Origin: a virus | Virus record (IMG/VR): IMGVR_UViG_3300029286_000012 | Length of the DNA: 64,000 bases | Reading direction: 5' to 3' (one strand) | In this document: positions 1-64,000 of the stretch, in pieces | Numbering within the stretch: position 1 is the first letter of the stretch | Layout of the letters: each line of letters starts with the position of its first letter | Position numbers and translations under genes: made by a program | Notes under the pieces: model-generated | The model's input: the letters and a program-made list of their open reading frames with translations, nothing else | Told to the model about the DNA's origin: nothing | The model's database searches: none

Positions 1-2
1 CT

Positions 3-221
3 GCACAAGTAAAAGAAATCAAAGAGTACTTTACAAAGATTTATCCTAAAGCAAATAGTGAGGATTTAACAGAATATTCAAAGGCATTTGTGCAAGAGCA
101 GAGAAAGAAAATGCATCTTGCAGAAATATACCCCCATTTAAAAATAGCAGACATAGAAGTACTAAGCCAAACGGTTACAGATGAAGATATCACTCAATAC
201 GAAAAAGACAGAGGCAACTGA
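3..221 (+). CDS. Partial CDS (C-terminus), possibly clamp-loader small subunit (gp62-like)
   Basis: Open frame from window edge: AQVKEIKEYFTKIYP...HLKIADIEVLSQTVTDEDITQYEKDRGN*, TGA at 219-221; product call is weak. Confidence 0.4.
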   Translation, partial: AQVKEIKEYFTKIYPKANSEDLTEYSKAFVQEQRKKMHLAEIYPHLKIADIEVLSQTVTDEDITQYEKDRGN

Positions 222-903
222 TAAGACAATCAAATATGGTTGTGATTTTTGCAATAGAGAGTTCCTACGTGAGTCTACTATGGCTAAACACCTATGCGAA
301 AACAAACAACGTTGGATGAATAAAGATATGCAAGGCAATCGTATTGGCTTTCAATCTTGGCTACAGTTTTATAAAAAGAATACTAGTACTAAAAAGAATA
401 AAACTTATGAGGAGTTCATTCGTAGTGCTTATTATACTGCCTTCGTAAAGTTTGGAACTCATTGTGCAAATATCAATGCCATCAATATTAGCAGATACGT
501 AGATTGGTTGTTAAAAAATAACATCAAAATTGATACGTGGGCAAGTGATAGCGTCTATACAAAGTATCTGATTGAGTATTTGCGTATTGAAGATCCATTA
601 GATGCTATTGCACGTAGTGTCCAAACTACTATGGATTTAGCAGAGAAAGAGGGTATTGTACCTAAAGACTATTTGTGTTACGGTAACCCTAACAAGATAT
701 GCCATAGTATTACCAATGGTAAACTTAGTCCTTGGATGCTATATCAGAGTAATAGTGGCGTGAAGTTCTTAGATGGTTTAAATGAATCACAGGTTAAGAT
801 GGTTATTGACTATATTAATCCAGAACTATGGAAGATTAAATTCAATCGTGAGCCTGAGAATGTGAAACAAGTTAAGGAGTTATTGAATGCAGGCGGGTAC
901 TAG
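181..903 (+). CDS. Hypothetical protein with N-terminal Zn-finger-like motif
   Basis: CDFC-x12-HLC motif; 240 aa. Confidence 0.6.
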   Translation: MKISLNTKKTEATDKTIKYGCDFCNREFLRESTMAKHLCENKQRWMNKDMQGNRIGFQSWLQFYKKNTSTKKNKTYEEFIRSAYYTAFVKFGTHCANINAINISRYVDWLLKNNIKIDTWASDSVYTKYLIEYLRIEDPLDAIARSVQTTMDLAEKEGIVPKDYLCYGNPNKICHSITNGKLSPWMLYQSNSGVKFLDGLNESQVKMVIDYINPELWKIKFNREPENVKQVKELLNAGGY

Positions 904-1081
904 AGTCCGTATACCTTGGAAAAAGGGAGATATTATAGATTGGAATGAAACCTGTGCTTGGGCTATAGAACAGTACGGATTACCGGGAGATAAATTTAGT
1001 ACAGATCCTACCGTAGATTATATGGATTTCTATTTTAAAGATGAGCGTGACGCTGTTCATTTTGAATTAAGATGGGGTTAA
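887..1081 (+). CDS. Small hypothetical protein, 'F-x-LRW' family
   Basis: Ends FYFKDERDAVHFELRWG. Confidence 0.7.
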   Translation: MQAGTRVRIPWKKGDIIDWNETCAWAIEQYGLPGDKFSTDPTVDYMDFYFKDERDAVHFELRWG

Positions 1082-1082
1082 A

Positions 1083-1307
1083 GTGCGTCAAGTAACATTG
1101 TACATTGATGTTAGTAGAACCTTAGAAATAGTTAATGAGTTAAAACGTCACGGTTGGTTCATGGGTAAAGATTTTGATTTTGCTTATCATAAACCAATCT
1201 ATGACAGCTTTAGTGGATCTAATTGGGAACCAGAACTAGAGAAGCATACTGTGTTTACTTTTTACAATGATGTTAATGCAAGTTATTTTATGTTGAGGTG
1301 GGGATGA
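1083..1307 (+). CDS. Small hypothetical protein, 'F-x-LRW' family
   Basis: GTG start; ends FTFYNDVNASYFMLRWG. Confidence 0.7.
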   Translation: MRQVTLYIDVSRTLEIVNELKRHGWFMGKDFDFAYHKPIYDSFSGSNWEPELEKHTVFTFYNDVNASYFMLRWG

Positions 1308-1540
1308 TAATTGAACATTATGACTATGCTGTCGGATGGGAAAACACCAAACCCGGTTGGTATGAATGCACAGTTCGTGCCAAACGTTTTGACAAAATTA
1401 ATGAAATAATTAAATGGTTAGAAACTAATATAGGCAAATATGAAAGGCATTGTAGATGGGGTGTAACTGATGATGACACTATTAGCTTCAAGTTTAGATA
1501 TGAGAGAGATTACATTTTATTCACATTGAGGTGGAGTTGA
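1304..1540 (+). CDS. Small hypothetical protein, 'F-x-LRW' family
   Basis: ATGA overlap at 1304; ends FKFRYERDYILFTLRWS. Confidence 0.7.
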   Translation: MIIEHYDYAVGWENTKPGWYECTVRAKRFDKINEIIKWLETNIGKYERHCRWGVTDDDTISFKFRYERDYILFTLRWS

Positions 1541-1806
1541 TGGTATCAATACCTCACATACAGGACTACGATGACGATGATCCAAATATAAACCAACGTA
1601 GAAATCGTTGGAACTATTGGGAAGCATTGAAGAAAGTGCGTAAAGAATATATGGAACAAAACCGTGAGTTTGACGCATATGATTTTGAAGATTATCTTAT
1701 AGGAAAGTATGGTGTAAAGATGAATATAGTCAATGGCAACATAACAGATGGTTATGAGATTGTTGACGAAAAGAAGTACCTAATATTTTTATTAAAATTC
1801 CAATGA
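1540..1806 (+). CDS. Small hypothetical protein, divergent member of same family
   Basis: TGATG overlap at 1538-1542; ends DEKKYLIFLLKFQ. Confidence 0.65.
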   Translation: MVSIPHIQDYDDDDPNINQRRNRWNYWEALKKVRKEYMEQNREFDAYDFEDYLIGKYGVKMNIVNGNITDGYEIVDEKKYLIFLLKFQ

Positions 1807-2153
1807 ACAATACACCCTTTCCCATAACAGCTTTACAAGATAATAAATTTATGTTATCATGGCCTAAATGGCAGAACATTAAACACTTTCACACAAAGAA
1901 AAAACTATTGGATGTGTTGTTTGACTATATAGGCAGTGAAGAAGTAGGTATTAGCATATCAATTGTAAAAGACGAATTAGATATTATGTGGATTACATGG
2001 AACACTTGGGCACAAGATGTTAACGGTGACTATGCTACCTACTTAGAAGATATGTATGAGATTAAAGGTGTAGCATTCAATAGCGAGACAGAAGCATTGA
2101 AGCTACAAGATTACTTAGAGAAGAAATATATTTGGAAAACATTACAGGCATAA
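1803..2153 (+). CDS. Hypothetical protein
   Basis: ATGA overlap, 116 aa. Confidence 0.6.
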   Translation: MNNTPFPITALQDNKFMLSWPKWQNIKHFHTKKKLLDVLFDYIGSEEVGISISIVKDELDIMWITWNTWAQDVNGDYATYLEDMYEIKGVAFNSETEALKLQDYLEKKYIWKTLQA

Positions 2154-2154
2154 T

Positions 2155-2709
2155 ATGGCACAGGATATAATGATTGATATGGAAACACTTGACACAAGTC
2201 CTAATTGTGTTATATTAACCATTGGTGCAGTAAGATTCGATCCTAAAGGTAGTGGGGTTGTTGAAAGATTAGAGTTGCGACCTACAATTGAAGAACAGAC
2301 AGAAATATACAATAGGAGTATCAATGAAGATACATTACGTTGGTGGAGTGAGCAAAGTCCTGAAGCACTTGAAGAGGCTATGGGAGAAAATGGCAGAATT
2401 CCATTTAGAGAGTGTATGGAAATACTTTATAAGTTTTGTTGGAATCGCCGTGCTGTTTGGAGCAATGGTGCATCATTCGATGTGGTTGTGGCAGAGTCGG
2501 CCTGGAGAAATCTCGAAATGCGAATCCCCTGGCCTTTCTACACCGTCAGAGATACACGTACCTTGTATGAGATAACCGGAGTAAGTCTTAAAGACGGCGG
2601 TCACGTAACCAGTCACAAGGCAGTTGAAGATGCCGAAAGACAAGCTATTGTTGTGCAAAAAGCGTATACTAAATTAATTAAAGCAGAACTGGTACCTCTC
2701 CCAAGATGA
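2155..2709 (+). CDS. DEDDh 3'-5' exonuclease (DexA/Rv2179c-like)
   Basis: Exo I IDMET, Exo II WSNGASFD, Exo III HKAVEDA. Confidence 0.85.
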   Translation: MAQDIMIDMETLDTSPNCVILTIGAVRFDPKGSGVVERLELRPTIEEQTEIYNRSINEDTLRWWSEQSPEALEEAMGENGRIPFRECMEILYKFCWNRRAVWSNGASFDVVVAESAWRNLEMRIPWPFYTVRDTRTLYEITGVSLKDGGHVTSHKAVEDAERQAIVVQKAYTKLIKAELVPLPR

Positions 2710-3278
2710 GAATTGATTCAGACATTGACATTGACTTTGGGTCAAGAGATGATTTGTTAAAGTTAATACGTCATACCCCGGCGGCAATGCGTAATGCTAA
2801 ACCTATGCGTAAACATGCTACTGGTGTATATGTTACTGACATACCATATGATCCAGTCAATGATATGGCAGCTATTGACTATGTTCAAGCAGAACAACGA
2901 GGGTATTTCAAACTAGATTTATTGAATGTTCACGTTTATTCTCATGTTCGTGATGAGCTACATTTAGCAACATTGATGCGTGAGCCTAATTGGGATAACT
3001 TAAATAAAAGAGAATTTGTAGAGAAATTGATTCACTTGGGGAATCATTATCAATCATTGCAGAAGATGCCAAGTTCAGTAAATAGCATTCCCAGACTAGC
3101 AATGTTTTTGGCACTAATTAGACCAGCTAAACGACATTTAATAGGGCAACAATGGTCTGAAATATCAAAGACTATTTGGGATACAAATACTGATGGGTAC
3201 AGTTTTAAAAAGAGTCATGCAATCGCATATGCACATTTAGTAGTGGTCCATATGAATTTACTAGAAGAACAGACTTAA
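2706..3278 (+). CDS. dnaE: DNA polymerase III alpha-like, catalytic half of a split minimal DnaE
   Basis: DIDIDF, KHATGV, FKLDLL, GYSFKKSHAIAYA motifs in 190 aa. Confidence 0.85.
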   Translation: MRIDSDIDIDFGSRDDLLKLIRHTPAAMRNAKPMRKHATGVYVTDIPYDPVNDMAAIDYVQAEQRGYFKLDLLNVHVYSHVRDELHLATLMREPNWDNLNKREFVEKLIHLGNHYQSLQKMPSSVNSIPRLAMFLALIRPAKRHLIGQQWSEISKTIWDTNTDGYSFKKSHAIAYAHLVVVHMNLLEEQT

Positions 3279-3655
3279 ACTATTCTTTTTACTAGTGTAA
3301 TACTACGGCGTTTGCTTCTGCGCTTACTCAATTCAGACATACTACACAAGGGGCCGTGTATTACTGTTAAACTTTTGTTATTAAAAGTTCTGAGATATGG
3401 TTTAAATATAATCCATTCTTCTTTTAAAAAGAGGTTGATTGGGATAAGTCTATTACTTTCCCACCACCAAATATCACCTAGTTCTAAGAATTTTTCTCTA
3501 ACAGTAGACTCTATTATAGACCCATAATCGTAAATAGTGGTGACTATATCATCACGGTTCTGAACTATTCCAACGTAGTCTTGGTTGGCATATGAACATA
3601 TAGTTATGAACGGATGATTTGTTGTTAGTTTATTAAAAAATTCGTTTGATATCAT
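3275..3655 (-). CDS. Hypothetical protein
   Basis: ORF 3275..3700; likely start MISNEFF at 3655, downstream of minus-strand GATAAATA. Confidence 0.65.
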   Translation of the reverse strand: MISNEFFNKLTTNHPFITICSYANQDYVGIVQNRDDIVTTIYDYGSIIESTVREKFLELGDIWWWESNRLIPINLFLKEEWIIFKPYLRTFNNKSLTVIHGPLCSMSELSKRRSKRRSITLVKRIV

Positions 3656-3721
3656 TGTTGTTATATTGACCGAAATATTTATCATCGGGTAGCTTGGCAA
3701 TATATTTTGATAAATATCATT

Positions 3722-4489
3722 ATGTACTCAACTCAAGTTTTCGTCTATACACAAAGACAAATCGTTATACTTTTATCAGGATTTTCCCCAAGGAGCTATA
3801 TGCCTCAGTATGCCAAGCCACTTACACTTAATAAGGGTGTAGACAATCAAATTCAATTTCAGTTCTTAAACCAAGAACAAAAACCCGTAGATATTACAGG
3901 TAAATCAATAGTTTGTAGGATTATTAATTATGAAGGTAATGTGGTCCTATTACAAAAAGCATTAACTCTACAATTACCTGCAACTGGTATTGCCGCATTG
4001 CTTTTAAATTCTGCTGATTTAGCAAGTCTTGATGCACAGAAATGTTATTATTCATTGGAGATTCCTGTAGGAGAATTTGATTACCCTGTGTTTGTAGACC
4101 AAAATGCAGGAGCACGTGGTGATATGAATATCGTTAATAGTGTATTACCAAGCTTTGTTCCTTCAATGCCAGTAAGTATTCCGACTGGACAAGACTTCCC
4201 TAACTTACACCCTGATGGTAACGGTGAAAGCAACATCACATATTACACTAGCGTAATTGATACCAACGACAGTCCAATATTAACACTACAAGCACAATAT
4301 AGTGATTTTTATGGCAACGTTGTTGTTGAAGGTTCTACGATTGTAGATGGTGATTGGTATCCTATATTAACCGATACTTATACGGCTGCAACCGATACAA
4401 AAGGTTATGTTGTTCAGGGTTATCATCCATATGTTAGAATGCAATTTGAAAGCAATAACGGTGCAGTAACCAATATTTTGTCAAGATAA
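3722..4489 (+). CDS. Putative virion structural protein (beta-rich)
   Basis: TAAATA 5 nt before ATG 3722; beta-strand-rich sequence. Confidence 0.55.
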   Translation: MYSTQVFVYTQRQIVILLSGFSPRSYMPQYAKPLTLNKGVDNQIQFQFLNQEQKPVDITGKSIVCRIINYEGNVVLLQKALTLQLPATGIAALLLNSADLASLDAQKCYYSLEIPVGEFDYPVFVDQNAGARGDMNIVNSVLPSFVPSMPVSIPTGQDFPNLHPDGNGESNITYYTSVIDTNDSPILTLQAQYSDFYGNVVVEGSTIVDGDWYPILTDTYTAATDTKGYVVQGYHPYVRMQFESNNGAVTNILSR

Positions 4490-4502
4490 TCAACCTAAAG
4501 TA

Positions 4503-4531
4503 TTGTTTATCTATGACAGTTGTGTTATACT
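4503..4531 (+). promoter_or_regulatory. Sigma70-type promoter for primase (extended -10), probably leaderless
   Basis: TTGTTT-N17-TATACT with TG before -10; ATG 6 nt downstream. Confidence 0.55.
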
Positions 4532-4537
4532 ACATAG

Positions 4538-5518
4538 ATGTTTGATATCCTATCAGTAATTCCCGGAAAGAAAAAACTCACGCATGGTGGATGGCATAGT
4601 TTTAATGCTATCTGTTGTAGCCGTCGTGGGCATAAAACTGATACACGTGGGCGTGGTGGTATTAAATTTGATGGGCAATTCAATTGGTCATATCATTGCT
4701 TTAACTGTGGGTTTAAGTGTGGATTTATGTTGGGTAAAAGTATTACTCAAAATACTAAAAATATATTATTGTGGTCAGGTATTCAACCTGAACAAATTAG
4801 TAAATGGAGTTTAGAAAGTTTACAGCATAAAGATTTACTAGACTTTACTAATCTTAAAAAACAAAAATCAAAAATAAAATTTAAAGAACATACGTTGCCT
4901 GTAGGCGAATTAATTGATATTAAAAACACATTACACAAAGTATACATTGATTATCTATCTGCGAGGTCGATAAATTATAATGACTACCCGTTCTTAGTTA
5001 CACCTAATGATACTGGCAGACAGTCAAACAGAATTATTATCCCTTATACTTACAAGAATAAAATTGTAGGTCATACGAGCAGATTCTTAGATAACAAAAT
5101 CCCAAAGTATATTAACGAGCAACAACCAGGCTATGTATTTGGTTATGACTTTCAGAAACCCGATTGGGAAGTATGTTTGTTAGTTGAAGGTATCTTTGAC
5201 GCATTAAGCTTAAATGCTTGTGCGTTAACACATAATACAATCAATGACGACCAAGCACAGATTCTAGCACAACTTAATAAACGTATTATCTTTATTCCCG
5301 ATAGAGATGCGACAGGTTTAGAAACGTGTGATAGAGCATTAGAGCTAGGTTATAGTGTAAGTATTCCCAACTGGGATGACAGTGTTAAAGATGTAAATGA
5401 CGCGGTAGTTAAGTATGGTAAGTTGCCTACATTACTCAGTATATTGAGTAGTGCGACAACTAGTAAAATCAAAATAGAACTACAGAGGAAGAAAATTGAA
5501 AAAAGATTACGAAAATAA
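4538..5518 (+). CDS. DNA primase (gp61-like)
   Basis: Zn-ribbon (CC...YHCFNCG), TOPRIM motifs VEGIFDA, PDRD, KDVND. Confidence 0.9.
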   Translation: MFDILSVIPGKKKLTHGGWHSFNAICCSRRGHKTDTRGRGGIKFDGQFNWSYHCFNCGFKCGFMLGKSITQNTKNILLWSGIQPEQISKWSLESLQHKDLLDFTNLKKQKSKIKFKEHTLPVGELIDIKNTLHKVYIDYLSARSINYNDYPFLVTPNDTGRQSNRIIIPYTYKNKIVGHTSRFLDNKIPKYINEQQPGYVFGYDFQKPDWEVCLLVEGIFDALSLNACALTHNTINDDQAQILAQLNKRIIFIPDRDATGLETCDRALELGYSVSIPNWDDSVKDVNDAVVKYGKLPTLLSILSSATTSKIKIELQRKKIEKRLRK

Positions 5519-6938
5519 AAAAGATTACGGTATTGAGATGCAAAAGATATTTTTGCGTGTAATGATTACTGAGGCAGAACTCTACACTAGAGTTATGAAC
5601 ATATTAAACAGCGAAAACTTTGATAGGTCATTAAGACCTATCGTAAATCTATACAAAGAACATACTACAAAATATAGTATCTTACCCGATCCGACACAGA
5701 TTAAAGCTATTACTGGACAAGATATTGATATCATCCCTAACTTTAGTCCCAATCAATTTAATTGGTTCTTAGATGAGTTTGAAGCATTTACTAAACGACA
5801 AGAGTTGGAACGAGCTATTCTTAAAGCTGCCGATTTACTTGAGAAGGATGACTTTGGTCCAGTTGAAAAACTAATCAAAGACGCAGTTCAAATCAGTTTA
5901 CAAAAAGATATGGGAACTGATTACTTCTATGACCCGGCGGCACGTATCAACAAATACTTTAACAATGGTGGGCAAGTAAGTACAGGCTGGCCACAAATGG
6001 ATCGTATCTTATACGGTGGATTCAGTAGGGGTGAACTTAATATCTTTGCAGGTGGTTCAGGTTCAGGTAAGAGTCTTGTTATGATGAATATTGCATTGAA
6101 CTGGTTGCAACAAGGGATGAGCGGGGTGTACATTACATTAGAACTTAGTGAAGAACTAACATCATTAAGAACAGATGCTATGTTGACTATGATGGGTACA
6201 AAAGCAATTCGTAAAGATATTGATACCACTAGTCTTAAAGTTAAGATGGTTGGTAAGAAGTCAGGACAGTATCGTGTTAAAGGATTGCCTGCACAAAGTA
6301 ATGTGAATGATATTCGTGCTTACTTAAAAGAAGTGCAAATTCAAACAGGTATTAAGATTAACTTTGTGATGGTTGACTACTTAGACTTGGTTATGCCCGT
6401 CTCTGTTAAAGTTAATCCTAACGACCAGTTTATCAAAGACAAGTATGTTGCCGAAGAACTACGTAATCTTGCAAAAGAGCTAGGTATACTGATGGTGACT
6501 GCATCGCAGTTGAATCGTAGTGCTGTTGATGAGATTGAGTTTGACCACAGTCACATTGCTGGTGGTATCAGTAAGATTAACACAGCGGATAATGTGTTTG
6601 GTATCTTTACAAGTCGCAGTATGCGTGAGCGTGGTAAGTATCAAATTCAATGTATGAAAAGTCGTAGTAGTACTGGTGTAGGACAAAAGATTGACTTAGA
6701 CTATGATATTGAAACTATGCGTATTAGTGACAGTGACCCTGATAATCAGACTAGTTATACTCCTAAGCCCAGTGCTAATGATATTATGAGTCAACTTAAA
6801 CCGCAAAGTACGTTACAGTCAACTGAACCTATCATAGACCAGGCTACGGGAGAGATACTAGAGCCAGAAAATAAGCGTATTATAGCAGATGTTCAGGGTT
6901 CTAAGCTCAAGGCAATGTTAAACAGTTTAAAGAAATAA
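5496..6938 (+). CDS. Replicative DnaB-family helicase (gp41-like)
   Basis: Walker A GGSGSGKS, Walker B MVDYLD, TASQLNR, KSR. Confidence 0.92.
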   Translation: MKKDYENKKDYGIEMQKIFLRVMITEAELYTRVMNILNSENFDRSLRPIVNLYKEHTTKYSILPDPTQIKAITGQDIDIIPNFSPNQFNWFLDEFEAFTKRQELERAILKAADLLEKDDFGPVEKLIKDAVQISLQKDMGTDYFYDPAARINKYFNNGGQVSTGWPQMDRILYGGFSRGELNIFAGGSGSGKSLVMMNIALNWLQQGMSGVYITLELSEELTSLRTDAMLTMMGTKAIRKDIDTTSLKVKMVGKKSGQYRVKGLPAQSNVNDIRAYLKEVQIQTGIKINFVMVDYLDLVMPVSVKVNPNDQFIKDKYVAEELRNLAKELGILMVTASQLNRSAVDEIEFDHSHIAGGISKINTADNVFGIFTSRSMRERGKYQIQCMKSRSSTGVGQKIDLDYDIETMRISDSDPDNQTSYTPKPSANDIMSQLKPQSTLQSTEPIIDQATGEILEPENKRIIADVQGSKLKAMLNSLKK

Positions 6939-6973
6939 ACCTAAAAGTAGATAAATACTATTAGGAAACTAAT

Positions 6974-7222
6974 ATGCAAAAACAAACTCGCAGTCTCTTA
7001 GAAGAACTAGAAGCAATTGGTAACAATAGGGACACGACACACATTATTGAGAGTCGTGGCCACAATATTATTACCAGTGCTATCAATCTAATAGAGATGA
7101 TTAATCGTAATTATAGTCCAGAGCAAGCCGCTATTTTAGAGCGTAAACTGTTAGGTGCTATAAAGAGCAAGGATCAAGCAAAGTTTTCCAAATCATTAAG
7201 GAAAAACCGTGAAGCTGAATGA
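6974..7222 (+). CDS. Hypothetical late protein
   Basis: Preceded by GATAAATA (6950-6957) and AGGA RBS. Confidence 0.65.
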   Translation: MQKQTRSLLEELEAIGNNRDTTHIIESRGHNIITSAINLIEMINRNYSPEQAAILERKLLGAIKSKDQAKFSKSLRKNREAE

Positions 7223-8750
7223 ATTTAAGAAACCTGTAGTAAATGAAATAGATAGTAGAAGTTTATTTGGTGATTATGGTTCTGCCGCATTAAGGACAGG
7301 ACTAGGATCATTGGCCGGTAAAAATGTATTAAGCACCACTGACCAAATGGCTAAAGATGATTATATTACAAAATTCACAAGTCGTGCCCTTAGCGGATTA
7401 CAAAGTGCGATTAATGGCGGGTTAGTTGATCCTAATGCCGCAGGTCAAGGTGCTCAGACTACTGGACAAACTACTCCGCAAACAACTCAAACTACTCCAC
7501 AGACAACTCAAACTACACAACAAGACGAACTACCTAGTGCGGCTGATGCTATCGCACAAAAACGTATAGCCGCACAAAAAGCACAAGCAGATGCTATCAG
7601 AGAACCAGGAGCTTCTGAAGGTCCTAAGTATAATATTGATCCTAACAAACAAATGTCACCGTATAGCAAATTACCTGCTACCACACCAAAGACACCTGAA
7701 CAGATTAGACAAGAAAAACTTGCTGCCGCAACTCAAGCCGCACAAGGTCAGATGACAACAAAGGCACCGGCTGTAGCAGTAGATACACCAAAGACACCTG
7801 AACAGATTAGACAAGAAAAACTTGCTGCCGCAACTCAAGCCGCACAAGGTCAGATGAATCCTATGAACAAGTTACCGGCAGATCAGTTTGCCAAGAGTGC
7901 TGCCAATGTAAGACAACAACAGCAAAATGTTGCTACTCAAAATGCACAAGGTGAAATGTTACCAGTAAGTACATTACCCACAGACCAGTTTAACAAAAGT
8001 GCGACTAATGTAAGACAGAGAAAGCAATCAACTGCCAAAAAATCTGTTAAAAAATATAAGGACAATACTATTACGATGCCTAAGCGTAATGTAAAACCTA
8101 GAAATGCAGGTAAAAATGCATTTGGGCAGATAGCACAGAACTTAGGTAAGGTTGCTGAAGGTAGTCGTTTTGATAAGCTAAACTATATCTTTGAAACTAT
8201 TTTAGCTGAACAAGATCCTGCACAAAGCGGAACAAAACAAACTATCAGCCAATATATTACTAACTTCTTCAAACAGTTTATGAAGAATGTGGATATCAGT
8301 GATCCTACTGTAACGACTAATGTAGCATCATTGGCTAAAGAGTTAGAACAAACCTATGCAAAAGATAAAGGTAGAACAACTTTACCCAAGTTAGCTAACT
8401 TGGCATATTCTGTGAGTCATGCACAGCAGTTAAAAGATCCTGAAGCGGAACAAACTACAAAGCCTGCACTACCAACACCATCAACATCCACAACCACACC
8501 ACAAAATACTACTACTCAATCTACACAAGCTTCAACACAACAAGCTAAAATGACTGTTGCACAAATCACTAAGTTGATGCAAGGTTTATCTACTAGACAA
8601 AAACAATCTATATTGAAAAGCTTACAAAATGAGGTAGGCAAAACTTCACAACCTACTATTTCTGTCGGCAAACAAAAGAACAATAAAAAAACAGTTGACC
8701 CTTCAGATGCAAGATTGTTAGCTGTAGCAAAACAACAAGGTAAGATTTAA
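7209..8750 (+). CDS. Low-complexity Q/T/A-rich protein with internal repeats, putative internal head protein
   Basis: N-terminus MKLNEF...VNE; duplicated TPKTPEQIRQEKLAAATQAAQGQM. Confidence 0.6.
   Translation: MKLNEFKKPVVNEIDSRSLFGDYGSAALRTGLGSLAGKNVLSTTDQMAKDDYITKFTSRALSGLQSAINGGLVDPNAAGQGAQTTGQTTPQTTQTTPQTTQTTQQDELPSAADAIAQKRIAAQKAQADAIREPGASEGPKYNIDPNKQMSPYSKLPATTPKTPEQIRQEKLAAATQAAQGQMTTKAPAVAVDTPKTPEQIRQEKLAAATQAAQGQMNPMNKLPADQFAKSAANVRQQQQNVATQNAQGEMLPVSTLPTDQFNKSATNVRQRKQSTAKKSVKKYKDNTITMPKRNVKPRNAGKNAFGQIAQNLGKVAEGSRFDKLNYIFETILAEQDPAQSGTKQTISQYITNFFKQFMKNVDISDPTVTTNVASLAKELEQTYAKDKGRTTLPKLANLAYSVSHAQQLKDPEAEQTTKPALPTPSTSTTTPQNTTTQSTQASTQQAKMTVAQITKLMQGLSTRQKQSILKSLQNEVGKTSQPTISVGKQKNNKKTVDPSDARLLAVAKQQGKI
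7683..7857 (+). repeat. 73-bp perfect in-frame direct repeat (7683-7755 / 7785-7857)
   Basis: Identical copies 102 bp apart. Confidence 0.9.
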
Positions 8751-9905
8751 ATGAATCTATCCGAATCATTAGCTTATCTTAGAAATAAAGTAGATAGTAT
8801 TAACACTATCATTACAGAAGATAAAGGTCACTTGGATCACCCTGAAGATTTAATTTTCTTACGTGGTACACAAGGTGCCAATCAAGCTATACAAGCAATG
8901 GCTGATACTGTAGCTAAGCCTGAAAAGGTAACAATTAAATGGGACGGATATCCTGCATTAATTTTTGGACGTAATAGTAACGGGAAGTTTACTATATTAG
9001 ACAAGCATATGTTCAACAAGAAAGATGGTACTGGTCGTCAAGTATTCAGCCCAGAGCAGTTTGCACAATATGATATGGCACGTGGTGTAAATCGTTCAGA
9101 CTTACATCAATTAATTGCACAAATATGGCCTGGACTATCAAAAGCAGATAAAAGTAAGGGCTATTATTGGGGTGATTTATTGTTTAGTAAACCATTAGTA
9201 GAAAAGAACGGGCTATACACATTCAAAGCAAATCCTAAAGGTATTACATATACAGTAGATGCAAACAGTGATTTAGGTAAATTTTTAGATGGTAAAAATT
9301 CAGGGATAGTTGTGCATGGATATATTCCACCGGATGCATTAACAACCGATCAATCAACACCGTTAGATGGTACTATTGGCAATCTTAAGAATAATAGTGA
9401 TGTAGCTATATTACCTGCTAAAATGCCGATCACACCTAATTTGAAATTAAATTCAGCATTGTTTAAAAAAGCACAAGCATCTATACAAAAATATGGTCAG
9501 GCAGTAGAACAGTTAATGAGTACTGCACCTCAGGCAAGAAATACGTTTAATCAGTTATTCACTACTTACATTAATAAGCGTATTGTAGCCGGAGACTTGA
9601 ACGATTTATATGCAGGATTTATTGAATATGTTCAATCAAGACCAATGACTGATAAAATGCGTGAGAAAATAAGTCAACATTTAGAAGCCAATAAAGCAGG
9701 ATTGGTAGGTGCATTTACTATCTGGGTAGCTATATACAACCTCAAAATGAACATTGTAGACCAGCTTAATAAAGCCGCAAAAACAGCCCCTGTAAAAGGT
9801 TATTTAGATGATGGTACACAAACTCAAGAGGGTTTCGTGAGTCACGGTCTTAAATTTGTGGATAGAATGGGCTTTAGTCGTCAGAATTTGGCTGGAAGAC
9901 AATAG
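8751..9905 (+). CDS. DUF6267-like protein, ligase-type nucleotidyltransferase motif
   Basis: HLDHPED, TIKWDGYPA (KxDG), EGFV, LKFVDR. Confidence 0.65.
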   Translation: MNLSESLAYLRNKVDSINTIITEDKGHLDHPEDLIFLRGTQGANQAIQAMADTVAKPEKVTIKWDGYPALIFGRNSNGKFTILDKHMFNKKDGTGRQVFSPEQFAQYDMARGVNRSDLHQLIAQIWPGLSKADKSKGYYWGDLLFSKPLVEKNGLYTFKANPKGITYTVDANSDLGKFLDGKNSGIVVHGYIPPDALTTDQSTPLDGTIGNLKNNSDVAILPAKMPITPNLKLNSALFKKAQASIQKYGQAVEQLMSTAPQARNTFNQLFTTYINKRIVAGDLNDLYAGFIEYVQSRPMTDKMREKISQHLEANKAGLVGAFTIWVAIYNLKMNIVDQLNKAAKTAPVKGYLDDGTQTQEGFVSHGLKFVDRMGFSRQNLAGRQ

Positions 9906-9985
9906 CCAAAACCGACTTTTTTTATTGCCTGGCATAAATAATAGTATGAATCTATATGATTCAAACTTTTTAAAGGAATTTTATT

Positions 9986-10408
9986 ATGGCAGGTTTTACA
10001 AGAACACACGGCGATGCACAACCAGTATTCGCAATTGACGTACAAAATGGTCCAGTAGCTCCAGACACGGCAGCTAACGGCACGACTACTAACTTATATG
10101 GTCCAGCGTTAGACTTCTTCGGTTTTGACTTAGGCGCCGCTCCTACAACACAACTTGGTGTTGATGAAATGGTTGCACAAGTTATGGTTTCTATTGAGCA
10201 ATTAGCTACAGTTGCAATCTATGCAGTTCAAGCTACAACAAGTACAACTAATATGTCTGTTGCTGTTTATCCAGTTGGCGCATATACAGCGGCTGCACTA
10301 CAAGCACAAGTTCGTGCTTTAGGCACAGTTAATGGTTATGACCTAAGCGGTGCTGTTGTAACAAACGTTGGTTTCCGTTTAGCTTCTACAGCTACAAGCG
10401 CAAGCTAA
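9986..10408 (+). CDS. Putative virion structural/decoration protein
   Basis: A/T/V-rich, AAGGA RBS, TAAATA upstream, terminator downstream. Confidence 0.6.
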   Translation: MAGFTRTHGDAQPVFAIDVQNGPVAPDTAANGTTTNLYGPALDFFGFDLGAAPTTQLGVDEMVAQVMVSIEQLATVAIYAVQATTSTTNMSVAVYPVGAYTAAALQAQVRALGTVNGYDLSGAVVTNVGFRLASTATSAS

Positions 10409-10428
10409 TCAGAAGTTTAACTTCAAAG

Positions 10429-10458
10429 AAATCCGAGATTTATTCTCGGATTTTTTTT
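10429..10458 (+). terminator. Intrinsic terminator
   Basis: ATCCGAGA-tttat-TCTCGGAT followed by T run. Confidence 0.85.
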
Positions 10459-10474
10459 GCCTCTAAATACAAGT

Positions 10475-10930
10475 ATGAGTTTTAAAGTAAGCTGTTATAC
10501 ATTGTTTGATATTACACAGACTGGTATTGTCAATCGTTCTAAACCAGGAATGGATGATGATCCTGAAGTTTGGCTACATAACAGAAATACACAGTGTAAT
10601 TTTGATACTATTATACAGGCTGTTTCATTACGTAGTCAGCCAGAAAACATCACAACACCAATCTTCAATAAGATTAAGTTTGATGAGTTTGAGAATTTTG
10701 GATTTTTGTTAGAGGATAACGAGCAAATAATTTGCTGGACCTTTGATTTTGATATTCAACATCCTAGTGTGTTTAATGATGGTACTTCTGATTTGGGTGC
10801 ATTATACTCTGATTGTGATAGTGTTCCTATGATTAAAACTAAAAATGCTTGGGATAAATTACCTGCGTTTTTAGATTCATCAGATGAATTACGAAATATT
10901 TATTTTAAGGTGTTATACAATGAGAATTGA
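10475..10930 (+). CDS. Hypothetical protein
   Basis: TAAATA (10464-10469) 5 nt before ATG 10475. Confidence 0.65.
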   Translation: MSFKVSCYTLFDITQTGIVNRSKPGMDDDPEVWLHNRNTQCNFDTIIQAVSLRSQPENITTPIFNKIKFDEFENFGFLLEDNEQIICWTFDFDIQHPSVFNDGTSDLGALYSDCDSVPMIKTKNAWDKLPAFLDSSDELRNIYFKVLYNEN

Positions 10931-11402
10931 TGTTAATAAAATTGATAGAAAACTAGATAAAATGATATCAAATTCAGAATTTGCTAAATTGCAAGATGTT
11001 GTAATTTTTAAAGATATTGACGGTACATACAGTTTGTTTAACAAATATCATATTAAAAAGAAAGATGCAAATGACATTGTTGTGTCGTTAAATAACGGCG
11101 ATGACGTTAACTCCTTTTTTAGTATAAAGAATGCAGTATGCTGGTGTGTTTTGGATAAAATAGGTAAATACCAGTTAGCAAATAGAGTTATTGATTTGGA
11201 TATGCATTTAAGTAGCGTAGAAGTACATATCTCCATTCATTCCAAACTGTTCAAAAAAGCCAAAAAAACAGAGGATAAATTGATATATCTTGCTAAATTG
11301 AATGAAGATAAGTTTCAAAAAAAAGCCATGAGTGATGAACTAAATCAATATATAGCAAATTCATATGCTTGGCAACAGAAAAGATTTGATTCAAAATCCT
11401 AA
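10920..11402 (+). CDS. Hypothetical protein
   Basis: Likely start MRIDVNK at 10920 after AAGGTG. Confidence 0.6.
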   Translation: MRIDVNKIDRKLDKMISNSEFAKLQDVVIFKDIDGTYSLFNKYHIKKKDANDIVVSLNNGDDVNSFFSIKNAVCWCVLDKIGKYQLANRVIDLDMHLSSVEVHISIHSKLFKKAKKTEDKLIYLAKLNEDKFQKKAMSDELNQYIANSYAWQQKRFDSKS

Positions 11403-11451
11403 CAATAAATGAAAAAAGATAAATACTTTATATTAGTCTTGGAATACAACT

Positions 11452-12153
11452 ATGAAATTAACTGATTTTGACAAAAACCCAATAGAGAACGCTACTAAAG
11501 CGTTAAAAGAGCATTATGACGTTCCGTTTAATGTTCGTAAAATGTCGTATGCTCAATCAAGAGACATGCTTAATAAAGTTCGCGGCCTAATGACTGAAAC
11601 AAAGAAATCTACAGGTTTCTATGAAAGTCAACAGAATTCTTCATACCTAAAACTTGTGTTTATGGAACAAGCACTGAGTAAGCATTTTGCTGAAATCAGT
11701 CTACGTAAGCCACGTATCGTTGTAGAGAACGAAGAAGTTGAAAAGTCACAGGTTGTTTTGGCAGCGCAAGATTTAGTAGACCAAGTTCAGAAAATGGTTG
11801 AAGAAGTTAGTGATATGTTAGTAAAAGAATTACCGGCATTAACAGACTCAGTTCAATCTGAGATTGGTGTTAACGAAAGTGAAACATTCAATCAACAAGT
11901 TTCTGAAGCATTAACTTCATTACAAGCCGCATTGACACAAAGTCAAGCAACATTGAAAACAGCATTGAATGGCATCACCGGTCAAGGTGGTACTGAAGCG
12001 TTTGATGCGGGTGGTGATATGGCAGGTGGTGAGATGGGTGCTGAACTCGATGTTGAAGAACCACTACCAGGTGGTGGCGAAGAAGAAATGGACATTGGCA
12101 TCGAAGCTCCTGAAGAAGAGCCTCTAGGTGGTGTTGGTCGTCCTAAGAGATAA
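11452..12153 (+). CDS. Coiled-coil protein with acidic tail, putative prohead core/scaffold component
   Basis: Helical repeats, E/G-rich C-terminus, TAAATA upstream. Confidence 0.5.
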   Translation: MKLTDFDKNPIENATKALKEHYDVPFNVRKMSYAQSRDMLNKVRGLMTETKKSTGFYESQQNSSYLKLVFMEQALSKHFAEISLRKPRIVVENEEVEKSQVVLAAQDLVDQVQKMVEEVSDMLVKELPALTDSVQSEIGVNESETFNQQVSEALTSLQAALTQSQATLKTALNGITGQGGTEAFDAGGDMAGGEMGAELDVEEPLPGGGEEEMDIGIEAPEEEPLGGVGRPKR

Positions 12154-12155
12154 TC

Positions 12156-12485
12156 ATGCGATTATATGAGTTTGCCGGTAGTCCACTATTAATTAGACTT
12201 GTCGCCGCAACTAGTCAGCTTAAAAGTGAGATTGACTCGGGTGAAGTTCATAGTGATTGGACTGTTCCAGAATTGTTGCAATACTACAGAGATAATGATA
12301 TAGTTATTGATAAGTCTGACTTATATAATATGATTAAAAATCCTCCACTAAACAAGAGTATAGCAAACATTCAGGGCGATAATGTTATTTTTAAGGGTAG
12401 TGAGCCTGCTCCGGCAGCACAGCCTGACGAGAATCAAAAAATCGTAGCACAAATGGCTCAAAATGCAATGCAACAACCGCAATGA
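12156..12485 (+). CDS. Hypothetical protein
   Basis: MRLYEF N-terminus. Confidence 0.6.
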   Translation: MRLYEFAGSPLLIRLVAATSQLKSEIDSGEVHSDWTVPELLQYYRDNDIVIDKSDLYNMIKNPPLNKSIANIQGDNVIFKGSEPAPAAQPDENQKIVAQMAQNAMQQPQ

Positions 12486-12802
12486 TTAGTATAACCGACA
12501 AAGCGTCAAAAAAAATACAACAGACAATACAAAAACGGGGCAAAGGTCTTGGCATTCGTATAGGTGTAAAAACTACAGGATGCTCAGGTCTTGCTTATGT
12601 GCTTGAATATGTTGATAACCCACTAGAATACGATATTAAAGTAGACTGCAATGGTTGTACTTTATACGTCGATCCAAAAAGTTGTGCATACGTTCAAGGT
12701 ATGATTATTGACTATGCACGTAATGGGTTGAATGAAGGGTTTGAGTTTCAAAACCCAAACGAACGTGATAAATGTGGTTGTGGGGAAAGTTTTAGAGTGT
12801 GA
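12482..12802 (+). CDS. iscA: Iron-sulfur cluster assembly protein IscA/HesB family
   Basis: GCSGLAY, FQNPN, CGCGESF. Confidence 0.95.
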   Translation: MISITDKASKKIQQTIQKRGKGLGIRIGVKTTGCSGLAYVLEYVDNPLEYDIKVDCNGCTLYVDPKSCAYVQGMIIDYARNGLNEGFEFQNPNERDKCGCGESFRV

Positions 12803-13698
12803 AACATTTAGTAACAGTAACTTGTAATAAGGAACGTCATTTAATGTTATTGCAAGCTGAAAGCATACATAAATTTTTAGAACCATGTTGTCATTGGGTT
12901 ATAGTAAATGAAAAAATAACTGACATAGAAGCGTGGGAAGAATTACTGAGTCCCTTTTATAGCAGACATGAGTTAAAGATTATATCACAGCAACAACTGT
13001 TTGAAAATAAAGAAAATATATATGGTCATTTTACTCAGCAAGTATGCAAGCTTGAAATAGCAAACTTAATTAAAGATGACTATTTAATATTAGATAGTAA
13101 AAATTTCTTCATAAAGCCATCTAACATAGATGAATGGGATAATTATATAGGCTCAGGCATTATAGAATTTGTAAATGAACCTCCCGACAATTACCTTGAC
13201 TATCAACCATATAAAAATGGAAATGATAAAAGTTGGGTAGATGCTATAGCACAGTATAAAAATATGCTGGATTTAAAGGTAACACCTTTATATTTTTTAA
13301 AACCAGAAACACCGTTTAAGATAGAATACGAAGTATTGAAAAATTCTAATATACTAGATGACATTTTTTATAAACTTCTATTCATCGATGGTCGTAAGAT
13401 AAATTATGGTATAAGTGAATTTATTTTATATTCTTTTTTAGCATATGATAAAATTGACCTGGGAAAAAATACAATAATTGATTACAATCATATAAAAAAT
13501 AAACATATTTCATGTTCCCCTTCTAGTTTTGATTTATTTTTAGATGAAAATTTTTCAGTTGATAAACTAATTACGATAAATGATAGAGTAAAGATATTTG
13601 GCTTTCACCGTAGATTTTTAAAAAATTGCGGCCCTAAACAAATCAAACAGATAAACGAGTATCTAAAAATTCTTGGATTTAACTTTCAATACAACTAA
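12799..13698 (+). CDS. DUF6492-like / glycosyltransferase-fold protein
   Basis: G-H-F-T-QQVCKL, YLILDSKNFF, ETPF; very AT-rich. Confidence 0.5.
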   Translation: MKHLVTVTCNKERHLMLLQAESIHKFLEPCCHWVIVNEKITDIEAWEELLSPFYSRHELKIISQQQLFENKENIYGHFTQQVCKLEIANLIKDDYLILDSKNFFIKPSNIDEWDNYIGSGIIEFVNEPPDNYLDYQPYKNGNDKSWVDAIAQYKNMLDLKVTPLYFLKPETPFKIEYEVLKNSNILDDIFYKLLFIDGRKINYGISEFILYSFLAYDKIDLGKNTIIDYNHIKNKHISCSPSSFDLFLDENFSVDKLITINDRVKIFGFHRRFLKNCGPKQIKQINEYLKILGFNFQYN

Positions 13699-13703
13699 TA
13701 GTC

Positions 13704-14513
13704 ATGTCTAAAACTATATACGTAATTGGTGACAGTTTTTCAGCAGGTGCAGAATTAGAAGACCACACATTTAATTCATTTTATAAATTTAATCCCAAAA
13801 ATACTACCGAATATTATAAATGGTTAACAAGTAAAGATTATCAAATTGAGCTAGAATCTAGGAAAAATTATGACAAATATGAGTATGAATTGAAAAGAGC
13901 ATGGCCTGCCAAATTAGCATCACTTGCTAATGTCAATATGATTAATCATTCATTCGGTGGTTCTGGTCCAGCAATGTGGAGAGCTAAAGTTTTTTTAGAT
14001 TTGTTAAATTTTAAAAAAAATAATATTAAAGTAGATACTGCAATAATACAAATTTCAGAATACACTAGAGATTGTATATTTGACACACTACCAAATGGTG
14101 CACGAACCACTTATAATAATATAGGAATACAAAAATTATTAAATGGCTCATCAATTGAAAAGATATATTTAAAACTTAGATTAAAACTAGAATCAGAATA
14201 TGGATATTTTTTTAGATTTTTGTTAGATTTAGCATCTATTAAGACAAGTTTACTAAATTTTGGAATAACGGAAATCGAAATAATTTCTCATAGTTCATCT
14301 ACTCTCAACGATTGGAAAAACTTAGAATTTATAAATAATCCTGATATTCAATCACTATTAAGTTATTTAGGAATTAATTTAGACATACCTATCACCGCTA
14401 TATGGGAATATACTAAAACTAATCCCTTACCACCTATTCTACCTAATTCTCATTATCCAGAATATATACACGATGATTTTGCAAAACTTATGAAATCTAA
14501 ACTAAATTTATAA
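13704..14513 (+). CDS. SGNH/GDSL hydrolase-like protein
   Basis: N-terminal VIGDSFSAG, NHSFGGSG, C-terminal SHYPEYIH. Confidence 0.6.
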   Translation: MSKTIYVIGDSFSAGAELEDHTFNSFYKFNPKNTTEYYKWLTSKDYQIELESRKNYDKYEYELKRAWPAKLASLANVNMINHSFGGSGPAMWRAKVFLDLLNFKKNNIKVDTAIIQISEYTRDCIFDTLPNGARTTYNNIGIQKLLNGSSIEKIYLKLRLKLESEYGYFFRFLLDLASIKTSLLNFGITEIEIISHSSSTLNDWKNLEFINNPDIQSLLSYLGINLDIPITAIWEYTKTNPLPPILPNSHYPEYIHDDFAKLMKSKLNL

Positions 14514-14561
14514 TTATCCCTTTACTCTTTACAATTTATAACAATAATGTATAATAACACA

Positions 14562-15248
14562 ATGTACATTCCAAACAAATATAATTACACACCCTTACTA
14601 AGGGAAACAATAAATGGCTCACGCAAATACGCTACACCTGACGGTGAAAAACTCCCAAGTGTCACTACTATATTAGATGCTACTAAAAGTGAAGAATCTA
14701 AACAAGCACTCAACAATTGGCGTAAACGAGTTGGTGTTCAGAAAGCACAAGAAATCACAACAGAAGCCGCAGGTCGTGGGACACGAATGCACAAGTGGCT
14801 TGAAGATTACATTAAGACAGGAGTACTCAATGAGCCCGGAAGCAATCCGTATAGCTTGCAAAGCCATAAAATGGCCCAATCAATCATTAATCAAGGTCTT
14901 GTTAAATGCAGTGAATATTGGGGTACAGAAGTTCCTCTCTATTATCCGAAAGTTTATGCAGGGACGACAGACTTAGTAGGTGTACACGATGGTAGTGACG
15001 CTATTATGGACCATAAACAAACAAACAAGCCCAAAAAACGTGAATGGATTGATGATTACTTTGTTCAGTTAGCGGCTTATGCTAATGCACACAATGAAGT
15101 TCACGGGACAAAGATACGTAAAGGTGTCATTTTTATGTGTTCTGCTGATAACCTCTATCAGGAATTCATATTAGAAGGACCTGAGTTTGTCAAGTATACT
15201 GACATTTGGTTCAATCGGGTTGAACAATACTATATGAAGTTCTTATAA
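14562..15248 (+). CDS. PD-(D/E)XK (RecB/Cas4-like) exonuclease
   Basis: PSVTTIL, RGTRMH, AGTTD, DHKQ, QLAAYA; TATAAT at 14550-14555 favours start 14562. Confidence 0.85.
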   Translation: MYIPNKYNYTPLLRETINGSRKYATPDGEKLPSVTTILDATKSEESKQALNNWRKRVGVQKAQEITTEAAGRGTRMHKWLEDYIKTGVLNEPGSNPYSLQSHKMAQSIINQGLVKCSEYWGTEVPLYYPKVYAGTTDLVGVHDGSDAIMDHKQTNKPKKREWIDDYFVQLAAYANAHNEVHGTKIRKGVIFMCSADNLYQEFILEGPEFVKYTDIWFNRVEQYYMKFL

Positions 15249-15291
15249 TGTTTTAAGATAAATAAGTGTAAATCTTCAAAGAATTACACTT

Positions 15292-18048
15292 ATGGCCATT
15301 ATACAGATATCGAAAATCCAACAGCGTTCAGGTAACCTTGTAGACCTGCCACAATTAGATGAAGCGCAATTTGGCTTTGCACAAGATGCTAGCCGACTAT
15401 TCATTGGTAAAACTACTGGCACTCCCGAAAACATTGAAGTACTTACTAGCTACTCAGAGATTAGTTTTAGTCAAGTACAAGGTAGTGGCAATAGTAATGT
15501 TAATATAACTGCAAACACATTGCAACCTGGACAAATATTAGGATATGATAGTGTTACTGGTTCGTGGGTAAATACAGGTGGTAATGCTAACTCTCCGGGA
15601 AATACGGCAGCATATACAGGTATACCGGTACATTTAGGTAGCGTTAGTAATGTTAAAATTGGCGGAGGTGCGATTGGATATGTATTAACAACAGATGGTT
15701 CTGGTACCTTATCTTGGAGCCCTAAGACTACTGTAGTTGCAAATATTATAGCTATATCAAATGCTAGCCCTGCAATAATGACGTTTAATCCTAACAATGT
15801 TAGTTATGTAAGTGGTACAGCAATTACAATTTTAGGTGTTAACGGTAATGCTAATAGTGAAATCAACGGTGAAACTTTATATGTTAAAGTAGCTAACAAT
15901 TTTGGTACTACTGGTAATGTAAGTTTATATACCGATGACACACTCGCTAACGCATTCAATGGCGCAAATTTAACATACACTAATTCTCCAAATGCTACTG
16001 CAACCAGTTCGTTTGGAACCGGTGGAAGCTCACCGGCAGCTGGAGTAGACGGATCTATTCAATATAATGTCAGTGGTGTATTAACTGGTTCTGCTTTATT
16101 AAAATATGCAAACGGTAATGTAGAAATAGCTAATAGTAGTGTTGTAGTATCAAATGGTAATGTATCAGCTAATTTATTAACTGGCACATTGACGACAGCA
16201 TCACAACCAAATATCACAAGTACAGGTACTCTTGCTGGTTTAGTTGTTGCAGGTAATATCACACCAAGCACAGACATAACATACAATTTAGGTAATAACA
16301 CAAATAGATTTAATGATTTGTATTTGGCTAACAGTACAATATACATTGGTACTCAAACAATTAGTGCCAATGCAACTAACGTTATTATTTCAGGTACACT
16401 AACAGCAAACATATCTGGAAATATATCAGGTAATGCCACAACAGCAGGCACAGTAACAACTAATGCTCAACCTAACATCACAAGCGTTGGTATATTAAGT
16501 AGTTTATCAGTTAGCGGTAACATTACTACTGGTAACTTAGATGGTGCAAATAGTATTACAGCTAACTACTTTATAGGTAGTGGTAACAATTTAAGTAATA
16601 TACAAGGTGCCAATGTAACCGGTGCAGTCAGTTATGCTTCAACTGCAAATAGTGTAGCACTTGCAAATGTTTCTGGTGCAGGCAACATTGCATCTATTAA
16701 CTTAGACGGCAGTACAAGCAATATATTGTATGGTAACGGTGTATTTGCTCCAGCTGCCGCAACGTATGGCAATAGTGATGTAGCAACATTCTTAGCAAGT
16801 TATGGTAGTAACACAATTACTACAACCGGTAATGTAAGTGTAGGTAATATCATAGGTAATGGTCAAGCACTAACTGGCATTGCTGGTGCTAATGTATCGG
16901 GTTTTGTACCCAACGCCAATGTTGCTAATACAGCATTTGCAGTAGCAGCCGCTAATGTTTCTGGCTTAGGTAATATCGCAACTGCAAACTTAGATGGTAG
17001 CAATAGCAATGTATTATATGGTAATGGTGTATTTGCTCCGGCAGCCGTATCATATGGGAACAGTAATGTTGCTACGTTCTTGGCAAGTTTTGGATCTAAT
17101 ACTATTACTACTACTGGTACTGCTAACGTAGGTAATCTATTATCATTGGGTACAATTGGTGGTAATGTAGGCGGCAATGCCGTATTCTTAGGTGATGGTG
17201 GTTTATTAAGTAATATCAATATAGCCGCCGGCTCAAGTATTGTTAATGGTAACAGTAATGTTTCAGTTGGTGCAAATAGTAATGTAGTCATTAGTGTGTC
17301 AGGAACACCTAACGTTGTTGTTGTGACTAACACCCTTGCCAATATTACAGGAAATTTATCGGTTAGCGGTAATATTACTGCAGGTAATATATCTGCAACT
17401 TTGTTTACTGGCAATGTTAGTGGTAATGTCACTGGCAATGTTAGTGGTAGTGCAACTACAGCCGGTATTGTAACAACTAATGCACAGCCCAATATTACAA
17501 GCATAGGTACCTTAACAAGCCTAAGTGTTTCAGGTAATGCTAATGTAGGTAATTTAAATACAGCAAATGCAGGCATAATTGGTGGTAGTAATGTAACATT
17601 TACTACTGGATCAAATACTAATCCAGGAACATTTACTGGTAACTTCTCATTAAGTGCAGGATCAAGACTTAATGCGACATATGCTGACTTAGCAGAATAT
17701 TATGAGGCAGATGCTGTATATGAGCCGGGAACTGTTTTAGCTTTTGGCGGAGATAAAGAAGTTACACTTGCACAAGATGGAACAAATAAAGTAGCAGGTG
17801 TAGTATCTACTGATCCAGCATATGTTATGAATATGAAATGCCAAGGTGAACATATAGTAGCGTTAGCTCTACAAGGTCGTGTACCAACTAAAGTTCGTGG
17901 AACAATAAGTAAAGGTGATATGTTAGTGTCAGGTGGTGATGGTTATGCTAGACCAGCAAACAATCCTGGTATGGGAACAGTTATAGGTAAATCATTAGCA
18001 AACTTTACCGGCGAAGGTATAATAGAGGTCGCCGTAGGCAGACTATAA
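15292..18048 (+). CDS. Tail fibre-like protein with C-terminal peptidase G2-type intramolecular chaperone domain
   Basis: G/N/S/T-rich AQPNITS repeats; C-terminal ADLAEYY...LQGRVP...KGD...EVAVGR. Confidence 0.75.
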   Translation: MAIIQISKIQQRSGNLVDLPQLDEAQFGFAQDASRLFIGKTTGTPENIEVLTSYSEISFSQVQGSGNSNVNITANTLQPGQILGYDSVTGSWVNTGGNANSPGNTAAYTGIPVHLGSVSNVKIGGGAIGYVLTTDGSGTLSWSPKTTVVANIIAISNASPAIMTFNPNNVSYVSGTAITILGVNGNANSEINGETLYVKVANNFGTTGNVSLYTDDTLANAFNGANLTYTNSPNATATSSFGTGGSSPAAGVDGSIQYNVSGVLTGSALLKYANGNVEIANSSVVVSNGNVSANLLTGTLTTASQPNITSTGTLAGLVVAGNITPSTDITYNLGNNTNRFNDLYLANSTIYIGTQTISANATNVIISGTLTANISGNISGNATTAGTVTTNAQPNITSVGILSSLSVSGNITTGNLDGANSITANYFIGSGNNLSNIQGANVTGAVSYASTANSVALANVSGAGNIASINLDGSTSNILYGNGVFAPAAATYGNSDVATFLASYGSNTITTTGNVSVGNIIGNGQALTGIAGANVSGFVPNANVANTAFAVAAANVSGLGNIATANLDGSNSNVLYGNGVFAPAAVSYGNSNVATFLASFGSNTITTTGTANVGNLLSLGTIGGNVGGNAVFLGDGGLLSNINIAAGSSIVNGNSNVSVGANSNVVISVSGTPNVVVVTNTLANITGNLSVSGNITAGNISATLFTGNVSGNVTGNVSGSATTAGIVTTNAQPNITSIGTLTSLSVSGNANVGNLNTANAGIIGGSNVTFTTGSNTNPGTFTGNFSLSAGSRLNATYADLAEYYEADAVYEPGTVLAFGGDKEVTLAQDGTNKVAGVVSTDPAYVMNMKCQGEHIVALALQGRVPTKVRGTISKGDMLVSGGDGYARPANNPGMGTVIGKSLANFTGEGIIEVAVGRL

Positions 18049-18075
18049 GAATAAATAAGATATAGGAATTAAAAA

Positions 18076-18627
18076 ATGGCATCATACGCATATACAGCAA
18101 ACAGCGCAACAGCGGCAGCATCCGCAAATATTGCGACGGATAAGATTAGAATAGCTACTTCTAACGTAGCTATTCAATACACCACTAGTTTTCCAAACGT
18201 TGCATTAACTGGCACTGTAACTTGCGCTACTAACAGCACAACTGTCACTGGTTCAGGAACAGCATTCAGTACTGAATTAGCAATAGGCAGTTGGATAGGT
18301 AATACTGCAGGCGCAAATGTGGGTATCGTTGCATCTATTGCGAATAACACAAGTTTAACATTGACAGCGAATGCCGCAGTAGCAATCAGCGGCGCAACAG
18401 CAAGATATAATCCATACGGAGTTCCTTATACTATAGCTACTGCAAATAGTGAAATGATTCCTCCTAATACTGTTAATAATAGTATTATAGTTGGACAAGG
18501 TAATATAGTGTCTTATCTAACTGTAGACGGAGCCAATAGTTTGTTTACTATAACTGAGTTGGGCGCACCTCATCCTAATACAGGAACAAGCGGTTATAAC
18601 AGCCCAACTGGTAGCTTTACTGGTTAA
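18076..18627 (+). CDS. Putative virion structural protein
   Basis: A/T/G-rich, TVTGSGTAF motif; TAAATA upstream. Confidence 0.6.
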   Translation: MASYAYTANSATAAASANIATDKIRIATSNVAIQYTTSFPNVALTGTVTCATNSTTVTGSGTAFSTELAIGSWIGNTAGANVGIVASIANNTSLTLTANAAVAISGATARYNPYGVPYTIATANSEMIPPNTVNNSIIVGQGNIVSYLTVDGANSLFTITELGAPHPNTGTSGYNSPTGSFTG

Positions 18628-18658
18628 TTTTACTCTTTTTTGATAAATACATCATACA

Positions 18659-18713
18659 CTCTCATTCGGAGGGTTTATGCAGTAACCCACTGCGTAGCGG
18701 CTAGAACCCGCTA
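18659..18713 (+). promoter_or_regulatory. Structured 5' leader (three tandem hairpins), candidate cis-regulatory RNA
   Basis: CTCTC/GAGGG, TATGCAGT/ACTGCGTA, AGCGG/CCGCT stems between TAAATA (18644) and AAGGA RBS. Confidence 0.5.
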
Positions 18714-18734
18714 ATTTTATCAAAGGAAAAACAA

Positions 18735-20114
18735 ATGGGACGTCCTCTAAAAATCGCAAAGGCGCAAGCCATATTAACAATTACAGATACAACAGCGGCA
18801 ACAGGTGCTGTTACTGTAACTGAAAGTCTAACAACAACCGGTGTTATCGCAGGTATGCCATTCGTAATAGCATCAAGTGTTGGTAATCTACTTACTGCAA
18901 CAACATACTATATATTAACAGTTATTGATGCAAACAACTTTACAGTGTCAGCCACTGACTTAAGCGCAAACACAACTCGCACAGCAGTTACATTGGCTGA
19001 CACTACTGGTCAATCAGTAGCAATGTCAGTTGGTGTAGTTGATGCATATTTCAACAACCCTGAAGGTGGTGCCGGCTTCCCTGCAACTAACGCTAATACA
19101 TATGGTGTAGTTGGTGGCAACACAGGAATATATGGTTCACAGGTTCTACCACGTGTAGCTATCGGTATCTCTGGTACAGGTATATTGTATGCTGCCACTG
19201 ATACTGCATATGTAACCGGTATTGGTACTGACTTAACAAACACATTAAGTGTGGGTTCTGTAATTCAAGTTGCAAGTGCAAACGTTAATGGTACAACGAC
19301 TGATTATACTACTCTAGGTTTTGCAAACACAGTGCCTGGCTTAACGACTGTTGCTGTTGCTAACACACAAAATACAGGTAACATCATTGGTACTTCAGGT
19401 AATGCTCAAACGTTATTAGCTAATGGAACAGTAAGATTTACTGCTAATTTGGGTGGTCTAGTTTCTGGTCAAGTTTATTTTGTTAAAGCAATAGCAAATG
19501 CGGCTGCATTCACTGTTTCTACAACATTGGGTGGTGCTGAAGTTGACTTGTCAAGTGCTACTGGTACACCAGACGCACAACAAGATGTAGTTGAATTAGT
19601 TGCAAATGCGGCAGTGGCTGCTTCAGGATCTGCATTCATCTATGCAGATGACGAAGCTGGTTTCATTGTTCGTCAAAAAGGTAAGACAAAGTATCTTGTA
19701 CAAGGTGGTACAACTGGTTTAATTGCACAATGCTATACAGCAAACGTTGCTAACACAGCATTGACACCAAACACAATGAACATCTTGTCTACTGATGCAG
19801 CCTCTGGTACAGCATATGTTTCAAGTGTAAATGATTATAACACTGAAGTGTTCCCAACGCAAGTTGATGCCGCTTCACTAAGTGTAGGTACATTGTATAC
19901 AATTTATAGTAGTGGTACAACAGATTGGTCAGTATGCGGTGCGGCATCTAATATGACAGGCGTTACATTCCTTGCTACAGCCGCAGGAACCGGTACAGGT
20001 ACTGCTGTTGTTAATAGTGTTAACCCTGATGTTATTGCTACATTCAACACAGCATACGCCGCTAATACATATGAAGGTCAGCCTAACCCAATTGTGGTTA
20101 TTGCTAGTGCTTAA
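18735..20114 (+). CDS. Putative virion structural protein with repeated beta domains
   Basis: MGRPLK start; two 'L..(T/G)..Y(Y/F)....FTVS' modules; IVRQKGKTKYLV. Confidence 0.6.
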   Translation: MGRPLKIAKAQAILTITDTTAATGAVTVTESLTTTGVIAGMPFVIASSVGNLLTATTYYILTVIDANNFTVSATDLSANTTRTAVTLADTTGQSVAMSVGVVDAYFNNPEGGAGFPATNANTYGVVGGNTGIYGSQVLPRVAIGISGTGILYAATDTAYVTGIGTDLTNTLSVGSVIQVASANVNGTTTDYTTLGFANTVPGLTTVAVANTQNTGNIIGTSGNAQTLLANGTVRFTANLGGLVSGQVYFVKAIANAAAFTVSTTLGGAEVDLSSATGTPDAQQDVVELVANAAVAASGSAFIYADDEAGFIVRQKGKTKYLVQGGTTGLIAQCYTANVANTALTPNTMNILSTDAASGTAYVSSVNDYNTEVFPTQVDAASLSVGTLYTIYSSGTTDWSVCGAASNMTGVTFLATAAGTGTGTAVVNSVNPDVIATFNTAYAANTYEGQPNPIVVIASA

Positions 20115-20116
20115 TT

Positions 20117-20428
20117 ATGGTAACTAGTAGGACAATCAAAATGCCAAAAACTGAAACAGAAGTAGCAATACTTCAGGTACAGGTTCAAAACATTACCGAT
20201 GATATCAGTGAAATAAAAGCTGATATCAAAGACATTCACCTTGAAATGGTTAAAAACAACGATGATACCAAGGTGATGCTAAAAGGTATGAAGGACGCTA
20301 GTTCTAATGCACATCAGGCAATGTCTGACAAAATCTCTGCGCTTGAAAAATGGCGCTGGATGATGATGGGGGCAGGTGTTGTAATAGGATCATTGGGATT
20401 TGATACGATAGCAAAATTGCTAAAATAA
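20117..20428 (+). CDS. Coiled-coil protein with C-terminal TM helix (XhlA/holin-like)
   Basis: LEKWRWMMMGAGVVIGSLGF hydrophobic tail. Confidence 0.5.
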   Translation: MVTSRTIKMPKTETEVAILQVQVQNITDDISEIKADIKDIHLEMVKNNDDTKVMLKGMKDASSNAHQAMSDKISALEKWRWMMMGAGVVIGSLGFDTIAKLLK

Positions 20429-20454
20429 AAAAAGAGACTTAGGTCTCTTTTTTT
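20427..20454. terminator. Bidirectional intrinsic terminator
   Basis: A7-GAGAC-ttag-GTCTC-T7 between convergent genes. Confidence 0.85.
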
Positions 20455-20855
20455 GTAAGTGCGTTTAATTTTTTCTGAACAACATCAAAGTTTACTGTAT
20501 TAAATAATCCCGGATGTAATGGTTTGGGATATTGTTTGTTTCCTACCCAAGCATAACCACAATGCTCATCATTTAATACAGGGGTAAATTCATCAGTTAC
20601 TTTACAAAAGAATGTATGATATGTAAATGTATTATTGACAAACTTCTGAATGGGTACAAGTTTAGCGTGTTCGGGAAAGTAATTTACTTCTTCCATACAT
20701 TCACGCTGTAAACCTTCAAGTAACGTTTCACCAGTTTCTATTTTACCACCGGGTATACCCCAGTTACCTGGATTCTTATTGTCATTACGTAGCAGGTATA
20801 GGAAACGTTTTGTATTTTCAGAATAGAAAAAGATACCTGCGGAAATATTGTTCAT
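20439..20855 (-). CDS. Nudix hydrolase
   Basis: Nudix box GGKIETGETLLEGLQRECMEEV; likely start MNNISAG at 20855. Confidence 0.9.
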   Translation of the reverse strand: MNNISAGIFFYSENTKRFLYLLRNDNKNPGNWGIPGGKIETGETLLEGLQRECMEEVNYFPEHAKLVPIQKFVNNTFTYHTFFCKVTDEFTPVLNDEHCGYAWVGNKQYPKPLHPGLFNTVNFDVVQKKLNALTKKET

Positions 20856-20874
20856 ACTATGATTTATCACAGTA

Positions 20875-22251
20875 TTAGATGACGATAGAATAATCCCCTT
20901 GGTTGTACCAACCTTCATATGACTTCATCCAAACGTTGTTGATATAATCAAATCTATACTGCAAATCAGTAGTAAGATTGGTTACGTATTCTACTGTAGT
21001 AGCAGATTGACTATCAAATGATACAAACCATTCACCTGATGTTGCGTCAAACTCAACAATGTCATTTGCATTTGCAATCAATGCTCCCCAAGCAATAGTA
21101 GTATTACCCGGACTACCCACATCTTCTACAATAAGATATCTACGACCGTTGATTGGTCCTGGCAGTCCTGCGTTTGGTCCAGTGACTAGTGGGTTAACCA
21201 CGCTGTCTACAGGATCCAATGTGTTTTGTGGCAGGGTGTCAGTATCAATATCATATATTAACAATCTATCATCTGTTGGGTCAGGAACAATAGTACCAAC
21301 AATGTCGGTAGTCATAAATGGATTTTGTAACCATATTTGACTGATACCGGGACGTAATGTACCGTATACGTTTAACAATGCGGTCCAATATAAACTTGTA
21401 TCTGGTGGAGGTGGATATTCTAAACTCTCATTACTTGGATAGAATGCTTCATCTGCAGGTAGTAATTGTAATCTATTACCAATCAGTAACAACTTATATC
21501 CATATGGTGTAATCTTTTGTCGAGTACCTAACAACAAATCATCATCTTGAATATCTTGTAATGCTTGACCTTTAAAGATACTAGCAATAACTTTTTCGAT
21601 AACGCCCATCTTTTTAAGTTTAGCGGCATTACTTAGCCATATAGGCATATAAAACTTCCAACTTAATACATCAATGGGATTACCTGTACCTTGTGGGATA
21701 CTACGGCTGGTAAATGTTATACCATCTTGGTAAACAACACTTAAACTAGTCCAATCAATAAAGTTATCAGTACTTTGTATCTCTAATGAAGGATTGAATA
21801 ATGTTCCCAATTGCTCTATTAGTTCTAATTTTTGTTGGTAGTTAGTAGTCCAGAAGTCAACATTAATACGTAATGTATAGGGTACAGGCATCAATCGTTC
21901 AATCGTAAATGCTTGACCTTGAACTTGCTCATATTGTTGTGTTTCAGTATTATAACTACGTTGTCTAACCTGCATCTTGTCAATGAATGTAGGATCTTGT
22001 GTACGTTTTTGGTCGTACTCTAATGCACTGATATAATATGTAATCAATGGCGCACTTGGTAAGTTACTTGCACTATTGTTAGCAATGATAGTACTTGCTT
22101 GTCTACTACTATCACCATACATAATAGGTACACGAACAAATATTTCATTACCTGCAGGGTCTTTACCTTTAGTAACTTCCCAGTTACTGAATATTTTTGC
22201 AAACTGTATTAAAAATCTGCGTATCTGATTGTCATAGAAAAAGGCTGCCAT
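20875..22251 (-). CDS. Tail terminator / sheath stabilizer (gp15-like) with C-terminal extension
   Basis: FFYDNQIRR, VPIMYG, MPVPY, IEQL...FNP. Confidence 0.8.
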   Translation of the reverse strand: MAAFFYDNQIRRFLIQFAKIFSNWEVTKGKDPAGNEIFVRVPIMYGDSSRQASTIIANNSASNLPSAPLITYYISALEYDQKRTQDPTFIDKMQVRQRSYNTETQQYEQVQGQAFTIERLMPVPYTLRINVDFWTTNYQQKLELIEQLGTLFNPSLEIQSTDNFIDWTSLSVVYQDGITFTSRSIPQGTGNPIDVLSWKFYMPIWLSNAAKLKKMGVIEKVIASIFKGQALQDIQDDDLLLGTRQKITPYGYKLLLIGNRLQLLPADEAFYPSNESLEYPPPPDTSLYWTALLNVYGTLRPGISQIWLQNPFMTTDIVGTIVPDPTDDRLLIYDIDTDTLPQNTLDPVDSVVNPLVTGPNAGLPGPINGRRYLIVEDVGSPGNTTIAWGALIANANDIVEFDATSGEWFVSFDSQSATTVEYVTNLTTDLQYRFDYINNVWMKSYEGWYNQGDYSIVI

Positions 22252-22261
22252 AAGTTATTCT

Positions 22262-23968
22262 TTAAGGTGTTGGTGGAATTGAATCCGGGGCTATTGTAAG
22301 TATTGTACTTAATGCTTGTTTCTGAGTAGTAGTGGTACCATCTGTCAATACCGTTACATTACTATTATTTATGAAACTAGATTGTTGTGACAAATCTCCT
22401 GCAGTCATACCAGTTTGAGTCCTTACATTTTCTGATATTCTTACCCATAGACGACCATCCCAGCGATATAATAATTGCGGTAAGTAATCAATACGTAAGA
22501 AGTAATCACCCACTGCAGGATTTTGCGGGAATGCAATACCTGCACCAGTTGGGAAACCGTTAGGAGCAGTACCGTCACCGTCTAAGTAACCAGTTGTGTA
22601 ACCAAATGTTCGCGGGCTACTACGTGCAATGAACTGGAATCTAGGATCACTATCTGCACGATAGTCCATAGTATTTGGACCGTATGGTTCAGTACCAGTA
22701 AAGTTTGGAGCCTCTGGATTTTGGTCAGCAGTTGCGTATGTGTTATCAGCAGTACCATATGGACCTGTAATATTATAACCAATACTATCAACAGTTAATA
22801 CAGTATAACCAGATACTGGACCTGAACCAGAGTCGGTCAGTACAGGTAAAAGTGATGCAGTTCTTAACGAAAGTGTTGACCTAGGTGCAACTACACCACC
22901 ATCAACAGTCATGTCCCAAATAGACTGTGCTGAAGCTGCCGAAATTCTTAACACAGGACTAGCAGTTCTATACAATGAAGATTGTACCATTGAAACTGTA
23001 GCAACCGGTGGACCTGGATTAGGCACCACAACATTTATAGGTGGTGCAGGTTGATTGTATTTACCCGACAACTCTGTATTAGTTTCAAAGGTACCGTATG
23101 TAGGTACAATGTATAAGTTGTTTCTATCATAACCTGATTTAGGTACAAGTCGTGCAGCCTCTTGAAGTGCGGCATCATTAATAGCAATATTTTTATTATA
23201 CGTAGCAAGTATATCTTTAAGATTTGAAGCCGTATCTAACTCCCAATATGTTGTATTTGGTGGCATAGTGCCAGCCGGAACTTCTATTTTACTAATGTAA
23301 TTCTTATCACCAAATGTCATTACATAACCAGCTGGATATACTTTAGTGGGATCCCATAATCCTAAATAGTTATCTTGGTTAATCGGTTCTGCTAATATCT
23401 GACTAAATTCTTCACTATCAACTAATGGCTCACATTTAATACGCCACATATGTGGATACCAAGTTTGACTAAATCCCTCACTAGAAAAATTAGCATCAGT
23501 AATACTATAAAATCTTTTTAATGCTACCGGTATAGTTTCTGTTAATGGATTATAATCTAATAAGTGCGGTAATTCTAATACGTCACCTACCATTAGTTTC
23601 CGACCAACAATATCAATCATATCATTATAATGAACATTGATAAAGATAATATCGTTATTTAAAAACAATCCAAACTGACTTAAATCAAAGTCTAAATTCT
23701 GTACATTATAGTGGCCACGTAACCTATAAATGTTTGGATCATATGTTCTATCTCTATTTTCCAAGAATAATAAATCCTGAATATTGGTAGGATTTAAACT
23801 GTCATATTCTGGTTGAGTATAATCAATACTAGGTCCTTGATTAGTTGGACCTAAATATTTGTGAATGTATAAATCCGTGCCACCGACACGCAATTCTTCG
23901 GATATTGTTCTATCAAAGAACCGATAATCATTTTGTTTATTTGGGCGGTATAAGGATAACTTTGGCAT
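22262..23968 (-). CDS. Neck protein (gp14-like), extended
   Basis: LFLENRDR.Y, LSQFGL, GDVLELP; lies between gp13- and gp15-like genes. Confidence 0.65.
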   Translation of the reverse strand: MPKLSLYRPNKQNDYRFFDRTISEELRVGGTDLYIHKYLGPTNQGPSIDYTQPEYDSLNPTNIQDLLFLENRDRTYDPNIYRLRGHYNVQNLDFDLSQFGLFLNNDIIFINVHYNDMIDIVGRKLMVGDVLELPHLLDYNPLTETIPVALKRFYSITDANFSSEGFSQTWYPHMWRIKCEPLVDSEEFSQILAEPINQDNYLGLWDPTKVYPAGYVMTFGDKNYISKIEVPAGTMPPNTTYWELDTASNLKDILATYNKNIAINDAALQEAARLVPKSGYDRNNLYIVPTYGTFETNTELSGKYNQPAPPINVVVPNPGPPVATVSMVQSSLYRTASPVLRISAASAQSIWDMTVDGGVVAPRSTLSLRTASLLPVLTDSGSGPVSGYTVLTVDSIGYNITGPYGTADNTYATADQNPEAPNFTGTEPYGPNTMDYRADSDPRFQFIARSSPRTFGYTTGYLDGDGTAPNGFPTGAGIAFPQNPAVGDYFLRIDYLPQLLYRWDGRLWVRISENVRTQTGMTAGDLSQQSSFINNSNVTVLTDGTTTTQKQALSTILTIAPDSIPPTP

Positions 23969-24008
23969 AATAGTATTTATCGCAATGTCCTACGCTTGAA
24001 TCCTAAGG

Positions 24009-24037
24009 TTGACAATAAATATGGGTTGTGTTATAAT
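24009..24037 (+). promoter_or_regulatory. Consensus sigma70 promoter
   Basis: TTGACA-N17-TATAAT with TG before -10. Confidence 0.85.
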
Positions 24038-24063
24038 AATAAATCAATTCAAAGGAGTGCCTA

Positions 24064-25230
24064 ATGGCAACACGTAAGCGTAATACAGAGGACCATAGTC
24101 TAGTTAAAGCATTAAATCCACGTGATGTGGATGTACAACATTATGGAGATGAGCCGTTATTTGTACTACAACCGGATGAGGATAAACGCAGGGTTGCATT
24201 GATGCGTAGTTTTACTTGGTATCATCGTTTTTATGGGAAAAAAGATGCAAAAGAATTGCTTTCCCAATATTTAGAATTTCATAAACGTACCGATGATGCT
24301 AAAACAATGCGTAGGATTCACGAAAATGAATTTCTATTGACACTATGCTGGTTAGCACGTATGCAGTTACGTGGGCTAGAACTATCTGAACACGAGGAAC
24401 TGACACTTGGAAACGAAATCAATCGTTTGTTAAAGTTAGTACACAAACCAGAAGAAGAAAAAGTTGAAGTTGAAGCACCTGCTCGACCCAACATTCAAGA
24501 CATATTAAAAGAAAAAGCACGTGATGCCGCAGGTGAGCTTGAGGGATTGTTTGATGAATTCATCACATCCGGTGCACCTACAAAACATTCACTACGTCCA
24601 ATGGATGAAGTTGCTAAAAAGAATGTGATGCCACAACATATCAGTATTTTAACTGAAGTATGGAAAAAGAAATTGAATGAATTTGAAGAGGTAATTAAAG
24701 GAACTGATAGTCAATTGATTCAAGGTTACAATCATCTCAGTAAAATTCAATTAAAAAACATTGTTAAGTTTATTGAATTAGTTATCAATGACTTGAATAG
24801 TTATATCAGTGTTAAGAAGGCTGCAAAAGCTCCTAGGGCACGTAAAGCAGTACCTGTTGAGAAAATTGTATCTAAATTAAAGTATTTGAAAACATTTAAA
24901 GATACTGCAAATAAACTTGATTTAGTCAGTATTAGTCCTATCAAACTTCACGGTGCAAGTGAAGCGTGGGTATATGATAGTGCAAAACGCAAACTGCATC
25001 ACTATATCGCAGATGATTATAGCAAAGCATTTACGGTTAAAGGTAATACATTGCTAGGATTTGATACAGCAAAAAGTGAAGTTAAAACACTACGTAAACC
25101 TGCTGAACAATTAAAAGAAATTATGGGAAGTAAGCCGGCAGCTCGTAAATACTTTAACGACATTAAAGCAGTAGTTACTGCATCTAATGGCCGCTTTAAT
25201 GAGAATATGATTATACTAAAAGCGTTCTAA
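24064..25230 (+). CDS. Hypothetical protein (early/middle)
   Basis: AAGGAG RBS, consensus promoter; C-terminal KTLRKP, NGRFN. Confidence 0.7.
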   Translation: MATRKRNTEDHSLVKALNPRDVDVQHYGDEPLFVLQPDEDKRRVALMRSFTWYHRFYGKKDAKELLSQYLEFHKRTDDAKTMRRIHENEFLLTLCWLARMQLRGLELSEHEELTLGNEINRLLKLVHKPEEEKVEVEAPARPNIQDILKEKARDAAGELEGLFDEFITSGAPTKHSLRPMDEVAKKNVMPQHISILTEVWKKKLNEFEEVIKGTDSQLIQGYNHLSKIQLKNIVKFIELVINDLNSYISVKKAAKAPRARKAVPVEKIVSKLKYLKTFKDTANKLDLVSISPIKLHGASEAWVYDSAKRKLHHYIADDYSKAFTVKGNTLLGFDTAKSEVKTLRKPAEQLKEIMGSKPAARKYFNDIKAVVTASNGRFNENMIILKAF

Positions 25231-25287
25231 AACAGCGATATCTAAGGATCATTAGTTTCCTGATAAATACAACATCAGGAAACTAAT

Positions 25288-26085
25288 ATGACTATATCTG
25301 CAACAGCAAACATTCTTTCTACACCAACTGGTTTAACACTAGATGAGTTGAAACAAGCATTATTCAGTAATCTACGTTATAGATTGGGTGATGGCATTAT
25401 TGACCTTGAGTTAGATCCTCAACATTACGAAGCGGCATACAACTACGCAATAAAAGTATATCGTCAACGAGCGCAAAATGCTACGGCAGAGTCATACACA
25501 CTAATGACAGTTGTAAAAAACGTGGACACTTACACATTGCCACAAGAGTTTATCAATGTTCGTTGTATCTATCGTAGAACAGTTGGATTAGAGACTGGAC
25601 CGGGAGCAAGCAGTTTTGATCCATTCAGTTCAGCTATATTAAACACTTATCTATTAAACTATAACTATGCAGGTGGTATGGCAACATATGACTTTTATGC
25701 TGGTTATGTAGAACTAGCCGCACGTATGTTTGGTGGATATGTAATCTATACATTCGATCCAGTTACAAAAGTAATACGTATTGTTCGTGATCCAAAAGGT
25801 AGTGGTGAGCGTGTTCTTATTTGGGCTGACGTACAAAGACCAGAAGAAGTGTTACTACAAGATCCGGGTGCTGGTGTATGGATTGGTGACTTCATTTTAG
25901 CTAACTTAAAACTAATCATTGGTGAGGCACGTGAGAAGTTTGGTACTATCGCAGGTCCAGGCGGCGGCACAACATTAAACGGTACAGCTATGAAAGCTGA
26001 AGGCAAAGCCGCAATGGAACAACTATACGATGAACTAAAACGTTATGTAGATTACAGTCAGCCATTGACTTGGGTACAAGGTTAA
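25288..26085 (+). CDS. Neck protein (gp13-like)
   Basis: RLGDGIIDLELD, GEAREKF, PGGGTTLNG. Confidence 0.85.
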   Translation: MTISATANILSTPTGLTLDELKQALFSNLRYRLGDGIIDLELDPQHYEAAYNYAIKVYRQRAQNATAESYTLMTVVKNVDTYTLPQEFINVRCIYRRTVGLETGPGASSFDPFSSAILNTYLLNYNYAGGMATYDFYAGYVELAARMFGGYVIYTFDPVTKVIRIVRDPKGSGERVLIWADVQRPEEVLLQDPGAGVWIGDFILANLKLIIGEAREKFGTIAGPGGGTTLNGTAMKAEGKAAMEQLYDELKRYVDYSQPLTWVQG

Positions 26086-26103
26086 ATAGGATTTTATAAT
26101 TAT

Positions 26104-26661
26104 ATGATGCGTGAATTTATTACTTTACTTGAAGATAAGAGTAAACCCCAAGACATAGAAATCATTCCACTAAACTTTACTGAAGGTGAACTTGCACCTG
26201 TACTTAGTAAAGATACAATAGAACTTCACTATGATAAATTAGCCAATGGTTATGCTGAACGTTATAATAAAGGCGAGGGTGATAAAGATTTTAACTATGC
26301 AGGTGCATTCTTACATAATACATTGTTTCCTCAGTTCCGCGAAGTTAGAAATAAAAACAATCCAAATGGCCCTATTATGGGATTTATCAACAAACACTAC
26401 GGTTCATATGATAATATGAAAGAACAGTTTGAAACTGAATTTATGAAGTTAGAAGGATCTGGTTGGCTATACCTAGCATATGATGGTAAGATTAAAACAA
26501 TTAAAAACCATGAAGTACGCAATGATATATTGTTATTAGTTGATAGGTGGGAACATGCTTGGATACTAGATTATGGTAGTGATAAGAAAAAGTATTTGAA
26601 AGAACAATGGAAGATTATCAATTGGAACGTAATCAATACTCGTTGGGGTAAGAGTCTATGA
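26104..26661 (+). CDS. sod: Fe/Mn superoxide dismutase-like protein
   Basis: ELHY, FLHN, GSGW, DRWEHAW (metal ligands H,H,D,H present). Confidence 0.85.
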   Translation: MMREFITLLEDKSKPQDIEIIPLNFTEGELAPVLSKDTIELHYDKLANGYAERYNKGEGDKDFNYAGAFLHNTLFPQFREVRNKNNPNGPIMGFINKHYGSYDNMKEQFETEFMKLEGSGWLYLAYDGKIKTIKNHEVRNDILLLVDRWEHAWILDYGSDKKKYLKEQWKIINWNVINTRWGKSL

Positions 26662-27167
26662 GAGCCAATGAGTTTATTGTAGAAGGTGTGGCGGAAGGCT
26701 CAGAACAAAAATATCTATGGCATGGTTCAAGACAAAAGATTCCTATGTTAGAACCACGCCAATCAGTTGATACAGGTGGTGCCGCAGGTAGCAATCAAAA
26801 TGCTATCTATGCTACCAGTGATCCTAAAGTTGCTATCGCAGTTGGTGGGTTAACTACTCCCGATTCAGATACCGCAATGTTTCCTAACGATCCACAGATG
26901 GTTTTGTTTAGTGGCAAGATTAGAAAAGGAGAAAATGTGTATCTACACAAACTACCTTTTTATAGTCTAGATGGTAAACCGCAGTTTGTTCAGGGTGCCC
27001 ATGACAGGGAATTTTATTCAATACCTGGAGTAAAAGGTATCAAGCCTACAGAAATAAAAGCAGTTCCGGTAGACAAATATCTTAATCTAATCAGGAAGGC
27101 AACTCCTGCTGATTTGGAATTGCGTAAAAAGAATATGAAAGAGCAAGGTGTGGCGGAAGATAATTAA
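26658..27167 (+). CDS. Putative ADP-ribosyltransferase-fold protein flanked by GVAE repeats
   Basis: LWHGS...IYATSD...EFYS (H-Y-E-like); MRANEFIVE N-terminus. Confidence 0.5.
   Translation: MRANEFIVEGVAEGSEQKYLWHGSRQKIPMLEPRQSVDTGGAAGSNQNAIYATSDPKVAIAVGGLTTPDSDTAMFPNDPQMVLFSGKIRKGENVYLHKLPFYSLDGKPQFVQGAHDREFYSIPGVKGIKPTEIKAVPVDKYLNLIRKATPADLELRKKNMKEQGVAEDN
26683..27159 (+). repeat. 15-bp direct repeat AAGGTGTGGCGGAAG (26683-26697 / 27145-27159)
   Basis: Identical copies 462 bp apart, same frame, encode G-V-A-E. Confidence 0.9.
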
Positions 27168-27226
27168 CCTAAACAGTTTACTTTATAACTCTCCTGTAGT
27201 ACAATATGTATTACAGGAGTTACCAT

Positions 27227-27859
27227 ATGATTATTGGAGTTACAGGATTAATTGGGTCAGGTAAAGATACAATTGCTGACTATCTTTGCACATTTCACGG
27301 GTTTAAGCGTGTTAGTTTTGCGGCTAGTTTAAAAGACGCAGTAGCAAGTGTCTTTGGTTGGAATAGAGAATACTTAGAAGGTTCAACTAAAACTAGTCGT
27401 GCTTGGCGTGAGCAACGTGATGAATGGTGGAGTAATCGTTTAGGTATGGAAATCACCCCACGATGGGTATTACAATATTGGGGAACAGAAGTCTGTCGTA
27501 ATAACTTTCATACTGATATCTGGGTGGCCAGCGTAGAAAACAAACTACGTCAGACTAATGATAACATTGTTATTACTGATTGTAGATTTGTCAATGAAGT
27601 TAAATCTATCAAAAGTGTCGGTGGCACTACTATGCGTGTGAGCAGGGGTGAACGCCCAATTTGGTATAGTGCCGCAGTTGATTATAACAATGAACCTGAA
27701 GGTAGCGAACAAAAACTAAAAGCTATGGTAGAGTTAGGTAACTATGCAGTTCACGCTAGTGAGTATAGTAGCATTGGTTTATTGTATGACTATTACATTG
27801 ATAACAATAGTACCATTGATGAGTTACACAAGCAAGTGAACTCAGTGGTCAACTTCTAA
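27227..27859 (+). CDS. Deoxynucleoside monophosphate kinase (gp1-like)
   Basis: GLIGSGKDT P-loop, FAASLK, TPRWVLQYWGTE, ITDCRF.NE, HASE. Confidence 0.9.
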   Translation: MIIGVTGLIGSGKDTIADYLCTFHGFKRVSFAASLKDAVASVFGWNREYLEGSTKTSRAWREQRDEWWSNRLGMEITPRWVLQYWGTEVCRNNFHTDIWVASVENKLRQTNDNIVITDCRFVNEVKSIKSVGGTTMRVSRGERPIWYSAAVDYNNEPEGSEQKLKAMVELGNYAVHASEYSSIGLLYDYYIDNNSTIDELHKQVNSVVNF

Positions 27860-28189
27860 GTCACCTCGACGCCAAGTTATTTCTTTACGCTTAACCACCT
27901 CAATACAACATAAGCAGACCGTTCGTAAATTAGTAAGAGCAATATTCTCTAAACTACCATCAATATGATATACTGTCATTTGAGTTGGGAACAAACTTTT
28001 AAAGCCACATAAGTCACACGTGGCTTTTTTCTTATAGCCACTTTTAGTCCAGTTTGCTTTTCTAGGCTTTAACTTCTTTTTCTTACGACCGCACTCATCG
28101 CACCCACTGCGATAGTGTGTAATACCCTCACGGATGTAATTCACTGCACAGTGATTTTTTCCGCAACTCTTACATATAGGTCTTAGCAT
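27842..28189 (-). CDS. Zn-binding HNH-like protein
   Basis: CKSC, CDEC, CDLC, HIDG...NL...CLCC. Confidence 0.7.
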   Translation of the reverse strand: MLRPICKSCGKNHCAVNYIREGITHYRSGCDECGRKKKKLKPRKANWTKSGYKKKATCDLCGFKSLFPTQMTVYHIDGSLENIALTNLRTVCLCCIEVVKRKEITWRRGDLEVDH

Positions 28190-28304
28190 ACAGTATTTAT
28201 TACCTTCGAAGGCACGGTAATACCGTCTTTTTTGAATTTTCTACTAAATAATAGTATGCAATTTAGGTAGTAAACCTCATAATTTTACATAAAGGAAAAA
28301 TAAA

Positions 28305-31300
28305 ATGGCATTAACATCTCCAGGCGTAGAAGTAACGATTACAGACGAAAGTCAATACTTACCGGCCGCAACAGGTTCAGTTCCGCTAGTTCTATTAGCA
28401 ACAGCACAAAATAAAGCAAACGCTAGCGGTACAGGAGTAGCAGTAGCTACTACGGCAGCTAACGCAAATAAATTATATCAGGTAACAAGTCAACGTGATT
28501 TAGTAAACTTATATGGTACACCTTTCTTCTATACAACGACAAATGGTACACCAATTCAAGGTTATGAATTAAATGAATACGGTTTGTTAGCGGCTTACTC
28601 TTTACTAGGAGTTACTAATCGTTGCTATGTACTACGTTGCGATATTGACCTAGCAAGTTTAGTTGGTCAAACTGGTCGCCCAACTGGTGCCCCAGCAGAT
28701 GGTACATATTGGTTGGACAGCACTACAAGTACTTGGGGTATCTATGAATTTAATGCAACAACCGGTCAGTTTGCACTACAATCCCCGATTGTTATCACTG
28801 ATAGTACTGACTTGTCTGGTGGTGTTCCTTTAGCGAGCATTGGTGCTATTGGTGATTATGCAGTTAATGCAATGCAAATAACAACTGATTCAACAGATGC
28901 AGAACGAACATATTATTATAAAACAACAGATAACGTGTGGGTTATATTAGGTAGTAGTGATTGGAAAAATGATACCCCTGCAGTTACATCAACTGTTTCT
29001 AATCCTACAATTTCGGCAGGCGGAACACTTGTTATTAATATGAGTGGTTTGTTCTCTGCTACTATTACCATTTCATCAGGTAATACCGTATCTACTATTG
29101 CAACCGCAATTAATAATCTAGGATGGACATACTTAAGTGCAGGAGTTAGAAGTGGTAAGTTATGTTTGTTTACTAGTCAACGTCTATCAGTTAGTGTTGG
29201 TACATCAAACGCTTATTTAGAAATTAGTGGGACAGGTTCATTCTCTGCATTAGGTATTAGTGCAGGAACGTACTATACTCCAATATTGACATACGGTACA
29301 AGTGCTCAAATGCCATTATGGACAAGCAGTCAATCACAGCCTCGTCCAACAGGTAGTGTTTGGCTTAAGGTAGGAGCAGCCGGTAATGGATTAGCACCTG
29401 TTATATCAAGATACAGTACTGCAACAGCATCATGGATTGCAAAAAATGTAACACTTGCTACTTCTGATTGGTCTGTGACTGCTGGGTTAGATGCAACAGG
29501 TGGACAAGCTATTCCTGCAGGAAGTATTTATGGTCAATATAATTACAATAATACCGGATCTACATCACCCTTATACTTCTGGGAAAGAGTTGCAACTGGC
29601 CCTACAGTAATAACAGGTAGTAATACAACTCCTGACTTCACAGCAGGTCCATATTATATGGATGTGTATGTTAGTGTTCCAGGAAGCAGTTCGTTAAGTA
29701 CAGCATATCAATTTACTCTTGCTGATAATACTGATGCTACTGATTTTGTAACAGCTTGGTACGCCGCTGGCATTCCATACACAACAGCAACAGTAACAAC
29801 AGAAGGTTCTATTCAGTTGACACATACTGAAGGTGGTGAAATTGTTATGGATGATACAGTAGATTCATCATTCGTTTCAACTGGAGTATCTAATGGATTA
29901 ATCACAGAAGCTGGCTTTATTATAGGTACAACATCTGGCGTTAAGTATGGTCCAACTGAATTTATAAGTTTAACTGGTATAGCACAAACTTCTACTAGTG
30001 GAAGTGGTTCAGCCGCAACATTCCAAGTACAAGCACTATACGGAGTTTATATTCTAAACAGTAGCGGTGTAACTGCAGGAGGAAGTGGATATGCAGTAGG
30101 AGATACAATTACAATTGCTGGTACAGTATTTGGTGGTGCAACACCCGCTAACGATTTAGTTGTTGAAGTAGCATCAATTTCCGGTGGAGGTGGAACTGGT
30201 CCTGTGACAGCAGTAACATATGTATCAGGCGCCCCTGTTGCACAATATAGAACTCAATTAAGTAACTGGGTTGAGTTTACATATACCGCTAACGAAGGTG
30301 CCCCGGTAACTGAACCTGCTAATAATACTAACTGGTTCTGGTCTGTAGTTGACCAAGTTGATATTATGGTTCAAAAAGGTGGTGCATGGATTGGTTATAA
30401 GAATACCAATTATGACACAACTGGTGCACCAGCTTCATCCGGTGCAAATACAACTGATCCAAATGGTCCTATCATTAGTGCTACTGCACCTACAACACAA
30501 AGTGATGGCACTGCACTAGTATATGGTGACTTATGGCTTGATACAAGTGATTTAGAATTATATCCTGTAATCAGTCGTTGGCAAGCAGTCAACGGTGAAG
30601 ATATGTGGGTATTAATCAATAATACTGACCAAACAAGTTCAACCGGAGTCTTATTCCAAGATGCACGTTGGGCAACAAATGGTAACACAAGTATTACCGA
30701 TGATCCAATTCCAACAATAGTTAGTTTATTATCAAGTAACTACTTAGATTTAGATGCTCCTAATCCAACACTATATCCACAGGGTATGTTGTTATTCAAC
30801 ACACGCCGTTCAGGTTATAATGTTAAACAATATCGTAGTAACTACCTTACACCAGCTAACTTCCCAGATGAAGGTAGCTATCCAACTGAAACAGCGGCTT
30901 GGGTTACAGTAAGTGGTAACACTGCAAATGGTGCTCCTTATATGGGACGTGCGGCACAACGTGCTATGGTTGTTCAAGCATTGCGTTCAGCAATTGATAC
31001 AAACACAGATATACGTGATGAAGATAATTACTTCAACTTGATGGCTACTCCTAATTATCCAGAACTACAACCTAACATGGTTGTATTGAATGCGGATCGT
31101 GGTGAGACAGGTTACATTATCGGTGATACTCCTTTAGGATTATCTGATAGTGCAACTGATATTCAAGCTTGGGCTAACAATGACGCAGGTGCTACATCAA
31201 CTGGTGAAACTGGTTTAGTTACACGTAATACATACTTGGGTCTATTCTATCCAAGTGGAATTACAAATGACTTGTCAGGTAACGAAGTTGTTGTTCCGGC

Positions 31301-31886
31301 ATCACATATGATGTTACGCACATTCTTACGTAATGACACAGTAGCTTTTCCGTGGTTAGCGGCAGCCGGTACTCGTCGTGGTAATATTGACAATGCATTA
31401 AACATTGGTTACTTGGATCGTACGACCGGTGAATTTGTAGCAATCAAGACACGCTTAGGTATTCGTGATGTATTGTATATCAATCAAATCAATCCATTAG
31501 TATTCTTTACTGGTGTCGGCTTGTTGAATTATGGTAACAAGAATAGCTTCAATTCACAAAGTGCATTAGACAGAACTAACGTTGCACGATTAGTTAACTA
31601 TATTCGCCGTCAACTAACATTGGCAGCTAGACCGTTCGTGTTCGAACCTAATGACACGTTAACACGTAATAGTATTGCTGGTGTTATTCAAACATTGATG
31701 GTTGATCTAGTTGCTAAACGCGGTATCTATGATTATCTCGTTCAGTGCGATGATAGTAATAATACACCGGCAAGAATAGATAGAAACGAATTATGGGTAG
31801 ACGTTGCGATTGAGCCAGTAAAAGCGGCTGAGTTCATCTACATACCGGTTCGTGTTCTAAACACAGGTGAAATATCAGGTGTATAA
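28305..31886 (+). CDS. Tail sheath protein (gp18-like)
   Basis: SPGVEV N-terminus; PWLAAAG.RRG, FVFEPND, CDDSNNT, PVKAAEFIYI. Confidence 0.95.
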   Translation: MALTSPGVEVTITDESQYLPAATGSVPLVLLATAQNKANASGTGVAVATTAANANKLYQVTSQRDLVNLYGTPFFYTTTNGTPIQGYELNEYGLLAAYSLLGVTNRCYVLRCDIDLASLVGQTGRPTGAPADGTYWLDSTTSTWGIYEFNATTGQFALQSPIVITDSTDLSGGVPLASIGAIGDYAVNAMQITTDSTDAERTYYYKTTDNVWVILGSSDWKNDTPAVTSTVSNPTISAGGTLVINMSGLFSATITISSGNTVSTIATAINNLGWTYLSAGVRSGKLCLFTSQRLSVSVGTSNAYLEISGTGSFSALGISAGTYYTPILTYGTSAQMPLWTSSQSQPRPTGSVWLKVGAAGNGLAPVISRYSTATASWIAKNVTLATSDWSVTAGLDATGGQAIPAGSIYGQYNYNNTGSTSPLYFWERVATGPTVITGSNTTPDFTAGPYYMDVYVSVPGSSSLSTAYQFTLADNTDATDFVTAWYAAGIPYTTATVTTEGSIQLTHTEGGEIVMDDTVDSSFVSTGVSNGLITEAGFIIGTTSGVKYGPTEFISLTGIAQTSTSGSGSAATFQVQALYGVYILNSSGVTAGGSGYAVGDTITIAGTVFGGATPANDLVVEVASISGGGGTGPVTAVTYVSGAPVAQYRTQLSNWVEFTYTANEGAPVTEPANNTNWFWSVVDQVDIMVQKGGAWIGYKNTNYDTTGAPASSGANTTDPNGPIISATAPTTQSDGTALVYGDLWLDTSDLELYPVISRWQAVNGEDMWVLINNTDQTSSTGVLFQDARWATNGNTSITDDPIPTIVSLLSSNYLDLDAPNPTLYPQGMLLFNTRRSGYNVKQYRSNYLTPANFPDEGSYPTETAAWVTVSGNTANGAPYMGRAAQRAMVVQALRSAIDTNTDIRDEDNYFNLMATPNYPELQPNMVVLNADRGETGYIIGDTPLGLSDSATDIQAWANNDAGATSTGETGLVTRNTYLGLFYPSGITNDLSGNEVVVPASHMMLRTFLRNDTVAFPWLAAAGTRRGNIDNALNIGYLDRTTGEFVAIKTRLGIRDVLYINQINPLVFFTGVGLLNYGNKNSFNSQSALDRTNVARLVNYIRRQLTLAARPFVFEPNDTLTRNSIAGVIQTLMVDLVAKRGIYDYLVQCDDSNNTPARIDRNELWVDVAIEPVKAAEFIYIPVRVLNTGEISGV

Positions 31887-31909
31887 ATGATGCCCGAAAG
31901 GGGTATCAT
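31887..31909 (+). other. Intergenic stem-loop without T tract
   Basis: ATGATGCCC-gaaag-GGGTATCAT between sheath and tube genes. Confidence 0.55.
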
Positions 31910-31943
31910 CTTAAAGATAAATAAAGATACAGGAGATTAAAAA

Positions 31944-32579
31944 ATGGCTATAGCCTCACAATCATTGTTCAACATGACCGTAGCGTCAGATAACGCAGGT
32001 GGAAACCAGGGCTTATTGATGCCTAAATTACAATATCGTTTCAGAGTTAACTTTCTGAATTTCGGTGTTGGCGCAACTGTTGAACTAACAAAACAGGTAA
32101 TGGATATTAATAGACCACAAATCAGTTTTGAAGAAATTACACTACCTATCTATAACTCAACGTTGTATTTGGCAGGTAGACATAGTTGGAATGAATTGAC
32201 AGTTAATTTAAGAGATGATGCTTCTGGTAGCGTTTCTAAATTAGTTGGTCAACAAGTTCAGAAACAATTAGATATGGTAGAACAAGCTTCAGCCGCAACC
32301 GGTCAAGATTACAAGTTCCAAACAGACATTGAAATCTTAGATGGTGGTAACGGTACTGCTGTTCCTCAAATATTAGAAACTTGGGAATGTTATGGTTGCT
32401 ATTTGAAAACAGCTAACTATGGTTCATTAAATTATGGTTCGAATGAAATTGCAACAATTGCATTGACAATTCGCTACGATAATGCAGTACAATCTCCATT
32501 GAGTTCTGGTGTTGGTACAAACATCGGTCGAGTACTCGGTGGTTCTATTGTTACTGGTATCGGTGCTGGTCAAGGTTAA
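31944..32579 (+). CDS. Tail tube protein (gp19-like)
   Basis: PKLQYRFRV, LAGRHSW, LTIRYD; follows sheath. Confidence 0.9.
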   Translation: MAIASQSLFNMTVASDNAGGNQGLLMPKLQYRFRVNFLNFGVGATVELTKQVMDINRPQISFEEITLPIYNSTLYLAGRHSWNELTVNLRDDASGSVSKLVGQQVQKQLDMVEQASAATGQDYKFQTDIEILDGGNGTAVPQILETWECYGCYLKTANYGSLNYGSNEIATIALTIRYDNAVQSPLSSGVGTNIGRVLGGSIVTGIGAGQG

Positions 32580-32603
32580 TTGACTATATTGAAATTTTAA
32601 CCC

Positions 32604-33815
32604 ATGTCGGGATTTTTTCAAAATCTACTTAAGGACGCTGCCGGAGGATTCTTCGGCAACGACTACCTTCGAGATTATACTCACGCCGCTAAGACTTTTA
32701 GACCAAATGCATATCAGTATGCACCTAAACTTAAATTCTTATTCCATGTATATTTTGAAATAAATCCTGCAGTTTATTCAATTGGACTTTCTACTGGAAC
32801 AAACTTTGGTTTGACAGTAAAAACAATTAAACTCCCTTCATATAGTTTTGATACACATACGATGAATCAATACAATCGTAAACGTATTGTACAAACGAAA
32901 ATTAAATATGATCCGATAGATATTGCGTTTCATGACGATAATGGAAATAGTATTCGTAATATGTGGTATAACTATTATACATATTATTACAAAGATGCTA
33001 CCAAGCCAATATCAACTACTGCTGGTCGTGTAGGTCCTCAATTACCTACAAATCAACCACTGAATTTGGCAGCAGATTATAATTCACGTAACTTATACAA
33101 TAATTCAATAGTTGGAGATGAAGACTGGGGATATATAGGTGATACATCATCCCCATCACAGACATTGAGCAATTCTTCACAGGGTACTAGTAAAATACCT
33201 TTCTTTAAAAACATACAAATATATGGTTTTAATCAACACAACTTTGTATTGTACACATTGATAAATCCTATACTTACAAGATTTAGCCACGATACATATG
33301 ATTATAGTTCAGGTAATGGTACGATGACTAATACAATGACTATTGATTATGAAACTGTACAATATGCTGAAGGTGCACTAGATGGTCGTACTCCTAGTAA
33401 CACTGTACCAGGATTTGGTCTAGATGCTAATTATGATAGAACATTGAGCCCTATATCACGTTTAGGTTCTAATCAAACTATATTAGGTCAAGGTGGTTTA
33501 GTAGATGCAGCCGGTGGATTTACACAAGCATTAAGTGATGGTAATTACTTACTAGGAGCTCAAATAGCCGGAACTGCATACAATACATTTAAAAATGCAA
33601 ATCTAAAACAAGTAGCTAAATCAGATATTGACAGAGAATTAACAAGAGCTACGCAACAAGCATTGCCCGGGACAGTTAGAAGAACTCAATACTATCCCGG
33701 ATTTAGTGTAACACCGGCAGGTGTTGCAAGCGCCGGTAGTCCTACTCCTAATGTATTAGCATTCCCGCAACGCATTGGCCCAGCTGGAGCCGGTATTCAA
33801 TCTGGTCAAGGTTAA
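32604..33815 (+). CDS. Tube-like baseplate/tube initiator protein (gp48/gp54-like)
   Basis: VKTIKLP, YDPIDIAFHDD, MTIDYE. Confidence 0.65.
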   Translation: MSGFFQNLLKDAAGGFFGNDYLRDYTHAAKTFRPNAYQYAPKLKFLFHVYFEINPAVYSIGLSTGTNFGLTVKTIKLPSYSFDTHTMNQYNRKRIVQTKIKYDPIDIAFHDDNGNSIRNMWYNYYTYYYKDATKPISTTAGRVGPQLPTNQPLNLAADYNSRNLYNNSIVGDEDWGYIGDTSSPSQTLSNSSQGTSKIPFFKNIQIYGFNQHNFVLYTLINPILTRFSHDTYDYSSGNGTMTNTMTIDYETVQYAEGALDGRTPSNTVPGFGLDANYDRTLSPISRLGSNQTILGQGGLVDAAGGFTQALSDGNYLLGAQIAGTAYNTFKNANLKQVAKSDIDRELTRATQQALPGTVRRTQYYPGFSVTPAGVASAGSPTPNVLAFPQRIGPAGAGIQSGQG

Positions 33816-33844
33816 ATGTATAAATACTTCTAGGAGATTTATAC

Positions 33845-34207
33845 ATGGCTAGAATACTTGACGCACGAACTCAACTTGATTCAACAGTAAGAATATTTGA
33901 CGACTTTTACGCATTTGACTTAGTAGTCAATGGTAATGAGTATGACATTGTGCATGGGTATTTTATATCAGTATGTGATACAAAACAAATAGCTAATAAT
34001 TTCACTGCACATTTGTTTAGAATATCTCAACAAACACAAGTACCTGTGTTAGATTTATTAAATTATATCAGAGGTTTGAATAACAAGTTAGAAATGAATA
34101 CTGTTATTACATACTATCTTAACAGTTTTAAAAGCAAAACAGCATTATATGGTATAGGAACAATACCTCAACCTAATCAGAATGTTGCTAGAAACGTAGT
34201 ATTATAA
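33845..34207 (+). CDS. Hypothetical protein
   Basis: Exact T4 late promoter TATAAATA at 33819-33826; AGGAG RBS. Confidence 0.7.
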   Translation: MARILDARTQLDSTVRIFDDFYAFDLVVNGNEYDIVHGYFISVCDTKQIANNFTAHLFRISQQTQVPVLDLLNYIRGLNNKLEMNTVITYYLNSFKSKTALYGIGTIPQPNQNVARNVVL

Positions 34208-34659
34208 TGGCTAAGTATGCACAGGGTATATATACTCCCAAGAACCCAACAAAATATGTAGGTAAACATACTCCTAGATATCGCAGTGGTTGGGAACTTA
34301 CATTTATGACCTTCTGTGATAGCAACAAGAGTGTATTGTACTGGGCTAGTGAATCATTTAGTGTTCCTTATCGTCATCCATTAACAGGCAAACCAACAAT
34401 ATATATACCTGACTTCTTTGTAGTTTATCAAAATAAGTATGGTAAACAGATAGCTGAAGTCGTAGAGATTAAACCAAAGAAACAAAGTCTTATTGAAAGT
34501 AAAGTTGCAAGTGCCAAAGATAGAATGGTTGTAGCAATCAATCACGCCAAATGGCAAGCCGCTATGGCTTTCTGTAAACAACAAGGATACACTTTCCGCG
34601 TAATTACGGAATCAGATTTGTTCCACAATGGAAACCCAAATTACAAAAATAAAAGATAA
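34207..34659 (+). CDS. Head completion nuclease (gp4-like, TnsA fold)
   Basis: KNPTKY.G, YRSGWE, WASE, YIPDF, EIKP, AKWQAA, FRVITE. Confidence 0.9.
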   Translation: MAKYAQGIYTPKNPTKYVGKHTPRYRSGWELTFMTFCDSNKSVLYWASESFSVPYRHPLTGKPTIYIPDFFVVYQNKYGKQIAEVVEIKPKKQSLIESKVASAKDRMVVAINHAKWQAAMAFCKQQGYTFRVITESDLFHNGNPNYKNKR

Positions 34660-34725
34660 ATAATAGTGAGGATCGCGGTACTGGAAATACCCACCCTCTC
34701 TAATGCTAACAAGGAGCAATCAGCA

Positions 34726-35424
34726 ATGATATTTATCAACAACAAATATACCTCGTGGTATAACTCCCTAATCAATAACGCCAAAAATAGAATAATTGAT
34801 GGCTACACAGAAAAACACCACATCATACCCAGTTCATTAGGCGGAAACAATGATGCTGACAACTTGGTAAAACTAACAGCCAGAGAACATTTTATATGTC
34901 ACCTGTTGTTGACTAAAATGACAACAGGAAACGACAAATATAAAATGAATTTTGCACTGCATATGTTATCAAATGCCAATAACATCGGTGAAGGTAGATA
35001 CACACCATGCAGTAGACTTTATGAATATGCAAGAAAGTGTTATAAAACTGCATTAGACAATTTTTGGACTGCTGAAAAAAGAAAAGAACATGCTGAAAAA
35101 ATAGGACCTAAAGTTAAAGGTACTAAACGATCAGAGGCGATGAAAGAAAAAATGCGTAATAGAAGTTGGACGGAAAAGGCATTAGAAAATAGGCTTAATA
35201 ATTGCTTGAAGGCTGCGGAAAATAGAAAAGGCTCTAACTGGTCTGATGAAAAAAGAGAACAGATGTTTGCGACATATCTTAACAAGAACAAACATTTGTT
35301 CCCTCAAGTGTTTGAGTTAGCTGATAGTGGTACAAATATTAAACAGATATCTATTAAATTACAAATTTCATGGGATAGAGTAAAATACATTTTGGACAAC
35401 AGAGACCGAATAAATAGCATATGA
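34726..35424 (+). mobile_element. Free-standing HNH homing endonuclease
   Basis: EKHHIIPSSLGG...NLVKLTAREHFICHLLL; AAGGAG RBS before ATG 34726. Confidence 0.85.
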
Positions 35425-35903
35425 CAAAAAAATTAGAAGAATTATTTGAGCTTCCTGAAAACAATGATAGAGGAATTACCATTGCTTTGCCTGAAACTAT
35501 GGAAGAAATCACAAAGGATACAGCAGAAGCATTAGATAAGATTGAGGCTGCACTTCCACAAGTAAGAGGATTAGAAGCAAGTGATACTGAGATGGATGAG
35601 CTTGCTAGATTAGCAACAGATAGTTATAAAGATTTAATGGATTTGGGTATGCAGGTTGATAGTCGTTTTGCCAGTGAAATCTTTAATAGTGCTAGTAGTT
35701 TCTTAGGACACGCCATAACATCAAAAACAGCTAAAATCAATAAGAAGCTTAAAATGCTTGATTTACAGCTTAAAAAAGCACAACTAGACCAAAAAACAGC
35801 AGGCAAGGAAGAAGAAATAAATGCTACCCCTTTAGGTGAGGGTAAGAGTTTAGACCGTAATGAACTGCTTAAGATGTTGGCAACTAAAACAACAGATAAA
35901 TGA
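35421..35903 (+). CDS. Putative terminase small subunit (gp16-like)
   Basis: Helical; C-terminal DRNELLK; position after gp4. Confidence 0.6.
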   Translation: MTKKLEELFELPENNDRGITIALPETMEEITKDTAEALDKIEAALPQVRGLEASDTEMDELARLATDSYKDLMDLGMQVDSRFASEIFNSASSFLGHAITSKTAKINKKLKMLDLQLKKAQLDQKTAGKEEEINATPLGEGKSLDRNELLKMLATKTTDK

Positions 35904-35928
35904 TAAATACAGAATACAGGAATAAGAA

Positions 35929-36558
35929 ATGAAAAGCCTCAAACATTATATAACAGAAAGTGTACATACTTACAATTACACTATCAAGATTGCTGGCGAT
36001 GTGGATAAGAATTTTATAGATTTGTTTAAGTACAATCTTAATAAATTTGATCCTATCAGAATTAGTGATCCAGTAAAGACTCCTATTCAAAAGGATCCAT
36101 ATGGATTTCCTAACTTGAGTAATCAGAGTGTTACTATTATTAAAGCAGATTTTCGCTATCCAGCGACAGAGCCAATGATTCAGCAAATTGCACAACTACT
36201 AGGTTATCAGGTTGATATGGTTAGAGTTATATCAAGTGACTTTGATGATAGTATCAATAGTGAGAATGCAGGATATGCTAATGAGATGAGTCACAACCCA
36301 TTACTATTACATCCTGAATTAGAAGAACAACCTGGTGCTAAAGAAGCAAGTAAAAATTACGGCGATTCATACTTAAAGAGTATCAAAGACCAATCTAAGG
36401 GTTCAAAGATTGATACCCCTTACGCAGGTGCAAAAACACCTGACGCATTCGATCCATTCAAGCCTTACTTGGATGACAAGCAAATGGGTGATAAGAGCCC
36501 AATGAGTACAATCAAACGTCCACCTAAGCCACAAACTGGCGCAAGTGCATCTAAATAA
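35929..36558 (+). CDS. Hypothetical late protein, putative head-associated
   Basis: MKSLKHYITE N-terminus, TAAATA upstream. Confidence 0.6.
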   Translation: MKSLKHYITESVHTYNYTIKIAGDVDKNFIDLFKYNLNKFDPIRISDPVKTPIQKDPYGFPNLSNQSVTIIKADFRYPATEPMIQQIAQLLGYQVDMVRVISSDFDDSINSENAGYANEMSHNPLLLHPELEEQPGAKEASKNYGDSYLKSIKDQSKGSKIDTPYAGAKTPDAFDPFKPYLDDKQMGDKSPMSTIKRPPKPQTGASASK

Positions 36559-36570
36559 AAGGAACATAAA

Positions 36571-39249
36571 ATGGATTTCAAAAGTTTAATATCACAACTT
36601 GACCAGTTGAACGAAGCAACAGAAAAAACAAAAACTGGACTAAAGCATACTGCTGAGCCAGGTGGTTATGGTCGCAAAGACGATGAAGATGAAGAAGGCA
36701 ATAAGATTAAAGACAAAACTGCCGAGAAAAAAGGCAAAGGTCGTCCAAAGAAAGCTACATCCACATCAGGTGAAGATAAGAAGTATGACTTCAGTGCGTT
36801 TGGCGTAACTAAAGGTAAAGACGTTAAGTTACCTAAGTATGACAAGAAAAAAACTAAGAAGCATAGCATCAAAGAATATCTTGACCAAATGTATGCACCA
36901 TTGAATGAAATGGGTATTACTGTTAAACCAATGCCTGGTGCAAGTCAAATCATCGGTGCAGATGGTAAGCCAATGGGTACTGCTGATGCGGCAACTGCTA
37001 ATATGATTAAGCAAGCATCTGAAAAAGGTACACTTAAGTTTGGTGGTGATGAAGAAATGAAAGAAGGCGACATTGGCAAGCATAACAATGCTACAACAGG
37101 TTTTGATGCACTAGTTCGTAAACTAACACCTAAGTATGGTGTAGAGGCAGCTAAACGCATTGCTGGTGCACAACTAAAGAAAATTCGTGAAGCTGATATG
37201 CCTCCCCGTGATGCATTGGCAAGTCCATTGACATTAGAAAGCCGTAATAAAGCTGATAACAAAGCTGAAAAAGCAGGTAAAAAAGTTACTAAAGACTTAG
37301 AATACGATATGGGTCACAAAGGTAAAGATGACAATAAAGCCGAACGTGCTGGCAAGAAAGTTACCAAAGACATTGAGTATGATGAGAAAAAGAAAACCAA
37401 TGAAGCTAAAAAACCAGATGCTAATAAGAATGGTATCCCTGACTATGCTGAAGATGGCAAGGGTAAAAACGATTTAAAGAAAAAGAAAGTGAAAGAAGAT
37501 ATGGGTTCAGAATCAAAGACTGATAAAAGTAAATTACCATCGATGGCACACATTAAGAAAATGTGCAAAGACGGAAAGTCTGTAGCAGAAATTTGTAAAA
37601 TGCATCCTAATTGCGATCAAAAAGAACTAAAACAAATGATAGCTGATTGCAAAAAGAAAATGGTTAAAGAAGGTATGGATCAAAAATTAAATGCCGCTCG
37701 TTCAGAAGGCAAAGCACACGGACTACGTGGTCACTCACATTGTGGCAAGAACTACGAAGACATGGAAGAAGCACGTTGCTACCATGAAGGCTACAAAGAA
37801 GGTCTAGATGAGTGCTACGGTCAAGTGCCAATTCAAGGTTATGTTGGTGAAACTACTCCGGTAATAAACACAATGGCAAGCTATGGTGCTGAAGAAGGTG
37901 AATTAGCCGAAGCAGACATTGAAGAAAGTCCATTCACATGGGCCGCTAAGAACACACCAAAAGGTGAGAAGTTCAAGCTTGGTGGAAAAGAGTTTGTAAA
38001 GAATGATGCATTCGCTTTTGAAGCACTAGACAAACAATTAAATGCATTGTTAGAAGATAAAGAAGTTACTGAAGGTATGACTGTATCTATTAGTAAAGGT
38101 CAACAAGGTAGTCCTGATTCAGTAAGTGTGTCAGCACAAGACAGTGAAGCAGACCAATTATTGAGCGTTATCAAATCAGCAGGTTTAGGCTTGTTTGGTG
38201 GAGATGATAGTTCTGGAATGTCACACGCAGAGCCAATGACAGTAGACAATAATGGTGAGCCAGCTGAAATTGGCGCCGGTGGTGATGCTATTGAAGTAGT
38301 GGGCGATCACGATGGTATGATGAATTTGATGAAGAAACTATCAGGCATTGGTGGTAGTCAATCACACGATGAAGAAACCTGCGAGTCTTGTGGTGGAATG
38401 ATGGAAGCAGGACATTCTTGTAGTAAAGATAAAGAAATGGTTGATGAAGTTGAATCAGAAGACCAAATGACTTATCAAATGGCTGAAGATAATCCTCCTG
38501 ATTCAGGTGCTGATAATACTGATGCTGATGTTGCAGGTCAAGTAGGTAGTGACAAAGCATTAGCAACAGCAGATGCGGCAGAAGATGAAGCACAAGCTAA
38601 AATCTATTCAAGCCCAACTAACGAAACTGAAGAATTAACTCCTGCTGAAAAAGATGACTTTGATAAAAAACATCCTGCAAATGTTCCTTTCCCGGGCTAC
38701 AAGGGTAAAGTTAAAGAAGCTGAAGATGAAACTGGTGAAGAAGCTGGTAAAGAAGAAGAAAAGAAAGAAATGTCAGAATCAAGTTTTGTTAATCTTTATA
38801 AGAAACTAGCAATGTTATCAGAAGAATCTACTAGTGAGAAAGATGACAAAGCAGAGAAAGCCGCTAAGAAAGTCGCTAAGGATATCGAATATGACGAAGG
38901 TCATAAAGGTAAAGATGACGACAAAGCTGAAAAAGCCGGCAAGAAAGTCAAAAAAGACATTGAGTATGATGACAAGAAAGATAAGAAAGAGAAGAAGTTA
39001 GACGAGTGGGCTAATGATGCAGGTCCAGGCAAATCTGTTTCAGATACTACGTTTGAAACTGATATCGATTTTATGATGAACGTTATCAGTGGTGGTTTGA
39101 ACAAGCGTAAGCAAACTGGTCAAACAACTATCCCTGTCATTGCAAGCCAGTTAGGTAGACAAATGTCACGTAATACAACTGATATCAACGAATCCGTTGA
39201 TTCTAGTAATGCGGTTGCTCAATGGAAGAAATTAGCTGGACTTAAGTAA
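36571..39249 (+). CDS. Highly charged repeat protein, putative prohead core/internal polyprotein
   Basis: E/K/D-rich; four KAE(K/R)A(G/A)KKV.KD(I/L)EYD repeats; many (L/V/I/M)-x-E sites. Confidence 0.6.
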   Translation: MDFKSLISQLDQLNEATEKTKTGLKHTAEPGGYGRKDDEDEEGNKIKDKTAEKKGKGRPKKATSTSGEDKKYDFSAFGVTKGKDVKLPKYDKKKTKKHSIKEYLDQMYAPLNEMGITVKPMPGASQIIGADGKPMGTADAATANMIKQASEKGTLKFGGDEEMKEGDIGKHNNATTGFDALVRKLTPKYGVEAAKRIAGAQLKKIREADMPPRDALASPLTLESRNKADNKAEKAGKKVTKDLEYDMGHKGKDDNKAERAGKKVTKDIEYDEKKKTNEAKKPDANKNGIPDYAEDGKGKNDLKKKKVKEDMGSESKTDKSKLPSMAHIKKMCKDGKSVAEICKMHPNCDQKELKQMIADCKKKMVKEGMDQKLNAARSEGKAHGLRGHSHCGKNYEDMEEARCYHEGYKEGLDECYGQVPIQGYVGETTPVINTMASYGAEEGELAEADIEESPFTWAAKNTPKGEKFKLGGKEFVKNDAFAFEALDKQLNALLEDKEVTEGMTVSISKGQQGSPDSVSVSAQDSEADQLLSVIKSAGLGLFGGDDSSGMSHAEPMTVDNNGEPAEIGAGGDAIEVVGDHDGMMNLMKKLSGIGGSQSHDEETCESCGGMMEAGHSCSKDKEMVDEVESEDQMTYQMAEDNPPDSGADNTDADVAGQVGSDKALATADAAEDEAQAKIYSSPTNETEELTPAEKDDFDKKHPANVPFPGYKGKVKEAEDETGEEAGKEEEKKEMSESSFVNLYKKLAMLSEESTSEKDDKAEKAAKKVAKDIEYDEGHKGKDDDKAEKAGKKVKKDIEYDDKKDKKEKKLDEWANDAGPGKSVSDTTFETDIDFMMNVISGGLNKRKQTGQTTIPVIASQLGRQMSRNTTDINESVDSSNAVAQWKKLAGLK

Positions 39250-39261
39250 TTAGTTCTGCAC

Positions 39262-39293
39262 AAAAATACCCGGCACTAGTCGGGTATTTTTTT
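39262..39293 (+). terminator. Intrinsic terminator
   Basis: AAAAATACCCGGC-acta-GTCGGGTATTTTTTT. Confidence 0.85.
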
Positions 39294-39329
39294 GGGTATG
39301 TGTTTATATTAAAACGATAAATACTCTAT

Positions 39330-39908
39330 ATGACTACTATATTTGACTATTATGTGTATGCTTACCTTCGTGAAGATGGCACTCCTTATTATATTGGTAA
39401 GGGAAAAAATAAACGTGCCTGGACTAAAGGTAAAGGAGAAGTTTATCCTCCTAAAGATAAATCTAAAATAATTATAATAGAAAAGTATCTTTCTAATATA
39501 GGGTCTTTAGCCATAGAGCGTAGGTTGATTAGATGGTACGGAAGAAAAGACAATAATACTGGAATACTTAGAAATAAAACTGACGGCGGTGACGGAGCAG
39601 GCGGAGTAAAACAATCATTAGAAGTTGTAACAAAAAGAGTAAATTCTAGTAGAGGCAAAGCTATGGGAATGACTGGTAAAAAACATAAACCAGAATCTAG
39701 TGAAAAAATAAGAATATCTATGTTAGGTAAAAACACAGGCCCACATACAGCAGAACATCGTATTGCTAGTGGTCTACCTAAAAGAGGGATGAAATATAAA
39801 TCACAATATATATTATCGTGTCCCTATTGTGATAAATCAGGTGGAAGTTCTAATATGAAAAGATATCATATGGATAATTGTAAATTGAAAGATAAGGTGA
39901 TAGGATGA
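39330..39908 (+). mobile_element. Free-standing GIY-YIG homing endonuclease
   Basis: YVYAY...YYIGKG...[16 protein letters not shown]3-like GKKH, C-terminal CPYC...HMDNC. Confidence 0.85.
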
Positions 39909-42900
39909 GCCAGCAGAATATTGACTTTGGTACATTTCCAGATGATCCAGATGCGGATGCAATAAGAACGGCTTTTCAAAAAGTTCAACAAAACTTTGAT
40001 GAAATTTATGATTCAACAGCTAACGCCGCGGTATTATCAGTTAATCGCTCACAAGGTGCCGGCATAACAGTTAATGGACCTACTGGTAATGTTATTGTAA
40101 GTGCTAATATCGCTTCTATACAATTCAGCTCGGTAACACTAAAAGTAGGAACAAGTCCTAGTCCAACAACTAATACAGCATCATATACTAATTATAGTCA
40201 AACACTGTATATTGAAATCCCTAATAATTTATCTATTGGTAATATCACTGCTAATGGTTTTGTTTCTGCTACGGGTAATCTAACTGTAGCAAATGCTAAC
40301 TTAGGTAATTTAGCAACTGCTAATTTCTTCAGTGGTAGTGGTAATAATTTAAGTAATATCCAAGGTTCAAATGTTACCGGGACTGTAGGTAATGCTAACT
40401 TGGCAGGCACTGTAACAACTAATGCACAACCTAACATCACTAGCGTTGGTAATCTTACTAGTTTAGTTGTTAGTGGTAATATCACCCCTACCGCTAATAT
40501 TACATATGATTTAGGTAATAATACTAATCGTTTTAAAGACATTTACCTTGCAAATAGTACAATCTATTTAGGTAATGCTACAGTTCAAGCAAATGCAAAT
40601 GCATTGATATTAACCAATCCAATAGGTGGTCAATTAATTGTGTCGGGTAATGGTGCATCATACAGCAACTCTATTGTTAACGGAAATAGTAACGTTGATG
40701 TATATTTAGATAGTAACGTTGCTATTTCAGTAGCAGGTAATTCAAACGTTGTTATTGTAACCGGTAATAGTGTAAATGTTAATGGAACAATAAATTCTTC
40801 AAATGCTAATTTGGGAAATAGTGTTACAGCAAACTATTTTATTGGTAGTGGTGCAAACTTAACGAATATACCAGGTGCTAATATTACAGGTGCAATAGGT
40901 AATGCCAATGTTGCGGTAACAGTATCAGATAACGCACAACCTAATATTACAAGCACTGGCACATTAGCAAGTCTAAGTGTTTCAGGTAATGCTAATATTG
41001 GTAATATTGGTACTGGATTAATAACAGCAACTGGTAATTTAACTGGCGCTAATTTAATAACTGGTGGAACAATAAGTGCTACTGGAAACGCAAACGTTGG
41101 TAATATAGGAGCAGCCGCAGGTGTATTTACAACTATTGACGGATCTCTAACAACAGCCGCACAACCTAATATTACAAGCACTGGCACATTAGCAAGTCTA
41201 AGTGTTTCAGGTAATGCTAATATTGGTAATATTGGTACTGGATTAATAACAGCAACTGGTAATTTAACTGGCGCTAATTTAATAACTGGTGGATTAGTTA
41301 CCGCAACTGGTAATATCACCGGTGGTAATATTGATACTTCCGGAAATGTTTCTGGTGTAGGTAATGTCATTGGTGGTAATCTAACAACAGGTGGATTGGT
41401 TACTGCTATTGGTAATATCACCGGTGGTAATTTATTAACCGGCGGGATATTATCAGTTGGTGGTAATGCTAATGTAGGAAACATAGGTGGTAATAATGCA
41501 ATGTTTACCACACTAACCGGAACACTATCTACAGCCGCACAACCTAATGTCACAAGCACTGGCACATTAGCAAGTCTAAGTGTTTCAGGTAATGCAACAA
41601 TAACTAATTTATCAGTTACTGGAAATTTAAACGCAGGAGATATTATAGTCGGTTCTATTGCTAATGGAAATAGTAATGTTGATATTACTAACACAAACGG
41701 CAATGTAACTATAAGTGTGGATGGGGTTGCAAATGTTGCGACCTTCACATCTACCGGTGCAAATGTTACAGGTAATATTACTGCAGGTAATGTATCTGCA
41801 ACAACATTCACTGGTGCATTGACTGGGACGGCAACAAGTGCTAATACAGCAGGTACAGTAACATCTAATTCACAACCTAATGTCACAAGTTTAGGCACAT
41901 TAACAAGTTTAGCAGTTACAGGTAATATTAGTGCAGGTAATGTATCTGCAACAACATTCACTGGTGCACTAAGTGGCGCGGCAACAACAGCAGGTACCGT
42001 AACAACTGCGGCACAACCAAATATTACCAGTACAGGTACGCTAACTTCATTAGCAGTTACAGGTAATATTAGTGCAGGTAATGTATCTGCAACAACATTC
42101 ACTGGTGCACTAAGTGGCGCGGCAACAACAGCAGGCACAGTAACAACTAATTCACAACCCAATATTACAAGTTTAGGCACACTGACTGGTTTAACTGTTA
42201 ACGGTACTGCTAATTTAGGTTCAGTCAGTAACATTAAAATTGCAGGTACTACAGGATTCTTGCAAAGTGATGGTAACGGTAATTTATCGTTTGCTTCTGC
42301 TATTATTCAATCTATCCCGGGTGCGGCAAATACAGTATTATTATCAAATGGTGCAAACAACATTATTGCCTCTGGAAACATTAAATTCAATGATCCACAA
42401 TTAGATATTACAGGTAATTTATCTGTTACTGGCAACGCAAACGTAGGTAACATTGGTGCTACTAATATTGTAGGAACATTGACAACAAATGCACAAAATA
42501 ACATCACAAGTTTAGGTACTTTAACAAGTCTTGCGATTGGTGGTAATTTAAATTCAAACTCTAATATTGTATTAAACAACGTTAATGCTAATATTAGCAC
42601 ATTGGGTAATATGACTGCTAACGTGTATTTTGGTAATGGTAGTCAATTAACTGGCATTACAGTGGGTGCCGGCTCAAGTATTGTTAATGGTAATAGTAAT
42701 GTTACTGTTAATGCTAATAGTAGTGTAACTATTAGTGCTATAGGAACACCTAACGTAGTTATCATAACGAACACAAGTGCTAATATTACAGGAAATTTAA
42801 GTGTCTCTGGTAATATTACTGCTGGTAATGTTACTGGAAACGTTAGTGGTAGCGCAACTACTGCAGGTACAGTAACAACTAATGCACAACCAAATATTAC

Positions 42901-45229
42901 AAGTACAGGTACATTAGCAAGTTTAAGTGTATCCGGTAACATAACCGGTGGTAACTTAGTAACCGGTGGTGCAGTAAGTGCTACTGGTAATGGCACATTT
43001 GGTAATGTGTCTGCTACTACGTTTACAGGTTCATTAAGTGGTGTGGCTACAAGTGCCACTACAGCAGGCACGGTAACAACTGCGGCTCAACCAAACATAA
43101 CATCAGTTGGTACACTAACAAGTTTATCAGTATCAGGCAATATTGCGGCAGGTAATGTAAGTGCTACAACATTCACTGGTGCATTAACTGGTCTTGCATC
43201 AAGTGCAACAGTAGCGGCGTCGGCTAACTCAGTAGCCGGCGCTAATGTATCCGGTGCAGTTGGGTTAGCTACGTTTGCAACAACAGCCAACGCAGTAGCC
43301 GGTGCTAATGTATCCGGTACTGTCGCTTTAGCTACAAGTGCAACAACTGCAGGTACTGTAACAACTGCGGCTCAACCTAATATTACATCAGTTGGTACAT
43401 TAACAAGTTTAGCAGTTACTGGTAACATCAGTGCTGGTAACGTAAGTGCCACAACATTTACTGGGGCATTAAGTGGTGCGGCAACTAGTGCTACTACAGC
43501 CGGTACCGTAACGACTGCGGCACAGCCAAATATTACAAGTACAGGTACATTAACAAGTGTTAGTGTAACAGGTAACGTAACTGCAGGTAATTTAGTAACA
43601 GCTGGTATATTAAGTGTTACTGGCACTGGCGTAAGCTCCATTGCTGGTAACTTAGATATGACCAGTAACAATATTGTTAATCTTGCTACACCAGTTAATG
43701 ATGCAGATGCGGCAACCAAAGCATATGTAGATACAGTAGCACAAGGTCTTGATACTAAAGCAAGTGTTGTAGCCGCAACTACAGTTAATATTACATTGAC
43801 CGGCGCACAAACTATTGATGGTGTATCTATTGTAGCCGGTGATAGAGTATTAGTTAAAAATCAAACAGCACCTGCAGAAAATGGTTTGTATCTATGTGCC
43901 GCAGGTTCATGGACACGAACAACAGATATGGCAACTTGGGCACAAGTTCCAGGAGCATATGTATTCGTTGAAACAGGAACTACTCAAGCAGACACTGGTT
44001 GGGTATGCACATCAAATGCAGGTGGAACAATTGGTGTAACCGCAATGACTTGGGCACAGTTTAGTGGTGCAGGAAGTTACACAGCAGGAACAGGTTTAAC
44101 GTTAACTGGTAGTGTATTCAGTGTGAATGTTGCTCAAACACAAATCACTTCAGTTGGTACATTAACAAGTTTATCAGTATCGGGTAACATCAATGCCGGT
44201 AATGTAAGTGCTACAACATTCACTGGTGCGCTAACAGGTCTTGCATCTAGTGCAACAGTAGCGGCAAGTGCTAACTCAGTAGCAGGTGGTAATGTATCTG
44301 GGCAAGTATCTAATGCATTAGTTGCAGGTACTGTTTATACTGCGGCTCAACCAAACATTACTTCATTAGGAACTCTAAGTTCATTGAGTGTATCAGGTAA
44401 TGCTAACGTAGGTAATATAGGTGCTACTAATGGTGTGTTCACAAATGTTTCTGGTAATGGTTCATCATTAACTTCTATCAATGGGGCTAACGTAACAGGC
44501 AATGTAGGGAACGCATTAAATGCATATGCAGTAGCTGGCGCCAATGTATCTGGTGCAGTTGCTTTTGCAACCACAGCTAATAGTGTAGCCGGCGGTAATG
44601 TAAGCGGTACTGTTGCTAATGCAACATTTGCAACAAGTGCAGGTAGTGCAACAACCGCCGGTACAGTAACAACAGCGGCTCAACCAAATATAACAAGTAC
44701 AGGTACATTAACAAGTTTAACTGTATCCGGTGCAACATCTGTAACGGGTAACTCTGCATTAACAACTACTAACTTGACTAGTGGTGCCAATACTACGGCA
44801 GGTTATATTACAGGAACTTGGACATTAACTACTGGTTCTAAACTAAATGCTACATATGCTGACTTAGCAGAAAAATATGTTGCTGATGCAGATTATCTTC
44901 CAGGCACAGTTTTGGTCTTTGGCGGTGAACACGAAGTTACATTATCAACAACTTCAGATTCATTTAGAGTTGCAGGAGTTGTAACGACTAATCCAGCATA
45001 TACTATGAACAATGATTGTCTGGGAGAACTTATTGCTACTATTGCACTGCAAGGTCGTGTACCAGTTAAAGTAATTGGCCCAGTCTTCAAAGGCGATTTA
45101 CTAGTATCAAGTGACAATGGTCACGCTATTGCTAATAATATAGCACGTGCGGGAACCATCATTGGTAAATCACTAGAAAATTTTACAGATACCTCAGGTG
45201 TTATTGAAGTAGCAGTGGGTCGTTTCTAA
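39905..45229 (+). CDS. Long tail fibre-like repeat protein with C-terminal peptidase G2-type chaperone domain
   Basis: N-terminal [14 protein letters not shown]; many [15 protein letters not shown] repeats; DAATKAYVD...[10 protein letters not shown] domain; ADLAEKY...EVAVGRF. Confidence 0.8.
40933..41293 (+). repeat. 136-bp perfect in-frame repeat (40933-41068 / 41158-41293)
   Basis: Identical copies 225 bp apart. Confidence 0.85.
41909..42135 (+). repeat. 86-bp perfect in-frame repeat (41909-41994 / 42050-42135)
   Basis: Identical copies 141 bp apart. Confidence 0.85.
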
Positions 45230-45243
45230 TAAAGGGAAATTAA

Positions 45244-45867
45244 ATGGTAACGATAGAATTATTAACAGCAATGTGTCCAAAAACAAGACGCTCTACGTTA
45301 GAGGGTTTTGTTGAGCCACTAAACACAGTAGCAGAATACTACGAGATGTTTGAGAACCCACGCAGAGTTGCAGGCTTCTTAGCACAAATTGCACACGAAA
45401 GTGGTGGATTTAATGCTGTAGTTGAAAACTTAAATTATAGTGCTAAAGGATTGATGGGTACATTTAAAAAGTATTTTCCTAACGAAGAACTAGCAAAGCA
45501 ATATGAACGCAAGCCAGAAATGATTGCCAATCGTGTTTATGCTAATCGTATGAAGAACGGTGACGAATATAGTGGTGACGGCTTTAGGTTCAGAGGTCGT
45601 GGATTGATTCAGTTGACCGGTCGTGATAATTATACACGTTTTGCAGAAGCATTAGATATGAGTTTAGAAGATACAGTTAGATATTTAGAAACTCCAAATG
45701 GTGCTGTTGCAAGTGCTGGTTGGTTTTGGGATAACAATAAACTAAATCAGTTCTGTGACCGTGATGACTTTATCACATTAACAAAACGTATCAACGGTGG
45801 AATAATTGGATTAGAAGATAGAAAACATCACTATCATTTAGCACTAGAACATTTGGGCGCACATTAA
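45244..45867 (+). CDS. Glycoside hydrolase family 19 endolysin
   Basis: FLAQIAHESGG, ENLNYS, FRGRGLIQLTGRDNY, TKRINGG. Confidence 0.92.
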   Translation: MVTIELLTAMCPKTRRSTLEGFVEPLNTVAEYYEMFENPRRVAGFLAQIAHESGGFNAVVENLNYSAKGLMGTFKKYFPNEELAKQYERKPEMIANRVYANRMKNGDEYSGDGFRFRGRGLIQLTGRDNYTRFAEALDMSLEDTVRYLETPNGAVASAGWFWDNNKLNQFCDRDDFITLTKRINGGIIGLEDRKHHYHLALEHLGAH

Positions 45868-45868
45868 T

Positions 45869-48343
45869 ATGGCACAACCAGTATGGAATACCCCTGCAGG
45901 ATCGATAGGAAGTTTTCCTGCATTATTGCCAATGGCATTTCAATTATCAGCAAGTGCAGTATTACCGGCTTCAAATGTAAATTACACTTTACTAAGTGGA
46001 TCATTACCTAGTGGACTAAGCATTAATGAAGATGGATTGATATCAGGTACACCTACGCTTGTAACCGGGAATACATTGTCTACTTTTGCTGTTAGAGTTA
46101 CTGATAATTTACAAAATATTAGGGATAGAACTTTCTCAATTAACATTTCAGGTTCTGCGATACCGCAATTTACTACGCCCAATGGAAGTTTAATAAGCAC
46201 CTTAGATAGTTTATGGATAAGTATTCCAGTTACATATACTAATCCTAGCACAAGTAATCCCGTAATAGTACAGGTTAAAGAAGGCGCATTGCCACCTGGA
46301 TTAGAAATTGATTTGTTGGGTAATATACGTGGATATGCAACACCACCTATAATAACATTAACTTCACCGTCAGTTATAACTACTGCATCAGATACCACAA
46401 GCTCTACTAACTTAATTACAGTTACATCAACTGTGGGATTTACTATAGGTAGAGCAGTCGTATTCAGTGGAACTACGTTTGGTGATATTAACACTGGTCA
46501 GCAATATTTTGTCAAGTCAATACCCTCATCAACTACATTTACAATTACCTCAACACAAAATGGACCTGAATTAATATTAACGACTGGTTCAGGGTCAATG
46601 ACTGTTACACTACCTACATCATCTACTGGTACCCCTACAATAAGAACATATACTTTTGCATTAGAACTTACCAGTCCCTTAGGCGGAGACATTGGTAATT
46701 ATTCTATAACTGTTATTAATCAAAATACCCCCACAAGTCAGGGTGGACCAGGCAGATTGCCTAATACTAGAGAACCGGTCATATTAAACACAAGACCACT
46801 AACGTTTAATTTAACTAATGATGATCCATACTATGGATATTATATATTGCCACCAGTTGCCCCTAGTCAATCTGCATTTATGGGTAACTTTCAAAGTGGC
46901 GAATATTTTGCATTTAAAATCATAGGCAATGACTTTGATGGAAACCCCATATCATATAATTACTCCGGATTGCCTATAGGATTAACCGGTGATGTTCAAA
47001 CTGGTTGGATAACCGGAACCCCCGCATTAGCAACCACAGGCATAAGTAGTTATAATTTTAGTGTAGGTGTTTATAAATCTGATAACCCTATATATGCAAG
47101 TCCTTTCTTTAACTTCACATATAACTTACAGAAAGAAATTACAGGTACTGTATCTTGGATAAGTGATAGTGACTTGGGACAAATATTTAATGGTACTATC
47201 AGTACATTGTTTGTTAGAGCAGTAAGTGATGTTGAATTAAGTTATAGATTAACAAGTGGTAGTTTGCCACCAAATCTAAGTATTTCAAGTAACGGAGAAA
47301 TTATAGGAAGAGTTGCTGACCAGCCAACTAGTACATATTTAGAACAAAATTCAACAACAGATTTTACATTTACAGTTCAAGCATACAGTGCAGAATTTCC
47401 TGTAATAGGCTCATCTAAATCGTTCACATTAACCGTGTTACAAGAATTCGATCAACCAACAGATACGTTGTACATTCAAGCTACACCTTCACTTAATGAT
47501 AGGCAAATACTTTCTACATTGTTAAACAATACTGAATTGATACCAACTGATTCATTGTATAGAAGTAACGACCAATATTTTGGTAAGGCATCAAGTGTTA
47601 TATATGAACACGCTTATGGCATATATGCAAGTGATATTGAAGAATATCTATCTGCTGTCACACAAAATCATTACTGGAGAAATATTACTCTAGGTGAATT
47701 AAAAACTGCTGTTGCAAAAAATAGTGCTGGTGAAATAATTTATGAAGTTGTTTACAGTGAAGTAATTGATAACTTAGTTAATCCATCAGGTATAAGCATA
47801 CAGCAAGAAATAGTTTGGCCAAGACCCATTGATTTGGGATTAGGGCCATGGTATACAAGTATTACTGATATCTATACTAGTTACAGCGACATATTAGGAC
47901 AAGAATACTATACCAGTTTAACACCGGGCTTTGCAAGAGTATTGTATCCAAACAGTTTATACAATATGCGTAATCGTGTGGCACAGGTTGTGGGTCAAGT
48001 AACGCAAAGTACATTATTACCATTATGGATGACAAGTCAACAGGCTAACGGTAGCACGTTGGGATATACACAAGCTTGGGTTATATGTTATACTAAGCCA
48101 GGACTAGCGAATATTATTAAAACTAACATTGAAACTAATTGGCCGTACACACTAAATCAAATTAATTTCCAAATCGACAGGTTCAGTGTAGATAAGAGTG
48201 TAACTTATAACTATAACAATAGAACGGTACCTGCTAGTTGGTCTGAATTGCCAAGTGCAACACCTACTCCCGATCCATTGAACAGCAAAGATTTCTATGT
48301 TTTATTCCCTAGACAAACAATTTTACCGAATGAAACTCAATAA
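45869..48343 (+). CDS. Baseplate-associated protein with putative Ig (He_PIG-like) domains
   Basis: Repeated SGSLPSGL..G.I.GTP motifs; LPLWM. Confidence 0.7.
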   Translation: MAQPVWNTPAGSIGSFPALLPMAFQLSASAVLPASNVNYTLLSGSLPSGLSINEDGLISGTPTLVTGNTLSTFAVRVTDNLQNIRDRTFSINISGSAIPQFTTPNGSLISTLDSLWISIPVTYTNPSTSNPVIVQVKEGALPPGLEIDLLGNIRGYATPPIITLTSPSVITTASDTTSSTNLITVTSTVGFTIGRAVVFSGTTFGDINTGQQYFVKSIPSSTTFTITSTQNGPELILTTGSGSMTVTLPTSSTGTPTIRTYTFALELTSPLGGDIGNYSITVINQNTPTSQGGPGRLPNTREPVILNTRPLTFNLTNDDPYYGYYILPPVAPSQSAFMGNFQSGEYFAFKIIGNDFDGNPISYNYSGLPIGLTGDVQTGWITGTPALATTGISSYNFSVGVYKSDNPIYASPFFNFTYNLQKEITGTVSWISDSDLGQIFNGTISTLFVRAVSDVELSYRLTSGSLPPNLSISSNGEIIGRVADQPTSTYLEQNSTTDFTFTVQAYSAEFPVIGSSKSFTLTVLQEFDQPTDTLYIQATPSLNDRQILSTLLNNTELIPTDSLYRSNDQYFGKASSVIYEHAYGIYASDIEEYLSAVTQNHYWRNITLGELKTAVAKNSAGEIIYEVVYSEVIDNLVNPSGISIQQEIVWPRPIDLGLGPWYTSITDIYTSYSDILGQEYYTSLTPGFARVLYPNSLYNMRNRVAQVVGQVTQSTLLPLWMTSQQANGSTLGYTQAWVICYTKPGLANIIKTNIETNWPYTLNQINFQIDRFSVDKSVTYNYNNRTVPASWSELPSATPTPDPLNSKDFYVLFPRQTILPNETQ

Positions 48344-48367
48344 CTAAATACTAGACGGAAAACGAAT

Positions 48368-49399
48368 ATGAGTCAAATAAACACAAATGGAATAAATGTA
48401 AATTATCCTGTACCCGGCGTTAACAATAACAGCCAAGGGTTTAGAGATAACTTTGCCGCAATTAGAACTAATCTGAATACTGCTAGTACAGAAATTACAG
48501 ATTTACAAAACAATGTAGTGGTTAAATCTGCACTAGCCAATACGGTTGTAGATAACAATATGGCTAACACATTGATTAGCAATGCATTGACACGTAGCTT
48601 CAGAGCTAGTAGTTATAATTTGGGTAACAATATTTCTAATTCAATTGTTATCAATGCTAGTTTGGGTGATGTACAATATGGAACTATCTCTGGTAATACC
48701 ACTATTCAGTTTGCAGGTTGGGCACCAGCTGGAACACAAAGTAATCTTCAATTACAATTGAATATCGCATCAAACTCTAATCCAGTTATATCATTACCCA
48801 CACAAGTATCAATTGCAGGTACGTATGGAGTAAAAACTGTTGAAAACTTTAGTAACGCAAATGGTATACCAACTCTAACAGTGCCATATGGTGTTGACCA
48901 ATTAGCATTTAGATTAAGCACATTAGATTGCGGTAACAATATCACAATCGAACCGTTTAATTTGCCTAGACAAACTATGCAGATTCAACAACGCACTCCT
49001 GCCCCAACAGGCTTTCAAGGTGATGTAGCTGGAACAGTATCAGTAGATGCAAATTATGTATATGTATGTACTGACTCATATAATTCTATAGCCAATACTG
49101 TATATGTAACAGCTACTACCACAACTAGTAACAAAGTTACGATTGACAATACTGCCAAAGTTACTGCTAATGATCCTATTATTTTATCATCGAATATAGG
49201 TGGGTTGATTGCTAATACAGTTTATTATGTAGTAGGAATAGCAGATTCAGGAGCACCGGGAAATATATCTGTCAGTGCGACTAGAACAAGTGGTACAGCA
49301 GGGGCCAATGTGGCATTAAGCAATGCATCCGGAAACATATCATCAGTATCTTACAATGGTACTGATATCTGGAAAAGAATTCAACTAACTTCTTGGTAA
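48368..49399 (+). CDS. Baseplate/tail structural protein
   Basis: YPVPG.NNNSQGFRDNF N-terminus; YVYVC, WKR C-terminus. Confidence 0.65.
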   Translation: MSQINTNGINVNYPVPGVNNNSQGFRDNFAAIRTNLNTASTEITDLQNNVVVKSALANTVVDNNMANTLISNALTRSFRASSYNLGNNISNSIVINASLGDVQYGTISGNTTIQFAGWAPAGTQSNLQLQLNIASNSNPVISLPTQVSIAGTYGVKTVENFSNANGIPTLTVPYGVDQLAFRLSTLDCGNNITIEPFNLPRQTMQIQQRTPAPTGFQGDVAGTVSVDANYVYVCTDSYNSIANTVYVTATTTTSNKVTIDNTAKVTANDPIILSSNIGGLIANTVYYVVGIADSGAPGNISVSATRTSGTAGANVALSNASGNISSVSYNGTDIWKRIQLTSW

Positions 49400-49411
49400 T
49401 AAATACTAGGG

Positions 49412-49651
49412 ATGCAACATCCTTTTATAAACAATCTGTCTGACAAGTCTCTTGAGGACTTGCAGACCAGTATTACCGATCTAATGAAAAAACTTAACTT
49501 TGCATACAGTATGCAGAACGGCCCTATGATCCATCAAATTTCTATGGTACTTGAAAGCTATAAAGCTGAACATAATAAAAAAATGGATGAGATTATGAAA
49601 AAACAAAATATTCAAACAACAGTTAGTGTTGAAAAAGAGAGCAAAAAATGA
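49412..49651 (+). CDS. Hypothetical protein
   Basis: TAAATA 6 nt before ATG. Confidence 0.65.
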   Translation: MQHPFINNLSDKSLEDLQTSITDLMKKLNFAYSMQNGPMIHQISMVLESYKAEHNKKMDEIMKKQNIQTTVSVEKESKK

Positions 49652-50244
49652 CTACCAGAGTTAAACGAGAATTTAATTTTGTAGCCGGAATCTGGCTAGA
49701 GGGAGAATATCAGATTGGAATGTACTCGTTCATATTGTTCCTTGAAATAGTAACAGATGACCCGTATGAACAATCCGTGGCACTGGAAAGAATGAAATAC
49801 TTTATTGATGAGGTTGCTACTAACAGCATCTTTATAGAAGCCAGTGATAAGAAAACTATAGATACATTTACCGGATTAGGTATGAAAGTAGGTGTGCTAC
49901 CATTAGAACCATATGACCAAACACTGGCAATAGCACTATTATTAAAAATGAATGCTATAACTGAAAATAAATTGAATATCACACACATAACGTTTAAATC
50001 ACAATTGAGTGATGATGTTGAATATTTGATTGACATTGAAGATGAATTTGAACCTTTTGTTAGTAAAGATAATTGGTGGAATGATAGTGGTTCAAATATG
50101 AGTAATAATAAAAAATCAAATAAAAAAGATAAAATTGTTAAACTTCATAAAGACAATGAATGGACAGAGTTAGATTTGGGTTGGAAACACGTATGTAAGC
50201 CCGAAGCAAGTGAAATTATATTCACATTGGATACGGACAAATAA
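49648..50244 (+). CDS. Hypothetical protein
   Basis: ATGA overlap, 198 aa. Confidence 0.65.
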   Translation: MTTRVKREFNFVAGIWLEGEYQIGMYSFILFLEIVTDDPYEQSVALERMKYFIDEVATNSIFIEASDKKTIDTFTGLGMKVGVLPLEPYDQTLAIALLLKMNAITENKLNITHITFKSQLSDDVEYLIDIEDEFEPFVSKDNWWNDSGSNMSNNKKSNKKDKIVKLHKDNEWTELDLGWKHVCKPEASEIIFTLDTDK

Positions 50245-50292
50245 CTATCCAAAGTTGTTGTGTCCTAGTATAATTTGTGTTATAATACACAA

Positions 50293-50799
50293 ATGAAGTC
50301 AGATATTTACGGTCAACAAATTTTTACTGAAGCAGATTTATGTTTATTATATTTGCAAGACCCATTACGCACAATAAAATATGCCTTTGTAGAAAAAGAT
50401 ATCAATTTTGACGATATTCTACAATTAGAAACTACACCTAAACTTGTAAAATATGTTGATCCAAAAACTTCATTAGAAGATTTTGACAATAACAATCAAT
50501 CAAACTGGCATTTACCCATCGAATATTTAAATATGGATATTGCCAAATATGTATTAGACAAGTGCAATACTGAAGCAGAATTGCAACGTGCAGGGGAAGA
50601 ACTAATTAAGTTCCAAGAACGTGAGATGTTTATACTGTTAAAATATCTAAAGTATTTGGTCGACACTATGCGTAGTAATAATATTGTATGGGGTGTAGGT
50701 CGAGGTTCTAGTGTAGCAAGTTTTGTATTGTTTTTACTAGAAATACACCGTATAAATAGTTTGTACTATGACTTGTCTATAGATGAGTTTTTAAAATAA
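50293..50799 (+). CDS. dnaE: DNA polymerase III alpha-like, N-terminal half of a split minimal DnaE
   Basis: LKYLVDTMR...WGVGRGSSVASFVLFLLEIHRINSLYYDLSIDEFLK; TG-T-TATAAT (50281-50286) favours start 50293. Confidence 0.85.
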   Translation: MKSDIYGQQIFTEADLCLLYLQDPLRTIKYAFVEKDINFDDILQLETTPKLVKYVDPKTSLEDFDNNNQSNWHLPIEYLNMDIAKYVLDKCNTEAELQRAGEELIKFQEREMFILLKYLKYLVDTMRSNNIVWGVGRGSSVASFVLFLLEIHRINSLYYDLSIDEFLK

Positions 50800-50808
50800 G
50801 GAAACAAA

Positions 50809-51150
50809 ATGAAAAATTACAGATCCGCAATGGGAAAAACAATTGATATGGCTGCATTAGCCTCACGCAATGAGCATACAAGAGCAGTTGGTAATATGCG
50901 TGTTAATGCTAGGGGTGACACAATTGATGCTACTGGTAGAATTATTAAACCAGTAACTGACAAAGTAAATGAAGCCTATAGTAAAACTGTAGGAAATAAA
51001 TCGGCACAGGTTACAAAAAGACCTGTTACACCTAAACCACAATTCAAAGAAGAACTTACTCCGGCAGAAATTGAATTAGAAGAAAGTTTTGAAGATGATA
51101 TTGAAGTGGAAAAAATTAAAGCAGAAGAAATTAAAAAAGGAAAAAAATGA
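50809..51150 (+). CDS. Hypothetical protein
   Basis: AVGNMRVNARGD motif; AAGGA RBS. Confidence 0.65.
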   Translation: MKNYRSAMGKTIDMAALASRNEHTRAVGNMRVNARGDTIDATGRIIKPVTDKVNEAYSKTVGNKSAQVTKRPVTPKPQFKEELTPAEIELEESFEDDIEVEKIKAEEIKKGKK

Positions 51151-51524
51151 ACAAATATAGTAAACCAGCGTTTAGTCCTACAAAAGTTGACAAATTAACC
51201 TTCTTTAAGGACCACATTATTGTATCCGATATGAAGTTTGATGAGCGTATCACAGCTGGTGGAATTATTTTAATGGATGACGACAAGAAAAGTTCTGGCA
51301 TTCGACCACGTTGGGCAAAGATTTATGGATTGGGTCCTGATGTGAAGGATCCGGAACTACAAATCGGTAAGTACATCCTCATTAGTCACGGACGTTGGAC
51401 ACGGGGTATTACAGTTGAAACACCAGAGGGCAAACAGACGTTGCGTAAAGTCGATCCTAATGATATACTATTGATATCGGATGAGCCGATGTATGATGAA
51501 ACAATTAGCGACAAGGTATACTAA
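51147..51524 (+). CDS. groES: Co-chaperonin GroES-like
   Basis: DHIIV...ERITAGGIIL mobile loop, GLGPD. Confidence 0.8.
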   Translation: MNKYSKPAFSPTKVDKLTFFKDHIIVSDMKFDERITAGGIILMDDDKKSSGIRPRWAKIYGLGPDVKDPELQIGKYILISHGRWTRGITVETPEGKQTLRKVDPNDILLISDEPMYDETISDKVY

Positions 51525-51817
51525 TGATAAACTGGTTTAGACAAAAATTACATAACTTTATATTCCCCCAGGATACCAATGAGTTAGTAGAAACTAAAAC
51601 TCATAGAGGGCGTGCCCTTATTAGTAGAGGGTCACAACTTGATAATAGAGGAATGAATTTTACAATCCATATGGCTAATGGCGGCTATGTGTTAGAGTAT
51701 TCAACTTACAACGATAAGACAGACAGACACGATAATGCATTACACATTATTAACTCTGATACAGATTTAGGTCAAGGTATCGCACACATCATCACACTTG
51801 AAATGTTAAGAAAATGA
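51524..51817 (+). CDS. Hypothetical protein
   Basis: ANGGYVLE; coupled start. Confidence 0.6.
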   Translation: MINWFRQKLHNFIFPQDTNELVETKTHRGRALISRGSQLDNRGMNFTIHMANGGYVLEYSTYNDKTDRHDNALHIINSDTDLGQGIAHIITLEMLRK

Positions 51818-52737
51818 AGAATAAACTTTGGGTAGAGAAATATCGTCCACACACTGTGCAAGACTATGTGTTCGTTGATGAAAGACAAAAGAAACAAGTA
51901 GAAGGCTGGGTACGTGATGGTAGTATTCCACACTTGTTATTATCAGGTGACCCGGGTACAGGCAAGACCACTCTTGCTAAAGTATTGATACACGAACTTG
52001 GTGTAGAAGAATATGACGTATTAGAAATTAACGCTAGTAGAGAAAACGGTGTTGACAATATGCGTGATAAGATTAATGGCTTTGTTCAAACAATGCCGTT
52101 CGGTAAATTTAAAGTAGTATTGTTAGATGAGGCTGATTATTTAACACAAGCTTCCCAAGCCGCATTGCGTAATGATATGGAAGCATATGCTGATACAGTA
52201 AGATATATTCTAACTTGTAACTATCAACATAAGATTATCCCTGCATTGAAGTCACGATGCCATGAATTTCATATTGCAAAGACAGACCAAACAGAGTTCA
52301 CTGCACGTGCGGCTACAGTATTGGTTACTGAGAATGTTGAATTTGATTTAGATGATTTAGATAGTTATGTTCGTGCAACATATCCAGACTTGCGTAAATG
52401 TTTAAATCAATTGCAGGTTAATAGTAATAATGGCAAATTGATGAAGCCACAAGCACAGGGTAGTAGTGAACATGAGTTATTGTTAGAAGCAACACAATTA
52501 TTTAAAGCAGGTAAGATATTAGAGGCACGGCAACAGTTGATGCAATATATCGCTATGTATCCTACACGTATTGAAGATTGTTATCGTTGGATGTATGAGA
52601 ATTTAGATTTGTGGGGTAACTCACAGGAACGTAAAGATGCAAGCATCATTACTATTCGAAATGGTTTAGCAAATCTGCCACTAGTAGGTATTCCTGAAAT
52701 CAGTTTGGCAGCAACACTGGTGGAGTTAACAGCGTGA
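51814..52737 (+). CDS. Clamp loader large subunit (gp44/RFC-like)
   Basis: LWVEKYRP, GDPGTGKTT, INAS, LDEAD, SRC. Confidence 0.95.
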   Translation: MKNKLWVEKYRPHTVQDYVFVDERQKKQVEGWVRDGSIPHLLLSGDPGTGKTTLAKVLIHELGVEEYDVLEINASRENGVDNMRDKINGFVQTMPFGKFKVVLLDEADYLTQASQAALRNDMEAYADTVRYILTCNYQHKIIPALKSRCHEFHIAKTDQTEFTARAATVLVTENVEFDLDDLDSYVRATYPDLRKCLNQLQVNSNNGKLMKPQAQGSSEHELLLEATQLFKAGKILEARQQLMQYIAMYPTRIEDCYRWMYENLDLWGNSQERKDASIITIRNGLANLPLVGIPEISLAATLVELTA

Positions 52738-53003
52738 GATATTTATTGATTACATTTATGAGAAGACCGGGAGGTCAGATTGATGAGTCAGTTGCAGTAA
52801 GTAAGAAAGTTAAACCAGCAGATTTACAAACCTGTAATGTTATCATTGACTATGCAAAGAAAAAAGTAGACAAGTGTGTAATTGAAGGTAAGGTAGTTGA
52901 TACTGATTTTGATAAGATGAACACATACTATAAGAAAGTATATACTAATCTGATTGAACAATTGGAAAAAGAAGCGGCTATTACCGCAAATTCACAAAAC
53001 TGA
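52734..53003 (+). CDS. Hypothetical protein
   Basis: GTGA overlap with GGAG RBS. Confidence 0.6.
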   Translation: MRYLLITFMRRPGGQIDESVAVSKKVKPADLQTCNVIIDYAKKKVDKCVIEGKVVDTDFDKMNTYYKKVYTNLIEQLEKEAAITANSQN

Positions 53004-53026
53004 AAAAGGGGCTTAAGCCCCTTTTT
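53003..53026. terminator. Bidirectional intrinsic terminator
   Basis: A5-GGGGC-ttaa-GCCCC-T5 between convergent genes. Confidence 0.9.
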
Positions 53027-53027
53027 C

Positions 53028-53816
53028 TTATGCGTACATCTTTAGGATGTGTTCAATAATTTTGTGACGTTGTATGTCACGCATATCAAACTTGCAAGAC
53101 GCTAAACCTGGAATCACCCCCTTTCCACTCTCTAGCTTTGTTAAAAGGTCTAGGAGGCCATTCTCAGGCGTGCGTCTATCTGTCTGTTCTACATCACCAG
53201 TGATGACAATCTTACTACCGATCCCGATACGTGTCATAATCATTTTTAACTGGCTTGGGGTTGCATTTTGAGCTTCATCAAGTACAATCCAACTGTTTTT
53301 AAAGTTGCGACCTCTACAGAACGCTAGTGGAGCTATCTCTACTATTTGTTCTTCTAACATATCGGCAATTTCTTTAGTTGAATAATACTCACGTAATACA
53401 TCTAATAAAGGTCTTGTCCAAGGTTCCATCTTTTGATTGATATCCCCTGGTAAAAAACCATGTTTTTCATCATCAACACCTACTGCGGGTCTGGATAGAA
53501 TAATCCTATCACAGTCTCCGTTTCGCATTGCTTTGATAGCGGCTTGCATTGCAAGATATGTTTTTCCTGTCCCTGCAGGTCCCGAAACCACGACTATATC
53601 TGTCTTGTCATCAAGTAGTGCTAATATGTATTTTTCTTGATTAATGGATTTTGGGATGAGTTCTACGGATTTACGTACCCTTGGTTTTTGCGTTACTTGT
53701 GCTTGTGAAAAGTCAATTGTTTTTGATTCTTTCGTATAAAATGTATTTCCTTCTTTTTTACTGTGTGAGAAGCGTGTGTCCTGTGTTCTTAATGCGCTAG
53801 TTTTTCTTTTGCTCAA
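53028..53816 (-). CDS. phoH: PhoH-family ATPase
   Basis: GPAGTGKT, GFLPGD, RGRNF, LDEAQN, TRIG, GDVEQTD. Confidence 0.95.
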   Translation of the reverse strand: MSKRKTSALRTQDTRFSHSKKEGNTFYTKESKTIDFSQAQVTQKPRVRKSVELIPKSINQEKYILALLDDKTDIVVVSGPAGTGKTYLAMQAAIKAMRNGDCDRIILSRPAVGVDDEKHGFLPGDINQKMEPWTRPLLDVLREYYSTKEIADMLEEQIVEIAPLAFCRGRNFKNSWIVLDEAQNATPSQLKMIMTRIGIGSKIVITGDVEQTDRRTPENGLLDLLTKLESGKGVIPGLASCKFDMRDIQRHKIIEHILKMYA

Positions 53817-53984
53817 GTTGTTCTCCTTTGTAGAGCGTGAGTACTCATAATACTCAATATTATTTAAGGTTAATATATATCAACATAGTAGCATACTTTT
53901 AGCACACATATAAATGATAAATATTAGGCTAATTTGGGCCTTATTCAAATCTATATATAAAATCAGATTAAGATAAATATATGC

Positions 53985-54611
53985 ATGAGTACCTTACCTA
54001 CAGCCGACGATTTTTTTGATGATGTTGATTATGTCAGCATTATCAGCACCATTAAAGGGATATACACCAGCAACGGTTCTATGTCCGTATTATTAGACTT
54101 TGAACGTGTTTTGGATGAAGCCGATTTATATGCTTTTAGAAACTGGCAACTTGGAGAATTAGTTCAAGGACCTGTTGTAAAACGATATAGTGTAGCCTGT
54201 ATGTTTATGTGGCCATACAAACTAATGCCTGACCCAACCGGGGCCAAACGTTTAGTTAAATTGGGTTGTAAAATACAATGGAAAAAAACTTCAATTCAAG
54301 TTCCAGTTGAAGTAGATGATTATGACGATTATGTACCAGGGACACGCTATCCAAAGATGAATAAAAAAGCAGTCTGGCTGGTCAACATTGAAATGCCTAA
54401 AGAAATTATGGATGACATACGTGAAGGTAGTATTGACTTAGCTGGACAGAATATTGACTTGAATGAACTTGACGATTCATATATAGATGATTTAGAGTCA
54501 GAAGATAGTGATGGTAGTGAAGATGGTGGTTTAAATCAACAGCAAGAACCGGGTATGACGGGTAATATGCCATTAGATGCTAATGCACCTCCCCCAATGG
54601 GAGCAATGTAA
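53985..54611 (+). CDS. Hypothetical late protein
   Basis: LLDFERVLD, MPDP.GA.RL; TAAATA 5 nt before ATG. Confidence 0.65.
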   Translation: MSTLPTADDFFDDVDYVSIISTIKGIYTSNGSMSVLLDFERVLDEADLYAFRNWQLGELVQGPVVKRYSVACMFMWPYKLMPDPTGAKRLVKLGCKIQWKKTSIQVPVEVDDYDDYVPGTRYPKMNKKAVWLVNIEMPKEIMDDIREGSIDLAGQNIDLNELDDSYIDDLESEDSDGSEDGGLNQQQEPGMTGNMPLDANAPPPMGAM

Positions 54612-54612
54612 T

Positions 54613-55164
54613 ATGAGTAAAATTATAATTAACGAAGGTTTAGACTATCACGACTTAGAGGGTCAATTACTACCACAAGTCACAGTAGATGAATATGCCG
54701 CGCATATGGGTAAAGACAGTGAAATTGTTACACTAGCATTTACTATTAAAAACAAACAAGCCGGTGACGATCTATGTGATTGGTTTGAGCGTGGGTATGA
54801 TTTTGTACTAGACGCACAGGTTAGTGATGGTGAAATAAGTCCCGGGCGATATCTGGTGTTTGTAGAAATGAATCGTAGAAGTAGTGTTCCATCACGTATC
54901 ATTGAGTTATTAGAAGATTTAAAAACACTAACTGATATGAAATTAAGTGATTGGACTGTTATGATTGATAGTGAAGAATATGAACCAACAGAAGAAGTAC
55001 TAAAACAAGTATTAGTTTTATCACCGCATAACTATCGTGTTGAAGAAGAACGTGAAGAAGATTTAAATGAAATGAGACATCGTGCAGGATTAGATGTTAA
55101 ACCTATATACACAGATAAACAGGATGCTGAACTTAAAGCATTCAAGTCAATAGCAGGATTATAA
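54613..55164 (+). CDS. Hypothetical protein
   Basis: Likely start MSKIIINE at 54613. Confidence 0.65.
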   Translation: MSKIIINEGLDYHDLEGQLLPQVTVDEYAAHMGKDSEIVTLAFTIKNKQAGDDLCDWFERGYDFVLDAQVSDGEISPGRYLVFVEMNRRSSVPSRIIELLEDLKTLTDMKLSDWTVMIDSEEYEPTEEVLKQVLVLSPHNYRVEEEREEDLNEMRHRAGLDVKPIYTDKQDAELKAFKSIAGL

Positions 55165-55166
55165 AT

Positions 55167-55778
55167 ATGCCAACTATATTACCTAAAAAAGCAGGATATG
55201 AAGTACCAACAGCATTAGATGACGACCACTATGATGCACTAGCGTCTGACCCGTCAATTCAACAATTTCCACAAGGTAGCAGTTATGGTTCAAACACATC
55301 ATTTGGCGGGCCTTCAGCATTTGGCTCACCTTCGTCAGGAGGCTTCGGTGGCGGTTCGTTTGGTTCATCAGGATCGTTCTCAAATCCTGGCTTCAATCAA
55401 CAATCAACATCAGGCTTCGGAAGCACACAGAACATTAATCAATCAAACAGCAATCAACCAGTACTCACAGGAGCCGCACCAACAAATGCCGCCAGTGGAG
55501 CAGATGTATTAGTCGCACATGATAAAGATTCAACTGATTGGATCAACAAAAAATGGCGTCCAGTTATGGGTTGGATCTATATGCTAACTTGTACAATGGA
55601 CTTTGTTATATTCCCAATATTATGGAGCTTATTGCAAGCAATGAGCAAAGGTAGTGTTACAATGCAATGGCAACCATTGACATTACAAGGTGCTGGTCTT
55701 TACCACATCGCTATGGGTGCTGTTCTTGGTATTGCCGCATATGGCCGTACAAAAGAAAAGATTGAGGGTAAATCTTAA
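55167..55778 (+). CDS. Holin-like membrane protein (3TM/GTA-holin type) with G/S/F-rich N-terminal extension
   Basis: WRPVMGW, hydrophobic helices, LGIAAYGRT.EK. Confidence 0.65.
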   Translation: MPTILPKKAGYEVPTALDDDHYDALASDPSIQQFPQGSSYGSNTSFGGPSAFGSPSSGGFGGGSFGSSGSFSNPGFNQQSTSGFGSTQNINQSNSNQPVLTGAAPTNAASGADVLVAHDKDSTDWINKKWRPVMGWIYMLTCTMDFVIFPILWSLLQAMSKGSVTMQWQPLTLQGAGLYHIAMGAVLGIAAYGRTKEKIEGKS

Positions 55779-55779
55779 T

Positions 55780-55808
55780 TTGACTATTAACACATAAGGT
55801 GTTATACT
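55780..55808 (+). promoter_or_regulatory. Sigma70-type promoter for dnaJ, probably leaderless
   Basis: TTGACT-N17-TATACT, ATG 6 nt downstream. Confidence 0.7.
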
Positions 55809-55814
55809 ATTCAG

Positions 55815-56609
55815 ATGGATCATTATCAAACGTTGGGTGTAGCTAAAAATGCTACCCCTGACGACATAAAAAAATCATATCGTAAACTAGCAAGTAAACA
55901 TCATCCTGATAAGGGAGGAGATACTGCTACGTTCCAAAAGATAGAAGAAGCATATCGTATTCTTAGTGACCCGAATCAACGACAGCAATATGATAATCCA
56001 ATGCCTCAAGGTAATCCTTTTGGAGGATTTCAGGGTGGAGGATTTAATTTTAACGGTGATTTAAATGATTTGTTTGGACAAATGTTTCAACAACATAATC
56101 GTAGAAATCCAAACATACCCCATACATTTAGAACAACAGTTAGTGTCACACTTGAACAAGCATATTACGGAGACACGCAAAATTTAAAACTACAAACACC
56201 TAATGGCACTCATGCTATCAACATACAAATACCTAGAGGTGTAACTCACGGAGCACAAATGCGTTATGAAAACGTTATACCACACTCTATATTACTTGTT
56301 GAATTCCACGTTCAAAATCATTTAAAGTATGAAAGAAGAAATAATGATTTATACTGTAATCATACTATATCAGTTTTAGACTTAATAGTTGGTACTGAAT
56401 TTGAATTCAATACCCTCGCAGGTAAAACATTATTAGTAAAAATACCACCAAAAACACAACCGCATATGCATTTAAAAATAGCAGGAGAAGGCATGCCCAT
56501 TGTCAATAGTAATCTTTTTGGCGACCAAATCATATTGATTAAACCAATTATACCTGATATAATTGACTCTGAAATAACTGATAGCATTATGCGTTTTAAA
56601 GCTAAGTAA
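55815..56609 (+). CDS. dnaJ: DnaJ-class chaperone lacking the Zn finger (CbpA-like)
   Basis: J domain HHPD, G/F-rich linker, C-terminal GEGMP. Confidence 0.9.
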
Positions 56610-56632
56610 ATAAATATAAAGGAAATAATACT

Positions 56633-58909
56633 TTGACCAACTCACCCGAAATTGAAAACATTATTGAACAAGCTATTGCTTTTGCAAAAGAACGTAAACA
56701 TCAATATTGTACCGTTGAGCATTTGCTACTATCATTAATTAATCACACACCATTTAAAAAATGCTTAGATAGTTTTGGTGCTGATACTGAATTAATGACT
56801 CAGGAAGTAGGTAGCTATCTAGATGGATTACATGCTATTGAATTAAAACATATTGCAATGGAAGAAGTTCAACCACGTAAAACAAACAGTTTAGAACGTG
56901 TTATGAACCGTAGTGTAACACAAGTATTGTTCACTGGTCGTAGACAAGTTACAACGATTGATTTGTATCTAAGTATGGCAAGTGAAGGCAATAGTCACGC
57001 ACATTACTTCTTATTGAAGTATGGGATTAACAAACAAGAGTTTGTAACTCATTGGCAAAAAACATACAAGGGAGCTGAATTCACTACTAAACTAAGTGAT
57101 GGTCAAGCAGATGAAATTTTAGAAGAATATACTATCAATCTAAGTGAATTGGCTAGACAAGGTAAACTTGAACCACTAATTGGTCGTGCAAAAGAACTTG
57201 ATGAGATTGTTAATGTATTGGCTAAACGATTCAAGTCAAATGTATTAATGGTAGGTGATCCGGGAGTAGGTAAAACTGCCATCGCAGAAGGTCTTGCACA
57301 AACTATTGTTATGGGTGACTGCCCTGAATTTATTCTTAATCACGATGTATATAGTCTTGAAGTAGGTTCACTACTTGCTGGTAGCAAGTATCGCGGTGAC
57401 TTTGAAGAAAAAGTTAAGCACGTATTAGACGCATTGAACACAAAAAAGAAAGCCATATTATTCATTGACGAAGCACACACAATGAAAGGTAGTGGTGGAG
57501 GATCTGGTGGAGGAAGTGTTGACTTTGCTAATATGATTAAGCCTGCAATTACTAAAGGTACATTGAAAGTTATCGCTAGTACTACTTGGGAAGAGTACTA
57601 TGAATCATTTGAAAAGGATCGTGCGTTAATGCGTAGATTCTATCGTGTAAGTATTGACGAACCAAATAAAGATACAACTATCAGGATTCTCACTGGATTA
57701 AGTGAAAGATTGAATGACTTCCATGGTGTTGAAATTACTCCTGAATCAGTTACTGCCGCAGTAGAAAGTGCTGAACGTTATATTCACGATAGAAAAAATC
57801 CAGACAAATCTATCGACTTGCTTGATGCGGCTTGTGCTAGACAGAAAGTTGATGGCAATAGGGGAATTCAGATTACTAAAGATATGATTTTTCAGCAAGT
57901 TGAACGCTTTACAGGTGTCCCTGCTGATAAACTTAGTGGTGATAACATGGATCGTATTCAAACACTTGAAGTTAATGTCAAGGGTAAACTGTATGGACAG
58001 GATGAAACAGTTGATAAGGTACTTGAACGAGTATATGTTAGTTTTGCAGGTATTGGTAGTGAGACTAAACCTACAGCAAGTTTCTTGTTCTTAGGCCCAA
58101 CTGGTACAGGTAAAACAGAATTAGCTAAGTTGTTAAGTAAAAACTTAGAGATGCCATTGCTCAAATATGACATGAGTGAATACGGTGAAAGACATTCAGT
58201 ATCTAGTTTGATTGGACCTCCTCCTGGTTATGTTGGCTTTGGTGACAGTCAAGTAAGTGGTGGTAGATTAATCAACGACCTAAGTAAGAACCCACATAGT
58301 ATCTTGTTGTTTGACGAAGTTGAAAAAGCACACCCGGATATCTTTAACATCTTCTTGCAGATGCTAGATGAAGGGCGTGTAACTGGTAGTAACGGTAAAG
58401 AAGTTAACTGTAAGAATACTATCATTATTATGACTAGTAACTTGGGTAGTAGTGATAGTGAACGTAATAACATTGGTTTTGGTAATCAAGAAAAATCGGG
58501 TGAGGATGACAAAGCACTAAAAGAATTCTTTAAACCAGAATTCAGAAATCGTTTAGATTTGGTATGTAAGTTTAACAAATTGGATATGCTTGCGATTAAG
58601 AAGATTGTTGTTAAGTTTGCAGAACAATTAAAAGATTCATTGTTAGACAAGCACAATATTACATTGAACTTATCAGAACCTGTAGTTGAGTATTTGGCTG
58701 AACAGGGTTATGATAAGAAGATGGGCGCAAGACCGTTAGCACGTAAGATTGATGAGTTGATTCGTGTACCGTTAAGTAAGAAGATTTTATTTGAACGCAT
58801 TAAAAATAGTGTTATCACAGCGGTTATGACTGATGACGTTATTGAATATAGCGTGACACAAAAATCAATAGCAAGAGTGGGCGAAGATGGGATTATTGAA
58901 ATTAGTTAA
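56633..58909 (+). CDS. clpA: ATP-dependent Clp protease ATPase subunit ClpA
   Basis: EHLLL N-domain; GDPGVGKT and GPTGTGKT; IGF loop; FKPEFRNRLD; GARPL. Confidence 0.92.
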   Translation: MTNSPEIENIIEQAIAFAKERKHQYCTVEHLLLSLINHTPFKKCLDSFGADTELMTQEVGSYLDGLHAIELKHIAMEEVQPRKTNSLERVMNRSVTQVLFTGRRQVTTIDLYLSMASEGNSHAHYFLLKYGINKQEFVTHWQKTYKGAEFTTKLSDGQADEILEEYTINLSELARQGKLEPLIGRAKELDEIVNVLAKRFKSNVLMVGDPGVGKTAIAEGLAQTIVMGDCPEFILNHDVYSLEVGSLLAGSKYRGDFEEKVKHVLDALNTKKKAILFIDEAHTMKGSGGGSGGGSVDFANMIKPAITKGTLKVIASTTWEEYYESFEKDRALMRRFYRVSIDEPNKDTTIRILTGLSERLNDFHGVEITPESVTAAVESAERYIHDRKNPDKSIDLLDAACARQKVDGNRGIQITKDMIFQQVERFTGVPADKLSGDNMDRIQTLEVNVKGKLYGQDETVDKVLERVYVSFAGIGSETKPTASFLFLGPTGTGKTELAKLLSKNLEMPLLKYDMSEYGERHSVSSLIGPPPGYVGFGDSQVSGGRLINDLSKNPHSILLFDEVEKAHPDIFNIFLQMLDEGRVTGSNGKEVNCKNTIIIMTSNLGSSDSERNNIGFGNQEKSGEDDKALKEFFKPEFRNRLDLVCKFNKLDMLAIKKIVVKFAEQLKDSLLDKHNITLNLSEPVVEYLAEQGYDKKMGARPLARKIDELIRVPLSKKILFERIKNSVITAVMTDDVIEYSVTQKSIARVGEDGIIEIS

Positions 58910-59618
58910 AGACGTACCCGGTGTTGATTTTTATGAATATCGGGATAGTGATTACTATAACAAATACGAATACCGAGCAAGATTTCAACTTGTAGGTGTT
59001 CGTTATACATGGTATATCAAACACAATATCCAAGAACTAGTTGATAGATTGGATGCTCCTGCAGTAGGCTTAAGTTATCATCGTATTGCATATGAACGAG
59101 ATGACGTGAGGGCCAATCTTTCTAAATTAGAAAAGTTCATACATTGGCGAAATCTTATTAAAAAGAATAAAACATCTAGTATTAGAATCGAACATAATAC
59201 TGTAGCGGTGTTTAGTAATGACTTGCAAGAATTAAGAGACATTATAAATCACATTCCAGATATTGAGATAGATTATACACAGGTTCAAAAATCTGATTTT
59301 ATAGGAATTAAGCATTTTGTGCGTAAGCCTAATCATAAATTTAGAGTTTATCTAAAATCTAGACGAGTTGAGGGAACTTTTGCAGTAGACCTGAACGATA
59401 TGTTTAAGAAAAACAAGTCAATATACCCTAGTCCTGCACTAAAACATTGGGCTAAAGGCTCGATTCACAACAATCAGCATAGTTGGAGATATCGATATAG
59501 TAATGCTAGTCATTTTATTGATTATGATGACGAGAGCGTATTGAGTTATCTGGCATTAATTTATGGAGATATGCTTGGAAAACGTTACAAATTAGAAAAA
59601 CGACCTGATCCTGTTTAA
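58887..59618 (+). CDS. Hypothetical protein
   Basis: 243 aa ORF overlapping clpA end. Confidence 0.6.
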   Translation: MGLLKLVKDVPGVDFYEYRDSDYYNKYEYRARFQLVGVRYTWYIKHNIQELVDRLDAPAVGLSYHRIAYERDDVRANLSKLEKFIHWRNLIKKNKTSSIRIEHNTVAVFSNDLQELRDIINHIPDIEIDYTQVQKSDFIGIKHFVRKPNHKFRVYLKSRRVEGTFAVDLNDMFKKNKSIYPSPALKHWAKGSIHNNQHSWRYRYSNASHFIDYDDESVLSYLALIYGDMLGKRYKLEKRPDPV

Positions 59619-59653
59619 AATGATAAATACTCTAATAAAATGGAGTATTTACC

Positions 59654-59818
59654 ATGGCAAAGATTGTAACAGAATCAATTGTAATCACGTTTAGTAAGAT
59701 AGTAAAAGACAATGATGAAGGAACTAGTATCACTAGTCCTGATATCCAAGCGGCTTTAGAACAAGTTGCCCAAGAATTAATTGGTGATAGTGTAGTTGTT
59801 GAGGTTGTAAAAGCATAA
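59654..59818 (+). CDS. Small hypothetical protein (54 aa, not in ORF track)
   Basis: TAAATA 59624, GGAG RBS, MAKIVTESIVITFSK...VEVVKA*, TAATG coupling to next gene. Confidence 0.7.
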   Translation: MAKIVTESIVITFSKIVKDNDEGTSITSPDIQAALEQVAQELIGDSVVVEVVKA

Positions 59819-60183
59819 TGAGCCAAACAACCACACTCATATTATTACCACAAACTACTTGGAGTTCACAGGTTGCGAATGGTAATTCCTATACGGTTAC
59901 CGGTAATAGCCAACCGGCTGCATCATATGTTATAACTCCCAGAGCACTACAAACGGTTAATATTAACTTATCAGACGTAAATGGTAATATAATTATTCAA
60001 GCTACGTTAGCAACCAGTCCGCTTGAAAATGATTGGTTTAAAGTGTATGAGTTAGTAGCTGACAGTAACGCTAATGCAAATTCAAGTATGTACACCAACA
60101 TTGAAGGTAGCTATGTGTATATGAGAGCAAAGGTTGAGGATTTCTCTCAGGGTGTTGTTAATTTTGTAAAGTTAAGTTATTAA
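59818..60183 (+). CDS. Putative structural beta-sandwich protein
   Basis: IIIQATL...DWF...YMRAKV, resembles C-terminal domain of 3722..4489. Confidence 0.55.
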   Translation: MSQTTTLILLPQTTWSSQVANGNSYTVTGNSQPAASYVITPRALQTVNINLSDVNGNIIIQATLATSPLENDWFKVYELVADSNANANSSMYTNIEGSYVYMRAKVEDFSQGVVNFVKLSY

Positions 60184-61749
60184 ATGAGAACTATTGTCAT
60201 TATGCCGGGAGGCTTTCATCCGTTTCACGCAGGACACGCCGCATTATATAAGAGTGCAGTAAAAGCATTTAATAATGCTGATGTGTATGTAGCCGCTACT
60301 AATGACACAAAAACAAGACCATTCCCTTTTGCTATTAAAGAGAAGTTAGCAAAATTAGCCGGTGTAGCTGATAAGCACTTTGTGCAAGTTAAGAGTCCAT
60401 TCAAGGCAGAAGAAATCACACAACATTATAACCCAGATGAAGATGTATTAATCTTTGTTCGTAGTGAAAAAGATAAGAACGAACAACCCAAGCCAGGTGG
60501 TACAAAGAAAGATGGTAGTCCAGCTTACTTTCAACCTTGGACTGGTAAGAACTTACAGCCATTTAATAAACACGCATATATTGCTTACTTACCAACAGTA
60601 GAGTTTGGTCCTGGCATTACAAGTGCAAGTGAAATTCGTGCGGCATGGCCCACATTGAATGATAAACGCAAGACCGCAATGGTTATGAGTTTATATCCTG
60701 TAACACAAAAGAATCCTAAGCTTGCCGCTAATGTTGTTAAGATGTTAGATATGGGCATGGGTAACGAATTAGCAGAAGGATCATTAAACGAATTTGTCCC
60801 ACCCAGTAGTGACGATGGCGGCGGAGATAGTAGAAGTCGTAGAATAAGAAAATTATTAGAAATTGCTATACAAGTAGCAAAGCAAAAAAATGTTGATGAA
60901 TTAGGTATGATTCATGGTATGAATATGATAGCAGGTGATGAATTTTTCAATACAACAGTTGAAGGTATATTATCGGACATAACAGATAAAGAATATATGT
61001 TTGTGCTACAAAGTGCTTATAAAACAGTAAAGCAAGGTTTGGCAGAAGCAAAGAAAAAAAGAAAAAAGAAAAGTAAAAATCGTAGTCTTGGAAGATACTT
61101 CTTTCCGGGATATAGTTACTACGGTGGTGGTAGTGAATCAGGTGAGGGTGGAGGCGACGGTGGAGGAGGAGAAAGCATCAATCATAATATGACTGAAGGT
61201 CCTTTTGTACAACGTATTATGCATCCTAAGAAAGTTAGTATCTATTTAAGATTAGGTAAAGGTTCCAAGTTAGTTGCAACTGATATACCTTATGAAATAT
61301 TAGATAGCTATGTAAAGAAAGTTATTCAGAAATATCCACAGTTTAAACCTACTGATTTCTCATTCAAATCATCTGACAAAGTAACTGAAAATTTGGGTAT
61401 ACCTTATCCTACTACCTATGAACAAGAGAACAACAAGTTCAAACGTAGAGGTCCAATGCGTATAACTGCTATGACTGAGTTTGCTACACCTGGTAGTGAT
61501 GATAGAGAACCGGACGAGGAAGAAATATTGCGTCAATTAGCCGCACAATGGTGGAATGGTTCAATACAACAAATGAAGAAAGCCCAACAAACATTACAAG
61601 CAATGGGTTGGGAGATTGGTCAAGATGAATCCGATGATGACGATGCCGGTGTATTTGTTATACGAATAGGTGATGAGAACGGTGATAGCTATATTGCTTT
61701 CCCCCATAGTGAATTAGGTTTAAATGAGGATTACCTAAACGAAGAATAA
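60184..61749 (+). CDS. HIGH-motif nucleotidyltransferase (cytidylyltransferase-like) with modular C-terminal extension
   Basis: PGGFHPFHAGH, SASEIR; unrelated segments separated by (L/V/M)-x-E. Confidence 0.75.
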   Translation: MRTIVIMPGGFHPFHAGHAALYKSAVKAFNNADVYVAATNDTKTRPFPFAIKEKLAKLAGVADKHFVQVKSPFKAEEITQHYNPDEDVLIFVRSEKDKNEQPKPGGTKKDGSPAYFQPWTGKNLQPFNKHAYIAYLPTVEFGPGITSASEIRAAWPTLNDKRKTAMVMSLYPVTQKNPKLAANVVKMLDMGMGNELAEGSLNEFVPPSSDDGGGDSRSRRIRKLLEIAIQVAKQKNVDELGMIHGMNMIAGDEFFNTTVEGILSDITDKEYMFVLQSAYKTVKQGLAEAKKKRKKKSKNRSLGRYFFPGYSYYGGGSESGEGGGDGGGGESINHNMTEGPFVQRIMHPKKVSIYLRLGKGSKLVATDIPYEILDSYVKKVIQKYPQFKPTDFSFKSSDKVTENLGIPYPTTYEQENNKFKRRGPMRITAMTEFATPGSDDREPDEEEILRQLAAQWWNGSIQQMKKAQQTLQAMGWEIGQDESDDDDAGVFVIRIGDENGDSYIAFPHSELGLNEDYLNEE

Positions 61750-61805
61750 AAATATTTCGACCCCTCTTAACTAGTGTAAATATTTACATCATTTAAGAGG
61801 ACCAA

Positions 61806-62780
61806 ATGGCAACAAAGAAAACAACTCCAAAAGCACCAGCAAAAGCTGTAAAAACTGTAAAACAATCTACGGAACCAAAAACAGTTCCAGTAGAAAAAGT
61901 ACAAGAAATTGCTGACCAAGCCGCTCAAGCATCTGCGGCTGCTACCCCAACTGAAGCCCCGGCTCCAGGACAAGTACAAGTTAACGTAGACTTTCTACGT
62001 ACAACAAAGGTACACATTGCAATGCCATGTTATGGTGGTATGTTGACAGAATCAACATTCATGTCTTTTATCAAGTGGGCAAACACAGCCCGTCAACTTG
62101 GTATCGATTGGACATTAGAAACAATGGTTAATGAATCACTTATTAGCCGAGCACGAAATACACTAACTGCTAAGTTCTTAGACATGCCAGACGCAACACA
62201 CCTATTCTTTGTTGACGCTGACATTGGTTGGGAGCCATGGCATCTATTAGTTCTATTGAACCGTGACGTAGATGTTTGTGCAGGATTATATCCAATGAAG
62301 ACAATGCCAATCAAGTGGGTAGTTAACGGATTTGAAGGTGCTGAAGAAGGACCAGATGGCTTCCAAGAAGTAAGTAAAGCAGGTACTGGTTTCTTATTAA
62401 TGAAGAAGCACGTATTTGACAAACTGAAAGCTCACCCAGCTGTTAAGCAATATAAGAACGACATTGGATTAGATCCAAAGTATGACCAACACTTGAAAAC
62501 ATATTTTGACACAGCAGTTCGTCAGAATCGTTACTACAGTGAAGACTGGACATTCTGTGAAAACTGGCGTGACCTAGGTGGTAAGATTTGGGTTGACAAG
62601 CGTATTCTATTACGTCACTCAGGTAGTTATGTATTCTGTATGGAAAATCAACAACATTTGATGAGTACAATTGGACCTATGTTTGTTGCAGAAGAACAAG
62701 CAAAGGCTGCGGCAGCACAACAGGTTGCATCGCAAGTTGTCCCAGATAGTAATGGGAACGTTACACTAAAAATCTCTTAA
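61806..62780 (+). CDS. GT-A fold glycosyltransferase-like protein
   Basis: IAMPCYGG, SLISRARN, FVDADI, GTGFLL, YSEDW.FC, H.G. Confidence 0.75.
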   Translation: MATKKTTPKAPAKAVKTVKQSTEPKTVPVEKVQEIADQAAQASAAATPTEAPAPGQVQVNVDFLRTTKVHIAMPCYGGMLTESTFMSFIKWANTARQLGIDWTLETMVNESLISRARNTLTAKFLDMPDATHLFFVDADIGWEPWHLLVLLNRDVDVCAGLYPMKTMPIKWVVNGFEGAEEGPDGFQEVSKAGTGFLLMKKHVFDKLKAHPAVKQYKNDIGLDPKYDQHLKTYFDTAVRQNRYYSEDWTFCENWRDLGGKIWVDKRILLRHSGSYVFCMENQQHLMSTIGPMFVAEEQAKAAAAQQVASQVVPDSNGNVTLKIS

Positions 62781-62786
62781 ATGAGT

Positions 62787-62806
62787 AGCCCCGAAAGGGG
62801 CTTTTT
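62787..62806 (+). terminator. Intrinsic terminator
   Basis: AGCCCC-gaaa-GGGGCT-TTTT. Confidence 0.9.
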
Positions 62807-62816
62807 AGTGGGCATA

Positions 62817-62862
62817 TTGTCATAGCTTTGTCATCGTACTGTCACAATTCCTGAAGTAAATA
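62817..62862 (+). promoter_or_regulatory. Triple Pho-box array plus TAAATA
   Basis: TTGTCAT-agct-TTGTCAT-cgta-CTGTCAC, 11-bp period, then N11-TAAATA. Confidence 0.75.
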
Positions 62863-62908
62863 CTTGTGTGTCATAGTGGCACAAAATTAACCACACAAGG
62901 AGAAACCC

Positions 62909-63556
62909 ATGAGATTAGAATATTTAGCCGCAAGATTAGTAGCTGTAGAAGCCAAATTAGCAAACCTAACTGGTACAACAGTTAATACAGACAGTGCCAC
63001 AAGCATTGAAGAACTAGACGCAAGACTTTCTGTAGTTGAAGTTCAGGTTGACCAATTAATCGCTGAGAAAACAGAAGCTCACATTGACGCTATTGTTGCC
63101 GCAGTAGCAAATGACGCACCAGTTGACGTAGCAGAAGTAGTTGCATTGTCATCAAGCGTATTCCATGAAGAAGCCGCTATCATCGTTACTGATGTTGTTA
63201 CAGCACAAACTGAAGCTGATCCAATTGTTCATACTGAAGTTGCTGATATTGTTTCAGCCGCTGTTATGGCAGTTGTTACAGCAGAGCCGAAAGTTGTTAT
63301 TGATCCAGTCGCAATCACAGAAGCTATCATGCAAGCAGTTGCTGATATGCCAGCCCCAACTCCAGAAGTAGCTCAACAAGTTGCTGATGCAGTTGAAGAA
63401 ATTATAATTGCGGCTACAGGTGTTGAAGCAGTTACTCCAGAAGTAACACAACAAATTATTGAAGCAGTTGCTACTCCTGCAGATCCAGCATTGGACGCTA
63501 TTGAAGCTCGTTTAAATGTTGCTGAAGCAAAGGTAGACAGTCTATTGGGAAAATAA
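62909..63556 (+). CDS. Acidic A/V/E/D-rich protein with three coiled-coil repeats
   Basis: AAGGAG RBS; LAARLVAVEAKL / LDARLSVVEVQV / IEARLNVAEAKV. Confidence 0.75.
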   Translation: MRLEYLAARLVAVEAKLANLTGTTVNTDSATSIEELDARLSVVEVQVDQLIAEKTEAHIDAIVAAVANDAPVDVAEVVALSSSVFHEEAAIIVTDVVTAQTEADPIVHTEVADIVSAAVMAVVTAEPKVVIDPVAITEAIMQAVADMPAPTPEVAQQVADAVEEIIIAATGVEAVTPEVTQQIIEAVATPADPALDAIEARLNVAEAKVDSLLGK

Positions 63557-63638
63557 TAACCAGCGTTAAAGGCTGGCTATCAACCCTTTTTAAATCGGAC
63601 ACAAAATAGCGTGTCGCTGGATTTGCGTAACCAGTACT

Positions 63639-63662
63639 AAGGGCCTCAAAAGGGCTCTTTTT
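63639..63662 (+). terminator. Probable intrinsic terminator
   Basis: AAGGGCCT-caaaa-GGGCTCTT-TTT with G-U pairs. Confidence 0.65.
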
Positions 63663-63672
63663 AATGGTTATA

Positions 63673-63707
63673 TTGTCACATATTTGTCACAATATTCCAA
63701 ATAAATA
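63673..63707 (+). promoter_or_regulatory. Double Pho-box array plus TAAATA
   Basis: TTGTCAC-atat-TTGTCAC, then N11-TAAATA, ATG 4 nt later. Confidence 0.75.
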
Positions 63708-63711
63708 CAAG

Positions 63712-64000
63712 ATGAAAACATATCGTTCTATCTTTATCAGTGATGTGCATCTTGGTACTAGAGATAGTAAAGCAGATAAATTAAATAATTTTTTAAAACA
63801 TAATACATGTGATACATTGTATCTTGTAGGTGATATTATTGATGCTTGGAGAATACAACAAAACAAATGGCGGTGGAAACAAAGTCACACCAATGTTGTT
63901 CGTAGAGTTTTGGGTCATGCTAAACGAGGAACTAAAGTAATATATGTAGCAGGCAATCATGATGAATTTTTAAGACCTATGATTCCATATGGATTCAGTT
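63712..64000 (+). CDS. Metallophosphoesterase, PlcP/LpxH2-like (partial, runs off window)
   Basis: MKTYRSIFISDVHLG...LYLVGDIID.W...YVAGNHDEFLR. Confidence 0.85.
   Translation, partial: MKTYRSIFISDVHLGTRDSKADKLNNFLKHNTCDTLYLVGDIIDAWRIQQNKWRWKQSHTNVVRRVLGHAKRGTKVIYVAGNHDEFLRPMIPYGFS

Follow-up and report, generated by a model that had tools for sequence, protein, structure and literature searches.

A short peptide joint, (Q)GVAE/G (here and below, a slash marks the boundary or putative cut), is a module boundary in a group of phages: gain, loss and replacement of protein modules among close relatives fall exactly there. The carriers are uncultured T4-related jumbo phages of ~350 kb. We studied the joint in a gene from the window, by which we mean the whole 64-kb stretch of viral DNA that was analysed (Table 1). 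On balance, we think that this gene encodes a head cargo like the internal proteins of phage T4, in which a capsid-targeting leader is followed by an effector with an ADP-ribosyltransferase (ART) fold, with a joint on each side of the effector.

A gene with the same joint on both sides of its domain

The protein reads MRANEFIVE-GVAE-(149-aa domain)-QGVAE-DN-stop, and its two ends are MRANEFIVEGVAEGSEQKYLWHGS...KNMKEQGVAEDN (followed by the stop codon). The gene's start shares ATGA with the stop of the upstream gene, which resembles superoxide dismutases (SOD). The initial annotation had described this layout and had reported that both GVAE segments lie in exact copies of one 15-mer, AAGGTGTGGCGGAAG. 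Indeed, the two copies are identical, in one frame, and 462 bp apart. Across the whole 64 kb, the only third site with up to 3 mismatches is at 61034-61048 (AAGGTTTGGCAGAAG, KQGLAE); about 0.7 matches to the 15-mer are expected in the window at this threshold. This site had been proposed to mark a module boundary in another gene, and it does: residues 4-171 and 173-289 of that gene's product match separate places in a related locus (L014). The product also has a later C-terminal module (LGIPYPTTYEQ...), which is set off by KVTE/N. This module recurs in P0009, where it is fused directly after the ART module.

Table 1. Features of the window discussed in the text
Feature	Position	Strand	Remarks
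Head-tail adaptor gene	25288..26085	+	Left anchor; PHROG 211
Fe/Mn superoxide-dismutase-like gene	26104..26661	+	Optional insert; Pfam Sod_Fe_C 2.8e-23
Cargo gene	26658..27167	+	169 aa; leader, joint 1, ART-fold module, joint 2, 2-residue stub
Leader MRANEFIVE	26658..26684	+	Resembles T4 capsid targeting sequence MKTYQEFIAE
Joint 1 (15-mer AAGGTGTGGCGGAAG)	26683..26697	+	GVAE at 26685-26696
ART-fold module (predicted)	26697..27144	+	About residues 14-162; H22, Y51 and E118 invariant
Joint 2 (identical 15-mer)	27145..27159	+	GVAE at 27147-27158; CAA (Gln) just before
Terminal stub Asp-Asn-stop	27159..27167	+	...QGVAEDN-stop end and downstream DNA also in L056, with other cargo
dNMP kinase gene	27227..27859	+	Right anchor; PHROG 139 4e-50; likely start ATG 27227 after AGGAG
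Multi-module gene	60184..61749	+	Cytidylyltransferase-like module first
Degenerate joint AGCAAGGTTTGGCAGAAG (KQGLAE)	61031..61048	+	Within gene 60184..61749

The module has a predicted ART fold

The AF2 model of the ORF has a pLDDT of 82.9, with a disordered leader and tail (pLDDT below 50 for residues 1-15). The top Foldseek matches to the model are Arr and Tpt1 (probabilities of 0.96 for 9iaf and 0.90 for 2hw2; Foldseek E 0.05). With VIA-align, about 40 of the best 50 rows are ART-fold chains, with Z of 4.2-7.9 (KptA, 9ld3, has Z 7.9). The candidate catalytic-type residues His22, Tyr51 and Glu118 lie on predicted strands (19-24, 51-53 and 118-121), and they do not vary among 20 sequences with identity down to 45%. 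Its best structural matches are Arr, Tpt1/KptA and other H-Y-[EDQ] ART-fold enzymes. The module shares with them a compact size (~150 aa) and the order of the three residues: His comes on strand 1 (WHGS), Tyr on the core strand that follows (IYATS), and Glu later in the chain. It has no detectable sequence similarity to them. The ORF had no match in Pfam at E<=1 (and so none to a curated ART family such as ART-PolyVal, PF18760) or in PHROGs, and a profile of the domain had no match among PDB sequences. In Pfam, the closest lead is DUF6886, an uncharacterised family that distant homologues reach only below the cut-off. Overall, the module models as an H-Y-E ART fold, with moderate scores and no sequence-profile match to ART families, and we consider it to be a putative enzyme. 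The structure prediction agrees with the fold that the initial annotation had suggested.

Modules are exchanged at the joints

To see how the site varies, we compared 74 syntenic loci (the adaptor gene has 499 relatives that we found, of which 80 were fetched). The site between the adaptor and dNMP kinase genes is empty in 44 loci, holds a tagged cargo gene of varying content in 21, and holds other genes in 9. The SOD-like gene is present in just two of them (L045 and L047). In the empty alleles the whole gene is missing and TAA is joined straight to CCTAAAC. In relatives with a cargo gene, it follows the adaptor gene as TAA-ATG. This coupling, and the position in a late structural block, suggest that the cargo gene is expressed late and is linked to the virion.

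One locus, L056, has the leader, both joints, and the ...QGVAEDN-stop end as in the window, with an entirely different cargo. The two loci are homologous at the 3' end of the adaptor gene, in the leader and joint 1, and again in joint 2, the stub and the downstream DNA; the cargo in between is unrelated. At the DNA level, the match spans 26658-26707, breaks off, and restarts at 27135. Similarly, L012 is L009 plus one ParB-like module, with an identical CAAGGTGTGGCGGAAGGCAA on each side. In both of these pairs of close relatives, the inserted, deleted or replaced segment has the repeat at its borders. (Comparing the domain profile to other modules with hhalign gave weak results: a probability of 13% for the second module of L056 and 69% for the cargo of L063.)

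The filled, empty and differently filled alleles that the initial annotation asked for at one site do exist in near-isogenic phages, with breakpoints at both repeats. It had also predicted that precise excision would leave a stub, MRANEFIVEGVAEDN-stop. This allele is absent among the 74 syntenic loci, where empty sites have lost the whole gene. So its idea of a plug-in cassette holds insofar as modules swap at the joints and the cargo models as an ART fold, but the excised form was not seen. Other short tails past the last joint are ST-stop (L009) and S-stop (P0007).

There are HNH-like genes in or beside the variable site, both in the window (27842-28189, - strand) and as 278-aa ORFs at the empty-site position (L057-59 and L076-77). 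These ORFs have no match in Pfam.

The same domain is also found in polyproteins of up to ~2,500 aa, in 38 related metagenomic phage loci. There, unrelated modules are linked by (K/E)QGVAE(G), which bears out the expectation that copies would lie at domain borders. The modules are ART-like, ParB-like, GNAT, deaminase, nucleotidyltransferase and other kinds, with up to about a dozen per gene. Across the 38 loci, about 15 different modules lie upstream of the domain and about 12 different modules lie downstream, and the domain has at least 100 different protein contexts. The ORF in the window has a single module, so it does not itself have the multiple domains of polyvalent proteins; given its relatives, we view it as the minimal member of a polyvalent family. 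In one of the loci (L035), we noticed an HExxH stretch by eye, and canonical joints are few. In GenBank phages, tblastn found no match to the ORF or to the L012 polyprotein.

Leader, head protease and capsid

In T4, the capsid targeting sequence (CTS) is MKTYQEFIAE, and cleavage is after Glu (PMC8442874, PMC9026906, PMC5694885); these papers agree with what the initial annotation had stated as background. The leader in the window and the T4 CTS share M-[KR]-x-x-(x)-E-F-I-x-E, so by resemblance the leader is a candidate tag. The genomes of two relatives each contain the DNA pattern for the leader 3 times (0 in controls), and several genes per genome have the leader. We did not find the pattern in the closest cultured phages examined (PA5oct and Vibrio phage 2.275.O) or in the genome G001, whose leaders must be variants.

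Two near-complete relatives, G001 and G002, encode a Peptidase_S77 and a capsid protein of the gp23 kind (with 37% identity to gp21 and 36% to gp23 of T4, respectively). A candidate cognate protease of the gp21 type is encoded in L039 (1366-2004, - strand). Genes for a protease, capsid protein or scaffold were not found in the 64-kb window, so we take the presence of the protease and capsid genes from these relatives. The relatives' capsid protein has a single phi-A-E (RKMLAE/N), immediately ahead of the conserved core, and their scaffold protein has six [LI]AE. The cargo gene in the window encodes hydrophobic-x-Glu twice over, as IVE and VAE, and its joints fit the cutting rule of gp21. By analogy to T4, we predict that the protein is cleaved at GVAE. 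The analogy, along with the gene's position, also suggests that the cargo may be present in the mature head and be ejected into the host.

In our proposal, the leader would direct the protein to the prohead, where it would enter the scaffolding core. A gp21-type prohead protease would then cut behind the Glu of the hydrophobic-x-Glu joints, which would remove the leader and free the modules. The modules would leave the head together with the DNA, and their action in the host would be early, in this case the ADP-ribosylation of a target. A caveat is that a cut at the terminal joint would free a mere dipeptide, which has no obvious use.

The T4 internal proteins IPI, IPII, IPIII and Alt likewise have a short N-terminal tag and then diverse non-structural cargo, which for Alt is an ADP-ribosyltransferase. 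The T4 cargo genes, like these, are highly polymorphic among related phages, and the relatives of the window phage have genes for both a gp23-type capsid protein and a protease of the gp21 family, which would make the putative cut after the Glu of hydrophobic-x-Glu. But T4 has one cargo per gene, whereas here (as known from sequence) a gene can hold about a dozen modules at most, with a repeated internal site between them; the silent positions of this site are fixed in the DNA. The ART fold also differs: Alt is of the R-S-E type and the module in the window is predicted to be of the H-Y-E type.

Alternatively, these could be intact multi-domain polyvalent proteins, with QGVAEG as an inherited linker or a recombination scar that the prohead protease does not cut, and with some other processing or none. 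The polyvalent proteins described by Iyer et al. 2017 (PMC5512222) are thought to be delivered along with the DNA. They combine unrelated conflict-type domains (ParB-like, ART, acetyltransferase, deaminase and nucleotidyltransferase) in one polypeptide near virion genes, in shuffled order. The ParB_N, GNAT, deaminase, nucleotidyltransferase and ART-like domains that we found match this description. The same paper proposes processing by an internal metallopeptidase, and L035 has HExxH and few canonical joints. Also, many of the related polyproteins lack the leader (such as the product of gene 60184 in the window, which begins with MRTIVIMPGGFHPF and has a cytidylyltransferase-like module first), and terminal joints with one or two residues after them do look like scars. 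But at non-canonical boundaries upstream of the domain, V/L/I/M/F-x-E is kept in 51 of 53 cases. Retention of hydrophobic-x-Glu where the DNA core has decayed indicates a constraint at the protein level, and this constraint fits the gp21 rule. Furthermore, the phages have a homologue of gp21, the leader is closely similar to the T4 CTS, and Pfam found no peptidase family in the nine polyproteins that were scanned. We consider this alternative unlikely. Another difference is that the passages of PMC5512222 that were consulted do not mention a common linker, a prohead-protease site or a DNA-level junction. Here, the junction is a single conserved unit of 6 residues and ~18 nt, and the gene in the window has one module.

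The joint is uniform at silent sites

Across relatives, the DNA core of the joint is GGTGTGGCGGAA, and its silent positions are fixed. The identical stretch is about 18 nt (AG CAA GGT GTG GCG GAA GG). It is coding and lacks dyad symmetry. The initial annotation had considered the GTG and GCG codons to be atypical, and in 47 long + strand frames of the window, GTG is 7.9% of Val codons and GCG is 6.9% of Ala codons. From these shares, the chance that a GVAE would be encoded by GGT GTG GCG GAA is about 0.0026. Among 77 unique GVAE sites in relatives, Val is GTG in 66 and Ala is GCG in 70. The same holds for 37 junction groups that have neither flank in common (30 with GTG and 33 with GCG; the background is 15% and 6%).

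We found 59 exact copies of the 12-mer in 340 kb of relatives. All 59 are on the coding strand and in frame, and a reversed control gave 0, so the core is strand-locked, and it is enriched and frame-locked, as the initial annotation had anticipated. Genomes have 3-5 copies, on one strand in each genome and within a few kb save for a few outliers. Across loci and genomes the copy number ranges from 0 to 8, and the spacing of the joints differs between close relatives. In every divergence bin, codon likeness is higher for the joints (0.70-0.89) than for conserved Gly, Val and Ala codons of the domain (0.51-0.67). The leader is equally conserved and varies normally at synonymous sites (33 distinct leader contexts).

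In our proposal, the identical stretch would be a short-homology crossover point that preserves the reading frame. Modules with canonical joints would be those that spread, and this would keep the joint DNA uniform. A bolder reading, which we put forward only tentatively, is that the ~18-nt joint has evolved as a signal for recombination that keeps the frame, and that a phage enzyme may recognise it. The phages could then build and re-sort libraries of injected effectors within one gene, while the same six residues would guide the cut by the head protease. There are several caveats. Uniformity could stem from identity by descent and rapid turnover instead of selection. Long flanking homology (the adaptor and kinase genes) can replace alleles between close phages without joints, so joints would be needed only for the first assembly of the cargo. 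And for homologous recombination to be efficient, 18 nt is a short stretch.

Instead of passive short homology, the joint DNA might be the target of a dedicated enzyme, such as a site-specific recombinase, or a nuclease of the homing type that sets off gene conversion. In favour of this, the uniformity of the core is unusual, and HNH-like genes lie in or beside the variable site (27842-28189, - strand; L057-59, L076-77). But no recombinase or nuclease that we found accompanied the polyprotein loci consistently. Pfam does not match the HNH-like ORFs, which are at only one of the two loci, and the core has no dyad symmetry. We doubt that a dedicated enzyme is involved, and would give this long odds.

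We also considered whether the silent sites are conserved for the mRNA or its translation (a folding pause, a Shine-Dalgarno-like contact, or in-frame initiation at GTG) or as a DNA-binding array, and not for recombination. In favour, GTG and GCG are rarely used here, AAGGTG looks like a piece of a Shine-Dalgarno sequence, and the copies form clusters on a single strand. But the joint is not simply a set of rare codons, as its GGT (Gly) and GAA (Glu) are the commonest ones. An internal start after AAGGTG is ruled out because there is no start codon at a suitable distance, and so is a fixed array (pac- or parS-like), given the varying copy number and spacing and the lack of any copy at the variable site in many relatives. 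A host Chi-like hotspot was among the roles that we considered. Nor would any mRNA, translation or array function account for the homology breakpoints at the joints. Explanations of this kind seem even less probable than a dedicated enzyme. Finally, a chance repeat in an ordinary gene can be dismissed: taken alone, the two copies would be slim evidence, with ~0.7 matches expected in the window at up to 3 mismatches, but exact copies lie at both borders of the domain and relatives have ~60 more, all in frame, with 0 in the reversed control.

Comparison to other shuffling systems and implications

The joint resembles PeSL cassettes, for which recombination between repeats was proposed and mini-circles were shown (Arbiol et al. 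2010, PMC2839356; Comeau et al. 2014, PMC4122927). Both are short conserved sequences that recur in hyperplastic regions and mark insertions, deletions and replacements among close relatives. But PeSLs are intergenic units of a promoter and a stem-loop terminator and are several times longer, whereas the joint is coding, ~18 nt, frame-keeping and apparently a protease site as well, and it shuffles protein domains instead of genes. Tail-fibre genes of T4-type phages swap segments at conserved in-frame motifs, according to Tetart et al. 1998 as cited in PMC3157838. A literature search for a QGVAE-type linker returned no published description, only unrelated papers, mainly on synuclein.

If our proposal is correct, then one short sequence would let a phage gain new anti-host enzymes without damage to the reading frame or the head-loading tag, and would also free every enzyme as a separate protein in the capsid. 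On the bolder reading, the joint system would be a counterpart, for protein domains, of integron cassettes or exon shuffling. Our proposal would explain the large and fast-changing sets of injected effectors in giant phages. It would also provide a catalogue of candidate early-acting effectors with clean natural borders, and a design rule for packing multiple proteins into heads of the T4 type. The ART-like module occurs widely: the relatives of the cargo ORF (E<=1e-3) comprise 351 cluster representatives at 50% identity.

The cargo gene and its phage

The cargo gene is part of a late structural block, in the order virion protein, adaptor, SOD-like, cargo gene, dNMP kinase, HNH-like (on the other strand), sheath-like (see table). 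Two exact copies of the 15-mer AAGGTGTGGCGGAAG (26683-26697 and 27145-27159) encode its joints, the short (Q)GVAE repeats on either side of its core. They are 462 bp apart and in frame, and the 64 kb contains a single further near-match, AAGGTTTGGCAGAAG (61034-61048). The initial annotation described the codons of these repeats as atypical, and this is correct. (The window's G+C content is 36.7%; in its long genes, GTG accounts for 7.9% of valine codons and GCG for 6.9% of alanine codons, so GGT GTG GCG GAA is expected in ~0.26% of GVAE tetrapeptides.)

The cargo gene has no relative among GenBank phages, but 38 loci in IMG/VR encode the domain, some of them on near-complete contigs (~345-354 kb). 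Among the gene products of these near-complete relatives are a coiled-coil scaffold protein, a gp23-type capsid protein, and a prohead protease of the Peptidase_S77 family whose identity to T4 gp21 is 37%. Of the cultured phages, Vibrio phage 2.275.O has the closest capsid protein (70%), followed by that of Pseudomonas phage PA5oct (68%). On this evidence, the phage is an uncultured T4-related jumbo phage.

Coordinates of features in the window and in one group of related loci
Feature	Coordinates	Strand	Details
DUF6267 protein	8751-9905		3.4e-40
Second T4 gp15-like sheath-stabiliser homologue	20875-22251	-	
Head-tail adaptor gene	25288-26085		
Fe/Mn-SOD-like gene	26104-26661		Sod_Fe_C 2.8e-23; N-terminal domain slightly under cut-off
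Cargo ORF	26658..27167	+	169 aa: MRANEFIVE, GVAE, 149-aa core, QGVAE, Asp-Asn-stop
Hairpin	27191-27219		Perfect 13 bp, CTCCTGTAGTACA ATA TGTATTACAGGAG; -18.6 kcal/mol, z -4.2
HNH-like ORF	27842-28189	-	115 aa, Cys-rich, stretch YHIDGS...N...N; between dNMP kinase and sheath genes
Sheath-like protein	28305-31886		Very long, 1193 aa
Gene with the second joint-like site	60184..61749		Begins with cytidylyltransferase-like module
278-aa ORF (L057-L059, L076-L077)	about 5837-6670 in L057		HNH-like C-terminus (HLDHIYSI...NLRLIPKIEN)

Unrelated cargo at one site

With the adaptor protein as a probe, we found 499 relatives and fetched 80 loci, of which 74 include the dNMP kinase gene as well as the adaptor gene. 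In 44 of these 74 syntenic loci the site is empty: the adaptor's TAA leads directly into CCTAAAC..., as the cargo gene's TAA does in the window. Another 21 have a T4-like leader with different cargo, such as GNAT-containing or ParB-like modules, another ART-like protein, or unknown modules. Eight contain other genes (the 278-aa HNH-like ORF or a GDSL-like ORF), and one has the SOD-like gene alone.

Two comparisons are especially close. Locus L012 is L009 plus one ParB-like module between identical copies of CAAGGTGTGGCGGAAGGCAA. In L056, whose adaptor protein is 96.6% identical to the window's, homology to the window is limited to the 3' end of the adaptor gene, to 26658-26707, which covers the leader and joint 1, and to the DNA from 27135 on, which includes joint 2, Asp-Asn-stop, and the sequence downstream; the place of the ART module between the joints is taken by unrelated cargo of 360 residues. 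The initial annotation's observation was confirmed, and the part of its interpretation that concerns plug-in cargo and shuffling, with filled and empty alleles, was borne out. However, the leader-only stub that it expected from precise excision is not seen among the 74 syntenic loci.

Since HNH-like and GDSL/SGNH-like ORFs also occupy the junction (in L057-L059, L076-L077, L055, L117, and L118), it is a general insertion hotspot. The GDSL/SGNH-like ORF has ~200 amino acids.

Polyproteins and module shuffling

In the 38 loci, the ~150-aa core is embedded in open frames of up to ~2,500 aa, whose other parts are mutually unrelated and are separated by (K/E/Q)QGVAE(G/A/E). We split these polyproteins at the joint and clustered the pieces, which gave 67 clusters. 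The core has ~15 different neighbours on its upstream side and ~12 on its downstream side, and other modules likewise reappear in new orders. Searching 1.8 billion cluster representatives with a profile identified 351 proteins, with the core at varying positions in over 100 of them (300-1600 aa). The modules that Pfam names are ParB_N, GNAT, cytidine deaminase, cytidylyltransferase-like, Pol-beta nucleotidyltransferase, and ASCH, which matches the repertoire described for "polyvalent proteins" in PMC5512222. The cargo system has known counterparts in T4 internal proteins, in polyvalent proteins, and in motif-mediated shuffling. Within the literature that we searched, we found no description of this joint-bounded system.

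At the window's second site, the boundaries within gene 60184..61749 are ELAE-G, KQGLAE-A (61031-61048), and KVTE-N (hyphens mark the boundary). Different parts of the gene match separate regions of L014, so 61031-61048 is indeed a module boundary, as had been proposed. In protein P0009, this gene's final module is directly behind the ART module. Because the ART module of many relatives sits in a polyprotein cluster adjoining homologues of genes 60184 and 61806, modules move between the adaptor/kinase locus and the 60184 locus.

Many polyproteins end with a basic module, ENFADGKNPQDKGDSKRH...HWMANMKSG(R/K)xKK (L001 6480-6648, the C-termini of L035 and L036, and P0055). T4 internal proteins are also basic, and by analogy this module may act as a tail for DNA binding or retention. 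Distant homologues (22-30% identity) of the window's DUF6267 protein are the first module of polyproteins, tagged or untagged, in L007, L011, L018, L021, and L033.

The joint's DNA is unusually uniform

Over 77 unique in-frame GVAE sites, GGT is used 75 times, GTG 66, GCG 70, and GAA 65; the background in the same genes is 15% for GTG and 6% for GCG. Merging sites with either flank in common leaves 37 independent groups, with GTG in 30 and GCG in 33. In 340 kb of dereplicated loci, GGTGTGGCGGAA has 59 exact and 31 one-mismatch copies, all on the coding strand. Every exact copy is an in-frame GVAE, and the reversed control has zero exact copies, so the repeat is enriched and frame-locked in relatives. 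Five large relatives each have 3-5 exact copies, most of them in a cluster spanning a few kb, and all on the same strand in any one genome.

Joint codons are more alike than domain codons at each level of divergence (between-sequence likeness of 0.70-0.89, versus 0.51-0.67 for conserved Gly/Val/Ala in the domain). In the leader, which is just as conserved, silent sites vary in the normal way (GAA 18, GAG 15; TTT 23, TTC 10). The uniformity of the joint's DNA exceeds what the protein requires. As most amino-acid variants (GLAE, GVVE, DVAE, SVAE, GMAE) differ from the canonical core by one or two bases, they suggest that a shared DNA sequence has decayed.

We favour short-homology, frame-preserving crossover at the joint as the explanation, because the joint is the only sequence common to unrelated modules and because homology breakpoints fall there. 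Modules with canonical joints would then spread more readily. T4-type phages offer precedents in PeSL cassettes (PMC2839356, PMC4122927) and in conserved in-frame motifs of tail-fibre genes (Tetart 1998, as cited in PMC3157838). Alternatively, the uniformity may be simple identity by descent with fast turnover, or it may reflect an RNA-level role, or a dedicated enzyme may target the joint's DNA. Alleles of close phages could also be replaced via their long flanks.

The joint as a possible protease site

In T4, the capsid targeting sequence MKTYQEFIAE is removed by a cut after Glu (PMC8442874, PMC9026906, PMC5694885), and the cargo gene's leader shows the same pattern. The relatives have a gp21 homologue. 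In their capsid protein there is one phi-A-E (RKMLAE-N), immediately before the conserved core, and in their scaffold protein there are six [LI]AE. Where the canonical joint upstream of the domain has been lost, 51 of 53 representatives have V/L/I/M/F-x-E at the same place (by a rough estimate, about a quarter would by chance). This argues for a protein-level constraint, apart from the DNA-level one. From the leader, the gp21 homologue, the capsid and scaffold motifs, and these boundaries, we infer by analogy with T4 that the joint may be a prohead-protease site. On the other hand, the leader is absent from many polyproteins, and a protease would gain nothing by cutting at a terminal joint with two residues behind it; such a joint looks more like a recombination relic or landing pad.

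The cargo is likely an ADP-ribosyltransferase fold

The ART module matched no sequence family. In an alignment that extends down to 45% identity, H22, Y51, and E118 never vary. An AlphaFold model (pLDDT 82.9, with leader and tail disordered) had Arr and Tpt1 as its top-ranked Foldseek hits. With VIA-align, ART-fold chains were ~40 of the best 50 rows (Z of 7.9 for KptA, 6.5 for pertussis S1, 6.3 for diphtheria toxin, and 6.0 for Arr). Distant stand-alone homologues of the module gave sub-threshold matches to DUF6886. The model thus agrees with the proposed H-Y-E type ART fold, which is likely.

Further ART-like cargo is found at the window's site in L056 (2209-2763) and L063 (2613-2975). One has a DUF6886-like module (26.5 bits; the cut-off is 27), and the other, a tagged protein of 121 aa, contains ILWHGTS and weakly matches ART-PolyVal (E 0.0055). 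The site seems to host ART-type effectors repeatedly.

Other features of the locus

The HNH-like ORF beside the sheath gene is 96% identical in L009 and L012 and has no Pfam match. Possibly it encodes a free-standing homing nuclease, which would drive gene conversion of the adjoining variable site.

The SOD-like gene, between the adaptor and cargo genes and with an ATGA stop-start overlap, is present in only 2 of the 74 syntenic loci. In L029-L031, a 61%-identical copy is directly ahead of a tagged polyprotein.

The adaptor gene ends in GTA CAA GGT TAA (Val-Gln-Gly-stop) in the window (26077-26085) and in relatives. Its final six coding bases, CAAGGT, are also the first six of the canonical joint CAAGGTGTGGCGGAA, which may be due to chance.

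The hairpin is directly 5' of the dNMP kinase start, with an AGGAG ribosome-binding site inside its 3' arm. Relatives with empty and with filled sites alike have kept it, and it may function as a regulatory element, as a terminator, or as a PeSL-like unit.
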